The notes under the pieces were generated by a model. The model did not search any database. It had not been told where the DNA came from and saw only the letters and a program-made list of their open reading frames with translations. From Escherichia phage 6925: a stretch of 39,100 nucleotides of DNA. The stretch is from sequence record ON637250.1. The stretch is one strand, 5' to 3'. A program made the position numbers and the translations under genes. This document shows, one piece after another, positions 1 through 39,100 of the stretch; position 1 is the stretch's first letter, and each line of letters opens with the position of its first letter.

Positions 1-180
1 GTTCAAGAACCTCAAGTCTCCCCATAGGCCCTCTTTCAGTCAGACTCAAGGCCCTACCCCAGTCTATCATAAGGTTGGACCGATGGTCAAGACGTCAGGT
101 CAACGATAGGTCTAGGCTATGGCTTAGGGAAGGACGATAGGTAGGGACTATGGGTCTTCTTTGAGTCTCTATCTGTATAA
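1..180. repeat. Left direct terminal repeat region (T7-like TR); the native left end appears to begin at window position 39094 (tctcaca) and continue here
   Basis: Window end plus start gives TCTCACAGTTCAAGAACCTCAAGTCTCCCCATAGG, which aligns with the T7 left end as recalled (TCTCACAGTGTACGGACCTAAAGTTCCCCCATAGG). The TR end is inferred near a GTCTCTATCTGTA motif (~165-177), by analogy with T7. Confidence 0.5.
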
Positions 181-300
181 CCATAAGTCACAACCATAGG
201 TCACAGCCTACCTCTCACAACCATAAGTCATAACCTACAGTCTCACTAACCTACAGTCTCAACCATAAGACACCAACACCTACAGTCATAGACCTACAGT
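178..300. repeat. Array of short 7-mer repeats (CCATAAG / CCTACAG) following the terminal repeat, analogous to the T7 CCTAAAG short-repeat array
   Basis: Directly visible: about 8 copies of ACC(A/T)(T/A)A(A/C)AG(T) spaced 8-20 nt apart. A related set lies at the right end (39016-39057). Confidence 0.6.
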
Positions 301-411
301 TAATAGACACAAGGCTATAGACTTAAGGTCTAAGACATGTTAGTCAAAGACTATATCCTCTTACACCATGGGGCCGACGATAGCTTAATCAATATTATTT
401 CAAATTACCTA

Positions 412-442
412 TTGACTATAGGTCCAGACTATGGCCTAATAG
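412..442 (+). promoter_or_regulatory. Candidate host sigma70-type early promoter (T7 A1-like), weak -10
   Basis: TTGACT at 412-417 followed by CTATAGG in the spacer, as in T7 A1; the -10 candidate CCTAAT/TAATAG is a poor match. Confidence 0.3.
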
Positions 443-551
443 CTTCCGTCAACACGACACGGCAACAACCGGATAGTGAAGACGCCGGTCCGGTCCGGTT
501 AAGTAGTCAGCCTGTAAGACATACGAACAACAGGCAACCGACAGAAAGTAG

Positions 552-590
552 TTGACAGGCAGTAACGACTTAAAGTAATATGTACCACAT
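552..590 (+). promoter_or_regulatory. Host sigma70-type early promoter (T7 A3-like)
   Basis: TTGACA (552-557), 18-nt spacer, TAATAT (576-581), then GTACCACAT as recalled downstream of T7 A3. Confidence 0.6.
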
Positions 591-649
591 CGAAACAACG
601 GTGATGACCAACACTGAATGGTCTACCTGAAGTCCTCTGACTGAAGGGA

Positions 650-755
650 ATGCTCTTTAACAATCTGGATAAACTCTTAATGTGCGCCGATAGCGACTAA
701 CTACAGGGCCTTTGAGTCTACATCTGAAGGCCCTGACTGATAGTCACTAACTTAA
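650..755 (+). promoter_or_regulatory. Early leader with RNase III-like processing hairpin (T7 R0.3 analogue)
   Basis: GCTCTTTAACAATCTGGATAAA matches the T7 leader upstream of gene 0.3 as recalled. An imperfect inverted repeat (AGCGACTAACTACAGGGCC ... GGCCCTGACTGATAGTCACT) forms a stem with internal bubbles. Confidence 0.5.
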
Positions 756-767
756 AGGATGGACACT

Positions 768-1013
768 ATGAAACACTTAAGCACAATCACTAAACGCAAT
801 GAAGTATTCGTGAACACTAAAGGTTATGCGTGGATTCAGCTTAAAGAGATGACAGGATCGCGTCACCGTGTGGTAGTGCGCAAGGTATCAAGCAAGCAGT
901 TCAGCAACTACAGCGTCGATACTGTGCGTATAGACAACGAGACATACCTGATAGACTCGCAGATAACCGTGAGTCCTACAGTGGGCGTCTCAGCTCCTTA
1001 TTTCGCTAACTGA
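768..1013 (+). CDS. Hypothetical early protein, first gene of the early operon (about 81 aa); no T7 counterpart recognised
   Basis: ORF 759..1013 in the track. AAGGA at 755-759 sits 8 nt before the ATG at 768; the ATG at 759 has no spacer. It lies upstream of the ocr-like gene. Confidence 0.5.
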   Translation: MKHLSTITKRNEVFVNTKGYAWIQLKEMTGSRHRVVVRKVSSKQFSNYSVDTVRIDNETYLIDSQITVSPTVGVSAPYFAN

Positions 1014-1014
1014 G

Positions 1015-1068
1015 AGTGATTAACTACAGGTCGTTAGACTGATAGCGGCCTGACTGATAGTCACTAAC
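1015..1068 (+). promoter_or_regulatory. RNase III-like hairpin repeat (early intergenic)
   Basis: A second copy of the CTACAGGTC ... GGCCTGACTGATAGTCACTAAC motif, immediately before the ocr-like RBS. Confidence 0.4.
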
Positions 1069-1096
1069 ACATAATTAACTTTGAGAGGATATAACT

Positions 1097-1603
1097 ATGG
1101 AACGTAATGCTAACGCATACTATGAGCTGCTGGCTGCAACCGTTGAGGCATTTATCGAGCGTATTCAGTACGACCACCTGACTCAAGATGACGACTACAG
1201 CACTGCGCTGCATGAGGTCGTAGACGGTCAGGTTCCACACTATTACCACGAGATTTTTACGGTGATGGCTGCTGATGGTATAGACAACGAGTTCGAAGAC
1301 TCTGGGATGATACCTGAAACCAAGGACGTAACGCGTATCCTACAAGCTCGCATCTATGAGGCGCTTTATAACGATGTGTCTAATAGCTTGGATGTAGTCT
1401 GGTTTGAGGATGAAGAGGCAGACGAAGAGGATGAATATTGGGTAGTTGACGCTAAAACAGGCGCAATAATTGTGCAAGCTGTAGCTCTTGAGGTCGCTAC
1501 TGCATGTGCCAAGGTTAACTATGCGGCAGGTCGCCACCTGAAGGTGGAAGACATCAATGATAACGTAGTGTTCGACCCTGCGGCTGAGGACTGCGAGCGA
1601 TGA
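1097..1603 (+). CDS. 0.3: Ocr-like anti-restriction DNA mimic (T7 gene 0.3 homologue) with a C-terminal extension of about 50 aa
   Basis: [43 protein letters not shown] aligns with T7 Ocr as recalled ([43 protein letters not shown]), followed by an acidic [10 protein letters not shown] run. RBS GAGAGGA 7 nt upstream. T7 Ocr is 117 aa; this ORF is 168 aa. Confidence 0.85.
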   Translation: [168 protein letters not shown]

Positions 1604-1740
1604 TAAATTACGGTTTATGCCAGCACCACGTCACTAACGCCCGGCTTATGGTCAAGACCGGGCAGTTAGACCACGATTGGGCTATGCGTCTCTTGAAAGT
1701 GGTCTACAGGAGACGCAAGCGTATACACGACAGTTTACAC

Positions 1741-1795
1741 GCTAAGTGACAGACTACAGGTCATCAATGCTGGTGGCCTGACTGATAGTAATTAA
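1741..1795 (+). promoter_or_regulatory. RNase III-like hairpin repeat (early intergenic)
   Basis: A third copy: GACAGACTACAGGTCAT ... GGTGGCCTGACTGATAGTAA. Confidence 0.4.
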
Positions 1796-1812
1796 CAACT
1801 GAGAGGGAAGAT

Positions 1813-2040
1813 ATGAACACAATCACTGGTGCCATAACCAAAGGTTTTCGAGCAATTTTCGGTGAAACGCAAGAAGTATGCACCAATCATAAATTCGTAC
1901 TTTCTTGCGTAGCAGGTGACGAGTTTGACGGGTTCGATAAACTGGTGGTTTGCGACCATTGCGGACAAGAGGCTATCCAACACTCAAACGGTAAATTTGA
2001 ATTAATAGACGATAGCCTTACAGAAGGAGACGGCGAGTAA
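1813..2040 (+). CDS. Hypothetical early protein (75 aa) with four Cys (C-x8-C ... C-x2-C), possibly a zinc ribbon
   Basis: ORF with RBS GAGAGGG. Cys at residues 23, 32, 48 and 51 (CDHCG). Confidence 0.55.
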   Translation: MNTITGAITKGFRAIFGETQEVCTNHKFVLSCVAGDEFDGFDKLVVCDHCGQEAIQHSNGKFELIDDSLTEGDGE

Positions 2041-2094
2041 CCTAAATAAACAGGAGAGAACCAAATCATAGCTTGACCATAACACTGACGTGAT

Positions 2095-2145
2095 GGTACT
2101 GAGTGATAGACGAGAGGTCATCGACTGATAGGTGGCCTCAAAGAT
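2095..2145 (+). promoter_or_regulatory. RNase III-like hairpin repeat (degenerate copy)
   Basis: GAGAGGTCATCGACTGATAGGTGGCCTC resembles the other early repeats. Confidence 0.3.
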
Positions 2146-2213
2146 TACCACTTACATTGATAGGAGTTAACTATTAGCACTGCAATCGTCTGGACTATCT
2201 CAGGCTTAGTAGC

Positions 2214-2477
2214 GTGGGGAATGTTTACTCTAGTCTGCAAACTACCGGTCCTTACTCAACTGTTATGGGGCTTATGACTATGAGTATCGCACTATTGATA
2301 GCCATAGGCTATGGACTTATCGCCTACGTGCTGGTGAGAGACATCAACAAAGCGCGTAAAGTCTACAAATTCAACTATGTACGTCTGGGTAGCTGGACTG
2401 TACGTCAACCTAACGGACGATTCATGCGTAACTTAGCGAACGTCTGGGATATAGCAACACTTGGGAGCAAACTGTAA
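2214..2477 (+). CDS. Hypothetical small membrane protein; start uncertain (GTG at 2214 or an internal ATG at about 2265-2274)
   Basis: ORF with a hydrophobic segment SIALLIAIGYGLIAYVLV followed by a basic tail. No strong RBS. Its stop overlaps the next start (TAATG). Confidence 0.4.
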   Translation: MGNVYSSLQTTGPYSTVMGLMTMSIALLIAIGYGLIAYVLVRDINKARKVYKFNYVRLGSWTVRQPNGRFMRNLANVWDIATLGSKL

Positions 2478-2803
2478 TGAACAAGTCATACGGGATTAAT
2501 CTGGTACACTCTATGGACGCAGACATGCAAATGTTAAGCCTACTGGCTACCGGGTATCGTCACGGAACGTCAAGTCACTCCGCACGTCAACAGCAGGAGC
2601 GGGACCGGGTACTGCAAGCAAGACTCCGGGCTGATGGCCATATATACGAACTGATGAGTCTGGCGTATGGTGGACGACCAATCACTGACGATGGTAAACT
2701 TTTAGTCTCAGGCTGGAAGGCGATAGACCAACGGTCAACCATCAAGCACACGACTCATGGTGACTTCAGTCATCTTCACGCTAACCCACTGATATGCAAG
2801 TGA
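2477..2803 (+). CDS. Hypothetical early protein (108 aa), in the position T7 gene 0.7 occupies but not kinase-like
   Basis: ORF translationally coupled to the upstream gene (TAATG). No protein-kinase motifs recognised. Confidence 0.45.
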   Translation: MNKSYGINLVHSMDADMQMLSLLATGYRHGTSSHSARQQQERDRVLQARLRADGHIYELMSLAYGGRPITDDGKLLVSGWKAIDQRSTIKHTTHGDFSHLHANPLICK

Positions 2804-2808
2804 TTCTG

Positions 2809-2831
2809 ACTTAACTATCACTATAGGACTC
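2809..2831 (+). promoter_or_regulatory. Phage RNAP promoter, canonical copy, directly upstream of the RNAP gene
   Basis: ACTTAACTATCACTATA|GGACTC is identical in -17..-1 to the right-end promoter at 38496; +1 G at 2826. Confidence 0.6.
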
Positions 2832-2900
2832 AAGGTCTAAGACTCCAAGTGAAAGACCAAAGAGACTCTAAGTGAAAGACTAATAACAAGGACTTTAAGT

Positions 2901-5582
2901 ATGAGCGTCATCTCTATTGACAAGCACGACTTCTCTGATGTGTCGAACGCCATTGAGCCGTTTAACCTACTGGCTGACCACTACGGGCAAGACCTTGCAG
3001 TCAAACAGCTTCAGCTTGAGCACGAGGCATACACTGAAGGCGAGCGACGTTTCATCAAGAACCTTGAGAGACAGACTGAGCGAGGGGAACTGGCAGACAA
3101 TCAGGTCGCCAAGCCTTTGATGCAGACTCTGGTCCCTAAGATTGCGCAAGCCGTCAAGGAGTGGCATGAAGGTCCAGACGGGAAGCTGTCAACCTCTCGT
3201 CCAAGCGTAGCGTTCACCGTGTTGAGCACTGAAGAGAAGGCCGTCAAGGACCGCTCTATGCGCATCTCCTGTGAGTCCGCTGCGGTTATCATACTGAAGG
3301 TCATACTCTCCAAGCTGGTCAAGCCTGAAGGGATACCGATTACACCGATGGCCTCCGCGATAGGTCGCACACTTGAGGACGAAATCCGCTTCGGTCGCAT
3401 CCGTGACAAAGAGAAAGAGCACTTCAAGAAGGCGATAGCTGATAACCTGAATAAGCGGGCCGGGGCGTCATACAAGAAAGCCTACATGCAAGCGGTCGAG
3501 GCGTCCATGCTGGAGCAAGGCCAACTGGAAGATGCGTGGGGGACTTGGAGTCCTACAGAGGCTGTCCACGTTGGCATCAAGATGCTCGAGATTGTCATCC
3601 AGTCAACACAACTGGTCGAGCTTAAGCGGTACGGTGCTGGCAATGCAGCGGCTGATGTAGAGATGGTCCACCTGTCAGACTTCTGGGTCAAGAAGATGGC
3701 ACAACGAGGATTCAGCCTTGCGGGTATCGCTCCAGTCTATCAGCCTTGCGTCGTTCCACCTAAGCCGTGGACTGGTGTCGTAGGCGGTGGGTATTGGGCC
3801 AAAGGTCGAAGACCATTGCCACTGATTCGCTTAGGGTCTAAGTCTGCGGTATCACGCTACGAAGACGTGTATATGCCTGAAGTCTATGACGCTGTGAACA
3901 TCATTCAGAATACACCTTGGAAAGTGAACAAGAAGGTTCTGGAAGTGGTGAACATGGTCGAGAAGCTGAACAACACGCCTATTGATGACATCCCTCAGAT
4001 GGAACCGCTGAAGCCTGAGGACTATGCTGGTGAGACTGAAGAAGAACTCAAGGCATGGAAGAAGGCTGCTGCTGGTATCTATCGCCGCGAGAAGGCCAGA
4101 CAGTCACGAAGATTGTCACTGAGCTTTATCGTCAACCAAGCGAACAAGTTCTCTCAGTTCAAGGCCATCTGGTTCCCGTATAACATGGACTGGCGCGGTC
4201 GCGTCTACGCTGTGCCGATGTTCAACCCTCAGGGTAACGACATGCAAAAGGGTCTTCTGACTCTGGCAGTTGGTAAGCCTATTGGTGCTGATGGTTTCAA
4301 ATGGCTGAAGGTCCACGGTGCAAACTGCGCGGGTGTCGATAAAGTCACCTTCGAGGAGCGTATCAAGTGGGTGGAAGATAACCACGACAACATCATGGCT
4401 GCTGCCAAGGCACCGATGGATAGCATTGAGTGGTGGGGCAAGTTAGACTCTCCGTTCTGCTTCCTAGCGTTCTGCTTCGAGTATGCTGGCGTAATGCACC
4501 ACGGCTTGTCTTACTCCTGCTCGCTGCCGATAGCGTTCGATGGGTCCTGCTCTGGGATTCAGCACTTCAGCGCTATGCTTCGCGACCACATCGGTGGACA
4601 TGCAGTAAACCTGACGCCATCCGGTAAGGTCCAAGACATCTACCGCATCGTGTCTGACCGCATTGAGGAGGAGCTTAAAGTCCTACTGGTTAACGGTACG
4701 GACAACGAGATGGTAACTCACGAGGACAAGAAAACTGGTGAGATTACCGAACGTATCAAGCTGGGGACACGAGAGCTTGCCCGTCAGTGGCTGACCTACG
4801 GTATGTCACGAAAGGTCACTAAGCGTTCGGTCATGACTCTGGCCTACGGGTCGAAAGAGTACGGCTTCGCAGACCAAGTTTACGAGGACATCGTGATGCC
4901 AGCGATTGACTCAGGGTCTGGCGCTATGTTCACTGAACCAAGCCAAGCATCTCGCTTCATGGCTAAGATGATTTGGGAAGCTGTGAGTGTGACCGTAGTT
5001 GCTGCGGTTGACGCGATGAAGTGGCTTCAGGGTGCTGCCAAGCTGCTGGCTGCTGAAGTGAAGGACAAGAAGACTGGCGAAATCCTGAAGCCATGCCTTC
5101 CGGTACACTGGGTAACACCTGATGGTTTCCCTGTCTGGCAGGAATACCGCAAGAAGGATACCACTCGTCTGAACCTGATGTTCTTAGGGTCATTCAACCT
5201 TCAGCCTACAGTCAACAAAGGAACGAAGAAAGAGCTTGACAAGCACAAGCAGGAGTCAGGCATTAGCCCTAACTTCGTCCACTCACAAGATGGTAGCCAC
5301 CTGCGGAAGACTGTAGTCCACACTCACCGCAAGTATGGCGTGATGTCATTCGCAGTGATTCACGATAGCTTCGGGACCATCCCTGCTGACGCTGAGTATC
5401 TGTTCCGTGGTGTCCGTGAGACGATGGTCGAGACATACCGCGATAACGATGTGCTGCTTGACTTCTACGAGCAGTTTGAATACCAGCTTCATGAAAGTCA
5501 GCGCGACAAGTTGCCTGAGCTTCCGAAGAAAGGTAAACTGAATATCGAAGACATCTTGTCTTCAGACTTTGCATTCGCTTAA
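2901..5582 (+). CDS. 1: T7-like single-subunit DNA-dependent RNA polymerase
   Basis: 893 aa, collinear with T7 RNAP as recalled, including DGSCSGIQHFSAMLRD, HDSFGT and the C-terminal FAFA. RBS AAGGA. Confidence 0.97.
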   Translation: MSVISIDKHDFSDVSNAIEPFNLLADHYGQDLAVKQLQLEHEAYTEGERRFIKNLERQTERGELADNQVAKPLMQTLVPKIAQAVKEWHEGPDGKLSTSRPSVAFTVLSTEEKAVKDRSMRISCESAAVIILKVILSKLVKPEGIPITPMASAIGRTLEDEIRFGRIRDKEKEHFKKAIADNLNKRAGASYKKAYMQAVEASMLEQGQLEDAWGTWSPTEAVHVGIKMLEIVIQSTQLVELKRYGAGNAAADVEMVHLSDFWVKKMAQRGFSLAGIAPVYQPCVVPPKPWTGVVGGGYWAKGRRPLPLIRLGSKSAVSRYEDVYMPEVYDAVNIIQNTPWKVNKKVLEVVNMVEKLNNTPIDDIPQMEPLKPEDYAGETEEELKAWKKAAAGIYRREKARQSRRLSLSFIVNQANKFSQFKAIWFPYNMDWRGRVYAVPMFNPQGNDMQKGLLTLAVGKPIGADGFKWLKVHGANCAGVDKVTFEERIKWVEDNHDNIMAAAKAPMDSIEWWGKLDSPFCFLAFCFEYAGVMHHGLSYSCSLPIAFDGSCSGIQHFSAMLRDHIGGHAVNLTPSGKVQDIYRIVSDRIEEELKVLLVNGTDNEMVTHEDKKTGEITERIKLGTRELARQWLTYGMSRKVTKRSVMTLAYGSKEYGFADQVYEDIVMPAIDSGSGAMFTEPSQASRFMAKMIWEAVSVTVVAAVDAMKWLQGAAKLLAAEVKDKKTGEILKPCLPVHWVTPDGFPVWQEYRKKDTTRLNLMFLGSFNLQPTVNKGTKKELDKHKQESGISPNFVHSQDGSHLRKTVVHTHRKYGVMSFAVIHDSFGTIPADAEYLFRGVRETMVETYRDNDVLLDFYEQFEYQLHESQRDKLPELPKKGKLNIEDILSSDFAFA

Positions 5583-5597
5583 CAGGAGGAGAAGTAT

Positions 5598-5828
5598 ATG
5601 TCAATGAAACTTGTAGCACACAACAGGATATACAACGATGGGTCTGGACGTTGCCATGTAGAGCTGACTTATAAGGATTTAATCATTCTCCGAGACAGAT
5701 TACAGTCGGGTGTGACTGGGTGGATTCAACCTAACGAGTACAACCTTATAGCTTCGATTGATGAAGTTCTTAACGCGTGGATGGAAGACGAGCGCATTCA
5801 GCATCCGTCATTCCCTCTAATTAGATAA
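5598..5828 (+). CDS. Hypothetical protein (76 aa) immediately after the RNAP gene
   Basis: Strong RBS AGGAGGAG 7 nt before the ATG. No match to T7 gp1.1 or gp1.2 as recalled. Confidence 0.55.
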   Translation: MSMKLVAHNRIYNDGSGRCHVELTYKDLIILRDRLQSGVTGWIQPNEYNLIASIDEVLNAWMEDERIQHPSFPLIR

Positions 5829-5838
5829 GGAGAGAGTT

Positions 5839-6054
5839 ATGAAATTTGCACACAAGCATACTGGCGTTAATGGTGGGACTCAAATCGTGACCGTAACAGA
5901 ACACAACGGCAAGGGTCTGGTGAAGACCACGGTCATCCCTACCGAGATGTCCAAGCAGCTTAACATCCCGTTCAAGACTCTTGTATATCTGGTCGAGTCC
6001 AGCCACGAGAAGTACCTGAAGGACGCAGTGTCCAAGCTGGAGCAGGCCAAATGA
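5839..6054 (+). CDS. Hypothetical protein (71 aa)
   Basis: Strong RBS TAAGGAGAG before the ATG. Confidence 0.55.
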   Translation: MKFAHKHTGVNGGTQIVTVTEHNGKGLVKTTVIPTEMSKQLNIPFKTLVYLVESSHEKYLKDAVSKLEQAK

Positions 6055-6128
6055 CAGACATACAGTTACTGGCCCTGTGGCTGGGAGCACTCGCAGTATT
6101 CACTTTAATCCAACGCAGAAGAGGTTAA
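6051..6128 (+). CDS. Possible mini-ORF encoding a 25-aa hydrophobic peptide (MTDIQLLALWLGALAVFTLIQRRRG)
   Basis: ATG overlaps the upstream stop (ATGA), with GGAG 8 nt upstream. Single hydrophobic helix. Too short to be in the ORF track. Confidence 0.25.
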   Translation: MTDIQLLALWLGALAVFTLIQRRRG

Positions 6129-6129
6129 C

Positions 6130-6152
6130 CCTAAACTATCACTATAGGATTA
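6130..6152 (+). promoter_or_regulatory. Phage RNAP promoter (phi1.1-like)
   Basis: CCTAAACTATCACTATA|GGATTA; +1 at 6147. Confidence 0.7.
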
Positions 6153-6195
6153 GACTCAAGGTCATGACTCAAAGTCGTGGCCTTCATGATTAACC
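6148..6195 (+). promoter_or_regulatory. RNase III-like processing site (R1.1-like)
   Basis: TAGACTCAAGGTCATGACTCAAAGTCGTGGCCTTCATGATTAA has the CTCAAGG ... GTGGCC-TTTATGAT pattern of T7 R sites; the same pattern recurs at 13213 and 36093. Confidence 0.55.
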
Positions 6196-6225
6196 CTAAA
6201 TAAACACTACTGGAGATTTAACCGT

Positions 6226-6405
6226 ATGTATCAGAACACTATCAACTTCGAGCGCATCCGTGAACGTCAGCAGACTGAAGGTTACATCCCTAAGGGCCGC
6301 AAGCTGAACAAGACCAAGCGTGGCGGTGGTGTCAAGGGTGCTTTCCGTAACGCTGAAGGCAAAGACTCTATGGTCAACCAAGAGAAGTATTTCGTAGGAG
6401 CGTAA
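6226..6405 (+). CDS. 1.1: Gene 1.1-like small basic protein (59 aa)
   Basis: Own translation: MYQNTINFERIRERQQTEGYIPKGRKLNKTKRGGGVKGAF... The KGRKLNKTKR block matches T7 gp1.1 as recalled. GGAG RBS. Below the 60-aa track cutoff. Confidence 0.65.
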   Translation: MYQNTINFERIRERQQTEGYIPKGRKLNKTKRGGGVKGAFRNAEGKDSMVNQEKYFVGA

Positions 6406-6408
6406 GAC

Positions 6409-6660
6409 ATGAGCAGACGTTGGGTATTCGATGCGTCCACCAGCCAGTGGTCATCGTTAGGCCGGACACACCGCGAGCTGAGTGAGGCAGGACTTGAGGT
6501 CAGAATGGATGTCCTGCCGTGCTCCGGAAAGACTCTGGTCCTAATCATTGAAGCAGACGGTTGGAGGATTCTGGCCTCCCGCGAATTTACCAAAGATGAA
6601 ATCTTTAGCTGTGAGCAATGGTGCTTACAACAATTGAACGCTTATAGGAGCTGGAAATAA
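6409..6660 (+). CDS. Gene 1.2-like protein (dGTPase-inhibitor position), 83 aa
   Basis: Position after 1.1 and before the ligase; weak C-terminal resemblance to T7 gp1.2 (ends ...WK). RBS TAGGAG. Confidence 0.5.
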   Translation: MSRRWVFDASTSQWSSLGRTHRELSEAGLEVRMDVLPCSGKTLVLIIEADGWRILASREFTKDEIFSCEQWCLQQLNAYRSWK

Positions 6661-7775
6661 TGACAACTATTAAAACTAACCCGCACCGCGCTGTAGATTA
6701 CTCTGAGTCAGGAGTTACGAAAGCACTGGCAGCAGCCGGGTCGCTGGAAGCTGAAGTGAAGTATGATGGTGTGCGGCTGAACCTCCCGGTCTTCCCTACT
6801 GGTGAGACACAATGGTTGAGCCGTGAGTCTAAACCTCTCCCAGCCCTTGAGTGGCTGTCAGTCCTTACCAACATCGACAACATCGTCAGGAACCAGCAAA
6901 AAGCTAGCGACTGGCGGTGGTTCCTGAAGCAGGCTGGCTACGAAGGCACTGGCCTGATGATTGACGGTGAGGTCATGGTAAAAGGAGTGGACTTCAATAC
7001 GTCTTCAGGTCTAGTCCGTACCATGTGGTCAGACACTAAGAACTACGCTTGGAATGGCAACCCAGATGCTGACATCGACACCAAGAAGAAGCATAAGGTC
7101 CCTTTCCATCTGGCAACCGACTACATACGCGTGGTTGTCTACGGTATCGTGGACCTTAACGTCATCCTTGACCCGAAATCCGAAGGTCCTATCCATAGCG
7201 TCACACGCCTGAAGGCCGAAGCTATCGTCCCTCTCCTCCAGAAATACTTCCCGGAAATCGACTGGGTTCTGTCTGAGTCACACACGGTCTATGACCTTGA
7301 GTCGCTCAACTCCCTGTACGAAGAGAAGCGTCTGGAAGGACACGAGGGTCTGGTAGTCAAGGACCCGCTTGGTAAATACAAGCGAGGCAAGAAGTCTGGC
7401 ATGTGGAAAATGAAGCCTGAGGAGACCATCGACGGGACCGTGTGTGGCCTCGTGTGGGGGACTCCGGGTAAGGCTAACGAAGGTAAGATCATCGGCTTTG
7501 AGGTTCTACTGGAGGATGGCATGGTGGTCAACGCCTGCGGTCTGTCTGAAGAACAGAAGGACTGGTTTACGGCTAAGGTCAAGGAGGACACGCTTGCTGC
7601 GGTTGGCATCTTTGCGCCGTACGGCATTGGTGGTAACGAACCTTGCTTCGATAACCAATACGAAGGCTGGCAGTGTGAAGTCCTCTTCATGGAGAGGTTC
7701 CCTGATGGCTCCCTTCGTCACCCCAGCTTCAAGTGCTGGCGTGGAACCGAAGACAACCCAACGGTGAAGTCATGA
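6660..7775 (+). CDS. 1.3: ATP-dependent DNA ligase
   Basis: 371 aa with the KYDGVR adenylation motif; collinear with T7 ligase (IKTNP..., EGHEGLVVKDP, KSGMWKMKPE, DGSLRHPSF). Confidence 0.95.
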   Translation: MTTIKTNPHRAVDYSESGVTKALAAAGSLEAEVKYDGVRLNLPVFPTGETQWLSRESKPLPALEWLSVLTNIDNIVRNQQKASDWRWFLKQAGYEGTGLMIDGEVMVKGVDFNTSSGLVRTMWSDTKNYAWNGNPDADIDTKKKHKVPFHLATDYIRVVVYGIVDLNVILDPKSEGPIHSVTRLKAEAIVPLLQKYFPEIDWVLSESHTVYDLESLNSLYEEKRLEGHEGLVVKDPLGKYKRGKKSGMWKMKPEETIDGTVCGLVWGTPGKANEGKIIGFEVLLEDGMVVNACGLSEEQKDWFTAKVKEDTLAAVGIFAPYGIGGNEPCFDNQYEGWQCEVLFMERFPDGSLRHPSFKCWRGTEDNPTVKS

Positions 7776-7951
7776 GTACACAACTTTATATCAACATAGC
7801 AAGTGGTCAACTCTACGCTGTGGTAAATGGCGAGCTGTGGTATCGTAAACTCAAGAAGTGGGCCAAGTCCTACTACGATGAAGAGACAATATCAACCATG
7901 AGTCATCGCTACCGTAAGGCTGCTAAGGTGAACAACTTTAAGATGCGTTAA
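7772..7951 (+). CDS. Hypothetical protein (59 aa), start overlapping the ligase stop (ATGA)
   Basis: In-frame ATG at 7772 inside track ORF 7733..7951; MSTQLYINIASGQLYAVVNGELWYRKLKKW... Confidence 0.45.
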   Translation: MSTQLYINIASGQLYAVVNGELWYRKLKKWAKSYYDEETISTMSHRYRKAAKVNNFKMR

Positions 7952-7955
7952 CGTC

Positions 7956-7990
7956 AACCCAGTGGTCTTATGACTGCTGGGTTTCTTTGC
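7956..7990 (+). terminator. Candidate early (host RNAP) terminator, TE-like hairpin
   Basis: Stem AACCCAGT/GCTGGGTT (7956-7963 with 7976-7983) followed by TTTCTTTG; position is analogous to T7 TE. The U-run is interrupted. Confidence 0.35.
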
Positions 7991-8010
7991 GTACGGGCCA
8001 CCAGCTAGAC

Positions 8011-8033
8011 CCTAAGCTATCACTATAGGACAA
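8011..8033 (+). promoter_or_regulatory. Phage RNAP promoter
   Basis: CCTAAGCTATCACTATA|GGACAA; +1 at 8028. Confidence 0.7.
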
Positions 8034-8059
8034 CCCTAACCGACCAAAGGAGAAACCTT

Positions 8060-8314
8060 ATGTCTAAAAACTTAATGTTCAACCGATTTACTCGAAGCTT
8101 CCACCTGTCGCATAGCCCATTCAGCTTCCATAAATCTAATCAACCATTACCCAGCTTTGGTAAGACAGTGGCTCTGTCTCCCACAGTTCATGCGCTAGTC
8201 ACCCGCAAGTCTATGCTGAAGGCTATGGATAAAGAACAAGTCGATGTACCTGTGGTCGTTACAAAATGGCCTCGCATTAAGCTGGCCCTTCTGGTAATTA
8301 AGGAGGTGTTTTGA
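8060..8314 (+). CDS. Gene 1.6-like hypothetical protein (84 aa)
   Basis: RBS AAAGGAGAAA. The C-terminal ...LLVIKEVF resembles a T7 class II small protein as I recall it; which T7 gene is uncertain. Confidence 0.5.
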   Translation: MSKNLMFNRFTRSFHLSHSPFSFHKSNQPLPSFGKTVALSPTVHALVTRKSMLKAMDKEQVDVPVVVTKWPRIKLALLVIKEVF

Positions 8315-8652
8315 TGGCATATTGTGATAGCACCACATACTGTGAAGCATGTAATGGTGATGACCGCTTCCCACACGTTGGTAAACTTGTAGGTAACAAG
8401 CTGCAAGAAATTGATGGTGTACGCAAGCCATCCCACTATCAGGTCTTTGATGGCGTGGAATCCATTGAGATTATCGCACGGTCAATGACTGTGAGTGAGT
8501 TCCGTGGGTTCTGCATGGGTAACGTCCTGAAGTATCGACTCCGGGCTGGTAAGAAGTCAGAGCTGGCAACTATGGAGAAGGACCTGAACAAAGCAGCCTT
8601 CTATCAGGAGCTGTTCGACCTGCATAAAGGTAAGTGCTATGCTTCCGAGTGA
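8311..8652 (+). CDS. 1.7: Gene 1.7-like protein (nucleotide kinase family), N-terminally shorter than T7 gp1.7
   Basis: KPSHYQVFDGVESIEIIARSMTVSEFRGFCMGNVLKYRLRAGKKSELATMEKDLNKAAFYQELFDLHKGKCYA aligns with the T7 gp1.7 C-terminal half as recalled. 113 aa versus 196 aa in T7. Confidence 0.8.
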   Translation: MMAYCDSTTYCEACNGDDRFPHVGKLVGNKLQEIDGVRKPSHYQVFDGVESIEIIARSMTVSEFRGFCMGNVLKYRLRAGKKSELATMEKDLNKAAFYQELFDLHKGKCYASE

Positions 8653-8662
8653 GTGGTGTGAA

Positions 8663-8734
8663 ATGATGTTCGAGAAGACAGGTAACACTGACTACCTTGA
8701 ATTGTATAACCAGTGGAAGGAGCGCGGTTTATGA
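8663..8734 (+). CDS. Possible mini-ORF (23 aa) coupled to gene 2
   Basis: ATG-ATG start; stop overlaps the gene 2 ATG (ATGA). No other support. Confidence 0.2.
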
Positions 8735-8889
8735 CTGAGGTTGAGAAGAAATACATCGTGGAGCTTGAGGGTCGCGTTCAGTCCTTCGAGGTTCCGTTGT
8801 ACGCAAAGTCTCTTGAAGAGGCTACCCTGAAGTCCCAAGAGTATGAGGACGCTGGGTTTATGGTCGGACGGATTCGTCCTGAGACCTAA
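8731..8889 (+). CDS. 2: gp2-like inhibitor of host RNA polymerase (52 aa)
   Basis: Own translation: [52 protein letters not shown]. The SFEVPLYA and AGF-V-R-RP blocks match T7 gp2 as recalled. Below the 60-aa track cutoff. Confidence 0.7.
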
Positions 8890-8907
8890 ACTATCACTGT
8901 AGGACAG
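8885..8907 (+). promoter_or_regulatory. Phage RNAP promoter (phi2.5-like), variant core CACTGTA
   Basis: CCTAAACTATCACTGTA|GGACAG, one mismatch at -2; overlaps the gene 2 stop. Confidence 0.55.
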
Positions 8908-8946
8908 ACGTCCAGTTCGTAACTTTAAATTAGGAGATTTACACCG

Positions 8947-9636
8947 ATGGCTAAAGAGCAACTGAAGACTTTCACCACTCCGGTAGCTGGTATCGTTGAG
9001 CCTTACGCATGGCTGAACAAAGCAGACACCAAGTTTAATGAGCGTGGTGAGCATAAGGTTAACCTGACGTTCGACCTGAGCGACCCGAAGGTCCGTAAGA
9101 TGATTGATGTCTTACAGAAGATTCACGACGATGCGTATGCGAAAGCACTCGCAGACCACGAGAAGAACCCACCTCAGGTTCAGCGTGGCAAGAAGCCTAT
9201 TGAACCACGTGAAGGCGACATGCCGTGGATTGAGAATGGTGACGGTACTGTTACCCTTAAGTTTAAATGCTTTGCGTCTTACCTGAAAGACGGCAAGTCC
9301 GAGCCTATCGTATTACGGTTCTACGACACCGATGCTAAACTCATCCGTGACGTCCCGAATATCTGCGCTGGGTCTAAGCTGAAGGTCAAGTTTAAAGTCC
9401 TGCCGTTCAAGTGGAACGCTGCGACTGGTGCAAGCGTTAAGCTTCAGCTTGAGTCCTGCCTTCTGGTAGAACTGAAGGAGTGGAAAGGTGATGGTGGCGA
9501 TGGTGGCTGGGGTGATGATGAAGACCTCGGTACTGGTTACAAAGCGTCAACCGTTGGTGACTTCGGTGGTGATGACTTCGGTGACGATGGTTCCGAAGGT
9601 GGTGACGATGATTACGAAGGCGATTACAACTTCTAA
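8947..9636 (+). CDS. 2.5: Single-stranded DNA-binding protein
   Basis: 229 aa, collinear with T7 gp2.5 (GDMPW, KFKC, SKLKVKFKVLPFKWN, VKLQLES), with an acidic C-terminal tail ending in F. Confidence 0.93.
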   Translation: MAKEQLKTFTTPVAGIVEPYAWLNKADTKFNERGEHKVNLTFDLSDPKVRKMIDVLQKIHDDAYAKALADHEKNPPQVQRGKKPIEPREGDMPWIENGDGTVTLKFKCFASYLKDGKSEPIVLRFYDTDAKLIRDVPNICAGSKLKVKFKVLPFKWNAATGASVKLQLESCLLVELKEWKGDGGDGGWGDDEDLGTGYKASTVGDFGGDDFGDDGSEGGDDDYEGDYNF

Positions 9637-10088
9637 TGGCCCAATGGTCTGCAAAACGGGGGCACTCTGTGGGTGCCTACCGCTCTGGACTTGAAGCCAA
9701 GAACCAGCAGTGGCTGGAACAGAACGGCGTCAAAGCGGAGTACGAAAGCCATTATATCAACTATGTGATTCCGGCTTCCGACCACAAGTACACACCAGAT
9801 TTTATCCTTCCTAACGGTATCATCGTGGAGACCAAAGGTATCTTCGATAGTGATGACCGTAAGAAGCACCTTCTGGTACGAGAACAGCACCCAGAGTTAG
9901 ACATCCGGTTCGTGTTCTCAAGTTCACGCTCCAAGTTATACAAAGGGTCTCCAACCACGTATGGCGCATGGTGCGAAAAGAACGGCTATAAGTATGCCGA
10001 TAAATTCATCCCGGTTGAGTGGCTTCGAGAGGCGACTGTACGTCTGCCTTCAGGTATACTCATCCCCAAGAAGAAAGGAGTTAAGTGA
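9636..10088 (+). CDS. 3: Endonuclease I (Holliday junction resolvase)
   Basis: 150 aa; YTPDFILPNGIIVETKG, DDRKKHLLVREQHPELDIRFVFSSSRSKLYKGSPTTYG match T7 endonuclease I. Confidence 0.93.
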   Translation: MAQWSAKRGHSVGAYRSGLEAKNQQWLEQNGVKAEYESHYINYVIPASDHKYTPDFILPNGIIVETKGIFDSDDRKKHLLVREQHPELDIRFVFSSSRSKLYKGSPTTYGAWCEKNGYKYADKFIPVEWLREATVRLPSGILIPKKKGVK

Positions 10089-10579
10089 TGAGCAAGAAGT
10101 TTAAACTGTTAGTAGATGCGCATGGCTGGCCTAGTGGGACTATAGTTACCAAGTGTGAGAATGACCCCGTACCAGATTCAAGAATGACCCTAGTTGAGTG
10201 CCAGACTCCAGGCGCATACAAACATGGGTCTAACGGCTGCAATACTCAGCCTGAGGGTATGTGGGGAGCATGGGTCCTTAATTGGAAACTTGAGGAAATC
10301 AAGCCGGAAGAGAAACTCACTGGTGTCCAAACCACTCAAGTCCTGCCAGCTTCGAGCGTACCGCCTGTGACTTTGAAGCGTGAAGTCCTGACCATCGACA
10401 AGATTGGTGTAGGCCAGACGTTCATCGTCCATGGAAAGCCTGAAGAAGTTTACGTGAAGATTAGCAACTCACACGTCTTCAACCATAAGCATCTCCAGAT
10501 GCACACCACGGACGCACAACGCTTCACCCAGCACCTGAATCTGGTTGTCGTAGAATTGGTGGTGTACAATGGTAAGTAA
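10085..10579 (+). CDS. Hypothetical protein (164 aa) between endonuclease I and the amidase; no T7 counterpart recognised
   Basis: RBS AAAGGAG. Starts GTG at 10085 or ATG at 10088, overlapping the endonuclease I stop. Confidence 0.55.
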   Translation: MMSKKFKLLVDAHGWPSGTIVTKCENDPVPDSRMTLVECQTPGAYKHGSNGCNTQPEGMWGAWVLNWKLEEIKPEEKLTGVQTTQVLPASSVPPVTLKREVLTIDKIGVGQTFIVHGKPEEVYVKISNSHVFNHKHLQMHTTDAQRFTQHLNLVVVELVVYNGK

Positions 10580-11027
10580 GGTACAGTTCAATCCACGGTC
10601 CCGGACCGACGCTATCTTCGTACACTGTTCGGCTACCAAGCCAGAGATGGACATCGGGGTAGAGACCATCCGTATGTGGCACAAGCAGCAAGGCTGGCTG
10701 GACGTAGGATACCACTTCATCATCAAGCGCGATGGCACTGTGGAAGAGGGACGCCCGGTCAATGTCGTAGGGTCACACGTTAAGGACTGGAACTCACGGT
10801 CTGTAGGCGTCTGCCTTGTAGGTGGAATTGACGCTAAGGGCAAGTTTGAAGCTAACTTCACTCCGGCCCAGATGAACTCCCTGCGCAACAAGCTGGCTGA
10901 CCTGAAAGTCCTGTATCCTCAGGCAGAAATCAAAGCACACCATGACGTAGCACCTAAGGCGTGTCCAAGTTTTGACTTGCAACGCTGGCTGTCTACCAAC
11001 GAACTTGTCACTTCAGACCGTGGTTAA
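10569..11027 (+). CDS. 3.5: N-acetylmuramoyl-L-alanine amidase (T7 lysozyme, RNAP inhibitor)
   Basis: 152 aa; DAIFVHCSATKP, WLDVGYHFIIKRDGTVEEGR, GVCLVGGID, HHDVAPKACPSFDL and C-terminal NELVTSDRG match T7 gp3.5. Confidence 0.95.
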   Translation: MVSKVQFNPRSRTDAIFVHCSATKPEMDIGVETIRMWHKQQGWLDVGYHFIIKRDGTVEEGRPVNVVGSHVKDWNSRSVGVCLVGGIDAKGKFEANFTPAQMNSLRNKLADLKVLYPQAEIKAHHDVAPKACPSFDLQRWLSTNELVTSDRG

Positions 11028-11051
11028 TAAACTCTAATGGAGAACAGCTCA

Positions 11052-11267
11052 ATGATTAAACTTATCGAATTTCTTGGTCGTCTGGTGGTGCGTGGCTATC
11101 GTCGTGCTGCAGTACTGGAACGAAAGGTAGAAAAGAAGACTGCTGACGGTGCGGCTGATGCTGCTGCGCTGGCTGACAAGCTGACCATCGCATCACTGGA
11201 AGCTGGCATGAAGGCGCGTCAAGCTGATACCAAAGCTGACCAGTTGGCTCAGTTCTTCAAAGCCTAA
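11052..11267 (+). CDS. Hypothetical protein, predicted helical (about 71 aa); alternative start at 11037
   Basis: GGAGA sits 9 nt before the ATG at 11052; Ala- and Lys-rich sequence. Confidence 0.45.
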   Translation: MIKLIEFLGRLVVRGYRRAAVLERKVEKKTADGAADAAALADKLTIASLEAGMKARQADTKADQLAQFFKA

Positions 11268-11285
11268 ACTATCACCTTAGGGATG
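11263..11285 (+). promoter_or_regulatory. Possible weak or variant phage promoter (phi4-like), core CACCTTA
   Basis: CCTAAACTATCACCTTA|GGGATG: the upstream half is exact, with two mismatches at -4/-3. Confidence 0.35.
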
Positions 11286-11332
11286 GGACTATGAGTCCTG
11301 TCCCTTTGTGCGCATTATTGATTAAGGAGTGA

Positions 11333-13036
<1,704 letters not shown>

Positions 13037-13047
13037 GGAGGAGTACA

Positions 13048-13212
13048 TTGCTAAGAAAACTTAAAGCTCGCTACCATCGGTTCATGTACAAATGGTGGAG
13101 TGATGAAGCAACCTGCCTGTCCAACATTCTTGGAGACCAGCGGTTCAACTCTGAGGCATGGAAGAAAGCTAACCGGAAGTTCATGTATCACTTCTTGCGT
13201 ACAGACTTCTAG
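13048..13212 (+). CDS. Hypothetical small basic protein (about 54 aa), putative TTG start
   Basis: AAGGAGGA sits 5 nt before the TTG at 13048; the track ORF 13015..13212 begins inside gene 4. Confidence 0.4.
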
Positions 13213-13258
13213 GTCTAGACTCAAGGTCATTCACATAGAGTGGCCTTTATGATTAGAC
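13213..13258 (+). promoter_or_regulatory. RNase III-like processing site before the DNA polymerase gene
   Basis: TAGACTCAAGGTCATTCACATAGAGTGGCCTTTATGATTAGA, same family as 6148 and 36093. Confidence 0.55.
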
Positions 13259-13275
13259 TAAACGGAGGATTAACC

Positions 13276-15447
13276 ATGTTTGACCTTAAGAGTATCTGGG
13301 GTTCTGACATCGAGACCAACGGTCTCCTTGATACAGTCTCCCAGTTTCACTGTGGGGTCCTGATTAACGCCGAGTCGAATGAGACCCTTAAGTATGGGGT
13401 AGCTCCGATGGTCGGTATCGTCGGTGGCTTCAAAGAGTATGTGCAGAAGGTGGAAGATATTGCCGCATCACCTGATGGTATGCTGATATTCCACAACGGT
13501 ATCAACTATGACGTCCCGGCTATTGACAAGCTGAAGCGTCTGTACTTCGGGAAACGCTTTAACTTCCCGAAACACAAGATGATTGATACCTTGGTGCTGG
13601 GTCGCTTGATGTATCCCAACATTAAGTTCTCAGACATGGGAGCGGTGAAAGCTGGTCGTCTGCCTCCTAAGATGATGGGACGCCAGTCTCTTGAGGCTTG
13701 GGGTTATCGTCTCGGTGAGATGAAGGGTGAGTACAAACACGATTACGTTGCCAAGTGCAAGGCAGAAGGTATCGAATATAAGGCTGGGGACGAATGGTTG
13801 TTCCCGTCTCAGGAGATGCTGGACTATAACGTTCAGGACGTTGTGGTCACACTGGCGTTGTTCAAGAAGTTCCTGACTGACAAGTATTACTTCCAGTCTG
13901 AACAGTTCGCTTTCGACCAGATTTATGCGTTGCGTCTGGAACATGATGCTGCGTGGACCTGTGCGAAGATGGAACGTAATGGCTATCCGATGAACACCGA
14001 GATGGTCGAAGGCTTATATCGTGAACTCACCGTCAAACGTGCAGAGTTGTTGGACAAGCTGCGTTCGACTTTCGGTAGCTGGTACGCACCAAAGGGAGGC
14101 AAGGAGTTCTTCAAGCACCCACGGACTGGCAAGGACCTTCCGAAGTATCCGCGAGTCGTGTACCCTAAGGTCGGGTCAGTATTCAAGAAGCCGAAGAACA
14201 AAGCTCAACGCTTAGGTCTGGAACCTTGCGAGTTCGACTCACGAGACACGATGAAGGGAGCACCGTTCACACCTATCACTTACGTTGAGTTTAATCCGGG
14301 AAGCGGAGACCACTTAGCGAAAGTCCTGATGGAGCGTGGCTGGGAGCCTGTGGACTTCACTGACACCGGGAAACCTGTAGTCGATGACGAGACGTTAGAA
14401 CACGTTAAGTTACCAGACGCAGAGGCTCAGGCTTGCGTAGAGCTGGTCCGTGAGTATCTGGTAGTCCAGAAGAGAATCGGGCAGGCTGCTGAAGGTAAGA
14501 ACGCTTGGTTGAAACTTGTAGGTCCAGACGGACGTATGCACGGTTCAATCAACCCATGTGGTGCAGTAACCGGACGTGCGACTCATAGTTCACCAAACAT
14601 GGCTCAGGTCCCGGCTAACGGTGCTCCATACGGTGAGACTTGCCGTGGTGCTTTCGGTGCAGCGTGGAACAAGAAGGACGGTAAGCCAGACCCTTGGATT
14701 CAAGTAGGTGTGGATGCCTCAGGTCTTGAGCTTCGTTGTCTTGGGAACAGAGCGGCTCCGTTTGATGGTGGTGCCTATGCGAAGACTGTGGTCGAAGGTG
14801 ACATCCACTGGGCCAACGCAGTAAACGCTGGGTTAGCACCTAACGTCCAACGCGATAAGTCTAACCACGACCATGAGGCTTTCCGTAACAACGCTAAGAC
14901 GTTCATCTACGCGTTCCTGTATGGTGCAGGGGCCGCTAAGATTGGACTGATAGTAGGCGGTGGTAAGAAGGAAGGTTCAGCGCTCATGAAGAAATTCATT
15001 GAGGGTACACCAGCTATCAAGGACCTCAGGGAAGCTGTGCAGAACACGCTCATCTCTGAGTCCAAATGGGTAGACGGTGAGAACATCGTGAAGTGGAAAC
15101 GCCGCTGGCTGAAAGGTCTGGACGGTCGACGCATCCACATCCGGTCGCCACACTCAGCACTGAACGCCTTACTTCAAGGTGATGGTGCGGTAGTCTGTAA
15201 GCACTGGATTGTTGAGACTGAACGTATGCTTGAAGCCGAAGGATATGTCCACGGCTGGGATGGAGACTTTGCGTACATGGCATGGGTGCACGATGAGCTA
15301 CAAATTGCCTGTAAAAACAAGGACTTAGCAGAACGCGTAGTAGAAATTGCTCAACTTGCTATGCGTAAGGTTGGTGAGTTCTATAACTTTAAATGTGTGT
15401 TAGACACGGAGGGTAAAATTGGACCAACGTGGAAAGAATGCCATTGA
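13276..15447 (+). CDS. 5: DNA polymerase (family A, T7 gp5-like)
   Basis: ATG at 13276 after GGAGGA. DIETNGL exonuclease motif; FHNG..YDVPA, SLEAWGYRLGEMKGEYK and the C-terminal HDELQ and GPTWKECH are collinear with T7 gp5. Confidence 0.96.
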   Translation: MFDLKSIWGSDIETNGLLDTVSQFHCGVLINAESNETLKYGVAPMVGIVGGFKEYVQKVEDIAASPDGMLIFHNGINYDVPAIDKLKRLYFGKRFNFPKHKMIDTLVLGRLMYPNIKFSDMGAVKAGRLPPKMMGRQSLEAWGYRLGEMKGEYKHDYVAKCKAEGIEYKAGDEWLFPSQEMLDYNVQDVVVTLALFKKFLTDKYYFQSEQFAFDQIYALRLEHDAAWTCAKMERNGYPMNTEMVEGLYRELTVKRAELLDKLRSTFGSWYAPKGGKEFFKHPRTGKDLPKYPRVVYPKVGSVFKKPKNKAQRLGLEPCEFDSRDTMKGAPFTPITYVEFNPGSGDHLAKVLMERGWEPVDFTDTGKPVVDDETLEHVKLPDAEAQACVELVREYLVVQKRIGQAAEGKNAWLKLVGPDGRMHGSINPCGAVTGRATHSSPNMAQVPANGAPYGETCRGAFGAAWNKKDGKPDPWIQVGVDASGLELRCLGNRAAPFDGGAYAKTVVEGDIHWANAVNAGLAPNVQRDKSNHDHEAFRNNAKTFIYAFLYGAGAAKIGLIVGGGKKEGSALMKKFIEGTPAIKDLREAVQNTLISESKWVDGENIVKWKRRWLKGLDGRRIHIRSPHSALNALLQGDGAVVCKHWIVETERMLEAEGYVHGWDGDFAYMAWVHDELQIACKNKDLAERVVEIAQLAMRKVGEFYNFKCVLDTEGKIGPTWKECH

Positions 15448-15835
15448 CGGAAAGTCCCTGCATTATACAGGTGCTGCGAGCGAGTTGTATGCGAGCTACC
15501 GACTGACGGCTATGGGACACCAAGTCTTCCTACCTGCGTTCACCCAGTCCAAAGCGGACTTAGTGGTGGATATCAACGGGACCCTTATGAGGGTTCAGGT
15601 GAAAACTGGGACCAAGCTGAAGAACTGTAATAGCATTCAGGTCCGGCTTGGTGGGTGCGGTAAGCCAACTTACAGTCCTGGAGACATCGACCTACTAGCG
15701 GTTGTCTATCAGGATTTGCTCTGGCTTATACCGTTCACTGAAGAGGTTAGAGTCAAGACCTCTATGTGTATAAACTTAACGTCTGACAAGAAGTACGGAC
15801 AATTTAAACAGGAGAAGACTAATGGCTATTACTAA
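15419..15835 (+). CDS. Hypothetical protein (138 aa) with a PD-(D/E)xK-like motif arrangement; TTG start overlapping the DNAP 3' end
   Basis: GGAGGG sits 5 nt before the TTG at 15419. Candidate catalytic residues are E in SELYASYRL, D in ADLVVD and Q-V-K in RVQVK. Function inferred only. Confidence 0.45.
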   Translation: MDQRGKNAIDGKSLHYTGAASELYASYRLTAMGHQVFLPAFTQSKADLVVDINGTLMRVQVKTGTKLKNCNSIQVRLGGCGKPTYSPGDIDLLAVVYQDLLWLIPFTEEVRVKTSMCINLTSDKKYGQFKQEKTNGYY

Positions 15836-16106
15836 ACGTATTCGTGTGAGTTTTGATCTGAAGATGGTTGTTAACTCAAAGGAAGAAGATACCATGTGTC
15901 GCCAACTGGCTGAGATGACTAAAGCCTACGCTGAGGGTGAGGAGCTGGATGGTCTTCAGTTGGCTATGGTAAAAACCGCAATCGAGTCAGGCCCTGAGTC
16001 TGCCCTTGAAATTGCCCTCAAGAAGACCATCAAGGAGGAGCTGGTAGACGACTTTGGTTATGGCCAGTTCGGAGTATCTAACCTGCGATTCGAGGTCAAG
16101 CAATGA
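15822..16106 (+). CDS. 5.5: gp5.5-like protein
   Basis: N-terminus MAITKRIRVSFDL matches T7 gp5.5 (MAMTKKFKVSFDV) as recalled. RBS CAGGAGAAG. Confidence 0.7.
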   Translation: MAITKRIRVSFDLKMVVNSKEEDTMCRQLAEMTKAYAEGEELDGLQLAMVKTAIESGPESALEIALKKTIKEELVDDFGYGQFGVSNLRFEVKQ

Positions 16107-16312
16107 GTGAATACTTACGGGTCCTAGCGGCCCTTAAGTCCTGCCCGAAGACCTTCCAGTCCAACTACGTGCGCAACAATGCGGCACTGGTGGCTGAGGC
16201 TGCGAGTCGTGGACATCTGAGCTGTCTGTCTATGGACGGGCGTAACAACGGTGCGTGGGAGATTACCGCTGCTGGCACCAAGTTCCTGAACCAACATGGA
16301 GGATGCCTGTGA
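16103..16312 (+). CDS. 5.7: gp5.7-like protein
   Basis: MSEYLRVL..LK.CP.TFQSNYVRNNA.LVAEAASRGH.SCL...GRN.GAWEITA.GT.FL...GGC matches T7 gp5.7 as recalled. Confidence 0.75.
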   Translation: MSEYLRVLAALKSCPKTFQSNYVRNNAALVAEAASRGHLSCLSMDGRNNGAWEITAAGTKFLNQHGGCL

Positions 16313-17175
16313 GCGAAAAGAAAATAGCTCTGGTTCTTGATGGTGACTATCTGGTCTTCTCTTCTATGGCTGCTGCCGAGGACGAGACTGACTGGGGCGA
16401 TGACATCTGGACCCTTATCTGCGACCATGAGAAGGCTCGTCGCATCCTTGAGAACACCATCGCTGAAATCGTTAAGAAGCGCAAGGCGTGGAAAGACGCT
16501 AAGATTGTGATGTGCTTCACTGACGATTACAACTGGCGTAAGGACGTCCTGCCTACCTATAAGGCCAACCGTAAAGGTTCTCGCAAGCCTGTAGGTTACA
16601 AGAAGTTCGTAGCCGAAGTGATGGCTGACCCACGGTTCAACAGCTTCCTGCGTCCTACGCTTGAAGGCGATGATTGTATGGGTATCATCGGGACCAGACC
16701 TCAGATTGTAGGCTGTGACCATGCTGTTCTGGTGTCCTGTGATAAGGACTTCAAGACCATCCCGAACTGTGAGTTCTTCTGGTTAACCACTGGTGAAATC
16801 CTGAGTCATACGACTGCTGAGGCAGACTACTGGCACATGGAGCAAACCATCAAGGGTGACACCACAGATGGCTACGGTGGCATTCCGGGGATGGGTGATG
16901 ATACCACACGCGCGTTCCTTGACGAGCCGTACTACTTCGTACAGGAGAGCCGTGAGCTTAAGACTGGTAAGAACAAAGGCCAGATTAAGACTGAGTGGAA
17001 GAAGTATCCAAAGCGTGACGACATGACGCTGTGGGACTGCATGGTGACTCTGGCTGCTAAAGCTGGGATGACCGAGGAGGAACTTCTTGTCCAAGCTCAG
17101 GTCGCTCGTATTTGTCGAGCCTCCGACTACGACCCTAAGTCCAAGGAGGTCATCCTATGGACACCATCCATGTGA
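16309..17175 (+). CDS. 6: 5'-3' exonuclease
   Basis: GTG at 16309 with GGAGGA 5 nt upstream (alternative ATG at 16303). LVLDGDYLVF, YKANRK, PVGY, LEGDDCMGII, CDKDFKTIPNC, TIKGDTTDGY and WDC....AKAGMTEEEL match T7 gp6. Confidence 0.93.
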   Translation: MSEKKIALVLDGDYLVFSSMAAAEDETDWGDDIWTLICDHEKARRILENTIAEIVKKRKAWKDAKIVMCFTDDYNWRKDVLPTYKANRKGSRKPVGYKKFVAEVMADPRFNSFLRPTLEGDDCMGIIGTRPQIVGCDHAVLVSCDKDFKTIPNCEFFWLTTGEILSHTTAEADYWHMEQTIKGDTTDGYGGIPGMGDDTTRAFLDEPYYFVQESRELKTGKNKGQIKTEWKKYPKRDDMTLWDCMVTLAAKAGMTEEELLVQAQVARICRASDYDPKSKEVILWTPSM

Positions 17176-17249
17176 TTTACTGGGCCGGACTTCTGGCCCT
17201 TTACTGCATGTACAAGTGGTTCGGGTCAAACAACCGTCCTAAACACTGA
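17157..17249 (+). CDS. gp6.3-like small hydrophobic protein (30 aa)
   Basis: AAGGAGG sits 7 nt before the ATG; MDTIHVIYWAGLLALYCMYKWFGSNNRPKH; overlaps the gene 6 end. Confidence 0.45.
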   Translation: MDTIHVIYWAGLLALYCMYKWFGSNNRPKH

Positions 17250-17301
17250 GTCTAACCGATAGTCATATCCTATCAATCCAACAGTCATCCATAGGTGAAA
17301 C

Positions 17302-17324
17302 ACTAAACTATCACTATAGGGACT
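17302..17324 (+). promoter_or_regulatory. Phage RNAP promoter (phi6.5-like)
   Basis: ACTAAACTATCACTATA|GGGACT; +1 at 17319. Confidence 0.75.
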
Positions 17325-17385
17325 TTATGACCTAAGATATGACTATAAGATATACTTTAGTCTTAACTTAAAGAGGAGATTCAAG

Positions 17386-17658
17386 ATGGCGATTAATGCT
17401 ATTGAAAACGTTGTTAAGCAGTTACAGGAAGAAAGACTTGATGTCCCGAACATCTCACAGTCTGCCATCCAGTTCCTGCACGTATTGTTCAACGCAAGCT
17501 ACGCTGAGAAGATGGGCGTTATCAGTCTCCTCAAGCAGCAAGGCTACAGCGATGCGTTCATTGCCGGGTTCATCAAGGGTCTCCAGTATTGCTCTGACAC
17601 TCTCGACTCTGCGGTTGCTATGCGTCGTGAGCTGAAAGATACCGTTCAGTTTGATTAA
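17386..17658 (+). CDS. Gene 6.5-position hypothetical protein (90 aa)
   Basis: RBS AGAGGAGA; assigned by position after the phi6.5-like promoter. Confidence 0.6.
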   Translation: MAINAIENVVKQLQEERLDVPNISQSAIQFLHVLFNASYAEKMGVISLLKQQGYSDAFIAGFIKGLQYCSDTLDSAVAMRRELKDTVQFD

Positions 17659-17672
17659 CTGTAGGAGGGACT

Positions 17673-17897
17673 ATGTGTTTCAGTCCAAAGATTAGCACTC
17701 CGAAGCCTTCGGTCCAAGCACCTGAACCAGCACCCCTGAGTGAGGAAGTTGCGTCAGTTGACATCGGGGCTGAATCGGATGTGGACACCAACGAGACCAA
17801 AGGTATCAAAGACCTGAAGGTCAAGAAGGAGTCTGCACCTAAAGATAAATCGTCAGTTAGCCGCGCTATGCGAGCCTCTGGCGTCAACATGGGGTAA
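17673..17897 (+). CDS. 6.7: gp6.7-like virion protein
   Basis: N-terminus MCFSPKI and the EPAPL block match T7 gp6.7 as recalled. RBS TAGGAGGG. Confidence 0.75.
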   Translation: MCFSPKISTPKPSVQAPEPAPLSEEVASVDIGAESDVDTNETKGIKDLKVKKESAPKDKSSVSRAMRASGVNMG

Positions 17898-17901
17898 GAC
17901 A

Positions 17902-18324
17902 ATGCTACCATATCTCAACTCACGCGAAGGTCGCCACATGTGCGCTTGTCTCCTCTGGGAAGACGGGCAGTCTAACTTCAAGTCATTCGAGGACTTCAAG
18001 GCTCATACTTACCGTATGGCTGACGAGTTCGAGGGTGAAGAGTACACAATCTACGATGTCTCAGGCCAACCAGTAGCGTATCTCTACATGCTGGCTACCA
18101 CATCTTGGCACCGACCGACTCCCGGTCTTGACCTTTCAATAGTCGCTATTCGTCGTGACTCGCAGTCCTCCCGCAAGGTTCTTGAGACTGTCAGACACAT
18201 CATAGACGAAGAGTGCAAGCGTTGGGGTCTGGGCTGGTATTCTCGTGTCAAGCATGTTTCCGGGTCGGTAGACATCGTAACAACCAAGTGCGTTAGCACG
18301 AACAAGGAGATTAATCGTGGGTAA
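17902..18324 (+). CDS. Gene 7-position protein (host-range/virion protein), 140 aa
   Basis: Assigned by position between 6.7 and 7.3. Confidence 0.55.
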   Translation: MLPYLNSREGRHMCACLLWEDGQSNFKSFEDFKAHTYRMADEFEGEEYTIYDVSGQPVAYLYMLATTSWHRPTPGLDLSIVAIRRDSQSSRKVLETVRHIIDEECKRWGLGWYSRVKHVSGSVDIVTTKCVSTNKEINRG

Positions 18325-18565
18325 ATCAATCAGTAAGGCCTTCAGTAAAGTAGTAAAAGGTGCTTTAGGTACCGTTGGTCTTGGTTCTAACGATGCACCT
18401 AAGGTTGTTGAGGCTCAGACCCCAGCAGCACCAGTGGAAGTACCGAACGACAAAGTGGAGGATGTGGATACTGAAACAACCGCATCTGACGAGAAGAAAG
18501 TGAAGCGCTCCGGTAAGCGTAGCCTTCAGGTCTCTCGTACATCTGGTGGCGGTATTTCTATTTAA
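18317..18565 (+). CDS. 7.3: gp7.3-like tail/virion protein, GTG start
   Basis: Lys-rich N-terminus and C-terminal KRSGKRSLQVSRTSGGGISI match T7 gp7.3 (...SGGGINI) as recalled. AAGGAG sits 8 nt before the GTG. Confidence 0.75.
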   Translation: MGKSISKAFSKVVKGALGTVGLGSNDAPKVVEAQTPAAPVEVPNDKVEDVDTETTASDEKKVKRSGKRSLQVSRTSGGGISI

Positions 18566-18576
18566 GGAGGTGATGA

Positions 18577-20145
18577 ATGGCTGAACGTGAAGGGTTCGCT
18601 GCTGAAGGAGCCAAAGCGGTCTATGACCGACTTAAGAACGGTAGACAGCCATATGAGACACGCGCTCAGAACTGTGCTGCTGTCACTATCCCGTCACTGT
18701 TTCCTAAGGAGTCCGACAACTCGTCTACTGAGTACACAACTCCGTGGCAAGCTGTGGGTGCTCGCTGCTTGAACAACTTGGCTGCAAAGCTGATGTTGGC
18801 ATTATTCCCTCAGTCACCGTGGATGCGACTAACAGTCTCAGAATATGAGGCCAAGACCTTGAGTCAGGACTCAGAGGCAGCTGCTCGTGTTGACGAAGGG
18901 CTGGCTATGGTCGAGCGTGTGTTGATGGCCTACATGGAGACCAACAGTTTCCGTGTGCCATTGTTCGAAGCTCTGAAGCAGCTTATCGTCTCCGGTAACT
19001 GTCTGCTTTACATTCCAGAGCCTGAACAGGGTACTTACAGTCCTATGCGAATGTACCGCTTAGTGTCCTACGTTGTTCAACGTGATGCTTTCGGTAATAT
19101 CTTGCAGATTGTAACTCTCGACAAGGTAGCGTTTAGTGCTCTACCGGAAGACGTTAAGTCACAGCTCAACGCAGACGACTATGAGCCTGACACAGAGCTG
19201 GAAGTATATACGCACATCTACCGTCAAGACGACGAGTATCTACGTTATGAGGAAGTGGAAGGCATTGAGGTAGCAGGGACCGATGGTTCATACCCACTGA
19301 CTGCATGTCCATACATCCCGGTACGAATGGTTCGACTGGATGGTGAAGACTATGGTCGTTCTTACTGCGAGGAGTATCTGGGTGACCTGAACTCGCTGGA
19401 GACGATTACAGAAGCTATCACCAAAATGGCTAAGGTAGCCTCCAAGGTGGTGGGCCTCGTTAACCCGAACGGTATCACGCAACCTCGTCGTCTGAACAAG
19501 GCGGCTACAGGTGAGTTCGTTGCCGGTCGCGTTGAGGACATCAACTTCCTGCAACTGACTAAGGGTCAGGACTTTACGATTGCCAAGTCGGTGGCTGATG
19601 CTATCGAGCAACGTTTAGGCTGGGCCTTCCTTCTTAATAGTGCTGTTCAGCGCAACGCCGAGCGAGTCACTGCTGAAGAGATTCGTTATGTTGCTGGCGA
19701 ACTGGAGGCGACCTTAGGTGGCGTGTACTCAGTACAATCCCAAGAGCTTCAGTTACCTATCGTCCGTGTGCTGATGAACCAACTTCAGTCTGCTGGCATG
19801 ATTCCTGACCTTCCGAAAGAAGCGGTAGAGCCTACTGTCTCAACTGGTCTGGAAGCTCTGGGCCGTGGTCAGGACTTGGAGAAGCTGACTCAGGCGGTTA
19901 ACATGATGACTGGTCTTCAGCAGCTATCTCAGGACCCGGACATCAATTTGCCGACCCTTAAGCTGCGACTCCTGAACGCTCTGGGTATCGACACCGCTGG
20001 CCTACTCCTGACGCAAGACGAGAAGATTCAGCGCATGGCTGAGCAGTCGTCACAACAGGCAGTTGTCCAAGGTGCTAGTGCTGCTGGTGCTAACATGGGT
20101 GCTGCTGTAGGTCAGGGAGCTGGTGAGGACATGGCTCAGGCTTAA
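18577..20145 (+). CDS. 8: Portal (head-tail connector) protein
   Basis: 522 aa, collinear with T7 gp8 (PYETRAQNCA, TPWQAVGAR.LNNLA.KLMLALFP, YRL.SYVVQRDAFGN, RMVRLDGE.YGRSY.EEYLGDL). Confidence 0.96.
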   Translation: MAEREGFAAEGAKAVYDRLKNGRQPYETRAQNCAAVTIPSLFPKESDNSSTEYTTPWQAVGARCLNNLAAKLMLALFPQSPWMRLTVSEYEAKTLSQDSEAAARVDEGLAMVERVLMAYMETNSFRVPLFEALKQLIVSGNCLLYIPEPEQGTYSPMRMYRLVSYVVQRDAFGNILQIVTLDKVAFSALPEDVKSQLNADDYEPDTELEVYTHIYRQDDEYLRYEEVEGIEVAGTDGSYPLTACPYIPVRMVRLDGEDYGRSYCEEYLGDLNSLETITEAITKMAKVASKVVGLVNPNGITQPRRLNKAATGEFVAGRVEDINFLQLTKGQDFTIAKSVADAIEQRLGWAFLLNSAVQRNAERVTAEEIRYVAGELEATLGGVYSVQSQELQLPIVRVLMNQLQSAGMIPDLPKEAVEPTVSTGLEALGRGQDLEKLTQAVNMMTGLQQLSQDPDINLPTLKLRLLNALGIDTAGLLLTQDEKIQRMAEQSSQQAVVQGASAAGANMGAAVGQGAGEDMAQA

Positions 20146-20162
20146 CTATCACTATAGGAACA
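20140..20162 (+). promoter_or_regulatory. Phage RNAP promoter (phi9-like), overlapping the portal stop
   Basis: GCTTAACTATCACTATA|GGAACA; +1 at 20157. Confidence 0.75.
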
Positions 20163-20165
20163 ACT

Positions 20166-20257
20166 AGAGCCACTCAAAGTGGGACTTACTGTAGCGCAAA
20201 CAATGACAGTTGGCATTGATCCTAAGTCATCCTACAGGTCCTACTTTGAGTGGCTCT
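20166..20257 (+). promoter_or_regulatory. Long-range 20-bp inverted repeat (RNA stem) in the gene 9 leader
   Basis: AGAGCCACTCAAAGTGGGAC (20166-20185) pairs with GTCCTACTTTGAGTGGCTCT (20238-20257): 19 Watson-Crick pairs plus one G-U, enclosing about 52 nt. Confidence 0.5.
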
Positions 20258-20288
20258 ACCTATTAACGACTTAAAGGAGAATGACTTA

Positions 20289-21173
20289 ATGTCCCAATCA
20301 GTTTATGCCGAGTTCGGCGTTAGCTCTAATGCAATCACTGGTTCCGTTGAGGACCTGAACGAACACCAGAAGTCTATGCTTGAACAGGACGTAGCGGTAC
20401 GTGATGGCGACGACGCTATTACCTTCAAGCAACTGGAAGCCGAAAACGAAGAGGCTGCCGAAGAAGACGAGAACGTCGAAGAGACTGAAGGTGAAGAAGA
20501 CCACGAGTCCGATGACGAAGAGTCTGAGACCGATGGTGAACAACCTGAGTTCGTCGAACTTGGTGATGCACCTAAAGAGCTGACCGAAAGTGTCACAGCT
20601 CTGGATGAAAACGAAGCTGCATTTGACGACATGGTGTCTTCTGCTGTAGAAGCTGGCAAGGTCACTGCTGATGAAATTACCGCTATCAAGGCTGAATACG
20701 CCAAGGACGGTAAGCTGTCTGACGCATCCTACGCTAAGTTGCAGGAAGCAGGTTACACCAAGCGCTTCGTAGATTCGTTTGTCCGTGGTCAGGAAGCTCT
20801 GGCTGAACAGTATGCCGCTGGTGTGGTTCGCTACGCTGGTGGTGCTGAACAGTTTAATCGCATCCTGTCACACCTTGAGTCCAACGACCCGTCAACTCGT
20901 GAAGCACTGGAATCTGCTATCGTTCGTAAGGACATTGCTACTACCAAAGCTCTGCTGAATCTGGCTGGCAAGACTCTGGGTAAAGCTGTGGGTGTTAAAC
21001 CTCAGCGTACCATCACCACTCAGGCTAAACCTGTGGTCGCACATAAGGCTCCTCAGACCGAAGCATTCAGCTCCAAGGCTGACATGATTAAGGCTATGAG
21101 TGACCCGCGATACCTGCGTGACGCTAAATACACGATGGAAGTTCGCGCTAAGGTAGCTGCCTCAAGCCTGTAG
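20289..21173 (+). CDS. 9: Capsid assembly (scaffolding) protein
   Basis: ATG at 20289 after AAGGAG (the track ORF starts at GTG 20250 inside the stem). VYAEFGV, DGDDAI, acidic central region and C-terminal KAMSDPRY match T7 gp9 as recalled. Confidence 0.9.
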   Translation: MSQSVYAEFGVSSNAITGSVEDLNEHQKSMLEQDVAVRDGDDAITFKQLEAENEEAAEEDENVEETEGEEDHESDDEESETDGEQPEFVELGDAPKELTESVTALDENEAAFDDMVSSAVEAGKVTADEITAIKAEYAKDGKLSDASYAKLQEAGYTKRFVDSFVRGQEALAEQYAAGVVRYAGGAEQFNRILSHLESNDPSTREALESAIVRKDIATTKALLNLAGKTLGKAVGVKPQRTITTQAKPVVAHKAPQTEAFSSKADMIKAMSDPRYLRDAKYTMEVRAKVAASSL

Positions 21174-21174
21174 G

Positions 21175-21197
21175 ACTAAACTATCACTATAGGGAGA
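21175..21197 (+). promoter_or_regulatory. Phage RNAP promoter (phi10-like), strongest consensus match
   Basis: ACTAAACTATCACTATA|GGGAGA; +1 at 21192. Confidence 0.8.
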
Positions 21198-21299
21198 CCA
21201 AGAGAAAGACTCAAGGTTTCCCTATTACTTCAGTCCATACGGATTGGGCATCCAGTAAGTAATAAACTTTATCTTTCAATTGAATAGGAGAATTATCAT

Positions 21300-22349
21300 A
21301 TGGCAAACGTTCCGGGTCAGAAAGTTGGTACAGACCAAGGTAAAGGCAAATCTGGTTCCGACGCTCTGGCGTTGTTCTTGAAGGTCTTTGCTGGCGAAGT
21401 CCTGACAGCATTCACTCGCCGCTCTGTAACTGCTGACAAGCATATTGTCCGTACCATTCAGAACGGTAAGTCTGCTCAGTTCCCGGTCATGGGTCGCACC
21501 TCTGGTGTGTATCTGGCTCCGGGTGAGCGACTGTCCGATAAGCGTAAAGGTATCAAACATACCGAGAAAGTGATTACCATTGATGGTCTGCTGACTGCCG
21601 ATGTGATGATTTTCGACATTGAAGACGCGATGAACCACTATGACGTGGCTGGCGAGTATTCCAACCAGCTAGGCGAAGCGCTGGCTATCGCTGCTGATGG
21701 TGCGGTACTGGCTGAGATGGCTATTCTGTGTAACCTACCGGCTGCATCTGATGAAAACATCGCTGGTCTTGGCAAAGCGTCTGTGCTGGAAGTTGGTACT
21801 AAAGCAGACCTGAACACTCCGGCTAAGCTGGGTGAAGCAATCATCGGTCAACTTACCATTGCTCGTGCGAAGCTGACATCCAACTACGTTCCTGCTGGCG
21901 ACCGTTACTTCTACACCACACCGGACAACTACTCTGCAATCCTCGCGGCTCTGATGCCGAACGCTGCTAACTATGCTGCGCTGATTGACCCAGAGACTGG
22001 TAACATCCGTAACGTAATGGGCTTCGTGGTTGTTGAAGTTCCACACTTGACTCAGGGTGGTGCTGGGGAAACTCGTGGTGCCGATGGTATCACTATTGCG
22101 ACTGGTCAGAAGCACGCCTTCCCAGCTACTGCTACTGGTGATGTTAAAGTTGCTCTGGACAACGTTGTGGGCCTGTTCTCTCACCGTTCTGCTGTAGGTA
22201 CTGTTAAGCTGCGTGACTTGGCGCTGGAACGTGACCGCGACGTCGATGCTCAGGGCGACCTGATTGTTGGTAAGTACGCTATGGGTCACGGTGGTCTGCG
22301 TCCAGAAGCAGCAGGCGCACTGGTTTTCACAGCGGCGTCAGCGGGTTAA
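21300..22349 (+). CDS. 10A: Major capsid protein (10A)
   Basis: 349 aa; LALFLKVF.GEVLTAF, KSAQFPV.GRT, HTEKVITIDGLLTADV, AILAALMPNAANYAALIDPE, RSAVGTVKLRDLALER and KYAMGHGGLRPEAAGA match T7 gp10A. Confidence 0.97.
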   Translation: MANVPGQKVGTDQGKGKSGSDALALFLKVFAGEVLTAFTRRSVTADKHIVRTIQNGKSAQFPVMGRTSGVYLAPGERLSDKRKGIKHTEKVITIDGLLTADVMIFDIEDAMNHYDVAGEYSNQLGEALAIAADGAVLAEMAILCNLPAASDENIAGLGKASVLEVGTKADLNTPAKLGEAIIGQLTIARAKLTSNYVPAGDRYFYTTPDNYSAILAALMPNAANYAALIDPETGNIRNVMGFVVVEVPHLTQGGAGETRGADGITIATGQKHAFPATATGDVKVALDNVVGLFSHRSAVGTVKLRDLALERDRDVDAQGDLIVGKYAMGHGGLRPEAAGALVFTAASAG

Positions 22350-22612
22350 CGACCTTTAAGGCCCTCTCTACCGAGGGTCCTACCTTAGAGACGTATAGTT
22401 CTACGGTGGGAACCAGCTTGAAGGTTGACTTCCCGGAGCTTTCAGATGTGACCGACTGGTCGCTGCTTGATGTTACTACGCCTGATGGTGTTAGCTACTC
22501 CCGTAGAACCAACAGTCTCTACTTCAAGGCCACCTCTGGCGTGGAAGGTCTAGTGATTGTTGAGTATGACGGTTCGCCTGTGCGTTCCTTCAACGTATCT
22601 TTCACAAACTAA
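22322..22612 (+). CDS. 10B: Putative 10B-specific C-terminal extension reached by programmed -1 frameshift at the GGTTTTC slippery site (22322-22328)
   Basis: Heptamer G_GTT_TTC sits 7 codons before the 10A stop. The -1 frame is open for about 95 codons from the slip site to a TAA at 22610-22612, immediately before Tphi. Confidence 0.55.
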   Translation, partial: GFHSGVSGLTTFKALSTEGPTLETYSSTVGTSLKVDFPELSDVTDWSLLDVTTPDGVSYSRRTNSLYFKATSGVEGLVIVEYDGSPVRSFNVSFTN

Positions 22613-22615
22613 TTG

Positions 22616-22655
22616 AAACCCCTTGGGTGCCTTCGGGTGCTTGAGGGGTTTTTTG
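22616..22655 (+). terminator. Tphi-like intrinsic terminator for phage RNAP
   Basis: AACCCCTTGGGTGCCTTCGGGTGCTTGAGGGGTTTTTTG: a GC-rich hairpin plus T6 run, closely resembling T7 Tphi, directly after the capsid gene. Confidence 0.85.
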
Positions 22656-22669
22656 CTTAAGGAGGGAAT

Positions 22670-22759
22670 ATGGTCCTTATTTACACAGGGTTAGCACTAT
22701 TCGTTTTATTCTGGGCGTACCTTCTGTCCAGCTCACCGTCTAGTGCCTATGACCGTTAA
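22670..22759 (+). CDS. Possible mini-ORF (29 aa, one hydrophobic helix) between Tphi and gene 11
   Basis: AAGGAGGG then ATG, MVLIYTGLALFVLFWAYLLSSSPSSAYDR. The RBS and ATG sit where T7 has the gene 11 start; here an in-frame TAA separates it from the gene 11 ATG at 22772. Confidence 0.35.
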   Translation: MVLIYTGLALFVLFWAYLLSSSPSSAYDR

Positions 22760-22771
22760 GGAGTAAAACCT

Positions 22772-23338
22772 ATGGCTCAATACATTCCACTGAATGCTAA
22801 CGATGACTTAGATGCCATCAACGATATGTTAGCAGCTATCGGTGAACCAGCAGTCCTACAGCTTGACGAAGGTAACGCTGACGTCTCGAACGCTCAACGT
22901 ATCCTGCATCGTGTCAATCGTCAGGTCCAAGCTAAAGGCTGGAACTTTAACATCAACGAAGCTGCTGTCCTGACACCTGATGTCCAAGACAATAGGATTC
23001 GATTCCTGCCGTCTTACCTTCGGGTCATGACTGCTGGTGCTACCAGTTACTACAGCAACATGGGGGGCTATCTCTATGACCTGTCCACTCAGTCCACGAC
23101 CTTCACTGGACCAATTACAGTCGAACTGGTGGAGATGAAACCGTTCGCTGAGATGCCTGTAGTATTCCGTGACTACATCGTTACCAAGGCTAGCCGTGAG
23201 TTCAACGCTAAGTTCTTCGGTAGCCCAGAGTCTGAACTGTACCTTCGTGAGCAGGAAGCAGAACTCTACCAGCAGGTGATGGAGTACGAGATGGACACTG
23301 GTCGCTACAACATGATGTCCGACATCGGGAGGGACTAA
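22772..23338 (+). CDS. 11: Tail tubular protein A
   Basis: 188 aa; INDMLAAIGEP, QRILHRVNRQVQAKGWNFNI, YVTKASREFNAKFFG and MEYEMD match T7 gp11. RBS TAAGGAG. Confidence 0.93.
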   Translation: MAQYIPLNANDDLDAINDMLAAIGEPAVLQLDEGNADVSNAQRILHRVNRQVQAKGWNFNINEAAVLTPDVQDNRIRFLPSYLRVMTAGATSYYSNMGGYLYDLSTQSTTFTGPITVELVEMKPFAEMPVVFRDYIVTKASREFNAKFFGSPESELYLREQEAELYQQVMEYEMDTGRYNMMSDIGRD

Positions 23339-23565
23339 TGGCTAGTCACAACCTGAAGATTCACCGCCAGCACTTTGGTCCGGTACAACTAGGTCTAAAG
23401 ACAGCAGAGCTGAGACTTAACGACCGGGACTTTAATGTTGGCGACTGGCTTATCCTGAATGAGTGGGACAACGGGTATACTGGACAACAGGTAGCACGTA
23501 AGGTTGTCCACATTGCTGACGTTGGTGACATCGCTGAGGGATACGTCCTAATGAGTATGATTTAA
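23338..23565 (+). CDS. ASCH/PUA-like small protein (DUF3850-type signature) inserted between tail tubular A and B
   Basis: 75 aa; the H.LKI...F.PV..G.KT.E.R.NDRDF.VGDWL.L.EWD...YTG pattern fits the DUF3850/ASCH signature as I recall it. Start overlaps the gene 11 stop (TAATG). T7 has gene 12 directly after gene 11. Confidence 0.6.
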   Translation: MASHNLKIHRQHFGPVQLGLKTAELRLNDRDFNVGDWLILNEWDNGYTGQQVARKVVHIADVGDIAEGYVLMSMI

Positions 23566-23574
23566 GGAGGGCAT

Positions 23575-25932
23575 ATGCCGCTTATCACACAAAGCATAAA
23601 AAATCTTAAGGGTGGCATTAGCCAACAGCCTGATATCCTGAGGTTCTCAGACCAAGGAGAGGCGCAAGTTAACTGCTGGTCATCCGAAAGTGATGGACTC
23701 CAGAAGCGTCCACCTACAGTCTTCAAGCGACGTCTTAACATCGACGTTGGGAGCAACCCTAAGTTCCACCTGATTAACCGTGACGAGCATGAGCAGTATT
23801 ACATCGTGTTCAATGGGTCCAACATTCAGGTAGTTGACTTGAGTGGTAATCAATACTCAGTTTCCGGTGCGGTAGATTACGTTAAGTCGTCCAACCCGCG
23901 AGATGACATACGTGTCGTTACCGTTGCAGACTATACGTTCATCGTGAACCGTAAGGTTGTCGTTAAAGGTGGAAGCGAGAAGTCACACTCTGGTTATAAT
24001 CGTAAAGCTCGTGCTTTAATTAACCTGCGTGGTGGACAGTATGGTCGCACCCTTAAGGTAGGAATCAACGGAGGAGTTAAGGTTTCGCATAAGTTGCCAG
24101 CAGGTAATGATGCCGAGAATGACCCTCCTAAGGTTGATGCTCAGGCTATCGGTGCAGCTCTAAGAGACCTTCTTGTTGCTGCTTACCCTACCTTCACGTT
24201 CGACCTTGGGTCTGGCTTCCTGTTAATCACTGCCCCTTCAGGTACTGACATTAACTCAGTGGAGACGGAGGATGGATACGCTAACCAGCTAATCAGCCCA
24301 GTCCTCGACACGGTGCAAACAATCTCTAAGTTGCCTCTTGCAGCTCCAAATGGGTACATCATTAAGATTCAAGGTGAGACCAACAGTAGCGCCGATGAAT
24401 ATTACGTGATGTATGACTCCAACACTAAGACGTGGAAGGAGACAGTAGAGCCGGGAGTTGTCACTGGGTTCGATGTAACCACAATGCCACATGCTCTGGT
24501 CAGAAAGTCTGATGGCTCCTTTGAGTTCAAGACTCTGGACTGGTCTAAGCGCGGTGCGGGTAATGATGACACAAACCCTATGCCCAGCTTCGTGGATGCT
24601 ACGATTAACGATGTGTTCTTCTACAGGAACAGGCTGGGGTTCTTGTCGGGCGAGAACGTAATTATGAGCCGTTCAGCCAGCTACTTTGCGTTCTTCCCTA
24701 AGAGTGTGGCGACATTGAGTGATGATGATCCTATTGACGTAGCTGTAAGTCACCCTCGAATCTCAATCCTTAAGTATGCCGTTCCGTTTAGCGAGCAGCT
24801 ACTACTTTGGTCGGATGAGGTTCAGTTCGTGATGACAAGCTCTGGGGTACTTACCTCGAAGTCTATCCAGCTTGATGTAGGCTCAGAGTTTGCCTTAGGA
24901 GATAATGCCAGACCGTTCGCTGTAGGACGCTCAGTCTTCTTCTCAGCACCTCGTGGGTCATTCACCAGCATTAAGCGATACTTCGCTGTAGCAGATGTGT
25001 CTGACGTGAAGGATGCCGATGATACCACTGGTCACGTACTGTCCTATATCCCTAACGGGGTGTTTGACATTCAGGGGACAGGGACTGAGAACTACATCTG
25101 CGTCAACTCTACAGGTGCATACAACAGAATCTACATCTACAAGTTCTTGTTTAAGGACGGCGTACAGCTTCAAGCCTCTTGGTCGCACTGGGAGTTCCCT
25201 AAAGCTGATAAGATTCTGGCGTCTGCGTCGATTGGCTCTACCATGTTCATTGTTCGTCAGCACCAAGGCGGAGTGGACCTTGAGCACCTTAAGTTCATCA
25301 AGGAGGCCACTGACTTTCCGTTAGAACCATATAGACTCCACGTTGACTCCAAGGTGTCTATGGTAATACCAATTGGCTCATACAACGCTGACACCTATAA
25401 GACTACGGTTGACATTGGTTCTGCTTATGGTGGAAACGCTCCGTCTCCCGGTAGGTACTATCTGATTGACAGTCAGGGTGCCTACGTGGACCTTGGTGAA
25501 TTGACCGACATCTCAACTGTGGCTGTACTCAATGGTGATTGGTCAGGACGTACAGTGTTCATCGGACGGTCTTATCTGATGTCCTACAAGTTCTCACGGT
25601 TCCTGATTAAGATTGAAGACGAGAGTGGCACTCAGTCTGAAGACACTGGTCGTCTACAGCTTCGTCGTGCTTGGGTAAACTACAAGGACACTGGCGCTCT
25701 TAGACTCATTGTCAGAAACGGTGAGCGGGAGTTCGTGAACACCTTTAATGGGTACACCCTTGGTCAGCAAACCATCGGGACTACCAACATTGGGGATGGA
25801 CAGTATCGCTTCGCTATGAATGGTAACGCATTAACCACGAGTCTAACCTTAGAGTCCGACTATCCTACCCCGGTGTCCATCGTTGGGTGTGGCTGGGAGG
25901 CGTCATACGCTAAGAAAGCTCGTTCCGTCTAA
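23575..25932 (+). CDS. 12: Tail tubular protein B
   Basis: 785 aa, collinear with T7 gp12 (SIKNLKGGISQQPDILR, HLINRDEHEQYY, VTVADYTFIVNR, NDVFFYRNRLGFLSGEN, DDDPIDVAVS, GRLQLRRAWVNY, GCGWE). Confidence 0.96.
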   Translation: MPLITQSIKNLKGGISQQPDILRFSDQGEAQVNCWSSESDGLQKRPPTVFKRRLNIDVGSNPKFHLINRDEHEQYYIVFNGSNIQVVDLSGNQYSVSGAVDYVKSSNPRDDIRVVTVADYTFIVNRKVVVKGGSEKSHSGYNRKARALINLRGGQYGRTLKVGINGGVKVSHKLPAGNDAENDPPKVDAQAIGAALRDLLVAAYPTFTFDLGSGFLLITAPSGTDINSVETEDGYANQLISPVLDTVQTISKLPLAAPNGYIIKIQGETNSSADEYYVMYDSNTKTWKETVEPGVVTGFDVTTMPHALVRKSDGSFEFKTLDWSKRGAGNDDTNPMPSFVDATINDVFFYRNRLGFLSGENVIMSRSASYFAFFPKSVATLSDDDPIDVAVSHPRISILKYAVPFSEQLLLWSDEVQFVMTSSGVLTSKSIQLDVGSEFALGDNARPFAVGRSVFFSAPRGSFTSIKRYFAVADVSDVKDADDTTGHVLSYIPNGVFDIQGTGTENYICVNSTGAYNRIYIYKFLFKDGVQLQASWSHWEFPKADKILASASIGSTMFIVRQHQGGVDLEHLKFIKEATDFPLEPYRLHVDSKVSMVIPIGSYNADTYKTTVDIGSAYGGNAPSPGRYYLIDSQGAYVDLGELTDISTVAVLNGDWSGRTVFIGRSYLMSYKFSRFLIKIEDESGTQSEDTGRLQLRRAWVNYKDTGALRLIVRNGEREFVNTFNGYTLGQQTIGTTNIGDGQYRFAMNGNALTTSLTLESDYPTPVSIVGCGWEASYAKKARSV

Positions 25933-25939
25933 CTTATTG

Positions 25940-25989
25940 AAGGGCCTATAGATTTACCTTAACTATCACTATAGGGACTATAGGCCCTT
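25940..25989 (+). promoter_or_regulatory. Phage RNAP promoter (phi13-like, -17..+6 at 25957-25979) nested inside a perfect 12-bp inverted repeat
   Basis: CCTTAACTATCACTATA|GGGACT with +1 at 25974. Arms AAGGGCCTATAG (25940-25951) and CTATAGGCCCTT (25978-25989). Confidence 0.7.
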
Positions 25990-26008
25990 AAGGTTATAAG
26001 GAGACTTT

Positions 26009-26479
26009 ATGTATATTCGCAAGGCTACGGAACAGGATGTCCACTACTTTCTGTGGCATCTTTCAGCAGATGATGTTAATGAGTGCAAAGCAAACTATGG
26101 GTCAACCGTTGGTCTCTCTGAAAGACTGCTTAAGCATCTATCTCCGTCATCTGTGGTTTTAACGAATGGTGTAGGCGAAGTGTTTGCCTATGGTGGAAAC
26201 CAAGGGGATAACGTATGGTTCTTGACTTCCGGTCTTGTCCATAAGCTGAGACCTAAAGAGAAGCGGGAGTTTATAAAGCGTATCTCTGAGTACAGGGACT
26301 TAATGTTAGACCAATACGGGACCATCTGGAACTACGTGTGGTCAGGCAATAAGTCTCACATTAAATTCTTGAAGTTGCTTGGGGCTAAATTCCATGATGA
26401 TTGGACTATAAGCCCAGTAACTGGTGATCGTTTTCAACTATTCACTATCTCTAAGGAGGACGTATGTGCGAGCCAGTAA
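26009..26479 (+). CDS. Gene 13-position protein (internal virion/assembly protein A), 156 aa
   Basis: Assigned by position after the phi13-like promoter and before gp14; RBS TAAGGAGA. Confidence 0.6.
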   Translation: MYIRKATEQDVHYFLWHLSADDVNECKANYGSTVGLSERLLKHLSPSSVVLTNGVGEVFAYGGNQGDNVWFLTSGLVHKLRPKEKREFIKRISEYRDLMLDQYGTIWNYVWSGNKSHIKFLKLLGAKFHDDWTISPVTGDRFQLFTISKEDVCASQ

Positions 26480-27051
26480 GTATCGGCATGGGTATCATGG
26501 CTGTAGCCGGGGCCACTATGTCCGCATCTCAACAGGCCAAAGCTGAGGGTGCTGCTATCGACGCTCAGAACCGTCAGGCTCAGGAGATGGTTAAGCAGAT
26601 GAACTACTCTGACGCCAACCTGAGGATGCAGGAGAGGGACCTGAAGGAGCAGCAGATGGCTGAACTGACAGAGACCACGTTAAACGGTATCCGCAATAAG
26701 GGTATGGTCAGAGCTGCGGTAGCTGAGTCCGGTCTGGAAGGTAACTCTATGGACAGGATTGAACGTCAGGTCGAGGGAGACACAGTCAAGGAGAGAGCAG
26801 GGATTACCGAAAGCTACAACCGTGACTATGCGGCTATCTTCGGGAACCGTATCGCCAACATTGAGAACACCAAGTCTGCTATCCGTGGTCAGGGTAAAAT
26901 CATCAAGACCAGCCCACTGGCTCATGCACTTAATGTTGCTACCGCCGGGATGCAAGGTTACGCCGCTGGTAAGTCAATCTCTGGAGCGTCCAGCTCTGGC
27001 GGTGCTGCACCAATTAGTGCTGCTAAAGGTACACCTACAGGTCATAGCTAA
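26464..27051 (+). CDS. 14: Internal virion protein B
   Basis: 195 aa; the MC... N-terminus, LEGNSMDRIERQVEG, YNRDYAAIFG and C-terminal AAKGT.TG match T7 gp14 as recalled. Confidence 0.85.
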   Translation: MCEPVSIGMGIMAVAGATMSASQQAKAEGAAIDAQNRQAQEMVKQMNYSDANLRMQERDLKEQQMAELTETTLNGIRNKGMVRAAVAESGLEGNSMDRIERQVEGDTVKERAGITESYNRDYAAIFGNRIANIENTKSAIRGQGKIIKTSPLAHALNVATAGMQGYAAGKSISGASSSGGAAPISAAKGTPTGHS

Positions 27052-27062
27052 GAGGAGGACTA

Positions 27063-29345
27063 ATGGCTAGTAATATTGAATCAGCTCTGGCTAATCGGAC
27101 TATGGGTCGTGGCAGAGCGCCTGGTAAAACTATCGCCGTCAACTATCAAGCAGCCAGCGTTCAGGCTCCAACTGGCGACTCCGGTCTGGCTCGTGCGTTA
27201 ACCAACTTCGTTGAGTCTGGGACAGGATTGTACAAGCAGTTCAAGGACGATGAGAAGACCAGAGCTGACGAGCGGTCTAACGAGATTATCCGTAAGCTGA
27301 CACCCCAGCAAAGACGTGAGGCTATCCAGAACGGCACATTGCTGTATCAGGATGACCCTTACGCTATGGAAGCACTTCGAGTCAAGACTGGTCGTAATGC
27401 TGCCTTTGCTGTAGACGACGAGATTAACGTTAAGATTCAGAACGGTGAGTTCCGTACACGTCAGGACATGGAAGAGTATCGTCACCAGCGACTTCAGGAC
27501 GCCGCTAAGTCCTATGCTGAAGAGGCGGGTATTAACCCTACAGACGAGTTCTTCCAGCGTGGGTTCAACGATAACATCACAGACCGCAACATCGCTATCT
27601 ATGGGTCTTTCAATAAGTATTTCAGCAAGCAGTCTGAAGAGACAGCAATGTTGAACACCCGTATTGAGATGAACTCATTCCTGAACGATGGTGACCTGAT
27701 GCGTTCACCTGAGTCTGGCAAGACCTTCATGGCCTACCTTCGGGATGGACTAACGACTGCTGCTATCCCCTCGGACCAGCGAGCGCGGGAGGTCATTGCC
27801 CAGACGGTCCGTGACGCAATCCAGAAGTCAGGCGGCTCAAACTTCCTACAGCAAGTACGAGGCGAGCGAATCACCCTTAACGGCGTGGATGCTACAGTCG
27901 AAGAGATTGTAGGACCTGATGTCTTCAACGCTGCTATTGTTGAGGCACAAGGAACTGAGTACAAGCTGGTGGCTAAGTATCAGGAAGACTTAGCGTTAGG
28001 CGTGCAGTCTGCGATTCTTCAGGACGACCCAACCATCGGTCTGGCCCAGATTCAAAAACTCAAGGAGCAGAACAACCTGCTTCAACCGGGTGAAGAACTC
28101 ACACCTCAGCGTCAGATGCTTATTAATGCCGAAGCCAGCTTACTGGAAGCGGTAAAGCGTAAGTCTGCTGAACAGGCGAAGGAGAACACGAAGTTAATCC
28201 AGACCCAGAACAAGCAACTGGTCATTGACCAAGTGTATCAGCGACGTCTGGCTGGAGACAACGTGTCCACCAACTATGAGGACCTTCCGGTCTCTGAAGC
28301 CACAGGAGAGTTCAAGCGTTCAGACATGAACAACTATGCGTCTTCTAAGCTACAGCAGATTGACCAGATGGACATCCCTGAGGCTGCTAAGGACGCACAG
28401 AAGGTTGCATTATTAAGAGCTGACACTAACAACGGTCCGTTCCGTAATGCCTTTCAAACGCTTACTCAGGACGCTGCTGGTGAGTGGCAAGCTGCGGTCA
28501 TCCGTGGGCAGTACGACCCAGACAAGATGCAACGCTTCGAATCTCTTCGTCGTGCCTACACTCAGGACCCTTCAAGTTTCGCTGCTCTGTATCCTGACCA
28601 AGCTCAGTTGTTCTCTACGTTCGACCAGATGGACAAGATGGGTCTGGACCCTCAGACGATGATTGAAGCTGATAAGCAAGCTGCAAGTCAAAGCCGTGAG
28701 ATGCGCATGGAGTCAGACAAGGCGTGGCAGGAGTTGAAGAACGACTCTCGGAATAAGGACCTTTCGCGTCTTCCTACGTCTCTAGACTCAAGTGCTCGTA
28801 AGGTCTGGGACTCATGGTACTATCGTACAGGTAACGCTGACGCTGCAACGCAGCAGACTCAACGCTGGCTGAATGAGAACACCGTAACGTTCCAGTCTGA
28901 AGGTTCTGACGGTAAGTCCATCGGCATGGTGTCCAAACACCAGCTTATGGTCGGGGATAACCCAGAGTCGTGGCAGGTGGGTAGAGACATTATCGACACA
29001 GCTCGTAAGCAGCTCATTAAGGCTAACCCTTGGGTAGTGAACTCTCAGTTGTCCGTTGTTGAACAGAATGGCTCTATCTTCCTCCAAGACGCTACAGGGA
29101 CTATTCGTATTCGCTACGATAAAGAACTTGTAGGTAAACTCTACCGCGAACAACAGCAGAAGGCACAAGATTCCGCATACGCTCAGGCAGAACGTGACGC
29201 TAACAAGCGAGCGCGTATCGTCGGGACTAAAACTGCTGGTGACAAACGTCGAGCTGACCGAGAGGCCAACATCGAGAAGCGCGGTGGGATGTATAATGAC
29301 GTCTCACTGGAGGGTATCGCAAACGTACTAATTGGTAAGGAGTAA
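27063..29345 (+). CDS. 15: Internal virion protein C
   Basis: 760 aa, largely helical, in the gp15 position and size class (T7 gp15 is about 747 aa). RBS AGAGGAGGA. Confidence 0.8.
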   Translation: MASNIESALANRTMGRGRAPGKTIAVNYQAASVQAPTGDSGLARALTNFVESGTGLYKQFKDDEKTRADERSNEIIRKLTPQQRREAIQNGTLLYQDDPYAMEALRVKTGRNAAFAVDDEINVKIQNGEFRTRQDMEEYRHQRLQDAAKSYAEEAGINPTDEFFQRGFNDNITDRNIAIYGSFNKYFSKQSEETAMLNTRIEMNSFLNDGDLMRSPESGKTFMAYLRDGLTTAAIPSDQRAREVIAQTVRDAIQKSGGSNFLQQVRGERITLNGVDATVEEIVGPDVFNAAIVEAQGTEYKLVAKYQEDLALGVQSAILQDDPTIGLAQIQKLKEQNNLLQPGEELTPQRQMLINAEASLLEAVKRKSAEQAKENTKLIQTQNKQLVIDQVYQRRLAGDNVSTNYEDLPVSEATGEFKRSDMNNYASSKLQQIDQMDIPEAAKDAQKVALLRADTNNGPFRNAFQTLTQDAAGEWQAAVIRGQYDPDKMQRFESLRRAYTQDPSSFAALYPDQAQLFSTFDQMDKMGLDPQTMIEADKQAASQSREMRMESDKAWQELKNDSRNKDLSRLPTSLDSSARKVWDSWYYRTGNADAATQQTQRWLNENTVTFQSEGSDGKSIGMVSKHQLMVGDNPESWQVGRDIIDTARKQLIKANPWVVNSQLSVVEQNGSIFLQDATGTIRIRYDKELVGKLYREQQQKAQDSAYAQAERDANKRARIVGTKTAGDKRRADREANIEKRGGMYNDVSLEGIANVLIGKE

Positions 29346-29349
29346 CATA

Positions 29350-32300
29350 ATGGCGACTCGTGGTATTCGCAATAACAATCCGGGTAACATCCGGGTAAGT
29401 AAGGACCAATGGGAAGGAATGACTGGAGATGATGGCGCATTCGTCATCTTTGATAGTCCAGAGTCTGGCGTCCGAGCTTTAGGTAAAAACCTGCTGTCCT
29501 ACGGTCGCCAAGGTTATGACTCCATCGAGAAGATTATCAACCGATGGGCACCTCCTAACGAGAACGACACTAAGGCTTATATTGACTCAGTGGTGGCTGC
29601 AACTGGTATTCCAGCTACCCAGAGTCTCGACCTATCGGACCCTGACACCCTGTCTTCTCTGGCTCAAGCTATCAGCTTCCATGAGACAGGCTCCCGGTAC
29701 GACCCTGAAGTCTATAAACAGGGAGTCGCACGAGCACTCAATGGCATTAGCCCAAAGACTCCACCAGTAAGCGCTAACGTATTTGACGCACTCACGGAAG
29801 GACTCAAGGCTAAACCTAAAGTAGCTCTGGGCGAGAACCTTCCGACCGCTGCTGGTCTAAACATTGAGGGTCAAGCACCTGAAGCTCCCAACGAATCGTT
29901 CGGTGAGATGTTCTATAAGTCTACTGGCGAGACCATGCAGGAACGAGAGGATCGCTCTACGTGGTTCGGTTTCGGTGCTGCTACAGAAGCTGAAGTGAAG
30001 AACTCTATGGTCGGCGTGGCTATCCGCGCTGGGCAGACAGAGGACTCACTTGATGTCATTGGCGATGTGTTCAACCCGACCCGCTGGAACAACCATAAGT
30101 GGACTCGTGAAGAGCTTGACCAGATTCGTAACGCTGGGGTTCTGCCTCAGTATTACGGAGTCATTACTGGTGGCTCCCCTCAGAACCTGACCGAGCTTAT
30201 TAACTTGGCGCTTGAGAACCAGAAGTTGGACCAAGAGAAGGCCAAGGCTGGGACTGGTGCTCAACTGGCGGCTGGTGTGATTGGTGTTGGCGTGGACCCT
30301 CTGACCTACGTTCCTATTGCTGGGCAGGTAGGTAAAGGTGGGAAGCTAGTCAACAAGATGTTCACTGTGGCTGCTCAGTCTGGTGCTCTGGCTGGGGCAT
30401 CCGAGATTGCTCGAACCTCAGTTGCTGGTGGGGACGCTCATGTGGCTGAGGCAATTATGGGCGGTGCTCTCTTCGGTGGGGGAATGACAGCTATCGGGGA
30501 CGCTATCGGCAAGGCCTTAGGCAAGTCAACCAACGAGTTCGCCGGACCAGCCACACGTCTGGAAGCCCGTGAGACTGCACGTAATGTTGATGGTCAGGAC
30601 CTGTCGCGTATGCCAATCCGTGAAGGAGAGGAGACCTTTAGTCATCAAGGTGTTAAGTTCGCAGACGTTCCGAACGAGCCGGGTAGTGTACGACTGGAAG
30701 ATGGTTCAATCCTGATTGGTGAGAATCCTCTGAACCCTAAGACACGTCAAGTCTTTGACGAAGTGATTGAGTCGGAACGTGCCGCTGCTGGTGTGAACCT
30801 TGGTGGACTTACCGAGATTGGCCTGAAGCTGCTTCGGTCTGAGAACCCTGAGATTCGTGGAGTAGCTGCTGACTTAGTGCGTTCACCGACTGGTATGCAG
30901 TCTGGGGCCTCAGGTAAAATCGGGACCACTGCGTCAGACGTATTCGAGAGACTTCGTGCTGTGGACCATCGGTTCTACAACGACATCGACGAAGCGGTTA
31001 CTGAGGCGCTCAAGGACCCATACTTCCAGACAGCATTCTGGCGAGACTCTGGCGCATTCCGTCAGGACATCTACCAGCGTGTGTCTATGGCTATTGAAGA
31101 CGGAAGTGGGAACCTGAAGGCTGAACTGACTCCGGGAGAACTGAAAGTCTATGACCTGCTGAAGAACCAGTTTGACGCCAAGCGTGAGATGATGGAGAAC
31201 CCGGCGATGTTTGGTCGTCCAGACGCTCAGTCTATCTTTCCGGGCAGCCGCTTCAAGGGAACCTACGTCCCGCATGTGTATAGCAACCAGATGAAGAAGC
31301 TGTACATCAAGGAGCTTGGGAGCCCAGAGGCGTTGCAGGAGGCCATCAAGAAGTCATGGTTGACCAGCTATGCGTCTCGACCTGAAGTCAAGAAACGCGT
31401 GGACGAGGCACTCTTAGAGGCTGACCCTACGTTGACCCCAGAAGGACTTGCTGCTGCGGTCGATAAGTACGCCAACGATAAGGCTTACGGTATCTCTCAC
31501 ACCGAGCAGTTCGAGCGTTCATCCGTAATGGAAGAGAACATCAATGGTCTGGTGGGTCTGGAGAACAACAGCTTCCTTGAGGCTCGTAACCTGTTCGATA
31601 GCGATATGTCAATCGTCCTACCTAACGGTCAGACCTTCAGTGTCAACAACCTGCGTGAGTGGGACATGGACAGGATTGTCCCGGCCTACAACCGTCGAGT
31701 TAATGGCGATATTGCTATCATGGCTGGTACAGGCAAGACCACGAAGGACATGAAGGACTTGGTTGAGACCCTGATGAACAAGGCTGGGGATGACGGTAAG
31801 TTGAAAGGTGAAGTATCTACCTTACGTGACACTTTGAAGATTCTAACTGGTCGTGCTCGACGTGATGGTGCTGATGATGCAGCCTTCGCTACCGTGATGC
31901 GCACAATGACAGACCTATCGTTCTTCGCTAAGAATGCCTACATGGGTGTTCAGAACTTAACGGAGATTGGGGGTATGCTGGCTCGTGGTAACGTTCGTGC
32001 AATGCTTCATGGAGTCCCAATTTTCCGTGACCTAGCCTTCCGTAACAAGAAGGTTGGGGCCTCAGAGATTAAGGACCTGCACAATGTTATCTTCGGTAAG
32101 GAACTTGATGACTCAATCCGTCCGTCTAAACAGGATGTCATTGACCGTCTGCGATCTTACAGTGACCTCGGTCGTGGTACAGCTACAGCTCTGGGGACTG
32201 CTAAGTATTACACTGGTGAACTTGCAGTACGCTCTCCGTTCACTAAAGTCCTCAACGGTACGACCAACTACCTGTTAGATGCTGGACGTCAGGGCTTCCT

Positions 32301-33237
32301 GTCTGACATCGTGGAGCATAGCCTGACTGGTAGTAAGCGTAAGTTCGATGACCGCTGGCTGAAGACCGCTGGTATCTCTGACGAGCAGTGGAAGGGCATT
32401 AAGTCCCTAATCCGTGAGTCAGTGACTCGTGGTCCAGACGGGAAGTACACCATCAAGGATAAGAAGGCGTTCAGTCAGGACCCAAGGGCTATGGACCTCT
32501 GGCGTATGGGTGACACCATCGCTGATGAGACCCTGCTCCGTCCCCACAAGCTGAGCAACATGGACGCCAAGGCTTATGGTCCGATAGCGAAGACTGTCTT
32601 GCAGTTTAAGAACTTCGTTATCAAGTCTATCAACGGTCGAACCATGCGTACCTTCTACAATGCCACCAAGAACAACCGAGCTATGGACGCTGCGCTGTCA
32701 ACGGTTATGTCTATGGGTCTGGCTGGAATGTACTACATGGCTCAGGCGCACATAAAGGCTTACGCTATGCAGGACGGTCGTGACCAAGAGTATCTGAAGC
32801 AAGCCCTTAACCCAACAATGATTGGCTATGCGGCGCTGTCCCGTAGCTCCCACTTAGGTGGTCCTCTTGGGGTCGCCAACATTCTGGGTGGAATCGCTGG
32901 GTATGAGGACACTAAGATGCTCCGCTCGTCAATCCTTCCGCGCTCACCTACCGAGAAGACGGAGAAGCCAATCGCCTTTGGTGCTGCTTCCAGTGGTCCG
33001 GTAATGAATGTGGTCGGCAACTTCCTTGAGCAGGTCCCGGCTTTCGGCTATGCTGCTAACGTTGGTGCTACGGCTTACAACTTGGCGGGATACCTCAAGG
33101 CTGATACCCGTGTCAACGAGCGAGACTACATGACCGGGATGTATAACACGTTCCGTGAACTTGTACCGAATGACCCGATTACCCAGAAGTTGCTGCTTGG
33201 AACGTTTGAGGAGCAGGGCATCCACATCAAGGACTAA
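29350..33237 (+). CDS. 16: Internal virion protein D (ejectosome core) with an N-terminal domain unlike the T7 gp16 N-terminus
   Basis: ATG at 29350 after TAAGGAG. From about residue 180 (STWFGFGAATEAEVKNSMVGVAIRAG...) to the C-terminus it is collinear with T7 gp16 (ARETARN, LVRSPTGMQSGASGK, GTYVPHVY, ILTGRARR, RAMDLWR, LVPNDP). The first ~130 aa carry GIRNNNPGNIR..W.G instead. Confidence 0.9.
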   Translation: MATRGIRNNNPGNIRVSKDQWEGMTGDDGAFVIFDSPESGVRALGKNLLSYGRQGYDSIEKIINRWAPPNENDTKAYIDSVVAATGIPATQSLDLSDPDTLSSLAQAISFHETGSRYDPEVYKQGVARALNGISPKTPPVSANVFDALTEGLKAKPKVALGENLPTAAGLNIEGQAPEAPNESFGEMFYKSTGETMQEREDRSTWFGFGAATEAEVKNSMVGVAIRAGQTEDSLDVIGDVFNPTRWNNHKWTREELDQIRNAGVLPQYYGVITGGSPQNLTELINLALENQKLDQEKAKAGTGAQLAAGVIGVGVDPLTYVPIAGQVGKGGKLVNKMFTVAAQSGALAGASEIARTSVAGGDAHVAEAIMGGALFGGGMTAIGDAIGKALGKSTNEFAGPATRLEARETARNVDGQDLSRMPIREGEETFSHQGVKFADVPNEPGSVRLEDGSILIGENPLNPKTRQVFDEVIESERAAAGVNLGGLTEIGLKLLRSENPEIRGVAADLVRSPTGMQSGASGKIGTTASDVFERLRAVDHRFYNDIDEAVTEALKDPYFQTAFWRDSGAFRQDIYQRVSMAIEDGSGNLKAELTPGELKVYDLLKNQFDAKREMMENPAMFGRPDAQSIFPGSRFKGTYVPHVYSNQMKKLYIKELGSPEALQEAIKKSWLTSYASRPEVKKRVDEALLEADPTLTPEGLAAAVDKYANDKAYGISHTEQFERSSVMEENINGLVGLENNSFLEARNLFDSDMSIVLPNGQTFSVNNLREWDMDRIVPAYNRRVNGDIAIMAGTGKTTKDMKDLVETLMNKAGDDGKLKGEVSTLRDTLKILTGRARRDGADDAAFATVMRTMTDLSFFAKNAYMGVQNLTEIGGMLARGNVRAMLHGVPIFRDLAFRNKKVGASEIKDLHNVIFGKELDDSIRPSKQDVIDRLRSYSDLGRGTATALGTAKYYTGELAVRSPFTKVLNGTTNYLLDAGRQGFLSDIVEHSLTGSKRKFDDRWLKTAGISDEQWKGIKSLIRESVTRGPDGKYTIKDKKAFSQDPRAMDLWRMGDTIADETLLRPHKLSNMDAKAYGPIAKTVLQFKNFVIKSINGRTMRTFYNATKNNRAMDAALSTVMSMGLAGMYYMAQAHIKAYAMQDGRDQEYLKQALNPTMIGYAALSRSSHLGGPLGVANILGGIAGYEDTKMLRSSILPRSPTEKTEKPIAFGAASSGPVMNVVGNFLEQVPAFGYAANVGATAYNLAGYLKADTRVNERDYMTGMYNTFRELVPNDPITQKLLLGTFEEQGIHIKD

Positions 33238-33255
33238 ACTATCACTATAGGAAAC
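33233..33255 (+). promoter_or_regulatory. Phage RNAP promoter (phi17-like), overlapping the gp16 stop
   Basis: ACTAAACTATCACTATA|GGAAAC; +1 at 33250. Confidence 0.75.
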
Positions 33256-33301
33256 TGGAGGCGCTACCATAGGTCTCCGTTTAAATCACAAAGGAGGCAT
33301 A

Positions 33302-35482
33302 ATGTCCACGATTACACAATTCCCTTCAGGAAACACTCAGTACAGGATAGAGTTCGACTACCTAGCCAGAACGTTTGTTGTTGTTACGCTGGTGAATAGC
33401 TCTAACCCTACCCTGAACCGTGTACTGGAAGTTGGTAGAGATTACCGATTCCTTAATCCAACGATGATTGAGATGTTGGCTGACCAATCAGGTTTCGACA
33501 TCGTTCGTATTCACCGTCAGACTGGAACTGACTTAGTGGTAGACTTCAGGAATGGCTCAGTGTTGACAGCTAGTGACCTGACCAATTCAGAGCTTCAGGC
33601 TATCCATATTGCAGAAGAAGGTCGAGACCAAACGGTTGACTTAGCGAAGGAATATGCCGATGCTGCTGGTAGCTCTGCGGGCAACGCTAAGGATAGCGAG
33701 GACGAAGCACGCCGAATCGCTGCGAGTATCAAGGCAGCTGGTAAAATTGGCTATATTACCCGTCGCTCCTTCGAGAAAGGCTTCAACGTTACAACATGGA
33801 ACGAGGTCCTGCTATGGGAAGAGGATGGTGATTATTACCGCTGGGATGGTACGCTTCCAAAGAACGTTCCCGCTGGTTCAACTCCTGAATCATCTGGTGG
33901 TATTGGGCTGAGTGCGTGGGTTAGTGTTGGTGATGCGTCACTTAGAGCAAACCTGTCTGATAGTGATGGCGCTAAATACATAGGCAGTGGAGAAAGGACA
34001 TTACTTGAGCACAACAATGATGTTTTGCACTCAAAAGACTTCCCAACACTGCAGGCAGCTATAGATGCATCTTTGCAAAAAAATGATCTACTGGTGTCTC
34101 CTGGAAATTATACTGAAAAAGTTACTATTGGAAACGCGCAGTTAAAAGGTGTTGGCGGGGCCACGGTACTAAAAACTCCGGCAGACTTTACAAACACTGT
34201 TCAGGTTAATTTAGCTACACCTCATTGGCAATTCCGCCATAGTGGTGGTTTTGCTATAGATGGTTCCGGGACAACCGGGGTCGTAGGTATTAGTTTTGAC
34301 CCGTCAGACCAATATTCCGGACGTCATAATTTTAGTGATGTATACATCCACAACATCAACAAGGCCATTCAGAAGCCTTCCGGGAACATCGGCAATACTT
34401 GGAGAAATATTGGGATATCTACGTGTGATTGGGGGTATTACGCGATTAGTGGCTCAGAGATGCATTGCGGGGCCGATACCCTCTACAATATCCACTTCGA
34501 TGGCATCTCCACCTATGCAGTCTATCTAGACGGCACTGTCGATAATGGCGGGGTTGGCGCATGGTGGCTTAAAGACTCCATTATTGAGGCTTCCGGAGGT
34601 GGCGGGATATACTTAAAAAGTAAATCGGGCGACTGTCCTACATCTCCATGCGGGGTATCCAATATATGGATGGAAGCGATCGCAACATCACCGGCTGTTC
34701 AGGTAGACGGCGTGGCGCAAAAACCGCGAGTTCTCAAGTTGGTAGACACAGCGATATTCTTTGCTGAGTATTCTTATCTCAACAACATCGAGCTAACCAA
34801 CTCCAACTTAGTAACTTATGGTTGCCGTTTTGACAACGCTGATGGCAATCAGGATATTGTCGTGGATGCACAAAGTACCATTGTAGCCCATGACGTGTAT
34901 TTAAAAGGCAGTTCTGGAAAGGACGTTATTGTGGAGTCCGTAGCATCGCAATCTGCAACGATAACTACCACAAACTTATCTCTGAGGGGCAACTTAACAA
35001 GAGGGAGAGTATTTAATACGCCGACAGGGAATAAATTAATGGCTATCACATTTGACTCAGGTAGCCATAATTTTGCTGGCAGCGGCACCGTTAACGGTTC
35101 GACTGTATCTGACGGACTTCACGCCGCTACATGTACCGAATTTTCATTCCCCGGAGCCGGTTTATATGAAATGGTAGCGACAAGAACAACCATTACATCC
35201 GGTAGATGGTACGTGTGGGGAGTTAACTCACGCCTACAATCTGGCTCGGCGGATATTAGTATAACGTCAGGTATTACCATGGGTAGTGTTTACACAAAGC
35301 AGGGGGAGTGGATTAGCACTTTCGGTGTAGGAAAGGCATCTACCACTGGCACTGTAGCGCTATACGTTTCCACAGGAGGAGGTTCGGGAGCTACGGTCAG
35401 ATTCAGTGACTTTTTCATCGCTGAGTTTACGACGCAAGCTCAGGCTTTAGCTTTCGCCAATTCAAGGATGTCGTTATCATAA
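33302..35482 (+). CDS. 17: Tail fibre/tailspike: T7 gp17-like N-terminal adaptor fused to a beta-helix-like C-terminal domain (putative glycan depolymerase)
   Basis: N-terminus (FDYLARTFVVVTL, VDFRNGSVLTASDLTNSELQAIHIAEEGRD) matches the T7 gp17 tail-attachment domain. From about 33960 onward codon usage shifts to A/T-ending codons, and the protein has repetitive Gly/Asn/Thr/Ser-rich strands typical of pectate-lyase-fold spikes. RBS AAAGGAGG. Confidence 0.85.
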   Translation: MSTITQFPSGNTQYRIEFDYLARTFVVVTLVNSSNPTLNRVLEVGRDYRFLNPTMIEMLADQSGFDIVRIHRQTGTDLVVDFRNGSVLTASDLTNSELQAIHIAEEGRDQTVDLAKEYADAAGSSAGNAKDSEDEARRIAASIKAAGKIGYITRRSFEKGFNVTTWNEVLLWEEDGDYYRWDGTLPKNVPAGSTPESSGGIGLSAWVSVGDASLRANLSDSDGAKYIGSGERTLLEHNNDVLHSKDFPTLQAAIDASLQKNDLLVSPGNYTEKVTIGNAQLKGVGGATVLKTPADFTNTVQVNLATPHWQFRHSGGFAIDGSGTTGVVGISFDPSDQYSGRHNFSDVYIHNINKAIQKPSGNIGNTWRNIGISTCDWGYYAISGSEMHCGADTLYNIHFDGISTYAVYLDGTVDNGGVGAWWLKDSIIEASGGGGIYLKSKSGDCPTSPCGVSNIWMEAIATSPAVQVDGVAQKPRVLKLVDTAIFFAEYSYLNNIELTNSNLVTYGCRFDNADGNQDIVVDAQSTIVAHDVYLKGSSGKDVIVESVASQSATITTTNLSLRGNLTRGRVFNTPTGNKLMAITFDSGSHNFAGSGTVNGSTVSDGLHAATCTEFSFPGAGLYEMVATRTTITSGRWYVWGVNSRLQSGSADISITSGITMGSVYTKQGEWISTFGVGKASTTGTVALYVSTGGGSGATVRFSDFFIAEFTTQAQALAFANSRMSLS

Positions 35483-35626
35483 AAACAACCTCAGCCGAAT
35501 CGGGTTATTTATCATCAGAACGGTATTGAATCATCGAAGGTTGTGGAGGTAGAGGCTAACTACACGTTGACCAACGTATGATAACAACTTTTGGTCACGG
35601 ACGACCCGCTTTAAACTGGAGGTTTT

Positions 35627-35821
35627 ATGATTGCGTTAGACTTCAAGAATGAGGTCCTCAAAGCCTCGCCTATCGTCGGGACCGCTGCGGCTGATGGTGC
35701 CAGTCGGTTCTTCTTTGGGCTAACGCTCAACGAATGGTTCTACGTCGCTGCTATCGCGTACACCGTGGTGCAGATTGGCGTCCTAATTTACAAGACGATT
35801 AAGAGCGGAGGTAAGACATGA
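35627..35821 (+). CDS. 17.5: Class II holin
   Basis: 64 aa; IVGT..AD...R.FFGL.LNEWFYVAAIAYTVVQIG matches T7 gp17.5 as recalled. Confidence 0.9.
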   Translation: MIALDFKNEVLKASPIVGTAAADGASRFFFGLTLNEWFYVAAIAYTVVQIGVLIYKTIKSGGKT

Positions 35822-36081
35822 CGCAGATGGACTTAGAGAAGTTCCTGTTAATGCTGGACACAGAACGTGCTAGACTAATGCTGCAAGACCTGCGGGATGA
35901 CTCTAAGCGTTCGCCCCAGCTCTACAACGCCATTGAGAAGCTACTGGCTCGTCACAACTTCGTGCTAAGCAAGGTGTCTGTTGACGAGAAGACGCTCGCT
36001 GATATGGAGGCCCTGAACGCAGAGTACGATAAGGTGCTCTCCGCTACGGAAGATAATGACACTGGATATGGAGTGCAGTAA
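35818..36081 (+). CDS. 18: Terminase small subunit
   Basis: 87 aa; FL.MLDT, RSPQLYNAIEKLLARH match T7 gp18. RBS GGAGGT; start overlaps the holin stop. Confidence 0.9.
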   Translation: MTQMDLEKFLLMLDTERARLMLQDLRDDSKRSPQLYNAIEKLLARHNFVLSKVSVDEKTLADMEALNAEYDKVLSATEDNDTGYGVQ

Positions 36082-36092
36082 ATCTATTAAGT

Positions 36093-36146
36093 GTTAGACT
36101 CAAGGTCATTACTGTATGTAGTGGCCTTTATGGTTAACACTAACTA
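36093..36146 (+). promoter_or_regulatory. RNase III-like processing site (R18.5-like)
   Basis: GTTAGACTCAAGGTCATTACTGTATGTAGTGGCCTTTATGGTTAAC, same family as 6148 and 13213. Confidence 0.55.
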
Positions 36147-36191
36147 GTGGAGGAGACTCTACGTGAAATCTGATAAACCGGGAGGGCAACT

Positions 36192-36641
36192 ATGCTCGAA
36201 TTTTTAAAGAGAGCGGCTCCGTGGTTACTTGCAGCAGTGATGTTTGCTGGTGGCTACCACACCGCTAACAATAAGTGGGAGGCTAAGGTCAATGCAGAAT
36301 ACACCACGAATCTTAAGGCATCGGAGGATACAAGACTTGCTGTCCAAGCTGAAGTCAACAAAGTGTCCAAACGGTTTCAGGACGAAATGTCCTCGCTGGA
36401 AGGCAGCACTGATAGGATTATTGCTGACCTTCAGTCTGACAATAAGCGGTTGCGCATCCGAGTCAGACCAACGAGTGGAACCACGCAAAGTGACGGTCGA
36501 TGCGTCATTGATGATTTCGCCGAACTTGACGAACGAGATGCTAAACGTCTTATCTCCATCGGACTGAAAGGGGACAAGTGGATTAAGGCCCTTCAGGACA
36601 CTGTGAGAGCCTTGCAGCAAGATAAGGAGGTGAAGCATTGA
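36192..36641 (+). CDS. 18.5: Rz-like i-spanin (inner-membrane spanin subunit)
   Basis: 149 aa with an N-terminal TM segment ([14 protein letters not shown]) and coiled-coil periplasmic domain, in the gp18.5 position. RBS GGAGGG. Confidence 0.85.
36292..36567 (+). CDS. 18.7: Rz1-like o-spanin embedded in the +1 frame of Rz; start uncertain
   Basis: The embedded frame encodes ...[17 protein letters not shown]|C ASESDQ..., a lipoprotein signal with lipobox Cys at about 36451. The only upstream in-frame ATG is at 36292, about 36 codons before the hydrophobic core. Confidence 0.45.
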   Translation: MQNTPRILRHRRIQDLLSKLKSTKCPNGFRTKCPRWKAALIGLLLTFSLTISGCASESDQRVEPRKVTVDASLMISPNLTNEMLNVLSPSD

Positions 36642-38401
36642 GTAAAGACTTAGTGGCGCGTCAGGCGCTAATGACTGCACGTATGAAGGAAGACTTCGTG
36701 TTCTTCATCTTCGTTCTCTGGAAAGCACTAAGCCTTCCGGTTCCAACCCGCTGCCAGATAGATATGTGTAAGAAGCTGGCTGCTGGTGATAATCGCCGCT
36801 TCATCCTTCAGGCTTTCCGTGGTATTGGCAAGTCATTTCTGACCTGTGGCTTTGTGGTCTGGAAGCTATGGAACAACCCAGACTTGAAGTTCATGATTGT
36901 GTCGGCCTCAAAGGAGCGAGCCGATGCTAACTCCATCTTCATCAAGCGAATCATCGACCTCATGCCTCAGCTTCAGGAGCTCAAACCTAAGCAGGGACAG
37001 CGAGATGCGGTTATCAGCTTCGACGTTGGTCCCGCCAAGCCAGACCACTCACCTTCGGTTAAGTCCGTTGGTATCACTGGTCAGTTGACTGGTAGTCGTG
37101 CTGACATCCTGATTGCTGATGACGTGGAGGTTCCGAACAACTCAGCGACTCAGGCTGCCCGGGACCGTCTGTCAGAGCTTGTGAAAGAGTTCGACGCTAT
37201 CCTGAAGCCGGGAGGTACAATCATCTATCTGGGTACTCCTCAGAACGAGATGACCCTATACCGTGAGCTGGAAGGTCGTGGGTACACCACTACTATCTGG
37301 CCCGCTCGTTATCCACGCGACAGGAAGGACTGGCAGTCTTACGGCGACCGTCTGGCTCCTATGCTTCAGGCAGAGCTGGAAGAGGACCCTGAGTCCTTCT
37401 ACTGGCGTCCGACTGATGAAGTACGCTTCGATGATACGGACCTGAAGGAACGTGAGCTGTCCTACGGTAAAGCTGGCTTCGCTCTACAGTTCATGCTTAA
37501 CCCGAACCTGAGTGATGCCGAGAAGTACCCTCTGAAGCTCCGTGACCTTATCGTAGCCGACTTGGACCCAGCGTCCAGCCCAATGGTCTACCAATGGTTA
37601 CCGAACCCTCAGAACAAGCGTGAGGACGTTCCTAACGTTGGACTCATGGGTGACTCGTACCACACGTATCAGACTGTAGGTTCTGCCTTCAGTTCTTACA
37701 CCCAGAAGATTCTGGTCATTGACCCTAGTGGTCGTGGTAAGGATGAGACTGGTTATGCGGTACTGTACCAGCTCAACGGCTACATCTTCGCTATGGAAGT
37801 TGGTGGTATGCGTGGTGGGTATGAAGACTCTACGCTGGAAGCACTGGCTAAGATTGGCCGTAAGTGGAAGGTCAACGAATACGTCATTGAGGGTAACTTC
37901 GGTGATGGTATGTACCTTGAGCTATTCAAGCCTGTAGCGGCCCGTATACATCCTGCTGCTGTAACTGAAGTGAAGAGTAAGGGTCAGAAAGAACTCCGCA
38001 TCTGTGACGTTCTGGAGCCTATCATGGGGTCTCACCGACTTATCATCAACGCTGCTGCTATCGTCCAAGACTACCAGTCGGCCTCTGATAAGGATGGTGT
38101 TCGTAACCCTATCTACTCTCTCTTCTACCAGATGACACGTATCTCTCGTGAACGTGGAGCCTTGGCACACGATGACCGACTTGATGCGCTGGCTATCGGT
38201 GTACAGTTCTTCGTTGAGTCTATGGCTAAGGATGCCAACAAAGGCGAACGTGAAGTCACTGAGGAGTGGCTGGAGGAACAGATGGAGAACCCACGGAAAG
38301 GCTTCGAGTCCATCCACACTGAGTTCTGGGACAATGGGGTCCGGGTAACTCACGATACGGACGACGAGCTGGGACTAGGGTCATACGTTACGTTCCACTA
38401 G
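36638..38401 (+). CDS. 19: Terminase large subunit (ATPase/nuclease)
   Basis: TTG start with AAGGAGG 7 nt upstream. [82 protein letters not shown] and [11 protein letters not shown] match T7 gp19. Confidence 0.96.
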
Positions 38402-38495
38402 CTGAATGAATAACTATAGGCGAAAACTGAGTTAATAAGCAGTTAGTAACCTATAGTTACTACCAGTCTAACCTACTGTTTTACAAGGAGTTTGG

Positions 38496-38518
38496 ACTTA
38501 ACTATCACTATAGGGAAG
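38496..38518 (+). promoter_or_regulatory. Phage RNAP promoter near the right end (phiOR-like)
   Basis: ACTTAACTATCACTATA|GGGAAG; +1 at 38513. Confidence 0.75.
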
Positions 38519-38697
38519 ACCCCCGGTTACTTATAGTATTACTATAGTGAATATACATATGCAGACTTTATGCAAGACCTTAGGAGGCAGACTCCGAGTT
38601 CTTACCTAAGGCTTGCACCGATGGGAGGAGGTGATATTAATCATAATACCTCCAATACAGATAGTCACAGACCATAGATACAGGAGGTATGTAGCAT

Positions 38698-38856
38698 ATG
38701 GAAAAGACCAAAGCTGTACTTAAAGCTCTGGCGACCAATCGAGCTACATACAGGTTTCTTGCTGCTGTTCTACTTGCTGCTGGCGCTACTGCTGGAAGTC
38801 AGTGGGTCGGGTGGGTCGAGACTCTCGTATGTTCTCTGGTGTCTGAGTGTCGTTAA
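38698..38856 (+). CDS. gp19.5-position small hydrophobic protein (52 aa)
   Basis: AGGAGG sits 9 nt before the ATG; MEKTKAVLKALATNRATYRFLAAVLLAAGATAGSQWVGWVETLVCSLVSECR. Below the 60-aa track cutoff. Confidence 0.5.
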   Translation: MEKTKAVLKALATNRATYRFLAAVLLAAGATAGSQWVGWVETLVCSLVSECR

Positions 38857-39015
38857 CGCCGTAATGGTAACAATCAACGAAAGTAAGACCTAAGGTCAGT
38901 TCATAGCTGACGCTACTCTACTGACCTTAGCTACTGTAGTCAAGGACTTTAGGTAACACCTTAATAGAAGCTCACTTAGGGTCATCCTACTTATTGGTCT
39001 ATCCTAGTGTCGCCT

Positions 39016-39100
39016 GACCTACGGTCCTTGACCTACAGTGGCTGTGGCCTACAGTAGTGACGATGAGTTTTGGACCAAAAGTTTGAGACCACATCTCACA
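39016..39100. repeat. Right-end short repeats (CCTACGG/CCTACAG) followed by the first 7 nt (TCTCACA) of the terminal repeat
   Basis: CCTACGGTCC, CCTACAGTGG and CCTACAGTAG copies; the final TCTCACA matches the T7 genome start heptamer and continues into window position 1. Confidence 0.5.

Follow-up and report, generated by a model that had tools for sequence, protein, structure and literature searches.

A probable accessory microprotein gene on a small mobile cassette between the capsid terminator and gene 11 of Escherichia phage 6925

The junction of Tphi and gene 11

The window, that is, the whole stretch of 39,100 nucleotides of Escherichia phage 6925 analysed here (ON637250.1), comes from a Kayfunavirus (K1F-like, T7 group). 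Gene 10A occupies positions 21300–22349, and the gene 10B extension is open in the -1 frame until 22612, after a GGTTTTC slip site. The Tphi-like terminator that follows is separated by GCTTAAGGAGGGAAT from the ATG of a small open reading frame on the plus strand (22670–22759, the “mini-ORF”), which comprises 29 codons and a TAA (22757–22759) and whose product is MVLIYTGLALFVLFWAYLLSSSPSSAYDR. A gap of 12 nt separates this stop from the start of gene 11 (22772), whose ATG has TAAGGAG (22757–22763) before it; the deduced protein of 188 aa matches the tail protein family PHROG 446 (E = 9e-68). The features of the junction are as follows.

22615–22654, plus strand: Tphi-like class I terminator, end of the gene 10 transcription unit; a 17-bp hairpin (22615–22652) with a six-T run (22649–22654), from fold, terminator scan and alignment with Tphi of T7
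22659–22666, plus strand: Shine-Dalgarno (SD) sequence AAGGAGGG, the ancestral ribosome-binding site (RBS) of gene 11 now used by the mini-ORF; identical before gene 11 in empty-site relatives, with an equivalent in T7
22667–22768, plus strand: cassette of ~102 nt missing from empty-site relatives; from alignment, where the matches to Peacock and CLB_P1 are split in two by ~100 nt that these phages lack
22670–22759, plus strand: mini-ORF, 29 codons and TAA; from the ORF call, conservation and selection; identical peptides are on record as hypothetical proteins (QZI78483.1, among others)
22670–22729, plus strand: predicted single transmembrane helix, codons 1–20; from hydropathy, hydrophobicity being kept in all four lineages
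22730–22756, plus strand: polar juxtamembrane tail SSPSSAYDR, codons 21–29; from the family alignment, motif (T/S)(G/S)P-x-S-x-(Y/A)-(D/E)-(R/K)
22757–22763, plus strand: TAAGGAG, the mini-ORF stop fused to the new SD of gene 11; in each of the lineages a comparable SD copy closes the cassette on its right side
22772–23338, plus strand: gene 11 (tail tubular protein A, tail adaptor), 188 aa; from PHROG 446 and the annotations of relatives

An earlier reading of the sequence alone had likened the segment behind the terminator to the RBS and start of gene 11 in T7. The comparison bears this out, as the T7 record has GGGGTTTTTTGCTGAAAGGAGGAACTATATG at the equal offset, where it opens gene 11; by position the SD of the mini-ORF is therefore the SD of gene 11. 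The same reading described a 29-codon frame for one hydrophobic helix, which ORF call and hydropathy (Kyte-Doolittle and Hessa scales) confirm, and an in-frame TAA followed by a restart of gene 11 with its own RBS, which is the arrangement given above. By length alone the frame is within chance expectation, the probability of 29 consecutive sense codons being (61/64)^29, or about 0.25; what raises the mini-ORF above chance is its conservation across relatives, set out below.

Matches to the phage promoter consensus, ACTAAACTATCACTATAGGGAGA, are located at 2819, 6140, 8021, 17312, 20150, 21185, 25967, 33243 and 38506, the sites nearest to the junction being those before gene 10 (21185) and after gene 12 (25967). 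The consensus scan found no phage promoter in the interval that reaches from Tphi through gene 12, and scans for a sigma-70-like promoter in the cassette and for a terminator after the mini-ORF were likewise negative. Because it has no promoter of its own, the mini-ORF can be transcribed only when the polymerase reads through Tphi, and it then leads the message of genes 11 and 12 as its first cistron. In T7, expression of genes 11 and 12 relies on such read-through, and by analogy to T7 biology the mini-ORF would be a late gene expressed at tail-gene levels.

Insertion, recurrence and exchange of the cassette

Over 1.1 kb around the mini-ORF the window is 98.5% identical to vB_EcoP-U8 and 97.7% identical to LM33_P1. 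On either side of the junction Peacock and CLB_P1 share 98% identity with the window, and ~100 nt are missing from them at the junction itself; there, as in many Kayfunavirus contigs of IMG/VR, the empty junction GCTTAAGGAGGG-CCTATGGCTCAA places gene 11 straight after Tphi, with the SD only ~5 nt beyond the T-run of the terminator. Relative to this arrangement the window carries ~102 extra nt, the breakpoints being ambiguous by a few nucleotides since TTAAGGAG and (C/A)TATGG are present at both ends. Among the 32 IMG/VR contigs with the terminator 20-mer, one (Vec13) has the mini-ORF and one (L018) a larger insert, taken up below; in the remaining contigs the tail tubular A gene follows directly after the terminator or behind a short promoter-like insert. 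The empty junction is found as well in more distant Kayfunavirus, in other Studiervirinae and genera, and in T7 itself, which argues that the empty state is ancestral and the filled one derived. The earlier proposal that about 100 bp were inserted at the start of gene 11 is thus supported by the junction alignment, in which relatives with 98% identical flanks are uninterrupted. Two findings had been named as speaking jointly against that proposal, relatives with an uninterrupted gene 11 and a lack of conservation of the 29-codon frame; such relatives exist, but the frame is conserved.

Homologues of the mini-ORF were found at one syntenic site in four lineages, namely two Kayfunavirus alleles, Przondovirus and a group of Molineuxvirinae from Klebsiella and Proteus. 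Allele A, to which the window belongs, was detected by tblastn with the window peptide in 46 phage records, in all of them at the Tphi-gene 11 locus; 27 of the peptides are identical to that of the window and the others 83–95% identical, and Vec13 adds a further variant beyond these records. Allele B (MFYLLTALGLFVSFWAIILLTGPCSPYDR; M(IM)FYLLTALGLFVSFWAIILLTGPCSPYDR) is the second Kayfunavirus allele, found in 15 records including ZG49, vB_EcoP_F, R1 and HC12; its ORF is only ~56% identical to the window allele at the nucleotide level, while terminator and gene 11 flanks are identical. Weak tblastn matches of allele B led to a Przondovirus version (MFIVLSAVSLAVATMLYVVVTGPCSPYDK) in six Klebsiella phage records, and the Molineuxvirinae version (MYYLLCVTLLLFASFWCYVLATGPVSVAE..., MYYLLCVTLLLFASFWCYVLATGPVSVAERRDNANSK) occurs in 17 records of Klebsiella and Proteus phages. 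All versions lie directly after the capsid terminator, have a strong SD and directly precede the tail tubular A gene, which they overlap in the Molineuxvirinae, where the ORF runs through the SD of gene 11 and shares 32 nt with the start of that gene; the layout with the stop inside the SD is common to both Kayfunavirus alleles and Przondovirus.

The family alignment consists of a hydrophobic stretch of ~20 residues followed by (T/S)(G/S)P-x-S-x-(Y/A)(D/E)(R/K), with P23 and S25 invariant. For every pair of lineages the similarity of the peptides exceeded that of all 20,000 composition-preserving shuffles, except for Przondovirus versus Molineuxvirinae (p = 0.001). The window allele has all features of the family (position, strong SD, a length within 29–37 codons, N-terminal helix, P-x-S after the helix) and the mini-ORF is, as judged by synteny and peptide alignment, a member of an unrecognised microprotein family that crosses subfamilies. 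The insertion proposed in the sequence-only reading holds, but the mini-ORF is not peculiar to this genome: the cassette is a recurrent one with presence/absence polymorphism.

Carriers of the family make up ~86 of 50,697 phage records, and allele A or B is present in ~63 of the 225 records similar to the 1.1-kb region of the window. Sorted by record name, they number ~58 of 108 for Escherichia/Kayfunavirus, one of 59 for Salmonella and none of 19, eight and six for Enterobacter, Citrobacter and Shigella, respectively, denominators that are approximate and records that are not independent. The bias toward phages of E. coli and Klebsiella may reflect a host-specific role or merely which phages meet and recombine. 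The hosts of carriers include K-12 (LNA3, LNA5, KM02), from which it follows that the peptide does not go with any single type of capsule or O antigen. Some GenBank records list it as “hypothetical protein” (QZI78483.1, XCO38099.1, WQZ00629.1, XKM46406.1, KPN7_10); in the RefSeq entry of LM33_P1, in U8 and in many other records, the mini-ORF is unannotated. Scans with degenerate patterns returned solely further Kayfunavirus alleles, at three loci in IMG/VR and two in metagenomes, and no locus in GTDB genomes.

Siblings with an empty site on flanks more than 95% identical are present in Kayfunavirus, in Przondovirus (six filled versus four empty) and in Molineuxvirinae (17 filled versus four empty). 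The cassette is always bracketed by repeated SD or start sequences: TTAAGGAG...(C/A)TATGG for allele A, AGGAG(G/A)GA in the Molineuxvirinae, and in Przondovirus a 15-bp direct repeat, AGGAGGCTTTATGTT, which comprises the gene 11 SD and ATGTT and stands at both ends of the cassette, so that mini-ORF and gene 11 both start with ATG-TT. In L061, an IMG/VR variant of allele B (MCYLLIALGLFVSFWVTMLLTGPCSPYDR), the mini-ORF starts on GAGAGGAGACTTATG, the exact SD and ATG of gene 11 in empty-site relatives. Within a single cluster of flanks at least 97% identical over 700 bp four states of the junction occur: it is empty, it carries cassette A or cassette B, or it contains a 143-aa ORF for an endonuclease VII/His-Me finger protein; such diversity on near-identical flanks marks the junction as a hot spot of exchange. 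T7 DNA readily deletes between short direct repeats, and retention of the cassette despite its flanking repeats is a mild argument for selection. The GC content of the cassette, 43% against 50% for the window, falls on the 10th percentile of 102-nt windows, although hydrophobic codons are expected to be rich in AT in any case.

Coding constraint and competing readings of the mini-ORF

The frame beginning MVLIY or MFLIY is the sole one open in all alleles, frames 2 and 3 containing stops; gapless BLOSUM scores are 59–91 in frame 1 and about zero or negative in the other two. Within lineages dN/dS (Nei-Gojobori) is 0.15–0.31, with no lineage reaching 1; a comparison of allele A with allele B gives saturation at synonymous sites (pS 0.81–0.91) and a pN of 0.31–0.33. 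When the four lineages are pooled, the segregating changes number 23 synonymous and 24 nonsynonymous, against an expected synonymous share of 24.7% (binomial p = 2.8e-4), a rough test, given small counts, related alleles and no transition/transversion correction, whose direction is equal in every lineage. By codon position the substitutions number 16, 7 and 24, most being at the third. Allele A taken alone has 10 nonsynonymous and nine synonymous segregating changes, its variants including V2F, G7W, A9V, S20P, A26P/L and R29H/C, and in 22664UKE3-2 a 1-nt deletion in a C-run alters the last three residues; this is the one 3′-end frameshift among ~20 distinct DNA alleles, which otherwise keep the frame intact. 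On the evidence of these alleles the coding constraint is moderate, not strong.

Hydropathy predicts that the product is a membrane peptide. The window peptide has a Kyte-Doolittle mean of 2.2 over 19 residues and a negative Hessa-scale sum for residues 1–19, and all alleles hold a hydrophobic segment of helix grade (19-mer means of 2.15–2.57, negative Hessa sums). Searches of the Pfam, NCBIfam and PHROGs profiles found no family for the peptide (E <= 1 or E <= 10), chance-level matches to transmembrane segments aside; phmmer with the 32-aa window translation against 1.84 billion representative proteins gave one match, a PM129-type allele, and no other relative, and exact-sequence look-up returned “hypothetical protein” entries only. 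No host or plasmid source was detected in 5,426 E. coli genomes, the PLSDB plasmids or GTDB genomes, and no paralogue or duplication within the window, where the sole match was of the SD to another SD. The literature search found no paper discussing the mini-ORF, with small membrane proteins of Kayfunavirus and Autographiviridae and the peptide motifs included as topics, and neither proteomic nor ribosome-profiling data for it.

Two known classes of small phage membrane proteins were considered and rejected. A lipoprotein of the Rz1, Cor or Llp type would carry a lipobox, [LVI][ASTVI][GAS]C, which is lacking: allele A has no cysteine, and alleles B and P read T-G-P-C, with proline at position -1. 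A holin or antiholin would likewise have a transmembrane domain, but the tail here is variable, nine residues long with one D and one R, and no charged hydrophilic C-terminal domain is present; moreover, the mini-ORF lies between capsid and tail genes and not in the lysis cassette, the putative holin and spanin ORFs (assigned by position and size) being located at ~35.6–36.6 kb, ~13 kb downstream.

The sequence-only reading had left the choice between a small membrane peptide and an upstream ORF. The former is favoured by conservation of the frame as protein in four lineages; a pure upstream ORF is disfavoured. As such an element, or as a spacer, the mini-ORF would act in cis, keeping the SD of gene 11 at a distance from the Tphi hairpin and coupling initiation to terminating ribosomes, and the peptide would be irrelevant. 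Consistent with this, the stop is embedded in the SD of gene 11, 12 nt before the ATG, an arrangement that recurs in Kayfunavirus A and B and in Przondovirus (the Molineuxvirinae instead overlap gene 11 by 32 nt), and in empty sites the SD is a mere ~5 nt past the T-run. However, amino acid sequence, length, hydrophobicity and C-terminal motif are kept while synonymous sites are saturated, constraints which a spacer would not impose; gene 11 has a strong, well-spaced SD with or without the cassette, and most relatives, T7 among them, do without it. As the whole explanation a cis role is improbable; a cis effect may exist alongside a function of the peptide.

Somewhat less probable again is the view that a hot spot of recombination picked up ~100 bp of junk, which persists with a functionless open frame as a neutral scar or as selfish filler. 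The junction does hold varied contents (nothing, two cassette alleles, an endonuclease VII gene, and promoters in other genera), presence is polymorphic, a 29-codon ORF is by itself not improbable and one allele is frameshifted at its end. Yet junk would hardly keep its frame in ~20 distinct DNA alleles with that single 3′-end exception, nor dN/dS below 1 in every lineage, nor similarity at the protein level across subfamilies at identical synteny, and the flanking direct repeats, given the tendency of T7 DNA, should have favoured its deletion.

It is very improbable that the function resides in the nucleic acid itself, as a promoter, processing site or structured RNA: the fold of the 201-nt region is better than that of its shuffles (z = -2.1), a signal owed to the terminator hairpin, while the cassette alone gives z = -0.61, six diverse alleles yield a consensus fold of -1.0 kcal/mol that lacks covariation, neither a sigma-70-like nor a phage promoter was found in the cassette, and the changes concentrate at third codon positions. 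The overlapping frame annotated in Pipis as a CDS with RBS (PV714130; TTG start, LRGFFCLRRDYGPYLHMVSTIRLILGVPAAKLTV, “single TMD”) is the least probable candidate for the true gene, for it would start inside the terminator hairpin and is closed or different in the window (MGAFGCLRGFLLKEGIWSLFTQG*), in allele B, in Przondovirus and in others, only the MVLIY/MFLIY frame being open in all alleles.

Proposed role and comparison with known systems

The mini-ORF is thus probably a genuine, dispensable accessory gene for a 29-residue predicted single-pass inner-membrane microprotein, carried on a cassette of ~100 nt that is mobile by recombination. The cassette sits precisely between the ancestral RBS of gene 11 and gene 11 itself; it captures the old SD, in some alleles the old ATG too, and brings a fresh stop and SD (TAAGGAG) for gene 11. 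Gain, swap and loss would occur during co-infection by recombination or slippage at microhomologies, the conserved terminator on the left and the SD/start microhomology on the right being the likely points of exchange. Expressed late through read-through of Tphi, the peptide would insert into the cytoplasmic membrane with residues 1–20, and helix and juxtamembrane tail together may attach it to a partner protein in the membrane, a mode of action known from peptides of similar size in bacteria and phages. The tail is the suspected specific contact, because the helix diverges between lineages and the P-x-S-x-Y-D-R/K tail persists.

As to what such binding might achieve, it is possible, if somewhat short of an even chance, that the peptide modulates a factor of the host envelope or of membrane-based defence; tuning of holin-dependent lysis timing is a weaker candidate, and exclusion of superinfecting phages is unlikely. 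A solely cis effect on gene 11 translation and the absence of any function are each given little credence. A wider proposal is that the micro-cassette, a microprotein gene plus a spare RBS, moves between subfamilies of the Autographiviridae via RBS microhomology and that the tail of its peptide targets a conserved enterobacterial membrane factor. This combination is doubtful; if true, it would mean a new mechanism of counter-defence, exclusion or lysis timing, borne by a mobile unit that ranks among the smallest protein-coding ones described for lytic phages.

Several consequences may be drawn for the study of these phages. Microproteins under ~30 aa are routinely missed, the mini-ORF being unannotated in many records and annotated in the wrong frame in one. 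The natural “knock-outs” on near-identical backgrounds make function testable, and this in phages developed for therapy of ExPEC and Klebsiella infections; should the peptide bear on exclusion, host range or the timing of lysis, a cheap handle for engineering would be at hand. Further, the locus shows how a tightly packed lytic T7-like genome can gain a gene without disturbing its neighbour, as the newcomer takes the resident SD and supplies a replacement.

The junction as a whole is of the T7/T3 type, with the terminator, an SD at equal offset from the T-run, and genes 11 and 12 without a promoter of their own; the difference is that in T7 and most Kayfunavirus this SD opens gene 11, whereas in the window it opens the 29-codon ORF and a second gene 11 SD follows ~100 nt downstream. 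Morons, reportedly described by Cumby et al. in 2012 as extra genes set between conserved genes of a phage, are in their classical form transcribed independently, from a promoter to a terminator of their own, and occur mostly in temperate phages. The cassette resembles them in being extra DNA between genes that are adjacent in close relatives (97–98% identical flanks), in its presumed horizontal spread and in its dispensability; it differs in having neither promoter nor terminator of its own, in borrowing the SD of its neighbour, in its size of ~100 nt and in residing in a strictly lytic phage. It is therefore not a moron in the strict sense, which entails autonomous transcription, for neither a promoter nor a terminator was found.

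At the level of the product, Iap of phage D3, a hydrophobic peptide of ~31 aa, and the Gnarl proteins come to mind. Iap blocks the O-antigen polymerase, and the small Gnarl proteins, which are 40–90 aa in length, alter the O antigen; Gnarl3 binds the cytoplasmic GalU (PMC12373910). The motifs of the mini-ORF family are absent from the supplementary tables of that study. All are very small stand-alone accessory proteins of phages, and Iap and the Gnarls bind host factors and do not catalyse a reaction; in contrast to the mini-ORF product, with which they were compared by description, the Gnarls are longer, and the target of Gnarl3 is cytoplasmic. Bacterial single-helix membrane microproteins that bind larger membrane proteins, such as KdpF (29 aa), PmrR (29 aa), AcrZ and MgrB, share the size class and the plan of one helix with a few polar residues; they are, however, chromosomal genes of the host, whereas the mini-ORF family has no match in the E. 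coli genomes, GTDB and plasmids searched. The holins and antiholins of T7-like phages (gp17.5 class) are small late membrane proteins of lytic phages, as the mini-ORF product is predicted to be, but the latter is at most half their size, comprises just one helix, lacks a highly charged domain at the C terminus and is encoded outside the lysis cassette. Taken together, these comparisons place the mini-ORF among small accessory phage membrane proteins, on a moron-like insertion, and not in a new type of system.

Insertions between Tphi and gene 11

In one Kayfunavirus contig (IMGVR_UViG_3300045988_000061; locus L018), the mini-ORF is replaced at the junction of Tphi and gene 11 by an ORF of 143 aa:

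about 300-746 in L018; insert with the 143-aa ORF, equivalent to the window junction 22655-22771

Because the deduced product matches Endonuclease_7 (PF02945; E = 1.6e-19) and contains a His-Me finger, it looks like a homing endonuclease. The ORF lies between flanks that share about 97-98% identity with the flanks of both empty-site and cassette-bearing phages, which marks the junction as an insertion hot spot.

The gene 11 ribosome-binding sites of Kayfunavirus empty sites, where gene 11 directly follows Tphi, are of two kinds, GCTTAAGGAGGGCCTATG and GCTTAAAGTGAGAGGAGACTTATG, as a comparison of the IMG/VR loci L009, L019, L021 and L023 with L002 and L003 shows; cassette A, the allele of the window, is found in the GCTTAAGGAGGGCCTATG context and the diverged cassette B in the GCTTAAAGTGAGAGGAGACTTATG context. 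That the two occupy different empty-type contexts suggests that they have separate histories of insertion or exchange.

Annotation of the junction and of gene 10B

The mini-ORF region is annotated inconsistently across GenBank and RefSeq records: the conserved 29-codon ORF is left unannotated in RefSeq LM33_P1 (L001, NC_031937), U8, phiHAO1-1, and others, and the ORF annotated in Pipis (L048, PV714130; 570-674) is an overlapping, non-conserved alternative frame which starts inside the terminator and whose product the record labels as TMD protein. “Acinetobacter phage vB_Aba_01KA” (PV615262.1), labelled as a phage of Acinetobacter baumannii, carries a cassette identical to that of the E. coli Kayfunavirus, and its length is within 1 bp of that of E. 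coli phage vB_Eco_1RS (PV615263); this host label looks doubtful.

Upstream of the terminator, a second frame accompanies gene 10A:

22292-22612; +; -1 open frame, slip site GGTTTTC at about 22323-22329

It is open from upstream of the gene 10A stop (22347-22349) through 22612, which fits a T7-like 10A/10B frameshift. In several GenBank relatives only a free-standing 68-aa “hypothetical protein” (equivalent of 22406-22612) is annotated, with no joined 10B.

Promoters and the tail-gene block

The promoter core (A/T)AACTATCACTATAGG(G/A) is present nine times in the window, always on the same strand:

2819, 6140, 8021, 17312, 20150, 21185, 25967, 33243, 38506; +; phage promoter core copies

The fullest consensus, ACTAAACTATCACTATAGGGAGA, is that at 21185, upstream of gene 10; from Tphi to the end of gene 12 the window contains no copy of the core. 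In several other Studiervirinae (IMG/VR loci L011, L012, L027, L028, L031), a phage-promoter-like sequence, ..ACTCACTAATGGGAGGA.., stands in place of a bare Shine-Dalgarno sequence in the gap that separates the same terminator from gene 11; their genes 11 and 12 would thereby have a promoter of their own.

Between genes 11 and 12 lies a further ORF, which begins at an ATG that shares bases with the stop codon of gene 11 (ATGA-type overlap at 23338):

23338-23565; +; 75-aa ORF

Its product matches DUF3850/ASCH (PF12961; E = 3.7e-19) and also PHROG 986 “RNA-binding protein”. Since T7 has no gene at this position, the ORF is a further accessory insertion within the tail-gene block.

Follow-up and report, generated by a model that had tools for sequence, protein, structure and literature searches.

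T7 gene 12 directly follows gene 11, with a spacer of only 23 nt between the two. Why does a T7-like phage carry a further open reading frame (ORF) between these two tail genes, and what could its product do? We addressed this question in a window of 39,100 nt from Escherichia phage 6925 (ON637250.1); by window we mean the whole stretch of DNA that was analysed. The phage is a T7-like Kayfunavirus (Autographiviridae, Studiervirinae), and the region is 97.9% identical to that of Escherichia phage LM33_P1.

The gene, its neighbours and its expression

The ORF runs on the + strand from an ATG at 23338-23340 to a TAA at 23563-23565. A sequence-only reading had described it as a 75-aa frame between genes 11 and 12, coupled to gene 11 by TAATG at a place where T7 has gene 12 directly after gene 11. 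This description was accurate, and the coordinates and residues that it quoted match exactly. The features of the locus, in window coordinates, are the following.

21179-21193, + strand: phage-RNAP promoter core (phi10-like), AACTATCACTATAGG, before gene 10; the last one upstream of the DUF3850 gene
22630-22657, + strand: Tphi-like intrinsic terminator between genes 10 and 11; genes 11, DUF3850 and 12 lie downstream of it, and the T7 layout is alike for genes 11 and 12
22772-23338, + strand: gene 11, tail tubular protein A, upstream neighbour (Pfam PF17212 Tube, E=6e-46; LM33_P1 and K1F annotation)
23327-23333, + strand: Shine-Dalgarno GGGAGGG of the DUF3850 gene, within gene 11 at its terminal Gly-Arg codons GGG AGG
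23336-23340, + strand: TAATG stop/start overlap from gene 11 to the DUF3850 gene (gene 11 TAA at 23336-23338)
23338-23565, + strand: DUF3850/ASCH gene, 75 aa (ORF, Pfam and PHROG matches, structure model, invariant residues, dN/dS 0.14)
23564-23570, + strand: Shine-Dalgarno AAGGAGG of gene 12, overlapping the DUF3850 stop codon (read from the sequence; gene 12 ATG at 23575)
23575-25932, + strand: gene 12, tail tubular protein B / nozzle, downstream neighbour (ORF and annotations; PF25675 Phage_nozzle on orthologues)
25961-25975, + strand: phage-RNAP promoter core (phi13-like), AACTATCACTATAGG, after gene 12; ends the gene 11-DUF3850-gene 12 unit

The gene is already known: public records have it, annotated, at this very junction. 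In well over 100 Kayfunavirus genomes it is deposited under the label DUF3850 or 'RNA-binding protein'. The versions in LM33_P1, Vec13, ST31 and FFK3 share 95-99% protein identity, the locus and the TAATG coupling with the window gene, so that there is essentially no difference between them. A megablast search with the region matched 215 phage records. In LM33_P1 the product is gp38 (YP_009324512.1), whose gene is likewise flanked by those for the two tail-tube proteins and which bears the label 'RNA-binding protein'; elsewhere it goes by 'DUF3850 domain-containing protein' (e.g. FFK3) or 'hypothetical protein'. Our literature searches found no paper on this gene in Kayfunavirus, and a search for gp11.5 in K1F returned a single match, an unrelated K1E gene.

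We then considered how the gene is expressed. The phage promoter core was found at 11 sites, against 0.98 expected, with none between 21179 and 25961. At the DUF3850 gene itself no sigma-70 promoter or terminator signal rose above background. T7 genes 11 and 12 are expressed from late transcripts that read through the terminator. By analogy, genes 11, DUF3850 and 12 must be expressed from late transcripts that pass the Tphi-like terminator. With no promoter or terminator of its own, the DUF3850 gene owes its transcription to the late operon and its translation to the coupling with gene 11. The earlier suggestion that it is made together with the late structural genes is supported by this arrangement, in which a promoter-free stretch includes a terminator upstream of gene 11.

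The ribosome-binding site gave a further indication. GGGAG(G/A)G was present at the end of gene 11 in all 17 TAATG-coupled genomes (15 with DUF3850, two of K1F type) and in none of the 10 genomes with a spacer, where the codons at the Gly-Arg position read GGT CGA (nine genomes) or AGC CGA (L027). This perfect covariation with a coupled ORF indicates that the GGGAGGG Shine-Dalgarno is selected for the downstream ORF.

Other candidates at or near the locus were set aside. An antisense ORF (23361-23531), considered as an alternative gene, is without support. Rfam gave 0 hits and ARAGORN 0 tRNAs in the window, and RNA folding at 23290-23400 was nothing unusual (z = -0.32). The start of gene 13 (MYIRKATEQDV) looked GNAT-like and raised the idea of an acetyl writer/eraser pair; this was rejected because the gene encodes an ordinary T7 gp13 (PF11090, E=4e-42).

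Family, fold and putative cleft

The ORF had been assigned to DUF3850/ASCH, with a PUA-like fold, from the look of its residues. HMM searches confirmed the assignment. Pfam DUF3850 (PF12961) matched with E=3.7e-19 and 69.1 bits against a cutoff of 22.9, residues 4-73 aligning to profile positions 2-76 of 77. ASCH (PF04266; PUA-like clan) matched with E=1.8e-5 over profile positions 2-61 of 103, the N-terminal 60% of the model, and PHROG 986 with E=1.8e-34; NCBIfam gave no match to the protein. PDB entry 3IUW was hit with E=1.7e-10 from the single sequence and E=2.8e-23 from the family profile. An AlphaFold2 model built from 74 diverse homologues (mean pLDDT 97.1) has five strands and one helix, and Foldseek superposed it on 3IUW with a TM score of 0.89-0.92. 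The protein thus has the DUF3850 family fold and the ASCH beta-barrel, and the PUA-like fold was borne out. It ends at residue 75, so the C-terminal helical part of the full ASCH domain (~100+ residues) is absent. We conclude that it is a genuine DUF3850 protein and, within the ASCH superfamily, a truncated, minimal form.

The 3IUW protein (Enterococcus faecalis EF_0920-type 'activating signal cointegrator', 83 aa, from structural genomics and with no publication) shows no structural difference from the window protein. What differs is the setting: in other phages DUF3850 genes belong to replication, early or nin regions, whereas the window gene lies between the tail genes of a T7-like phage. 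The family is large, with 4859 representatives (50% identity clusters) at E<=1e-3 in a library of 1.84 billion proteins, and tblastn with the window protein matched 556 phage records. DUF3850 is spread over phages, prophages, ICEs and ParB-CTPase fusions. A fold search of BFVD matched uncharacterised DUF3850/ASCH proteins only and no characterised viral protein, and a Pfam scan of ten long DUF3850 proteins gave nothing in their extensions beyond DUF3850 and ASCH. We found no paper assigning a function to the family.

The ASCH octapeptide G-x-K-x-x-E-x-R reads G19-L-K21-T-A-E24-L-R26 in the window protein and is followed by the family-specific N28-D29-R30. K21, E24, R26 and D29 are invariant in the 74 homologues, which are 43-97% identical to the window protein. 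The longer signature K-x-x-E-[LI]-R-x-N-D-R-x-[YF]-x-x-G-D is present as K21-T-A-E24-L-R26-L-N28-D29-R30-D-F-N-V-G35-D36, its positions being invariant or at least 90% conserved in the same homologues. The alleles of LET1 and of the CR44b-like locus L026 keep G-x-K-x-x-(E/D)-x-R and have lost the otherwise near-invariant NDR. Judged from these sequences, either NDR is non-essential or these alleles are decaying.

Among ASCH proteins of known activity, we compared the window protein with the N4-acetylcytidine amidohydrolases of YqfB type (E. coli YqfB, PDB 1TE7/9KYF). The catalytic residues of YqfB are Lys21, Thr24, Arg26 and Glu74 (PMC9599836). HMM alignment, in which similarity is marginal (E ~0.02 with the profile), places K21, E24 and R26 of the window protein on K21, T24 and R26 of YqfB, whose octapeptide is G-R-K-T-I-T-I-R. 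The nucleophile Thr24 is therefore a Glu in the window protein, which is also 28 residues shorter and without the C-terminal region that bears the catalytic Glu74. Since the alignment ends at about residue 56, the DUF3850 protein has no equivalent of Glu74. By this alignment it is not a YqfB-type enzyme, with Lys21 and Arg26 present but neither Thr24 nor Glu74.

We also compared it with the Glu-type ('GKER') ASCH proteins, the type to which its octapeptide belongs. In a recent preprint, 19 of 19 tested ASCH proteins, Thr-type and Glu-type, stripped ac4C from E. coli tRNA in vitro; this set includes no DUF3850 member and no phage protein (10.64898/2026.02.27.708502). A Lys/Glu dyad was essential for ac4C removal, with Glu-to-Asp tolerated in TthASCH and EOLA1, and the nucleoside was positioned by aromatic/hydrophobic residues, Tyr14 and Tyr81 in TthASCH (10.64898/2026.02.27.708502). 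The dyad is found in DUF3850 as the invariant K21 and E24. The homologues have an aromatic residue without exception at position 13 (F/Y13), 8 residues ahead of Lys21; in TthASCH the distance is 9. The same preprint cites an earlier study in which the Glu-type ZmASCH, TRIP4 and EOLA1 proteins did not hydrolyse the ac4C nucleoside, and it cautions that the ac4C activity of ASCH proteins is possibly a remnant (10.64898/2026.02.27.708502). The Glu-type proteins (T. thermophilus TthASCH 2DP9, human EOLA1, the TRIP4/ASC-1 ASCH domain and Zymomonas ZmASCH) also differ from the window protein. They have 120-160 residues and extra helices, several are basic and bind nucleic acids, and ZmASCH is reported as an ssRNA nuclease, whereas the window protein is acidic.

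These data have to be weighed against the leading alternative, a non-catalytic binder or reader, in which the barrel would bind RNA or DNA, perhaps at a modified base. Its role would be to control late translation or the lifetime of RNA, or to mask nucleic acid of the phage or the host, which is the sense of the 'RNA-binding protein' label. The PUA-like fold is common to the YTH, EVE and McrB-N readers (YTH/EVE/SRA-type domains bind modified bases), and ZmASCH and TRIP4-ASCH bind nucleic acids. In phages, according to a study of ParB-CTPases, DUF3850 is often joined to a ParB-CTPase domain, in proteins encoded alongside ParA; it then lies C-terminal to that domain, where canonical ParB has its DNA-binding HTH. 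The DNA methyltransferases among the neighbours of the family fit as well. At 74 other, unrelated viral loci, the genes within two positions on either side (290 ORFs in 213 clusters) included those for SSB, DNA methyltransferase, primase/helicase, P2 gpA-type nickase and nucleotide kinase. No recurrent operon partner emerged at these loci, the context being one of replication and DNA modification in general. The nearest non-T7-like relative of the window gene comes from a lambdoid nin region.

Charge argues against this alternative. Stable nucleic-acid binding and tRNA gel shifts were seen mostly with ASCH proteins of pI >= 9, while acidic enzymes of YqfB type showed no stable binding (10.64898/2026.02.27.708502). 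The window protein has a pI of 6.0, also the family median, and a net charge of -2; net charge is zero or negative in 72% of family members. The strict invariance of the Lys/Glu/Arg octapeptide is moreover the pattern seen in the enzymes, and the 'RNA-binding' label is a transfer from the 2006 ASCH prediction. We therefore regard a purely binding protein as unlikely, though it deserves to be kept in view.

Distribution, history and selection

The gene was present at the gene 11-12 junction in 13 of 24 IMG/VR relatives (gp11 identity 68-99%) and missing in the other 11. In GenBank, ~154-168 phages carry this DUF3850 clade, against ~217 records with gp11 of at least 80% identity, that is, roughly 70-75%. 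It is absent from T7, from the type phage K1F, and from many Kayfunavirus genomes whose gp11 and gp12 are ~98% identical.

Alignment of the junctions revealed two types of empty site. The first has a spacer of 14-16 nt, TAA TAGGAGGTGAT atg, and a gene 11 ending in GGT CGA GAC, and it is also found in more distant relatives. The second, the K1F type, keeps GGG AGG GAC TAATG and accounts for at least 20 among the 60 best junction matches. In K1F itself, gene 12 starts on the DUF3850 ATG (...GGGAGGGAC TA ATG CCG...). Junctions of K1F type are common in E. coli phages. The DUF3850 alleles of 84% and 44% identity have a 3' junction, TAA CTGGAGGTGAT atg, that is still like the first type of empty site. 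The most parsimonious history is that the gene entered an ancestor of spacer type and was later removed by precise secondary deletions, which gave the K1F type.

Other genes have entered and left the same place. Hafnia phage yong1 has the order gp11, intact DUF3850 gene, a 146-aa endonuclease-VII/HNH gene, gp12. Kayfunavirus LI10P1 retains a remnant ORF made of the first five DUF3850 codons (MASHN) and the last 42 residues of a yong1-type endonuclease, the break lying at a shared CACAAC. The gene 11-12 junction is, on this evidence, an indel hotspot, and the DUF3850 gene is a variable cassette, for which gain, exchange within the genus, precise loss and decay are all on record.

The view of the gene as an insertion, put forward from the window alone, is thus upheld by the synteny comparison. 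The proposal that it is a moron held in part. Like morons, accessory cassettes and the homing-endonuclease insertions of the T7 group, it is precisely inserted between conserved genes with its own translation signals, is patchy among close relatives with clean losses, and sometimes adjoins a homing-type endonuclease. Classical lambdoid morons, however, have their own promoter and terminator, whereas the DUF3850 gene has neither, depends on the late operon and encodes a protein with no nuclease motif.

We next examined selection in 20 gene-bearing loci, the window and 19 fetched ones. The DUF3850 gene had a dN/dS of 0.14, compared with 0.02 in gene 11 and 0.04 in the first part of gene 12. When it was paired with the allele of 84% identity, dN was 0.115 and dS 0.96, giving 0.12. 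Wherever the ORF occurs, it therefore encodes a functional protein. Its dS of 0.19 is about half that of the flanking genes, 0.39 in gene 11 and 0.31 in gene 12. Over a tract that starts ~90 nt before the end of gene 11 and reaches ~23490, two-thirds of the way through the DUF3850 gene, nucleotide diversity is down to 0.02-0.03, compared with 0.04-0.13 in the flanks. Such a low-diversity tract fits a main allele that has spread recently. Across the genus the alleles diverge far more than gp11 does: identity to the window is 67% for DUF3850 and 99% for gp11 in locus L113, 60% and 94% in LET1, and 43% and 81% in the CR44b-like L026.

An anti-defence factor would explain the patchy, cassette-like distribution. 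The small barrel would either remove a nucleotide-derived immune signal, by sequestration or hydrolysis, or protect phage nucleic acid against a defence that senses modifications or targets tRNA. The presence/absence polymorphism in near-identical phages, alleles far more divergent than gp11, the signs of recent spread, and a small, stand-alone protein with no conserved partner all point in this direction, and the ParB-CTPase study speculates that phage fusions, those with DUF3850 included, may act in anti-defence. The sole match in PADLOC-DB, however, was non-significant (PDC-M07B, E=0.0059, 14.7 bits, 34 residues). The gene is placed for late expression, whereas counter-defences against early-acting systems are mostly early genes, and its dN/dS indicates purifying, not diversifying, selection. 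Allele divergence may also reflect regional recombination, since the adjoining gp12 is equally mosaic and about as divergent. We consider a role in anti-defence improbable.

The indel hotspot could also harbour a hitch-hiking or selfish passenger without benefit to the phage, spread by recombination or by co-conversion at a site sometimes occupied by a homing-type endonuclease. The endonuclease gene of yong1, the DUF3850-HNH remnant of LI10P1, the dip in diversity and the repeated loss of the DUF3850 gene fit such a passenger. The low dN/dS, which holds even between alleles at saturating dS, the invariant catalytic-motif residues, and the persistence of the family across thousands of phage and prophage lineages do not. 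Nor does the dedicated Shine-Dalgarno, maintained through rare codons in gene 11, and there is no endonuclease in the window itself; we give this explanation very little credence. Equally hard to credit is a part in tail assembly or a minor place in the virion, with synthesis matched to that of gp11 and gp12 as the proteins on which it would act. The gene is not conserved with gp11 and gp12 across the phages compared. Its position among tail genes is a peculiarity of Kayfunavirus, and K1F is viable without it; both points speak against a role specific to the tail.

Proposed function and significance

We are highly confident that this is an accessory, non-structural DUF3850/ASCH gene. Its probable site of action is the ASCH cleft, with a nucleobase, a nucleoside or a nucleic acid as the target, by analogy with other members of the superfamily. 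As a whole, the explanation towards which we lean on balance is an accessory late gene for a nucleobase-cleft protein that would act on modified cytosine and have no part in the tail. The protein is a stand-alone, minimal ASCH-type PUA-like beta-barrel, and its gene is co-transcribed with genes 11-12 and translated by coupling to gene 11. Its Lys21/Glu24(/Arg26) cleft would accommodate a cytosine-type nucleobase, as in characterised ASCH proteins. Late in infection it would most likely be a small N4-acyl-cytidine amidohydrolase (an ac4C 'eraser') with host tRNA, RNA or the free nucleoside as its substrate; at the minimum it would bind an N4-acylated cytosine-type base specifically. The outcome would be a conditional, host-dependent gain in fitness.

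A hydrolase or a specific binder of N4-modified cytosine is favoured here over a general RNA-binding regulator because of the invariant octapeptide, the acidic pI and the deacylase data on ASCH proteins. That the protein is catalytically an N4-acylcytidine hydrolase we put forward tentatively, as a possibility on the doubtful side. Our literature searches found no link between ac4C and phage infection.

The value of the locus is that of a test case for DUF3850, a family with very many members in phages and prophages and a structure already solved. Nature provides a near-isogenic set: the window and LM33_P1 have the gene, K1F lacks it through a precise deletion, and CR44b and LET1 bear divergent alleles. 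With the new evidence that ASCH domains are ac4C deacylases, this set makes a direct functional test cheap.

The furthest-reaching possibility, which we consider quite unlikely, is that the DUF3850 protein is a viral epitranscriptome-editing eraser, taking N4-acetyl or N4-acyl groups off cytidine in host tRNA or other RNA, or else a counter-defence factor. An example target would be ac4C34 of elongator tRNA-Met; its removal could retune decoding or hide the tRNA from a modification-dependent defence nuclease. Should neither role apply, the gene would be one more conserved accessory ORF. If the protein were an RNA-modification eraser or a counter-defence factor, it would represent a new class of phage-host interaction; as an eraser it would be the first viral one for an RNA modification and would give the large DUF3850 family a function.

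Promoters, RNA polymerase and capsid genes

We counted copies of the phage RNA polymerase promoter core AACTATCACTATAGG at 0-2 mismatches. The window holds 11 of them, where 0.98 would be expected by chance, and all lie on the + strand:

2813, 6134, 8015, 8889, 11267, 17306, 20144, 21179, 25961, 33237 and 38500, +, promoter cores

Together, these eleven cores define the phage's transcription map. The polymerase itself is encoded by a single intact ORF of 893 aa (window 2901-5582). In the RefSeq record of the close relative LM33_P1 (L001:410-3091) it is given as two CDSs of 656 and 228 aa, one of them labelled 'N4-like RNA polymerase'. Because the ORF is intact in the window, the two-CDS version probably arose as an artefact of sequencing or annotation in the LM33_P1 record.

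Where the major capsid gene ends (22274-22612), the -1 frame stays open, and three features fall within this region:

22322-22328, T7-like slippery heptamer G GTT TTC, 19 nt upstream of the 10A stop
22347-22349, gene 10A stop
22406-22612, 68-aa ORF (phrog_7473), labelled 'hypothetical protein' in LM33_P1 and LET1

Most likely the 68-aa ORF is no separate gene: it would encode the C-terminal extension of gp10B, a minor capsid protein made by frameshifting.

The junction between genes 11 and 12

Two other phages carry endonuclease sequence at the site occupied by the DUF3850 gene:

L110:990-1430, endonuclease-VII/HNH-type gene, 146 aa, Hafnia phage vB_HpaA_yong1 (MK610268)
L111 approx. 755-900, remnant ORF, Kayfunavirus LI10P1 (OZ035801)

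The yong1 gene follows the DUF3850 gene and runs into gene 12, its end overlapping the start of the latter. Its insertion there marks the gene 11/12 junction as an insertion hotspot, home also to a homing-type endonuclease. The LI10P1 ORF reads MASHN followed by HETGEVRGLLCRHCNKSLGGFKDSREILLNAAKYLEDTCRLSHKA, so that codons 1-5 of the DUF3850 gene are joined to the C-terminal 42 residues of a yong1-type endonuclease. This fusion looks as if it arose by deletion across two CACAAC microhomologies; both inserted genes have decayed in it.

Among 13 genomes carrying the DUF3850 gene, nucleotide diversity was low (0.02-0.03) in a tract that takes in the final ~90 nt of gene 11 and the DUF3850 gene up to two-thirds of its length (window 23250-23490). 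Downstream of this dip it climbed to a peak of ~0.10 where the DUF3850 gene meets gene 12, suggesting that a recombination breakpoint lies there.

Divergent alleles and the nearest relative outside T7-like phages

Two highly divergent DUF3850 alleles occupy the same junction:

L026:3567-3791, IMG/VR contig of 39,207 bp, CR44b-like
L112:2067-2285, Pectobacterium phage LET1

Their proteins are 43% (L026) and 60% (LET1) identical to that of the window, compared with 81% and 94%, respectively, for gp11. Both keep G-x-K-x-x-(E/D)-x-R and have lost the N-D-R motif (N28-D29-R30), which is near-invariant elsewhere. For the CR44b protein, the model in BFVD still matches the fold (TM 0.93).

Beyond T7-like phages, the closest DUF3850 relative is found on a metagenome contig:

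L115:2501-2770, P0063, 89 aa, ~60% identity, ENA contig of 40,346 bp

This homologue is located in a lambdoid nin region, with a phiTE_015-like gene on one side and NinB, NinX, NinG and Q on the other, which makes lambdoid prophages of enterobacteria a plausible pool of donors.

Follow-up and report, generated by a model that had tools for sequence, protein, structure and literature searches.

The junction of genes 12 and 13 in Escherichia phage 6925 raised the question of what a phage promoter does inside a perfect inverted repeat: whether the repeat acts in the RNA, in the DNA, or has no function at all. The window, i.e. the whole analysed stretch of 39,100 nucleotides (record ON637250.1), was recognized as a Kayfunavirus genome (K1F-like, a T7 relative of the Studiervirinae). 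A 2-kb query around the site matched 220 phage records, most of them Kayfunavirus of Escherichia and Salmonella, with identities of 80-97%. Gene 12, encoding the 785-aa tail tubular protein B, was placed at 23575..25932 on the + strand by the list of open reading frames and the annotation of relatives, and its TAA stop codon at 25930-25932 (+). Gene 13, encoding the 156-aa internal virion protein A, was placed at 26009..26479 (+) by the same list and by tblastn, which gave matches in 1279 phage records, and a Shine-Dalgarno sequence AAGGAG was read at 25998..26003 (+). Genes 14 and 15 were also among the reading frames around the site. Additionally, a 75-aa reading frame was observed between genes 11 and 12 at 23338-23565 (+), the EcoDS1 counterpart of which (22748-22975) is named 'RNA-binding protein' in RefSeq.

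The perfect 12-bp inverted repeat described by the initial annotation was recovered by a repeat finder: the arms AAGGGCCTATAG (25940..25951, +) and CTATAGGCCCTT (25978..25989, +) were 100% complementary and spaced by 26 nt. Both were located on the transcribed strand within the 76-nt gap between the end of gene 12 at 25932 and the start of gene 13 at 26009. With +1 at G25974, the left (5') arm covers -34..-23, being intergenic and outside the promoter, the right (3') arm covers +5..+16, and the 26-nt apical loop (25952..25977, +) corresponds to -22..+4, as had been claimed. It follows directly from the sequence, again in agreement with the first reading, that read-through RNA contains both arms, while RNA initiated at phi13 contains the right arm only, since its +1 lies downstream of the left one. 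In the MFE folds the hairpin was extended by a lower stem of 5 bp, in which UAACU (25930..25934, +), including the stop codon of gene 12, was paired with GGUUA (25992..25996, +). The repeat finder also detected a tandem direct repeat ACTATAGGG / ACTATAGGC at 25968..25985 (+), and the right arm resembles a duplicated promoter core; the promoter copy forms only 7 bp with the left arm.

The promoter within the loop, proposed initially as phi13-like, proved to be genuine. The phi13 promoter of the phage RNA polymerase was assigned to 25957..25979 (+), covering -17..+6, on the basis of the consensus, and the loop contains CCTTAACTATCACTATAGGGA. The sequence TWAACTATCACTATAGGRA was found at 11 sites of the + strand in the window, the promoter motif ACTATCACTATAGG(G/A)(A) being listed at 2814, 6135, 8016, 8890, 11268, 17307, 20145, 21180, 25962, 33238 and 38501, and the 11-mer promoter core occurred six times when 0.45 occurrences were expected. 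EcoDS1 has 11 annotated phage promoters, each matched by one of these 11 sites; the counterpart of the 25962 site is named 'phi13' there, and in the record of ASO2B the site is annotated as a promoter matching the K1F consensus of Scholl & Merril. A scan for sigma-70 promoters gave nothing at the site. The RNA polymerase of the relative Ro45lw transcribes ACTTAACTATCACTATAGGGA in vitro with the first G as +1, and a 21-nt minimal promoter has been defined in vitro for this enzyme (PMC12272871). The left arm, at -34..-23, falls outside the Ro45lw minimal promoter.

The repeat was the sole perfect 12-bp local inverted repeat of the window at a loop of 3-40 nt. Dinucleotide shuffling gave an expectation of about 0.12 such repeats per shuffle, at least one being present in 23 of 300 shuffles. 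A contiguous stem of at least 12 bp spanned a given point at 0.7% of random window positions and at 0 of the 10 other promoters of the window. The isolated 58-nt hairpin was calculated to fold with -21.5 kcal/mol (z = -3.8), and the hairpin in a 96-nt context with -27.8 kcal/mol (z = -2.5). The stability of the hairpin was unexceptional, ranking at about 302 of 7804 80-nt windows genome-wide; thus, thermodynamics alone would not pick it out, while its location and conservation do. Judged on the sequences compared, conservation is a stronger argument against chance than the repeat statistics.

The junction was checked in relatives, as the initial annotation had suggested, and the arms were found to be conserved. 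It was base-for-base the same in K1F (NC_007456) and EcoDS1 (NC_011042), the 83-nt junction was present in 220 of the 220 matching phage records with at least 99% identity in 108, and most relatives were more than 90% identical across it. An alignment of 20 K1F-type junctions, 19 of them distinct, was drawn from 24 IMG/VR relatives collected via gp13 and from 8 metagenome contigs; a 16-mer from the start of gene 13, used to scan metagenomes, returned mostly chance matches, 8 of 120 loci being true relatives and adding 2 new variants. Across the 19 distinct junctions, the inner 9-bp core GGCCTATAG/CTATAGGCC was invariant except for three substitutions, each in a single sequence. An A>G change in L030 turned the pair into G.U, while T>C in L143 and G>T in L217 each broke one pair at the loop end; the former of these two was the only variant of the right arm. 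The third outer pair was G-C in 7 of the 19 sequences and mismatched in the remaining 12. Hence, the perfect 12 bp claimed at the outset hold within the K1F subgroup and fail group-wide, and the junctions aligned indicate that they are a state of that subgroup and not of the whole group.

No pair had changed on both sides in the 19 distinct junctions, and the K1F-type alignment neither proves nor disproves the pairing. The predicted lower-stem pairs were retained by all 19 sequences with no compensatory change and were uninformative. The loop, on the other hand, held three promoter specificities among the K1F-type relatives (...CTTAACTATCACTATAGGGA, ...TTACACCCTCACTATAGGGA and ...TTTAACACTCACTATAGGGA) with both arms unchanged, the loop being swapped in L044, L050 and L052 while the arms stayed constant. 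The gp13 proteins of these three IMG/VR relatives were 63-85% identical, the specificity sequences ACACCCTCACTATAGGGA and TTTAACACTCACTATAGGGA were placed between the unaltered arms, and the differing promoters point to switches of RNA polymerase and promoter specificity within the group. The conservation of the right arm could instead reflect constraints on the initially transcribed sequence.

Further, the gene 12/13 junction was compared beyond the K1F group. A gp13 profile search of IMG/VR relatives gave 79 loci with 66 distinct junctions of the T7-, T3-, K11-, K1F-, Ninurta- and Berlin-like types. MFE pairs spanning phi13 were present in 65 of the 66, the exception being the Dickeya Luksen-like type. 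However, an MFE pair spanning the promoter was also found at 9 of the 11 promoters of the window, which made this measure unspecific, and the argument is carried by stem length and recurrence; a measure of contiguous stems with a random-position control was used in its place. The listed junction folds had stems of about 8-19 bp, and a stem of at least 8 bp bracketing or overlapping phi13 was found at this junction in nearly all sampled Studiervirinae lineages.

In the T7-like, T3-like and K11-like phages and a few others, the partner of the 5' arm is the promoter core together with the first bases transcribed: UUCUCCCUGUGGUGG with CCACUAUAGGGAGAA in T7, G.U pairs included, and GUCUCCCU with AGGGAGAC in T3. 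The pair formed with +7 was U-A and G-C in 8 sequences each, the left arm tracking the promoter, or its +4/+7 positions, across genera; the K1F arms were not alignable to these. The K11 promoter subtypes GGTAGCAC and GGGCACAC had the corresponding left arms GTGTTGCT and GTGTGCTC, which changed along with the -12..-8 specificity region. Several G.U pairs in the T7-, T3- and K11-like stems, along with the G.U of the K1F-type variant L030, favour the + strand RNA over DNA as the folded form. In the K1F type, the 3' arm is located downstream of the promoter and the entire promoter is held in the loop, the stem of the phage studied here being all Watson-Crick and symmetric and folding equally well as DNA or from either strand. 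Such a displaced design was also observed in the Ninurta-like junction L054 (ACCCTATG ... CATAGGGT), the arms of which are unrelated in sequence, and the Berlin-like types partly have the same layout with the whole promoter in the loop. In the relative L048, GTCCCCTATGGT pairs with ACTATAGGGGAC of the promoter, and this sequence may retain the ancestral layout. Judging by the tandem repeat ACTATAGGG/ACTATAGGC, a 9-nt duplication of the promoter core could have given rise to the 3' arm of the K1F type. It was also observed that the G-run downstream of R13/phi13 in T3-like genomes varied from 4 to about 15 G (L027, which is T3 NC_003298, 990-1010, and L058-L066), a length polymorphism of a homopolymer located shortly before gene 13.

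The hairpin was then assessed as an RNase III site. A covariance model was built from eight canonical annotated RNase III sites of T3, R13 and R3.8 of T3 being left out as seemingly non-canonical, and the window was searched with the filters off. Seven strong matches of 27-47 bits were obtained, all on the + strand, and canonical-type RNase III-like hairpins were predicted at 691-749, 1014-1066, 1744-1794, 2101-2153, 6145-6198, 13210-13260 and 36089-36142. All seven were of the ACUCAAGGUC...GUGGCCUUUAUGAUUA type, and by this model the phage clearly carries putative processing hairpins of the T7-group type. The score of the 12/13 hairpin was 7.4 bits, the same for either strand, in an alignment to the wrong helix, and the assignment of this hairpin as a canonical T7/T3 RNase III site was rejected against the 27-47 bits of the strong matches. 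Owing to the low score, the element was filed as a positional and architectural counterpart of R13 rather than as a canonical site. In a scan for intergenic upper stems of at least 9 bp closed by AAGG/CCUU, it was one of five on the + strand, three of the others being canonical sites; its palindromic stem makes it score on the - strand as well.

An Rfam scan of 25700-26200 gave only two chance-level matches, located elsewhere. No RNase III sites are annotated in the records of EcoDS1, K1F and ASO2B, although the promoter is, and literature searches turned up nothing relevant on RNase III or transcript mapping in Kayfunavirus. The predicted accessibility of the Shine-Dalgarno sequence and AUG of gene 13 was similar in read-through, phi13-initiated and cut RNAs. 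With the ribosome-binding site equally accessible in all three forms, no translational switch was seen, and translational control was dismissed as unsupported.

Several other hairpins were recorded in the window. Past the capsid gene, at 22611-22652, a hairpin with a stem of 17 bp is located where EcoDS1 and T3 have the T-phi late terminator annotated. The promoter at 17307-17325, phi6.5 by position, is situated between the perfect 11-bp arms ATAGTCATATC (17259-17269) and GATATGACTAT (17336-17346), with a 66-nt spacer; this repeat is identical in EcoDS1, had a marginal score of 10 bits (E = 9) against the RNase III model and is positionally analogous to T3 R6.5, which encloses phi6.5. Near the right end, short inverted repeats with promoter-like CTATAG cores were found at 38411-38459 and 38505-38550, namely TAACTATAGG/CCTATAGTTA (10 bp) and TCACTATAG/CTATAGTGA, the phiOR promoter core serving as the left arm of the second. 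Not far from the genome end, the arms CTAAGGTCAGT (38890-38900) and ACTGACCTTAG (38920-38930) form a perfect inverted repeat of 11 bp with a 19-nt spacer; the AAGGUC motif known from RNase III sites is present in it, but a score is obtained on either strand.

A stem-loop overlapping phi13 is already annotated in other phages. In the record of T3 (NC_003298), the stem_loop 'RNase III recognition site R13' at 25443-25480 overlaps 'promoter phi13' at 25457-25479, and in that of phiYeO3-12 (NC_001271) the R13 stem_loop at 26209-26246 overlaps the promoter phi13 at 26223-26245. Of the ten RNase III stem-loops listed in the T3 record, R6.5 and R13 have a promoter entirely within them, and a further three overlap with a promoter. 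The copies of the T7 records V01146 and NC_001604 consulted have no annotated RNase III features. For T7, two secondary papers (bioRxiv 10.1101/106799 and PMC6938266, both citing Dunn & Studier 1983) describe a 'weak' RNase III site, R13, together with a promoter between genes 12 and 13, and state that many gene 13 transcripts consequently lack gene 12.

We proposed that the element is the Kayfunavirus counterpart of R13/phi13. By analogy with these phages, it is reasonably probable that the promoter-enclosing hairpin is formed in the RNA, that the read-through RNA is cut by RNase III and that the phi13 RNA stays uncut. Late transcripts from upstream promoters (phi9, phi10 and others) reading through gene 12 would carry both arms and would fold into the 12-bp stem, extended by a weak lower stem in which the stop codon of gene 12 takes part. 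The host RNase III would then probably cut at the 3' base of the stem, near 25989-25991, where the predicted position falls in the AA bulge 25990-25991 directly 3' of CCCUU. Both the cleavage and its position in this phage were inferred from the T7 and T3 sites. After such a cut the gene 11-12 message would end in the hairpin, which would protect its 3' end, and the message from gene 13 onward would be set free, whereas RNA started at G25974, having no 5' arm, would not be a substrate. The analogy with T7 and T3 suggests that the hairpin of the read-through RNA is probably either cut or stabilised. The RNA-level reading of the initial annotation, its proposed RNase III test included, is in line with the R13 that overlaps phi13 in the T3 and phiYeO3-12 annotations and with the T7 R13 as described in the papers cited above; the novelty that it implied is not borne out, as the arrangement is a design already known in T7 and T3.

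The main alternative was a structural hairpin that is formed in the read-through RNA and is no substrate of RNase III, acting as a barrier, e.g. by blocking 3'-exonucleases and stabilising the gene 11-12 RNA once the downstream part has decayed, or as a cistron insulator. The stem is conserved yet fails the canonical RNase III model, the loop is large, and the T7 R13 is described as weak (10.1101/106799, PMC6938266). In T3 and phiYeO3-12, however, the positional orthologue of the hairpin carries an RNase III site annotation, and in T7 it is reported as cut; moreover, the predicted accessibility of the gene 13 ribosome-binding site was the same with and without the hairpin, so that no translational role was visible. 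We considered this alternative possible though rather unlikely. A neutral origin was given a smaller chance still: the repeat would be a by-product of the CTATAG palindrome in the promoter core and of the 9-nt tandem duplication beside an older R13 left arm, persisting by descent. The presence of the tandem direct repeat, the zero covariation within the K1F group and the high identity of most relatives over the junction would all be expected of it. This is opposed by the invariant arms, between and beside which the loop, with its three promoter specificities, and the flanks diverge, as well as by the stems of other lineages, such as L054, that hold the promoter in the loop with unrelated arms. 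Moreover, the left arm appears to depart from the promoter-pairing sequence at exactly two positions, both matching the downstream copy. We regarded as improbable a more elaborate scenario in which the 9-nt duplication, followed by two compensatory changes, moved the ancestral 3' arm off the promoter in the K1F lineage and uncoupled the processing of read-through RNA from promoter sequence; the free, perfectly conserved 12-nt arm at +5..+16 of each phi13-initiated mRNA would then be functional itself, e.g. by pairing in trans with the 5' arm of read-through RNA, or the palindrome would have a role at the DNA level or be a target of defence.

A role at the DNA level as such, where a cruciform or a single-strand hairpin would modulate phi13, replication or recombination or be sensed by host defence, was judged highly improbable. 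The fully Watson-Crick, symmetric stem, with the same fold as DNA and on either strand, would permit it. However, a spacer of 26 nt strongly disfavours the extrusion of a cruciform. Extrusion would also leave the promoter single-stranded and inactive, and the G.U pairs on which the orthologous stems of the T7-, T3- and K11-like phages depend are mismatched in DNA; the cruciform suggested in the initial annotation was abandoned on account of the spacer and of these mismatches. The RNase III-site palindromes of T7 can be sensed as DNA by Lamassu DdmABC (PMC11707656), and with the palindrome of this phage fully symmetric a side effect at the DNA level is conceivable; the DdmABC effect is, however, a liability for the phage and not a phage function. 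Equally little weight was given to the idea that the hairpin makes the phage or host RNA polymerase terminate or pause and so limits read-through into phi13. Such a signal would agree with a stable hairpin at a gene boundary, but no U-tract follows the stem (CCCUUAAGGUUAUAAGG), a terminator scan found none at the site, and the real terminator-like hairpin after gene 10 is different, having a 17-bp stem at 22611-22652. A terminator of the hairpin-plus-U-tract kind (intrinsic or T-phi type) was rejected for the lack of a U run 3' of the stem.

The preferred reading, a counterpart of R13/phi13 in which the read-through hairpin is probably processed, adds an unannotated example to a known design. 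The placement of a promoter in a hairpin has been known from T7 and T3 since the T7 sequence was published and is ordinary rather than new. The design of these phages is thereby extended to a large Kayfunavirus group of at least 220 public genomes, the records of which now mark the promoter but not the hairpin, and the finding has little importance beyond annotation. It indicates that the hairpin can be built in two ways, with the promoter as the 3' arm or wholly in the loop. The result may be used in annotating transcript processing sites and in engineering K1F-type therapeutic phages, where edits of the 12/13 junction would disturb both promoter and hairpin, and it is relevant to those who use the phi13 promoter fragment in vitro.

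The element was finally compared with the known sites. It is like the canonical T7-group hairpins (R0.3, R0.5, R1, R1.1, R1.3, R4.7, R18.5) in being intergenic, on the + strand and in having an upper stem closed by AAGG/CCUU, and unlike them in having neither the ACUCAAGGUC...GUGGCCUUUAUGAUUA sequence nor the long lower stem; the apical loop of 26 nt on its 12-bp stem also sets it apart from most characterised RNase III substrates. T3 R6.5, which also has a lower stem and an internal loop, folds as AAGGCTCTCT, a 24-nt loop with phi6.5, and AGAGGGAGCCTT. The element here shares with it the upper stem closed by AAGG...CCUU (12 bp versus 10 in R6.5), the complete promoter in the loop (26 nt versus 24), the internal loop and the lower stem. 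R6.5 differs in preceding gene 6.5, in its canonical flanks ACUC / UAUGAUUA and in a lower stem of 9 bp, when only 5 bp are predicted here. The R13 of T3 and phiYeO3-12 is likewise a stem-loop enclosing phi13 between genes 12 and 13. It consists, however, of GTCTCCCT/AGGGAGAC and an inner helix, 38 nt in total, with the promoter positions -1..+7 as the 3' arm, and its arms have no sequence similarity to those of the K1F type. The promoter core (about -9..+7) itself serves as the 3' arm in T7, forming 15 bp with G.U pairs included, and the R13 cleavage coordinate, reportedly 27281 (Dunn & Studier), corresponds to about +8. The R13-type 3' arm of the T7-, T3- and K11-like phages, made of the promoter core and the initial transcribed bases, is replaced here by an arm at +5..+16, while the position of R13 and the enclosure of a promoter are both retained. 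As with T7 R13, the hairpin lies at the same junction and on the same strand, it overlaps phi13, and the RNA initiated at phi13 is without the 5' arm.

Follow-up and report, generated by a model that had tools for sequence, protein, structure and literature searches.

Tailspikes of the O25b type, and the sharing of their modules between phages, have already been described for LM33_P1, ES17 and Golestan, alongside analogous O16/O-serogroup tailspikes. The 2021 ES17 paper noted a 'pectinesterase-like' domain common to ES17, LM33_P1 and Golestan, and homologous pectin-lyase-like tailspikes with variable anchors and conserved flanking DNA motifs are found in Kayfuna-, Kaguna-, Gamaleya- and Lederbergviruses (PMC11990801, PMC10408124). 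The tailspike determines the range of E. coli killed by the phage. We analyzed the tailspike locus of Escherichia phage 6925 in a window of 39,100 nucleotides (ON637250.1, one strand). The gene and its upstream site are:

33302..35482, + strand: tailspike or tail fibre gene (gp17 equivalent), 726 aa, assigned by its ORF, nucleotide identity and phrog_27367
33238..33251, + strand: site ACTATCACTATAGG resembling a phage RNA polymerase promoter, just upstream of the tailspike gene

The ORF proposed in the initial annotation is present, with the quoted peptide NYTEKVTIGNAQLKGVGGATVLK starting at aa 269 and the stretch caaaaaaatgatc lying at 34076. Its product matches phrog_27367 ('tail fiber protein') over the full length, and the gene is 99.8% identical at the nucleotide level to that of HC13 and 99.3% to the tail fibre gene of LM33_P1. 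It is the last tail gene, following gp16 and preceding holin and terminase as in the T7-like gene order, and the succession gp16, tailspike, holin is the same in LM33_P1. It encodes the sole receptor-binding tailspike of a Kayfunavirus of the LM33_P1 type (T7 family). The window holds 11 promoter-like matches on the same strand, where chance predicts 0.2; ACTATCACTATAGG is one of them, and its resemblance to the T7-like consensus suggests that it may act as a promoter. Scans of the surrounding region for Rfam families, tRNAs and repeats returned nothing relevant. Antisense ORFs inside the gene were treated as chance occurrences because they are short and lie within conserved coding sequence.

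We then delineated the part of the protein that attaches it to the virion, which consists of two domains conserved in the genus, a gp17-type domain (aa ~1-130) and a Tail_spike_N domain (aa ~145-215), with the following profile matches:

33329..33646, + strand: T7-type tail-attachment (adaptor) domain, aa 10-115 (PF03906)
33752..33934, + strand: Tail_spike_N domain (TSP1/Gp66 type), aa 151-211 (PF18668), part of the Kayfunavirus-conserved anchor

The first ~220 residues had been said to align with T7 gp17. This holds for aa ~6-116 only, while aa 151-211 belong to PF18668. The Phage_T7_tail family (PF03906) matches with 59.6 bits against a curated cut-off of 25.2, and residues 12-122 of the T7 gp17 N-terminus (PDB 7boz, 8dsp and 8e4g) align with aa 6-116 (E 3e-16 to 1.7e-17). 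Tail_spike_N, which immediately precedes the receptor-binding domain, reaches 70.3 bits (cut-off 25); CBA120 TSP1/3/4 and G7C gp63.1 match aa 145-230 among PDB entries, and the region is conserved in IMEP24 and other Kayfunaviruses. Over aa 1-225 the protein is near-identical to the tailspike in the tail structure of phage E1004, an in-situ Kayfunavirus tail (9vvr; E 6.6e-135). By homology with its 18 near-identical anchor chains, six tailspike trimers would surround the tail. The PDB matches of 9vvr (18 chains), 7boz and the CBA120 TSPs are all confined to aa 1-233.

Taken as a whole, the gene is a mosaic, as the initial annotation had proposed partly from composition. The split of the gene by megablast and the presence of the same cassette on other anchors are stronger evidence for this, and they confirm that a module boundary exists near 33960:

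33944..33958, + strand: 5' recombination junction of anchor with cassette, near aa 215-219 (...GDASLRANL|SDSDGAK...), from DNA alignment
33956..35479, + strand: exchangeable receptor-binding cassette, aa 219-726, common to several phage types
35483..35526, + strand: 3' junction, a non-coding stretch specific to this cassette type, from alignment

Megablast splits the gene at nt ~647/677 (gene numbering), with only the 5' part common to Kayfunaviruses of other specificities (94-97.5% nt) and only the 3' part common to Kagunavirus siphoviruses (86-88.5% nt). In the DNA alignment, near-identity to the Kayfunavirus IMEP24 stops at ~33943 and similarity to the Kagunavirus Golestan starts at ~33955; protein comparisons agree with this position, which corresponds to a conserved end-of-anchor motif reported previously (PMC10408124). 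A short flexible linker joins anchor and cassette. Downstream of the cassette, similarity to other Kayfunaviruses starts again at ~35527. We rejected a terminator after the gene: the hairpin at 35491-35529 does not exceed shuffled sequences in stability (z = -0.2), and a consensus scan of 35483-35626 found no terminator-like site.

The same cassette is carried by phages with different anchors and lifestyles. In Kagunaviruses (VB_EcoS-Golestan ATS93254.1, phiEc3/4, 22664BS2, fEg-Eco06) it extends from 'DGAK' to the C-terminus (88.6-91.3% aa identity) in a gene that comes after the central tail fibre gene. The Golestan-type anchor, mounted on a siphovirus virion, is 155 aa long and unrelated except for a Tail_spike_N-type stretch. 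The 644-aa tailspikes of temperate P22-like E. coli prophages (P0027 and relatives) carry it at 80-83% aa identity behind a P22 head-binding domain (PF09008), in the classical location, last among the structural genes and next to the integrase (gp7/gp20/gp16/ant/tailspike/integrase). The sequence flanking the one prophage locus identifies its host as E. coli and no further. A homologous cassette (64% aa) forms the C-terminal end of ES17-TFP of the Kuravirus ES17 (QPL11059.1, 1021 aa), after a long, unrelated N-terminal anchor part of 500 aa. More distant versions are found in Bp4-type phages (40%) and IMEP24 (39%). The family comprises 302 clusters at 50% identity, the cassette being C-terminal in almost all among the matches listed, and the anchors of 65 relatives include Head_binding (6), Tail_spike_N (5), Phage_tail_fib (2), Phage_T7_tail (1) and Mtd_N (1). 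No prophage copy turned up in 5,426 complete E. coli genomes, many of them from ST131, whether near or distant matches were sought, which left no prophage-host O-type to serve as independent evidence on the receptor. Species-representative genomes yielded a single 29%-identical MAG match that was not informative. We propose that the cassette is a mobile specificity module of podo-, sipho- and temperate P22-like phages sharing this host surface, swapped by recombination at conserved flanking sequences.

The composition of the gene was examined separately, and one segment stands out:

33872..34336, + strand: local GC3 trough (GC3 0.30), codons 191-345, from windowed GC3

The initial annotation had described an abrupt shift at 33960. 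GC3 is 0.450 over aa 1-220 and 0.431 over aa 221-726 (Fisher p=0.68), and since the best single GC3 change point in the gene is not significant (permutation p~0.49), we reject such a step. The gene is indeed unlike the genome (GC3 0.436 vs 0.556) and has the lowest GC3 of all large genes, but the anchor is low too, not only the cassette. As the anchor is equally atypical, the compositional argument for a foreign module is weak. The trough lies below all 294 100-codon windows of other genes, reaches a depth seen in 7 of 300 within-gene permutations, and is not explained by amino-acid content (expected GC3 0.53). Its start lies within the conserved anchor, ~90 nt before the junction, and GC3 returns to 0.5-0.6 after it. 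The cassette copies of Golestan and of the P22-like prophage, whose tailspike has an even lower GC3 (0.37), show this trough too. Three carriers have the same profile, and the odd codon composition travels with the cassette. Total GC is low in 300-nt windows at 33951-34300 (0.427-0.43), and ~20 other windows of the genome are as low or lower.

These data bear on whether the anomaly reflects an otherwise native gene having recently received its C-terminal module from a donor of lower GC. The cassette (GC3 0.43 vs 0.556 in the genome) is closest in composition to P22-like prophage tail genes (GC3 0.33-0.48), the trough is unmatched elsewhere in the genome, and Golestan has a real step between anchor (0.545) and cassette (0.438). 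In phage 6925, however, the equally low anchor (0.45), the smooth junction and the onset of the trough inside the anchor argue against it, as does the conservation within the LM33_P1 group, where anchor (99.4%) and cassette (99.3%) alike exceed the neighboring gp16 (94.8%). Outside the genus, no copy exceeds 88.5% nucleotide identity, so the transfer is not demonstrably recent. We regard this explanation as possible but doubtful; of the 'recent horizontal acquisition' that had been suggested, the module mosaic is retained and 'recent' is not. The reported richness in G/N/S/T is real (0.379 in aa 221-726 vs 0.240 in the rest of the proteome). Altogether, the ORF, this richness and the homology boundary hold, the abrupt compositional step does not, and the core interpretation is supported.

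Structure prediction, performed on monomers, gave the cassette a well-defined architecture:

34079..35026, + strand: predicted right-handed parallel beta-helix, aa ~260-575, containing the conserved acidic residues D392, D425, E429 and E458
35030..35431, + strand: predicted C-terminal beta-sandwich resembling carbohydrate-binding modules, aa ~577-710 (Foldseek)
35435..35464, + strand: terminal alpha-helix, aa 712-721 (DSSP on the model)

The beta-helix-like C-terminal domain that had been suspected is therefore matched by the predicted fold, a right-handed parallel beta-helix followed by a beta-sandwich. The full-length model has pLDDT <50 for aa 1-152; with just two aligned sequences covering that anchor, the model is unreliable at the N-terminus and was not used for the anchor. 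The beta-sandwich has long strands with pLDDT 93-98 and gives local Foldseek matches to CBM22 (4xup/4xuo, TMt 0.56-0.59), a porphyran-binding CBM (8xmz, TMt 0.61) and CBM16 (2zey). The terminal helix lies within a conserved C-terminal motif, F..AEF.T...A.AF.N.R, that even the IMEP24 cassette retains at 39% identity. Across 65 relatives, F709, A715 and N720 are (near-)invariant. In profile searches the cassette itself has no Pfam match, beta-helix families included (E<=1), only chance-level matches in NCBIfam, and among PDB sequences only matches of the anchor-side region (9occ) and chance matches to CDK1. As 10 of 65 homologues match PF12708 and 9 match PF13229 (Beta_helix) while the query does not, its link to these families is transitive only.

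Given a T7-family phage whose genus is named after K1F and whose N-terminal adaptor is of the T7 type, the distal part might have been expected to form a T7-type fibre (coiled-coil shaft and tip) or an endosialidase of the K1F type, which carries a self-cleaving chaperone at its C-terminus. No T7 gp17 structure matches past aa 116, Pfam gives no Peptidase_S74 or sialidase match, and the predicted fold is a beta-helix with a CBM-like beta-sandwich. Both possibilities are already refuted by the PDB matches and the predicted fold, and we give them practically no credence.

We further considered what the beta-helix does with its ligand. E458 is invariant and M387-H388 near-invariant in 65 relatives down to ~20% identity. 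In the closer sets of 26 and 38, invariance extends to D392, D425, D511 and D522, and E429 is near-invariant. From these conserved acidic residues, the cassette is likely a depolymerase, with E458 together with D392, D425 or E429 as candidate catalytic acids. Beta-elimination by lyases needs a uronic acid. Two Glc, two Rha (one of them 2-O-acetylated) and one GlcNAc make up the O25B repeat unit, which lacks uronic acid (PMC9516715); lyase beta-elimination is therefore excluded on an O25b substrate. On E. coli hosts of the ST131 type, the beta-helix would bind the O25b O-antigen and most likely cleave it hydrolytically, which would open the virion's way to the outer membrane, in the manner of P22, Sf6 and CBA120 tailspikes. 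A non-catalytic adhesin that binds the polysaccharide and leaves it intact is unlikely, since E458 and M387-H388 are conserved across 65 relatives and D392, D425 and E429 across closer ones, a pattern that would be expected for an active site in a groove. Nearly all characterized podovirus beta-helix tailspikes against O-antigens are enzymes. This agrees with a published model of pectin-lyase-like tailspikes (PMC11990801).

As for the receptor, a capsule or polysaccharide had been proposed. We find a polysaccharide plausible, specifically the O25b O-antigen, which the evidence favors over a capsule. LM33, the host of LM33_P1, is ST131-O25b:H4. The Kayfunaviruses 22664BS1, 101136BS1 and 101118UKE1, which carry the gene at 99.1-99.2% nt identity, were all isolated on O25b-positive strains, and the Kagunavirus 22664BS2 (cassette at 86.4% nt) was isolated on the O25b-positive DSM22664, the same strain as the podovirus 22664BS1. 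The O25b-positive hosts of cassette phages (LM33, DSM22664, DSM101118 and DSM101136) constitute an association only. One counter-example is vB_EcoP_LNA5, whose gene is 98.9% nt identical and whose record names rough K-12 MG1655 as host. This does not fit strict O-antigen dependence, unless MG1655 is a propagation host or a metadata choice; we found no paper on this phage. The host range of LM33_P1 is said to follow O25b across sequence types, and O25b LPS reportedly interferes with its infection. Other papers citing LM33_P1 contained no receptor data, and the literature searched, to which the original LM33_P1 study did not belong, contained no enzymatic or binding data for the tailspike.

The ES17 homologue leaves room for a capsule-like ligand, by analogy: ES17, which infects ST131, as LM33_P1-type phages do, has a TFP that was modelled on K5 lyase and bound heparan sulfate on glycan arrays (2021 ES17 paper). 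The cassette could then depolymerize or bind a K-antigen, e.g. K5/heparosan-like ExPEC capsules, with the O25b association arising indirectly through clonal linkage. We find this improbable. Cassette phages were isolated on several independent O25b-positive strains, ligand specificity can differ at the 64% identity of ES17, and the reported O25b host range and LPS interference of LM33_P1 point the other way. Within the genus, moreover, tailspike types track the glycan, from K1 for K1F to O104 for CLB_P1 and O16 for Bas105 (PMC11990801). Equally improbable is a dual-glycan module combining an O25b hydrolase with binding of mammalian heparan sulfate like that of the ES17 homologue, in which the hydrolase, with no sequence-detectable relative of solved structure, might found an unclassified glycoside-hydrolase family. 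If true, it would position LM33_P1-type phages on the mucosal surfaces where ST131 lives. We favor, as the probable explanation, an LM33_P1-type tailspike in which a two-domain anchor carries an exchangeable beta-helix cassette that would bind O25b, with probable hydrolysis. Its association with the pandemic multidrug-resistant ST131-O25b lineage gives the cassette practical use in phage therapy, host-range engineering and O25b diagnostics.

Compared with known systems, the closest is the LM33_P1 tail fibre (YP_009324518.1; Kayfunavirus LM33P1), the same gene with the same length, genomic position and genus, from which that of phage 6925 differs at 15 nucleotides. HC13, HC12, vB_EcoP-22664BS1, -101136BS1, -101118UKE1 and LM33_P1 are 99.0-99.8% identical to it over all 2181 nt, while phage 6925 is a separate isolate with a backbone ~96-97.5% identical to the LM33_P1 group. 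T7 gp17 and the gp17 of K1F, a phage of the same genus, have the N-terminal tail-attachment domain, gene position and virion architecture in common with this tailspike. T7 gp17 continues as a coiled-coil shaft and tip domain and K1F gp17 as a sialidase with a self-cleaving chaperone, none of which is present here. The O-antigen-cleaving beta-helix tailspikes of CBA120 (TSP2/3/4), Sf6, P22 and HK620 are only 9-16% identical in the beta-helix, with no sequence-detectable relation, and have different O-antigens as substrates; their catalytic residues cannot be transferred to the cassette. With Golestan, the P22-like prophages and ES17 carrying versions of its distal part, the gene is a clean example of one specificity module common to podo-, sipho- and temperate phages.

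Phage 6925 has a T7-like genome of ~39 kb (GC 50.0%) with all large ORFs on the + strand, and over the first 25 kb it shares 96-97.5% identity with HC12, LM33_P1 and other Kayfunavirus relatives. Its tailspike gene is present many times in GenBank, with nucleotide identities of 99.8% to the HC13 gene, 99.3% to the annotated LM33_P1 tail fibre gene and 99.0-99.2% to the gene of five more Kayfunaviruses. Eleven copies of the phage-promoter-like sequence ACTATCACTATAGG lie in the window, all on the + strand (0.2 expected by chance), and are probably the promoters used by the phage RNA polymerase in this Kayfunavirus.

Tailspike gene and promoter-like sites
33302-35482, + strand: tailspike ORF (726 aa), flanked by the gp16-like internal virion protein gene and the holin gene
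33238-33251, + strand: promoter-like site, a ACTATCACTATAGG match immediately 5' of the tailspike gene
2814, 6135, 8016, 8890, 11268, 17307, 20145, 21180, 25962, 33238, 38501, + strand: ACTATCACTATAGG sites

The last of these sites adjoins the genome's right-end GC minimum (38350-38750, 0.39-0.41 in 300-nt windows), directly 3' of the large terminase gene. An imperfect 24-nt inverted repeat (35461-35484 / 35623-35646, 71% complementary) around the intergenic region from tailspike stop to holin start is probably due to chance.

DNA alignments show that the mosaic structure of the tailspike gene is real. By megablast, nt 1 to ~643-658 of the gene alone are common to >100 podovirus records (94-97.5%), and nt 677-2174 alone are found in 13 records among the matches listed (86-88.5%); these 3'-part-only matches are ~44-45-kb phages, mostly labelled vB_EcoS, such as the Kagunavirus Golestan. 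A four-way alignment of the DNA shows near-identity to IMEP24 up to ~33943 and similarity to Golestan from ~33955 onwards, no more than ~15 nt away from the module boundary that the initial annotation had placed at 33960. At the 3' edge, the exchangeable receptor-binding part (the cassette) extends to the stop codon, and other Kayfunaviruses are similar again from ~35527. Protein comparisons place the beginning of the shared sequence at SDSDGAKYIGSGER (aa ~219). This applies to Golestan and also to a tailspike of 644 aa that carries a P22 head-binding domain and lies in a gp7/gp20/gp16/ant/tailspike/integrase prophage adjoining yfdC-mlaA-fadL of E. coli. The acquisition had also been called recent, which is not supported, as the closest copy outside the genus is 11.5% different in DNA sequence. 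Within the LM33_P1 group, the N-terminal anchor is 99.4% and the cassette 99.3% identical, versus 94.8% for the adjoining gp16; compared with LM33_P1 itself, the 2.9-kb gp16 stretch at 30402-33301 is 94.8% and the gene at 33302-35482 99.3% identical. The whole tailspike gene thus appears either to be under stronger constraint or to have been shared more recently among the phages of this group.

The Kayfunavirus IMEP24 has the same anchor but a 39%-identical cassette, which retains the DGAKxIGSGxR linker motif after the junction and the C-terminal F..xEF.T...A.AF.N.R. The IMEP24 gene (3501-5684 of its locus) is of other specificity, with a cassette equal in length to ours.

Cassette-edge motifs
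33965-33998 and 35420-35479: conserved motifs common to the window and IMEP24

The family diversifies inside while its edges are kept conserved. Cassette homologues also end the 1021-aa tail fibre of the Kuravirus ES17 (64% aa identity) as well as Bp4-type phage fibres (40%). A further copy, 68.5% identical, is found in MZ417522.1 ("Mycolicibacterium phage J1", locus positions 2480-5230), a 25-kb record classed under Microviridae and flagged UNVERIFIED; its gene order is that of ES17 (capsid, 513-nt and 753-nt genes, then the long tail fibre), and it seems to be a wrongly labelled piece of an E. coli Kuravirus genome. Among 1.84 billion representative proteins, the family comprises 302 clusters with a cut-off of E<=1e-3, or 73 with E<=1e-30. 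Nearly all clusters listed have the cassette C-terminally, behind N-terminal parts of widely varying length. The anchors of 65 members include Head_binding (6), Tail_spike_N (5), Phage_tail_fib (2), Phage_T7_tail (1) and Mtd_N (1). Searches of 5,426 complete E. coli genomes, down to blastn sensitivity, detected no copy, and 185,579 species-representative genomes held a single relative (29% identical); P22-like prophage copies are present in read-archive assemblies of E. coli.

The initial annotation, confirmed in part by our analysis, had also described an abrupt shift in composition at 33960. The peptide and the A-run it quoted are found at aa 269-291 and at 34076, and its G/N/S/T richness is borne out (0.379 in the C-terminal 506 residues versus 0.240 in the remaining proteome). 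The abrupt step is not: GC at third codon positions (GC3) is 0.450 in aa 1-220 versus 0.431 in the distal part (Fisher p = 0.68), and no single change point within the gene reaches significance. What stands is a gene atypical throughout, anchor included (GC3 0.436, the lowest among large genes, with 0.556 in the 45 other called genes), and a local trough.

GC3 trough
33872-34336, + strand (codons 191-345): GC3 0.30

This lies below all 294 100-codon windows elsewhere in the genome, its depth was matched in 7/300 within-gene permutations, and amino-acid content does not account for it (expected GC3 0.53). Total GC of 300-nt windows there is low (0.427), with comparable windows elsewhere in the genome. 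Past the trough, GC3 climbs to 0.5-0.6 before levelling off at ~0.40-0.45. The cassettes of the siphovirus Golestan and the P22-like prophage show the same profile of trough, peak and plateau, so the pattern is inherited with the cassette. Unlike our gene, Golestan does show a real difference between anchor (GC3 0.545) and cassette (0.438). The tail genes of P22-like prophages are closest to the cassette in composition, which hints at an origin in the temperate-phage pool.

The anchor (aa ~1-215) had been read as a T7 adaptor of ~220 residues. A T7 gp17-type domain is indeed present at aa 10-115 (PF03906, 59.6 bits), with the T7 gp17 N-terminus (7boz) corresponding to aa 6-116, but aa 151-211 form a separate Tail_spike_N domain (PF18668, 70.3 bits), matching its equivalents in CBA120 TSP1/3/4 and G7C gp63.1. 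The phage E1004 tailspike in a solved tail (9vvr) is near-identical to our protein over aa 1-225, and its 18 chains fit six tailspike trimers per virion. Searches of Pfam, NCBIfam and PDB with the cassette, a profile search included, yielded no sequence match. A confident model built with 38 homologues (pLDDT 89.6, pTM 0.86) has three parts.

Predicted cassette fold
aa ~260-575: beta-helix region, short strands in ~28-residue rungs
aa ~577-710: sandwich of long strands
aa 712-721: terminal helix

The predicted fold agrees with the beta-helix proposed initially and is not a T7-type fibre fold lacking one. Among the 65 relatives, 10 match PF12708 and 9 match PF13229, which connects the cassette transitively, by sequence, with the pectate-lyase-like superfamily.

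Carriers of the gene or cassette show an association with O25b. The host strain LM33 is ST131-O25b:H4, and three Kayfunaviruses with this gene, together with the cassette-bearing Kagunavirus 22664BS2, come from O25b-positive isolation strains, one of which, DSM22664, yielded two carriers differing in morphology. LM33_P1 reportedly infects O25b strains only, and O25b LPS is said to interfere with infection. The record of vB_EcoP_LNA5 (MZ311861.1), whose gene at 21285-23465 is 98.9% identical at the nucleotide level, gives rough E. coli K-12 MG1655 as host; this is at odds with strict O25b dependence, and we found no explanation for the entry in the literature. A capsule-type ligand stays a minor alternative because the homologue from ES17, modelled on K5 lyase, has heparan sulfate as a ligand. 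The O25B repeat unit contains two Glc, two Rha (one 2-O-acetylated) and one GlcNAc; chemistry rules out a lyase mechanism on O25B, since the unit lacks uronic acid, and the expected activity there is that of an endoglycosidase. E458 is the only acidic residue invariant across the 65 relatives; D392 (in MHCGAD), D425, D511 and D522 do not vary within closer sets of 26 and 38 relatives, where E429, which shares KDSIIE with D425, is near-invariant. From their conservation, we infer that these acids are candidate catalytic residues, and we consider it improbable that the cassette is instead a non-catalytic adhesin.

Altogether, the initial interpretation is supported in substance, and the mosaic tailspike finding is correct yet already known. 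A beta-helix-like ("pectinesterase", K5-lyase-like) domain common to LM33_P1, Golestan, ES17 and myPSH phages was reported in 2021 (PMC7885116), a description of receptor-binding domain exchange among Kayfuna-, Kaguna-, Gamaleya-, Kutter- and P22-like viruses appeared in 2023, and O16-specific tailspikes with the same architecture followed in 2025 (PMC11990801). By analogy, six trimers would bind the O-antigen and shorten its chains, which would let the tail reach the outer membrane. This proposed mechanism is based on the established tailspike model of P22, Sf6 and CBA120, of which a Kayfunavirus version has been drawn (PMC11990801).
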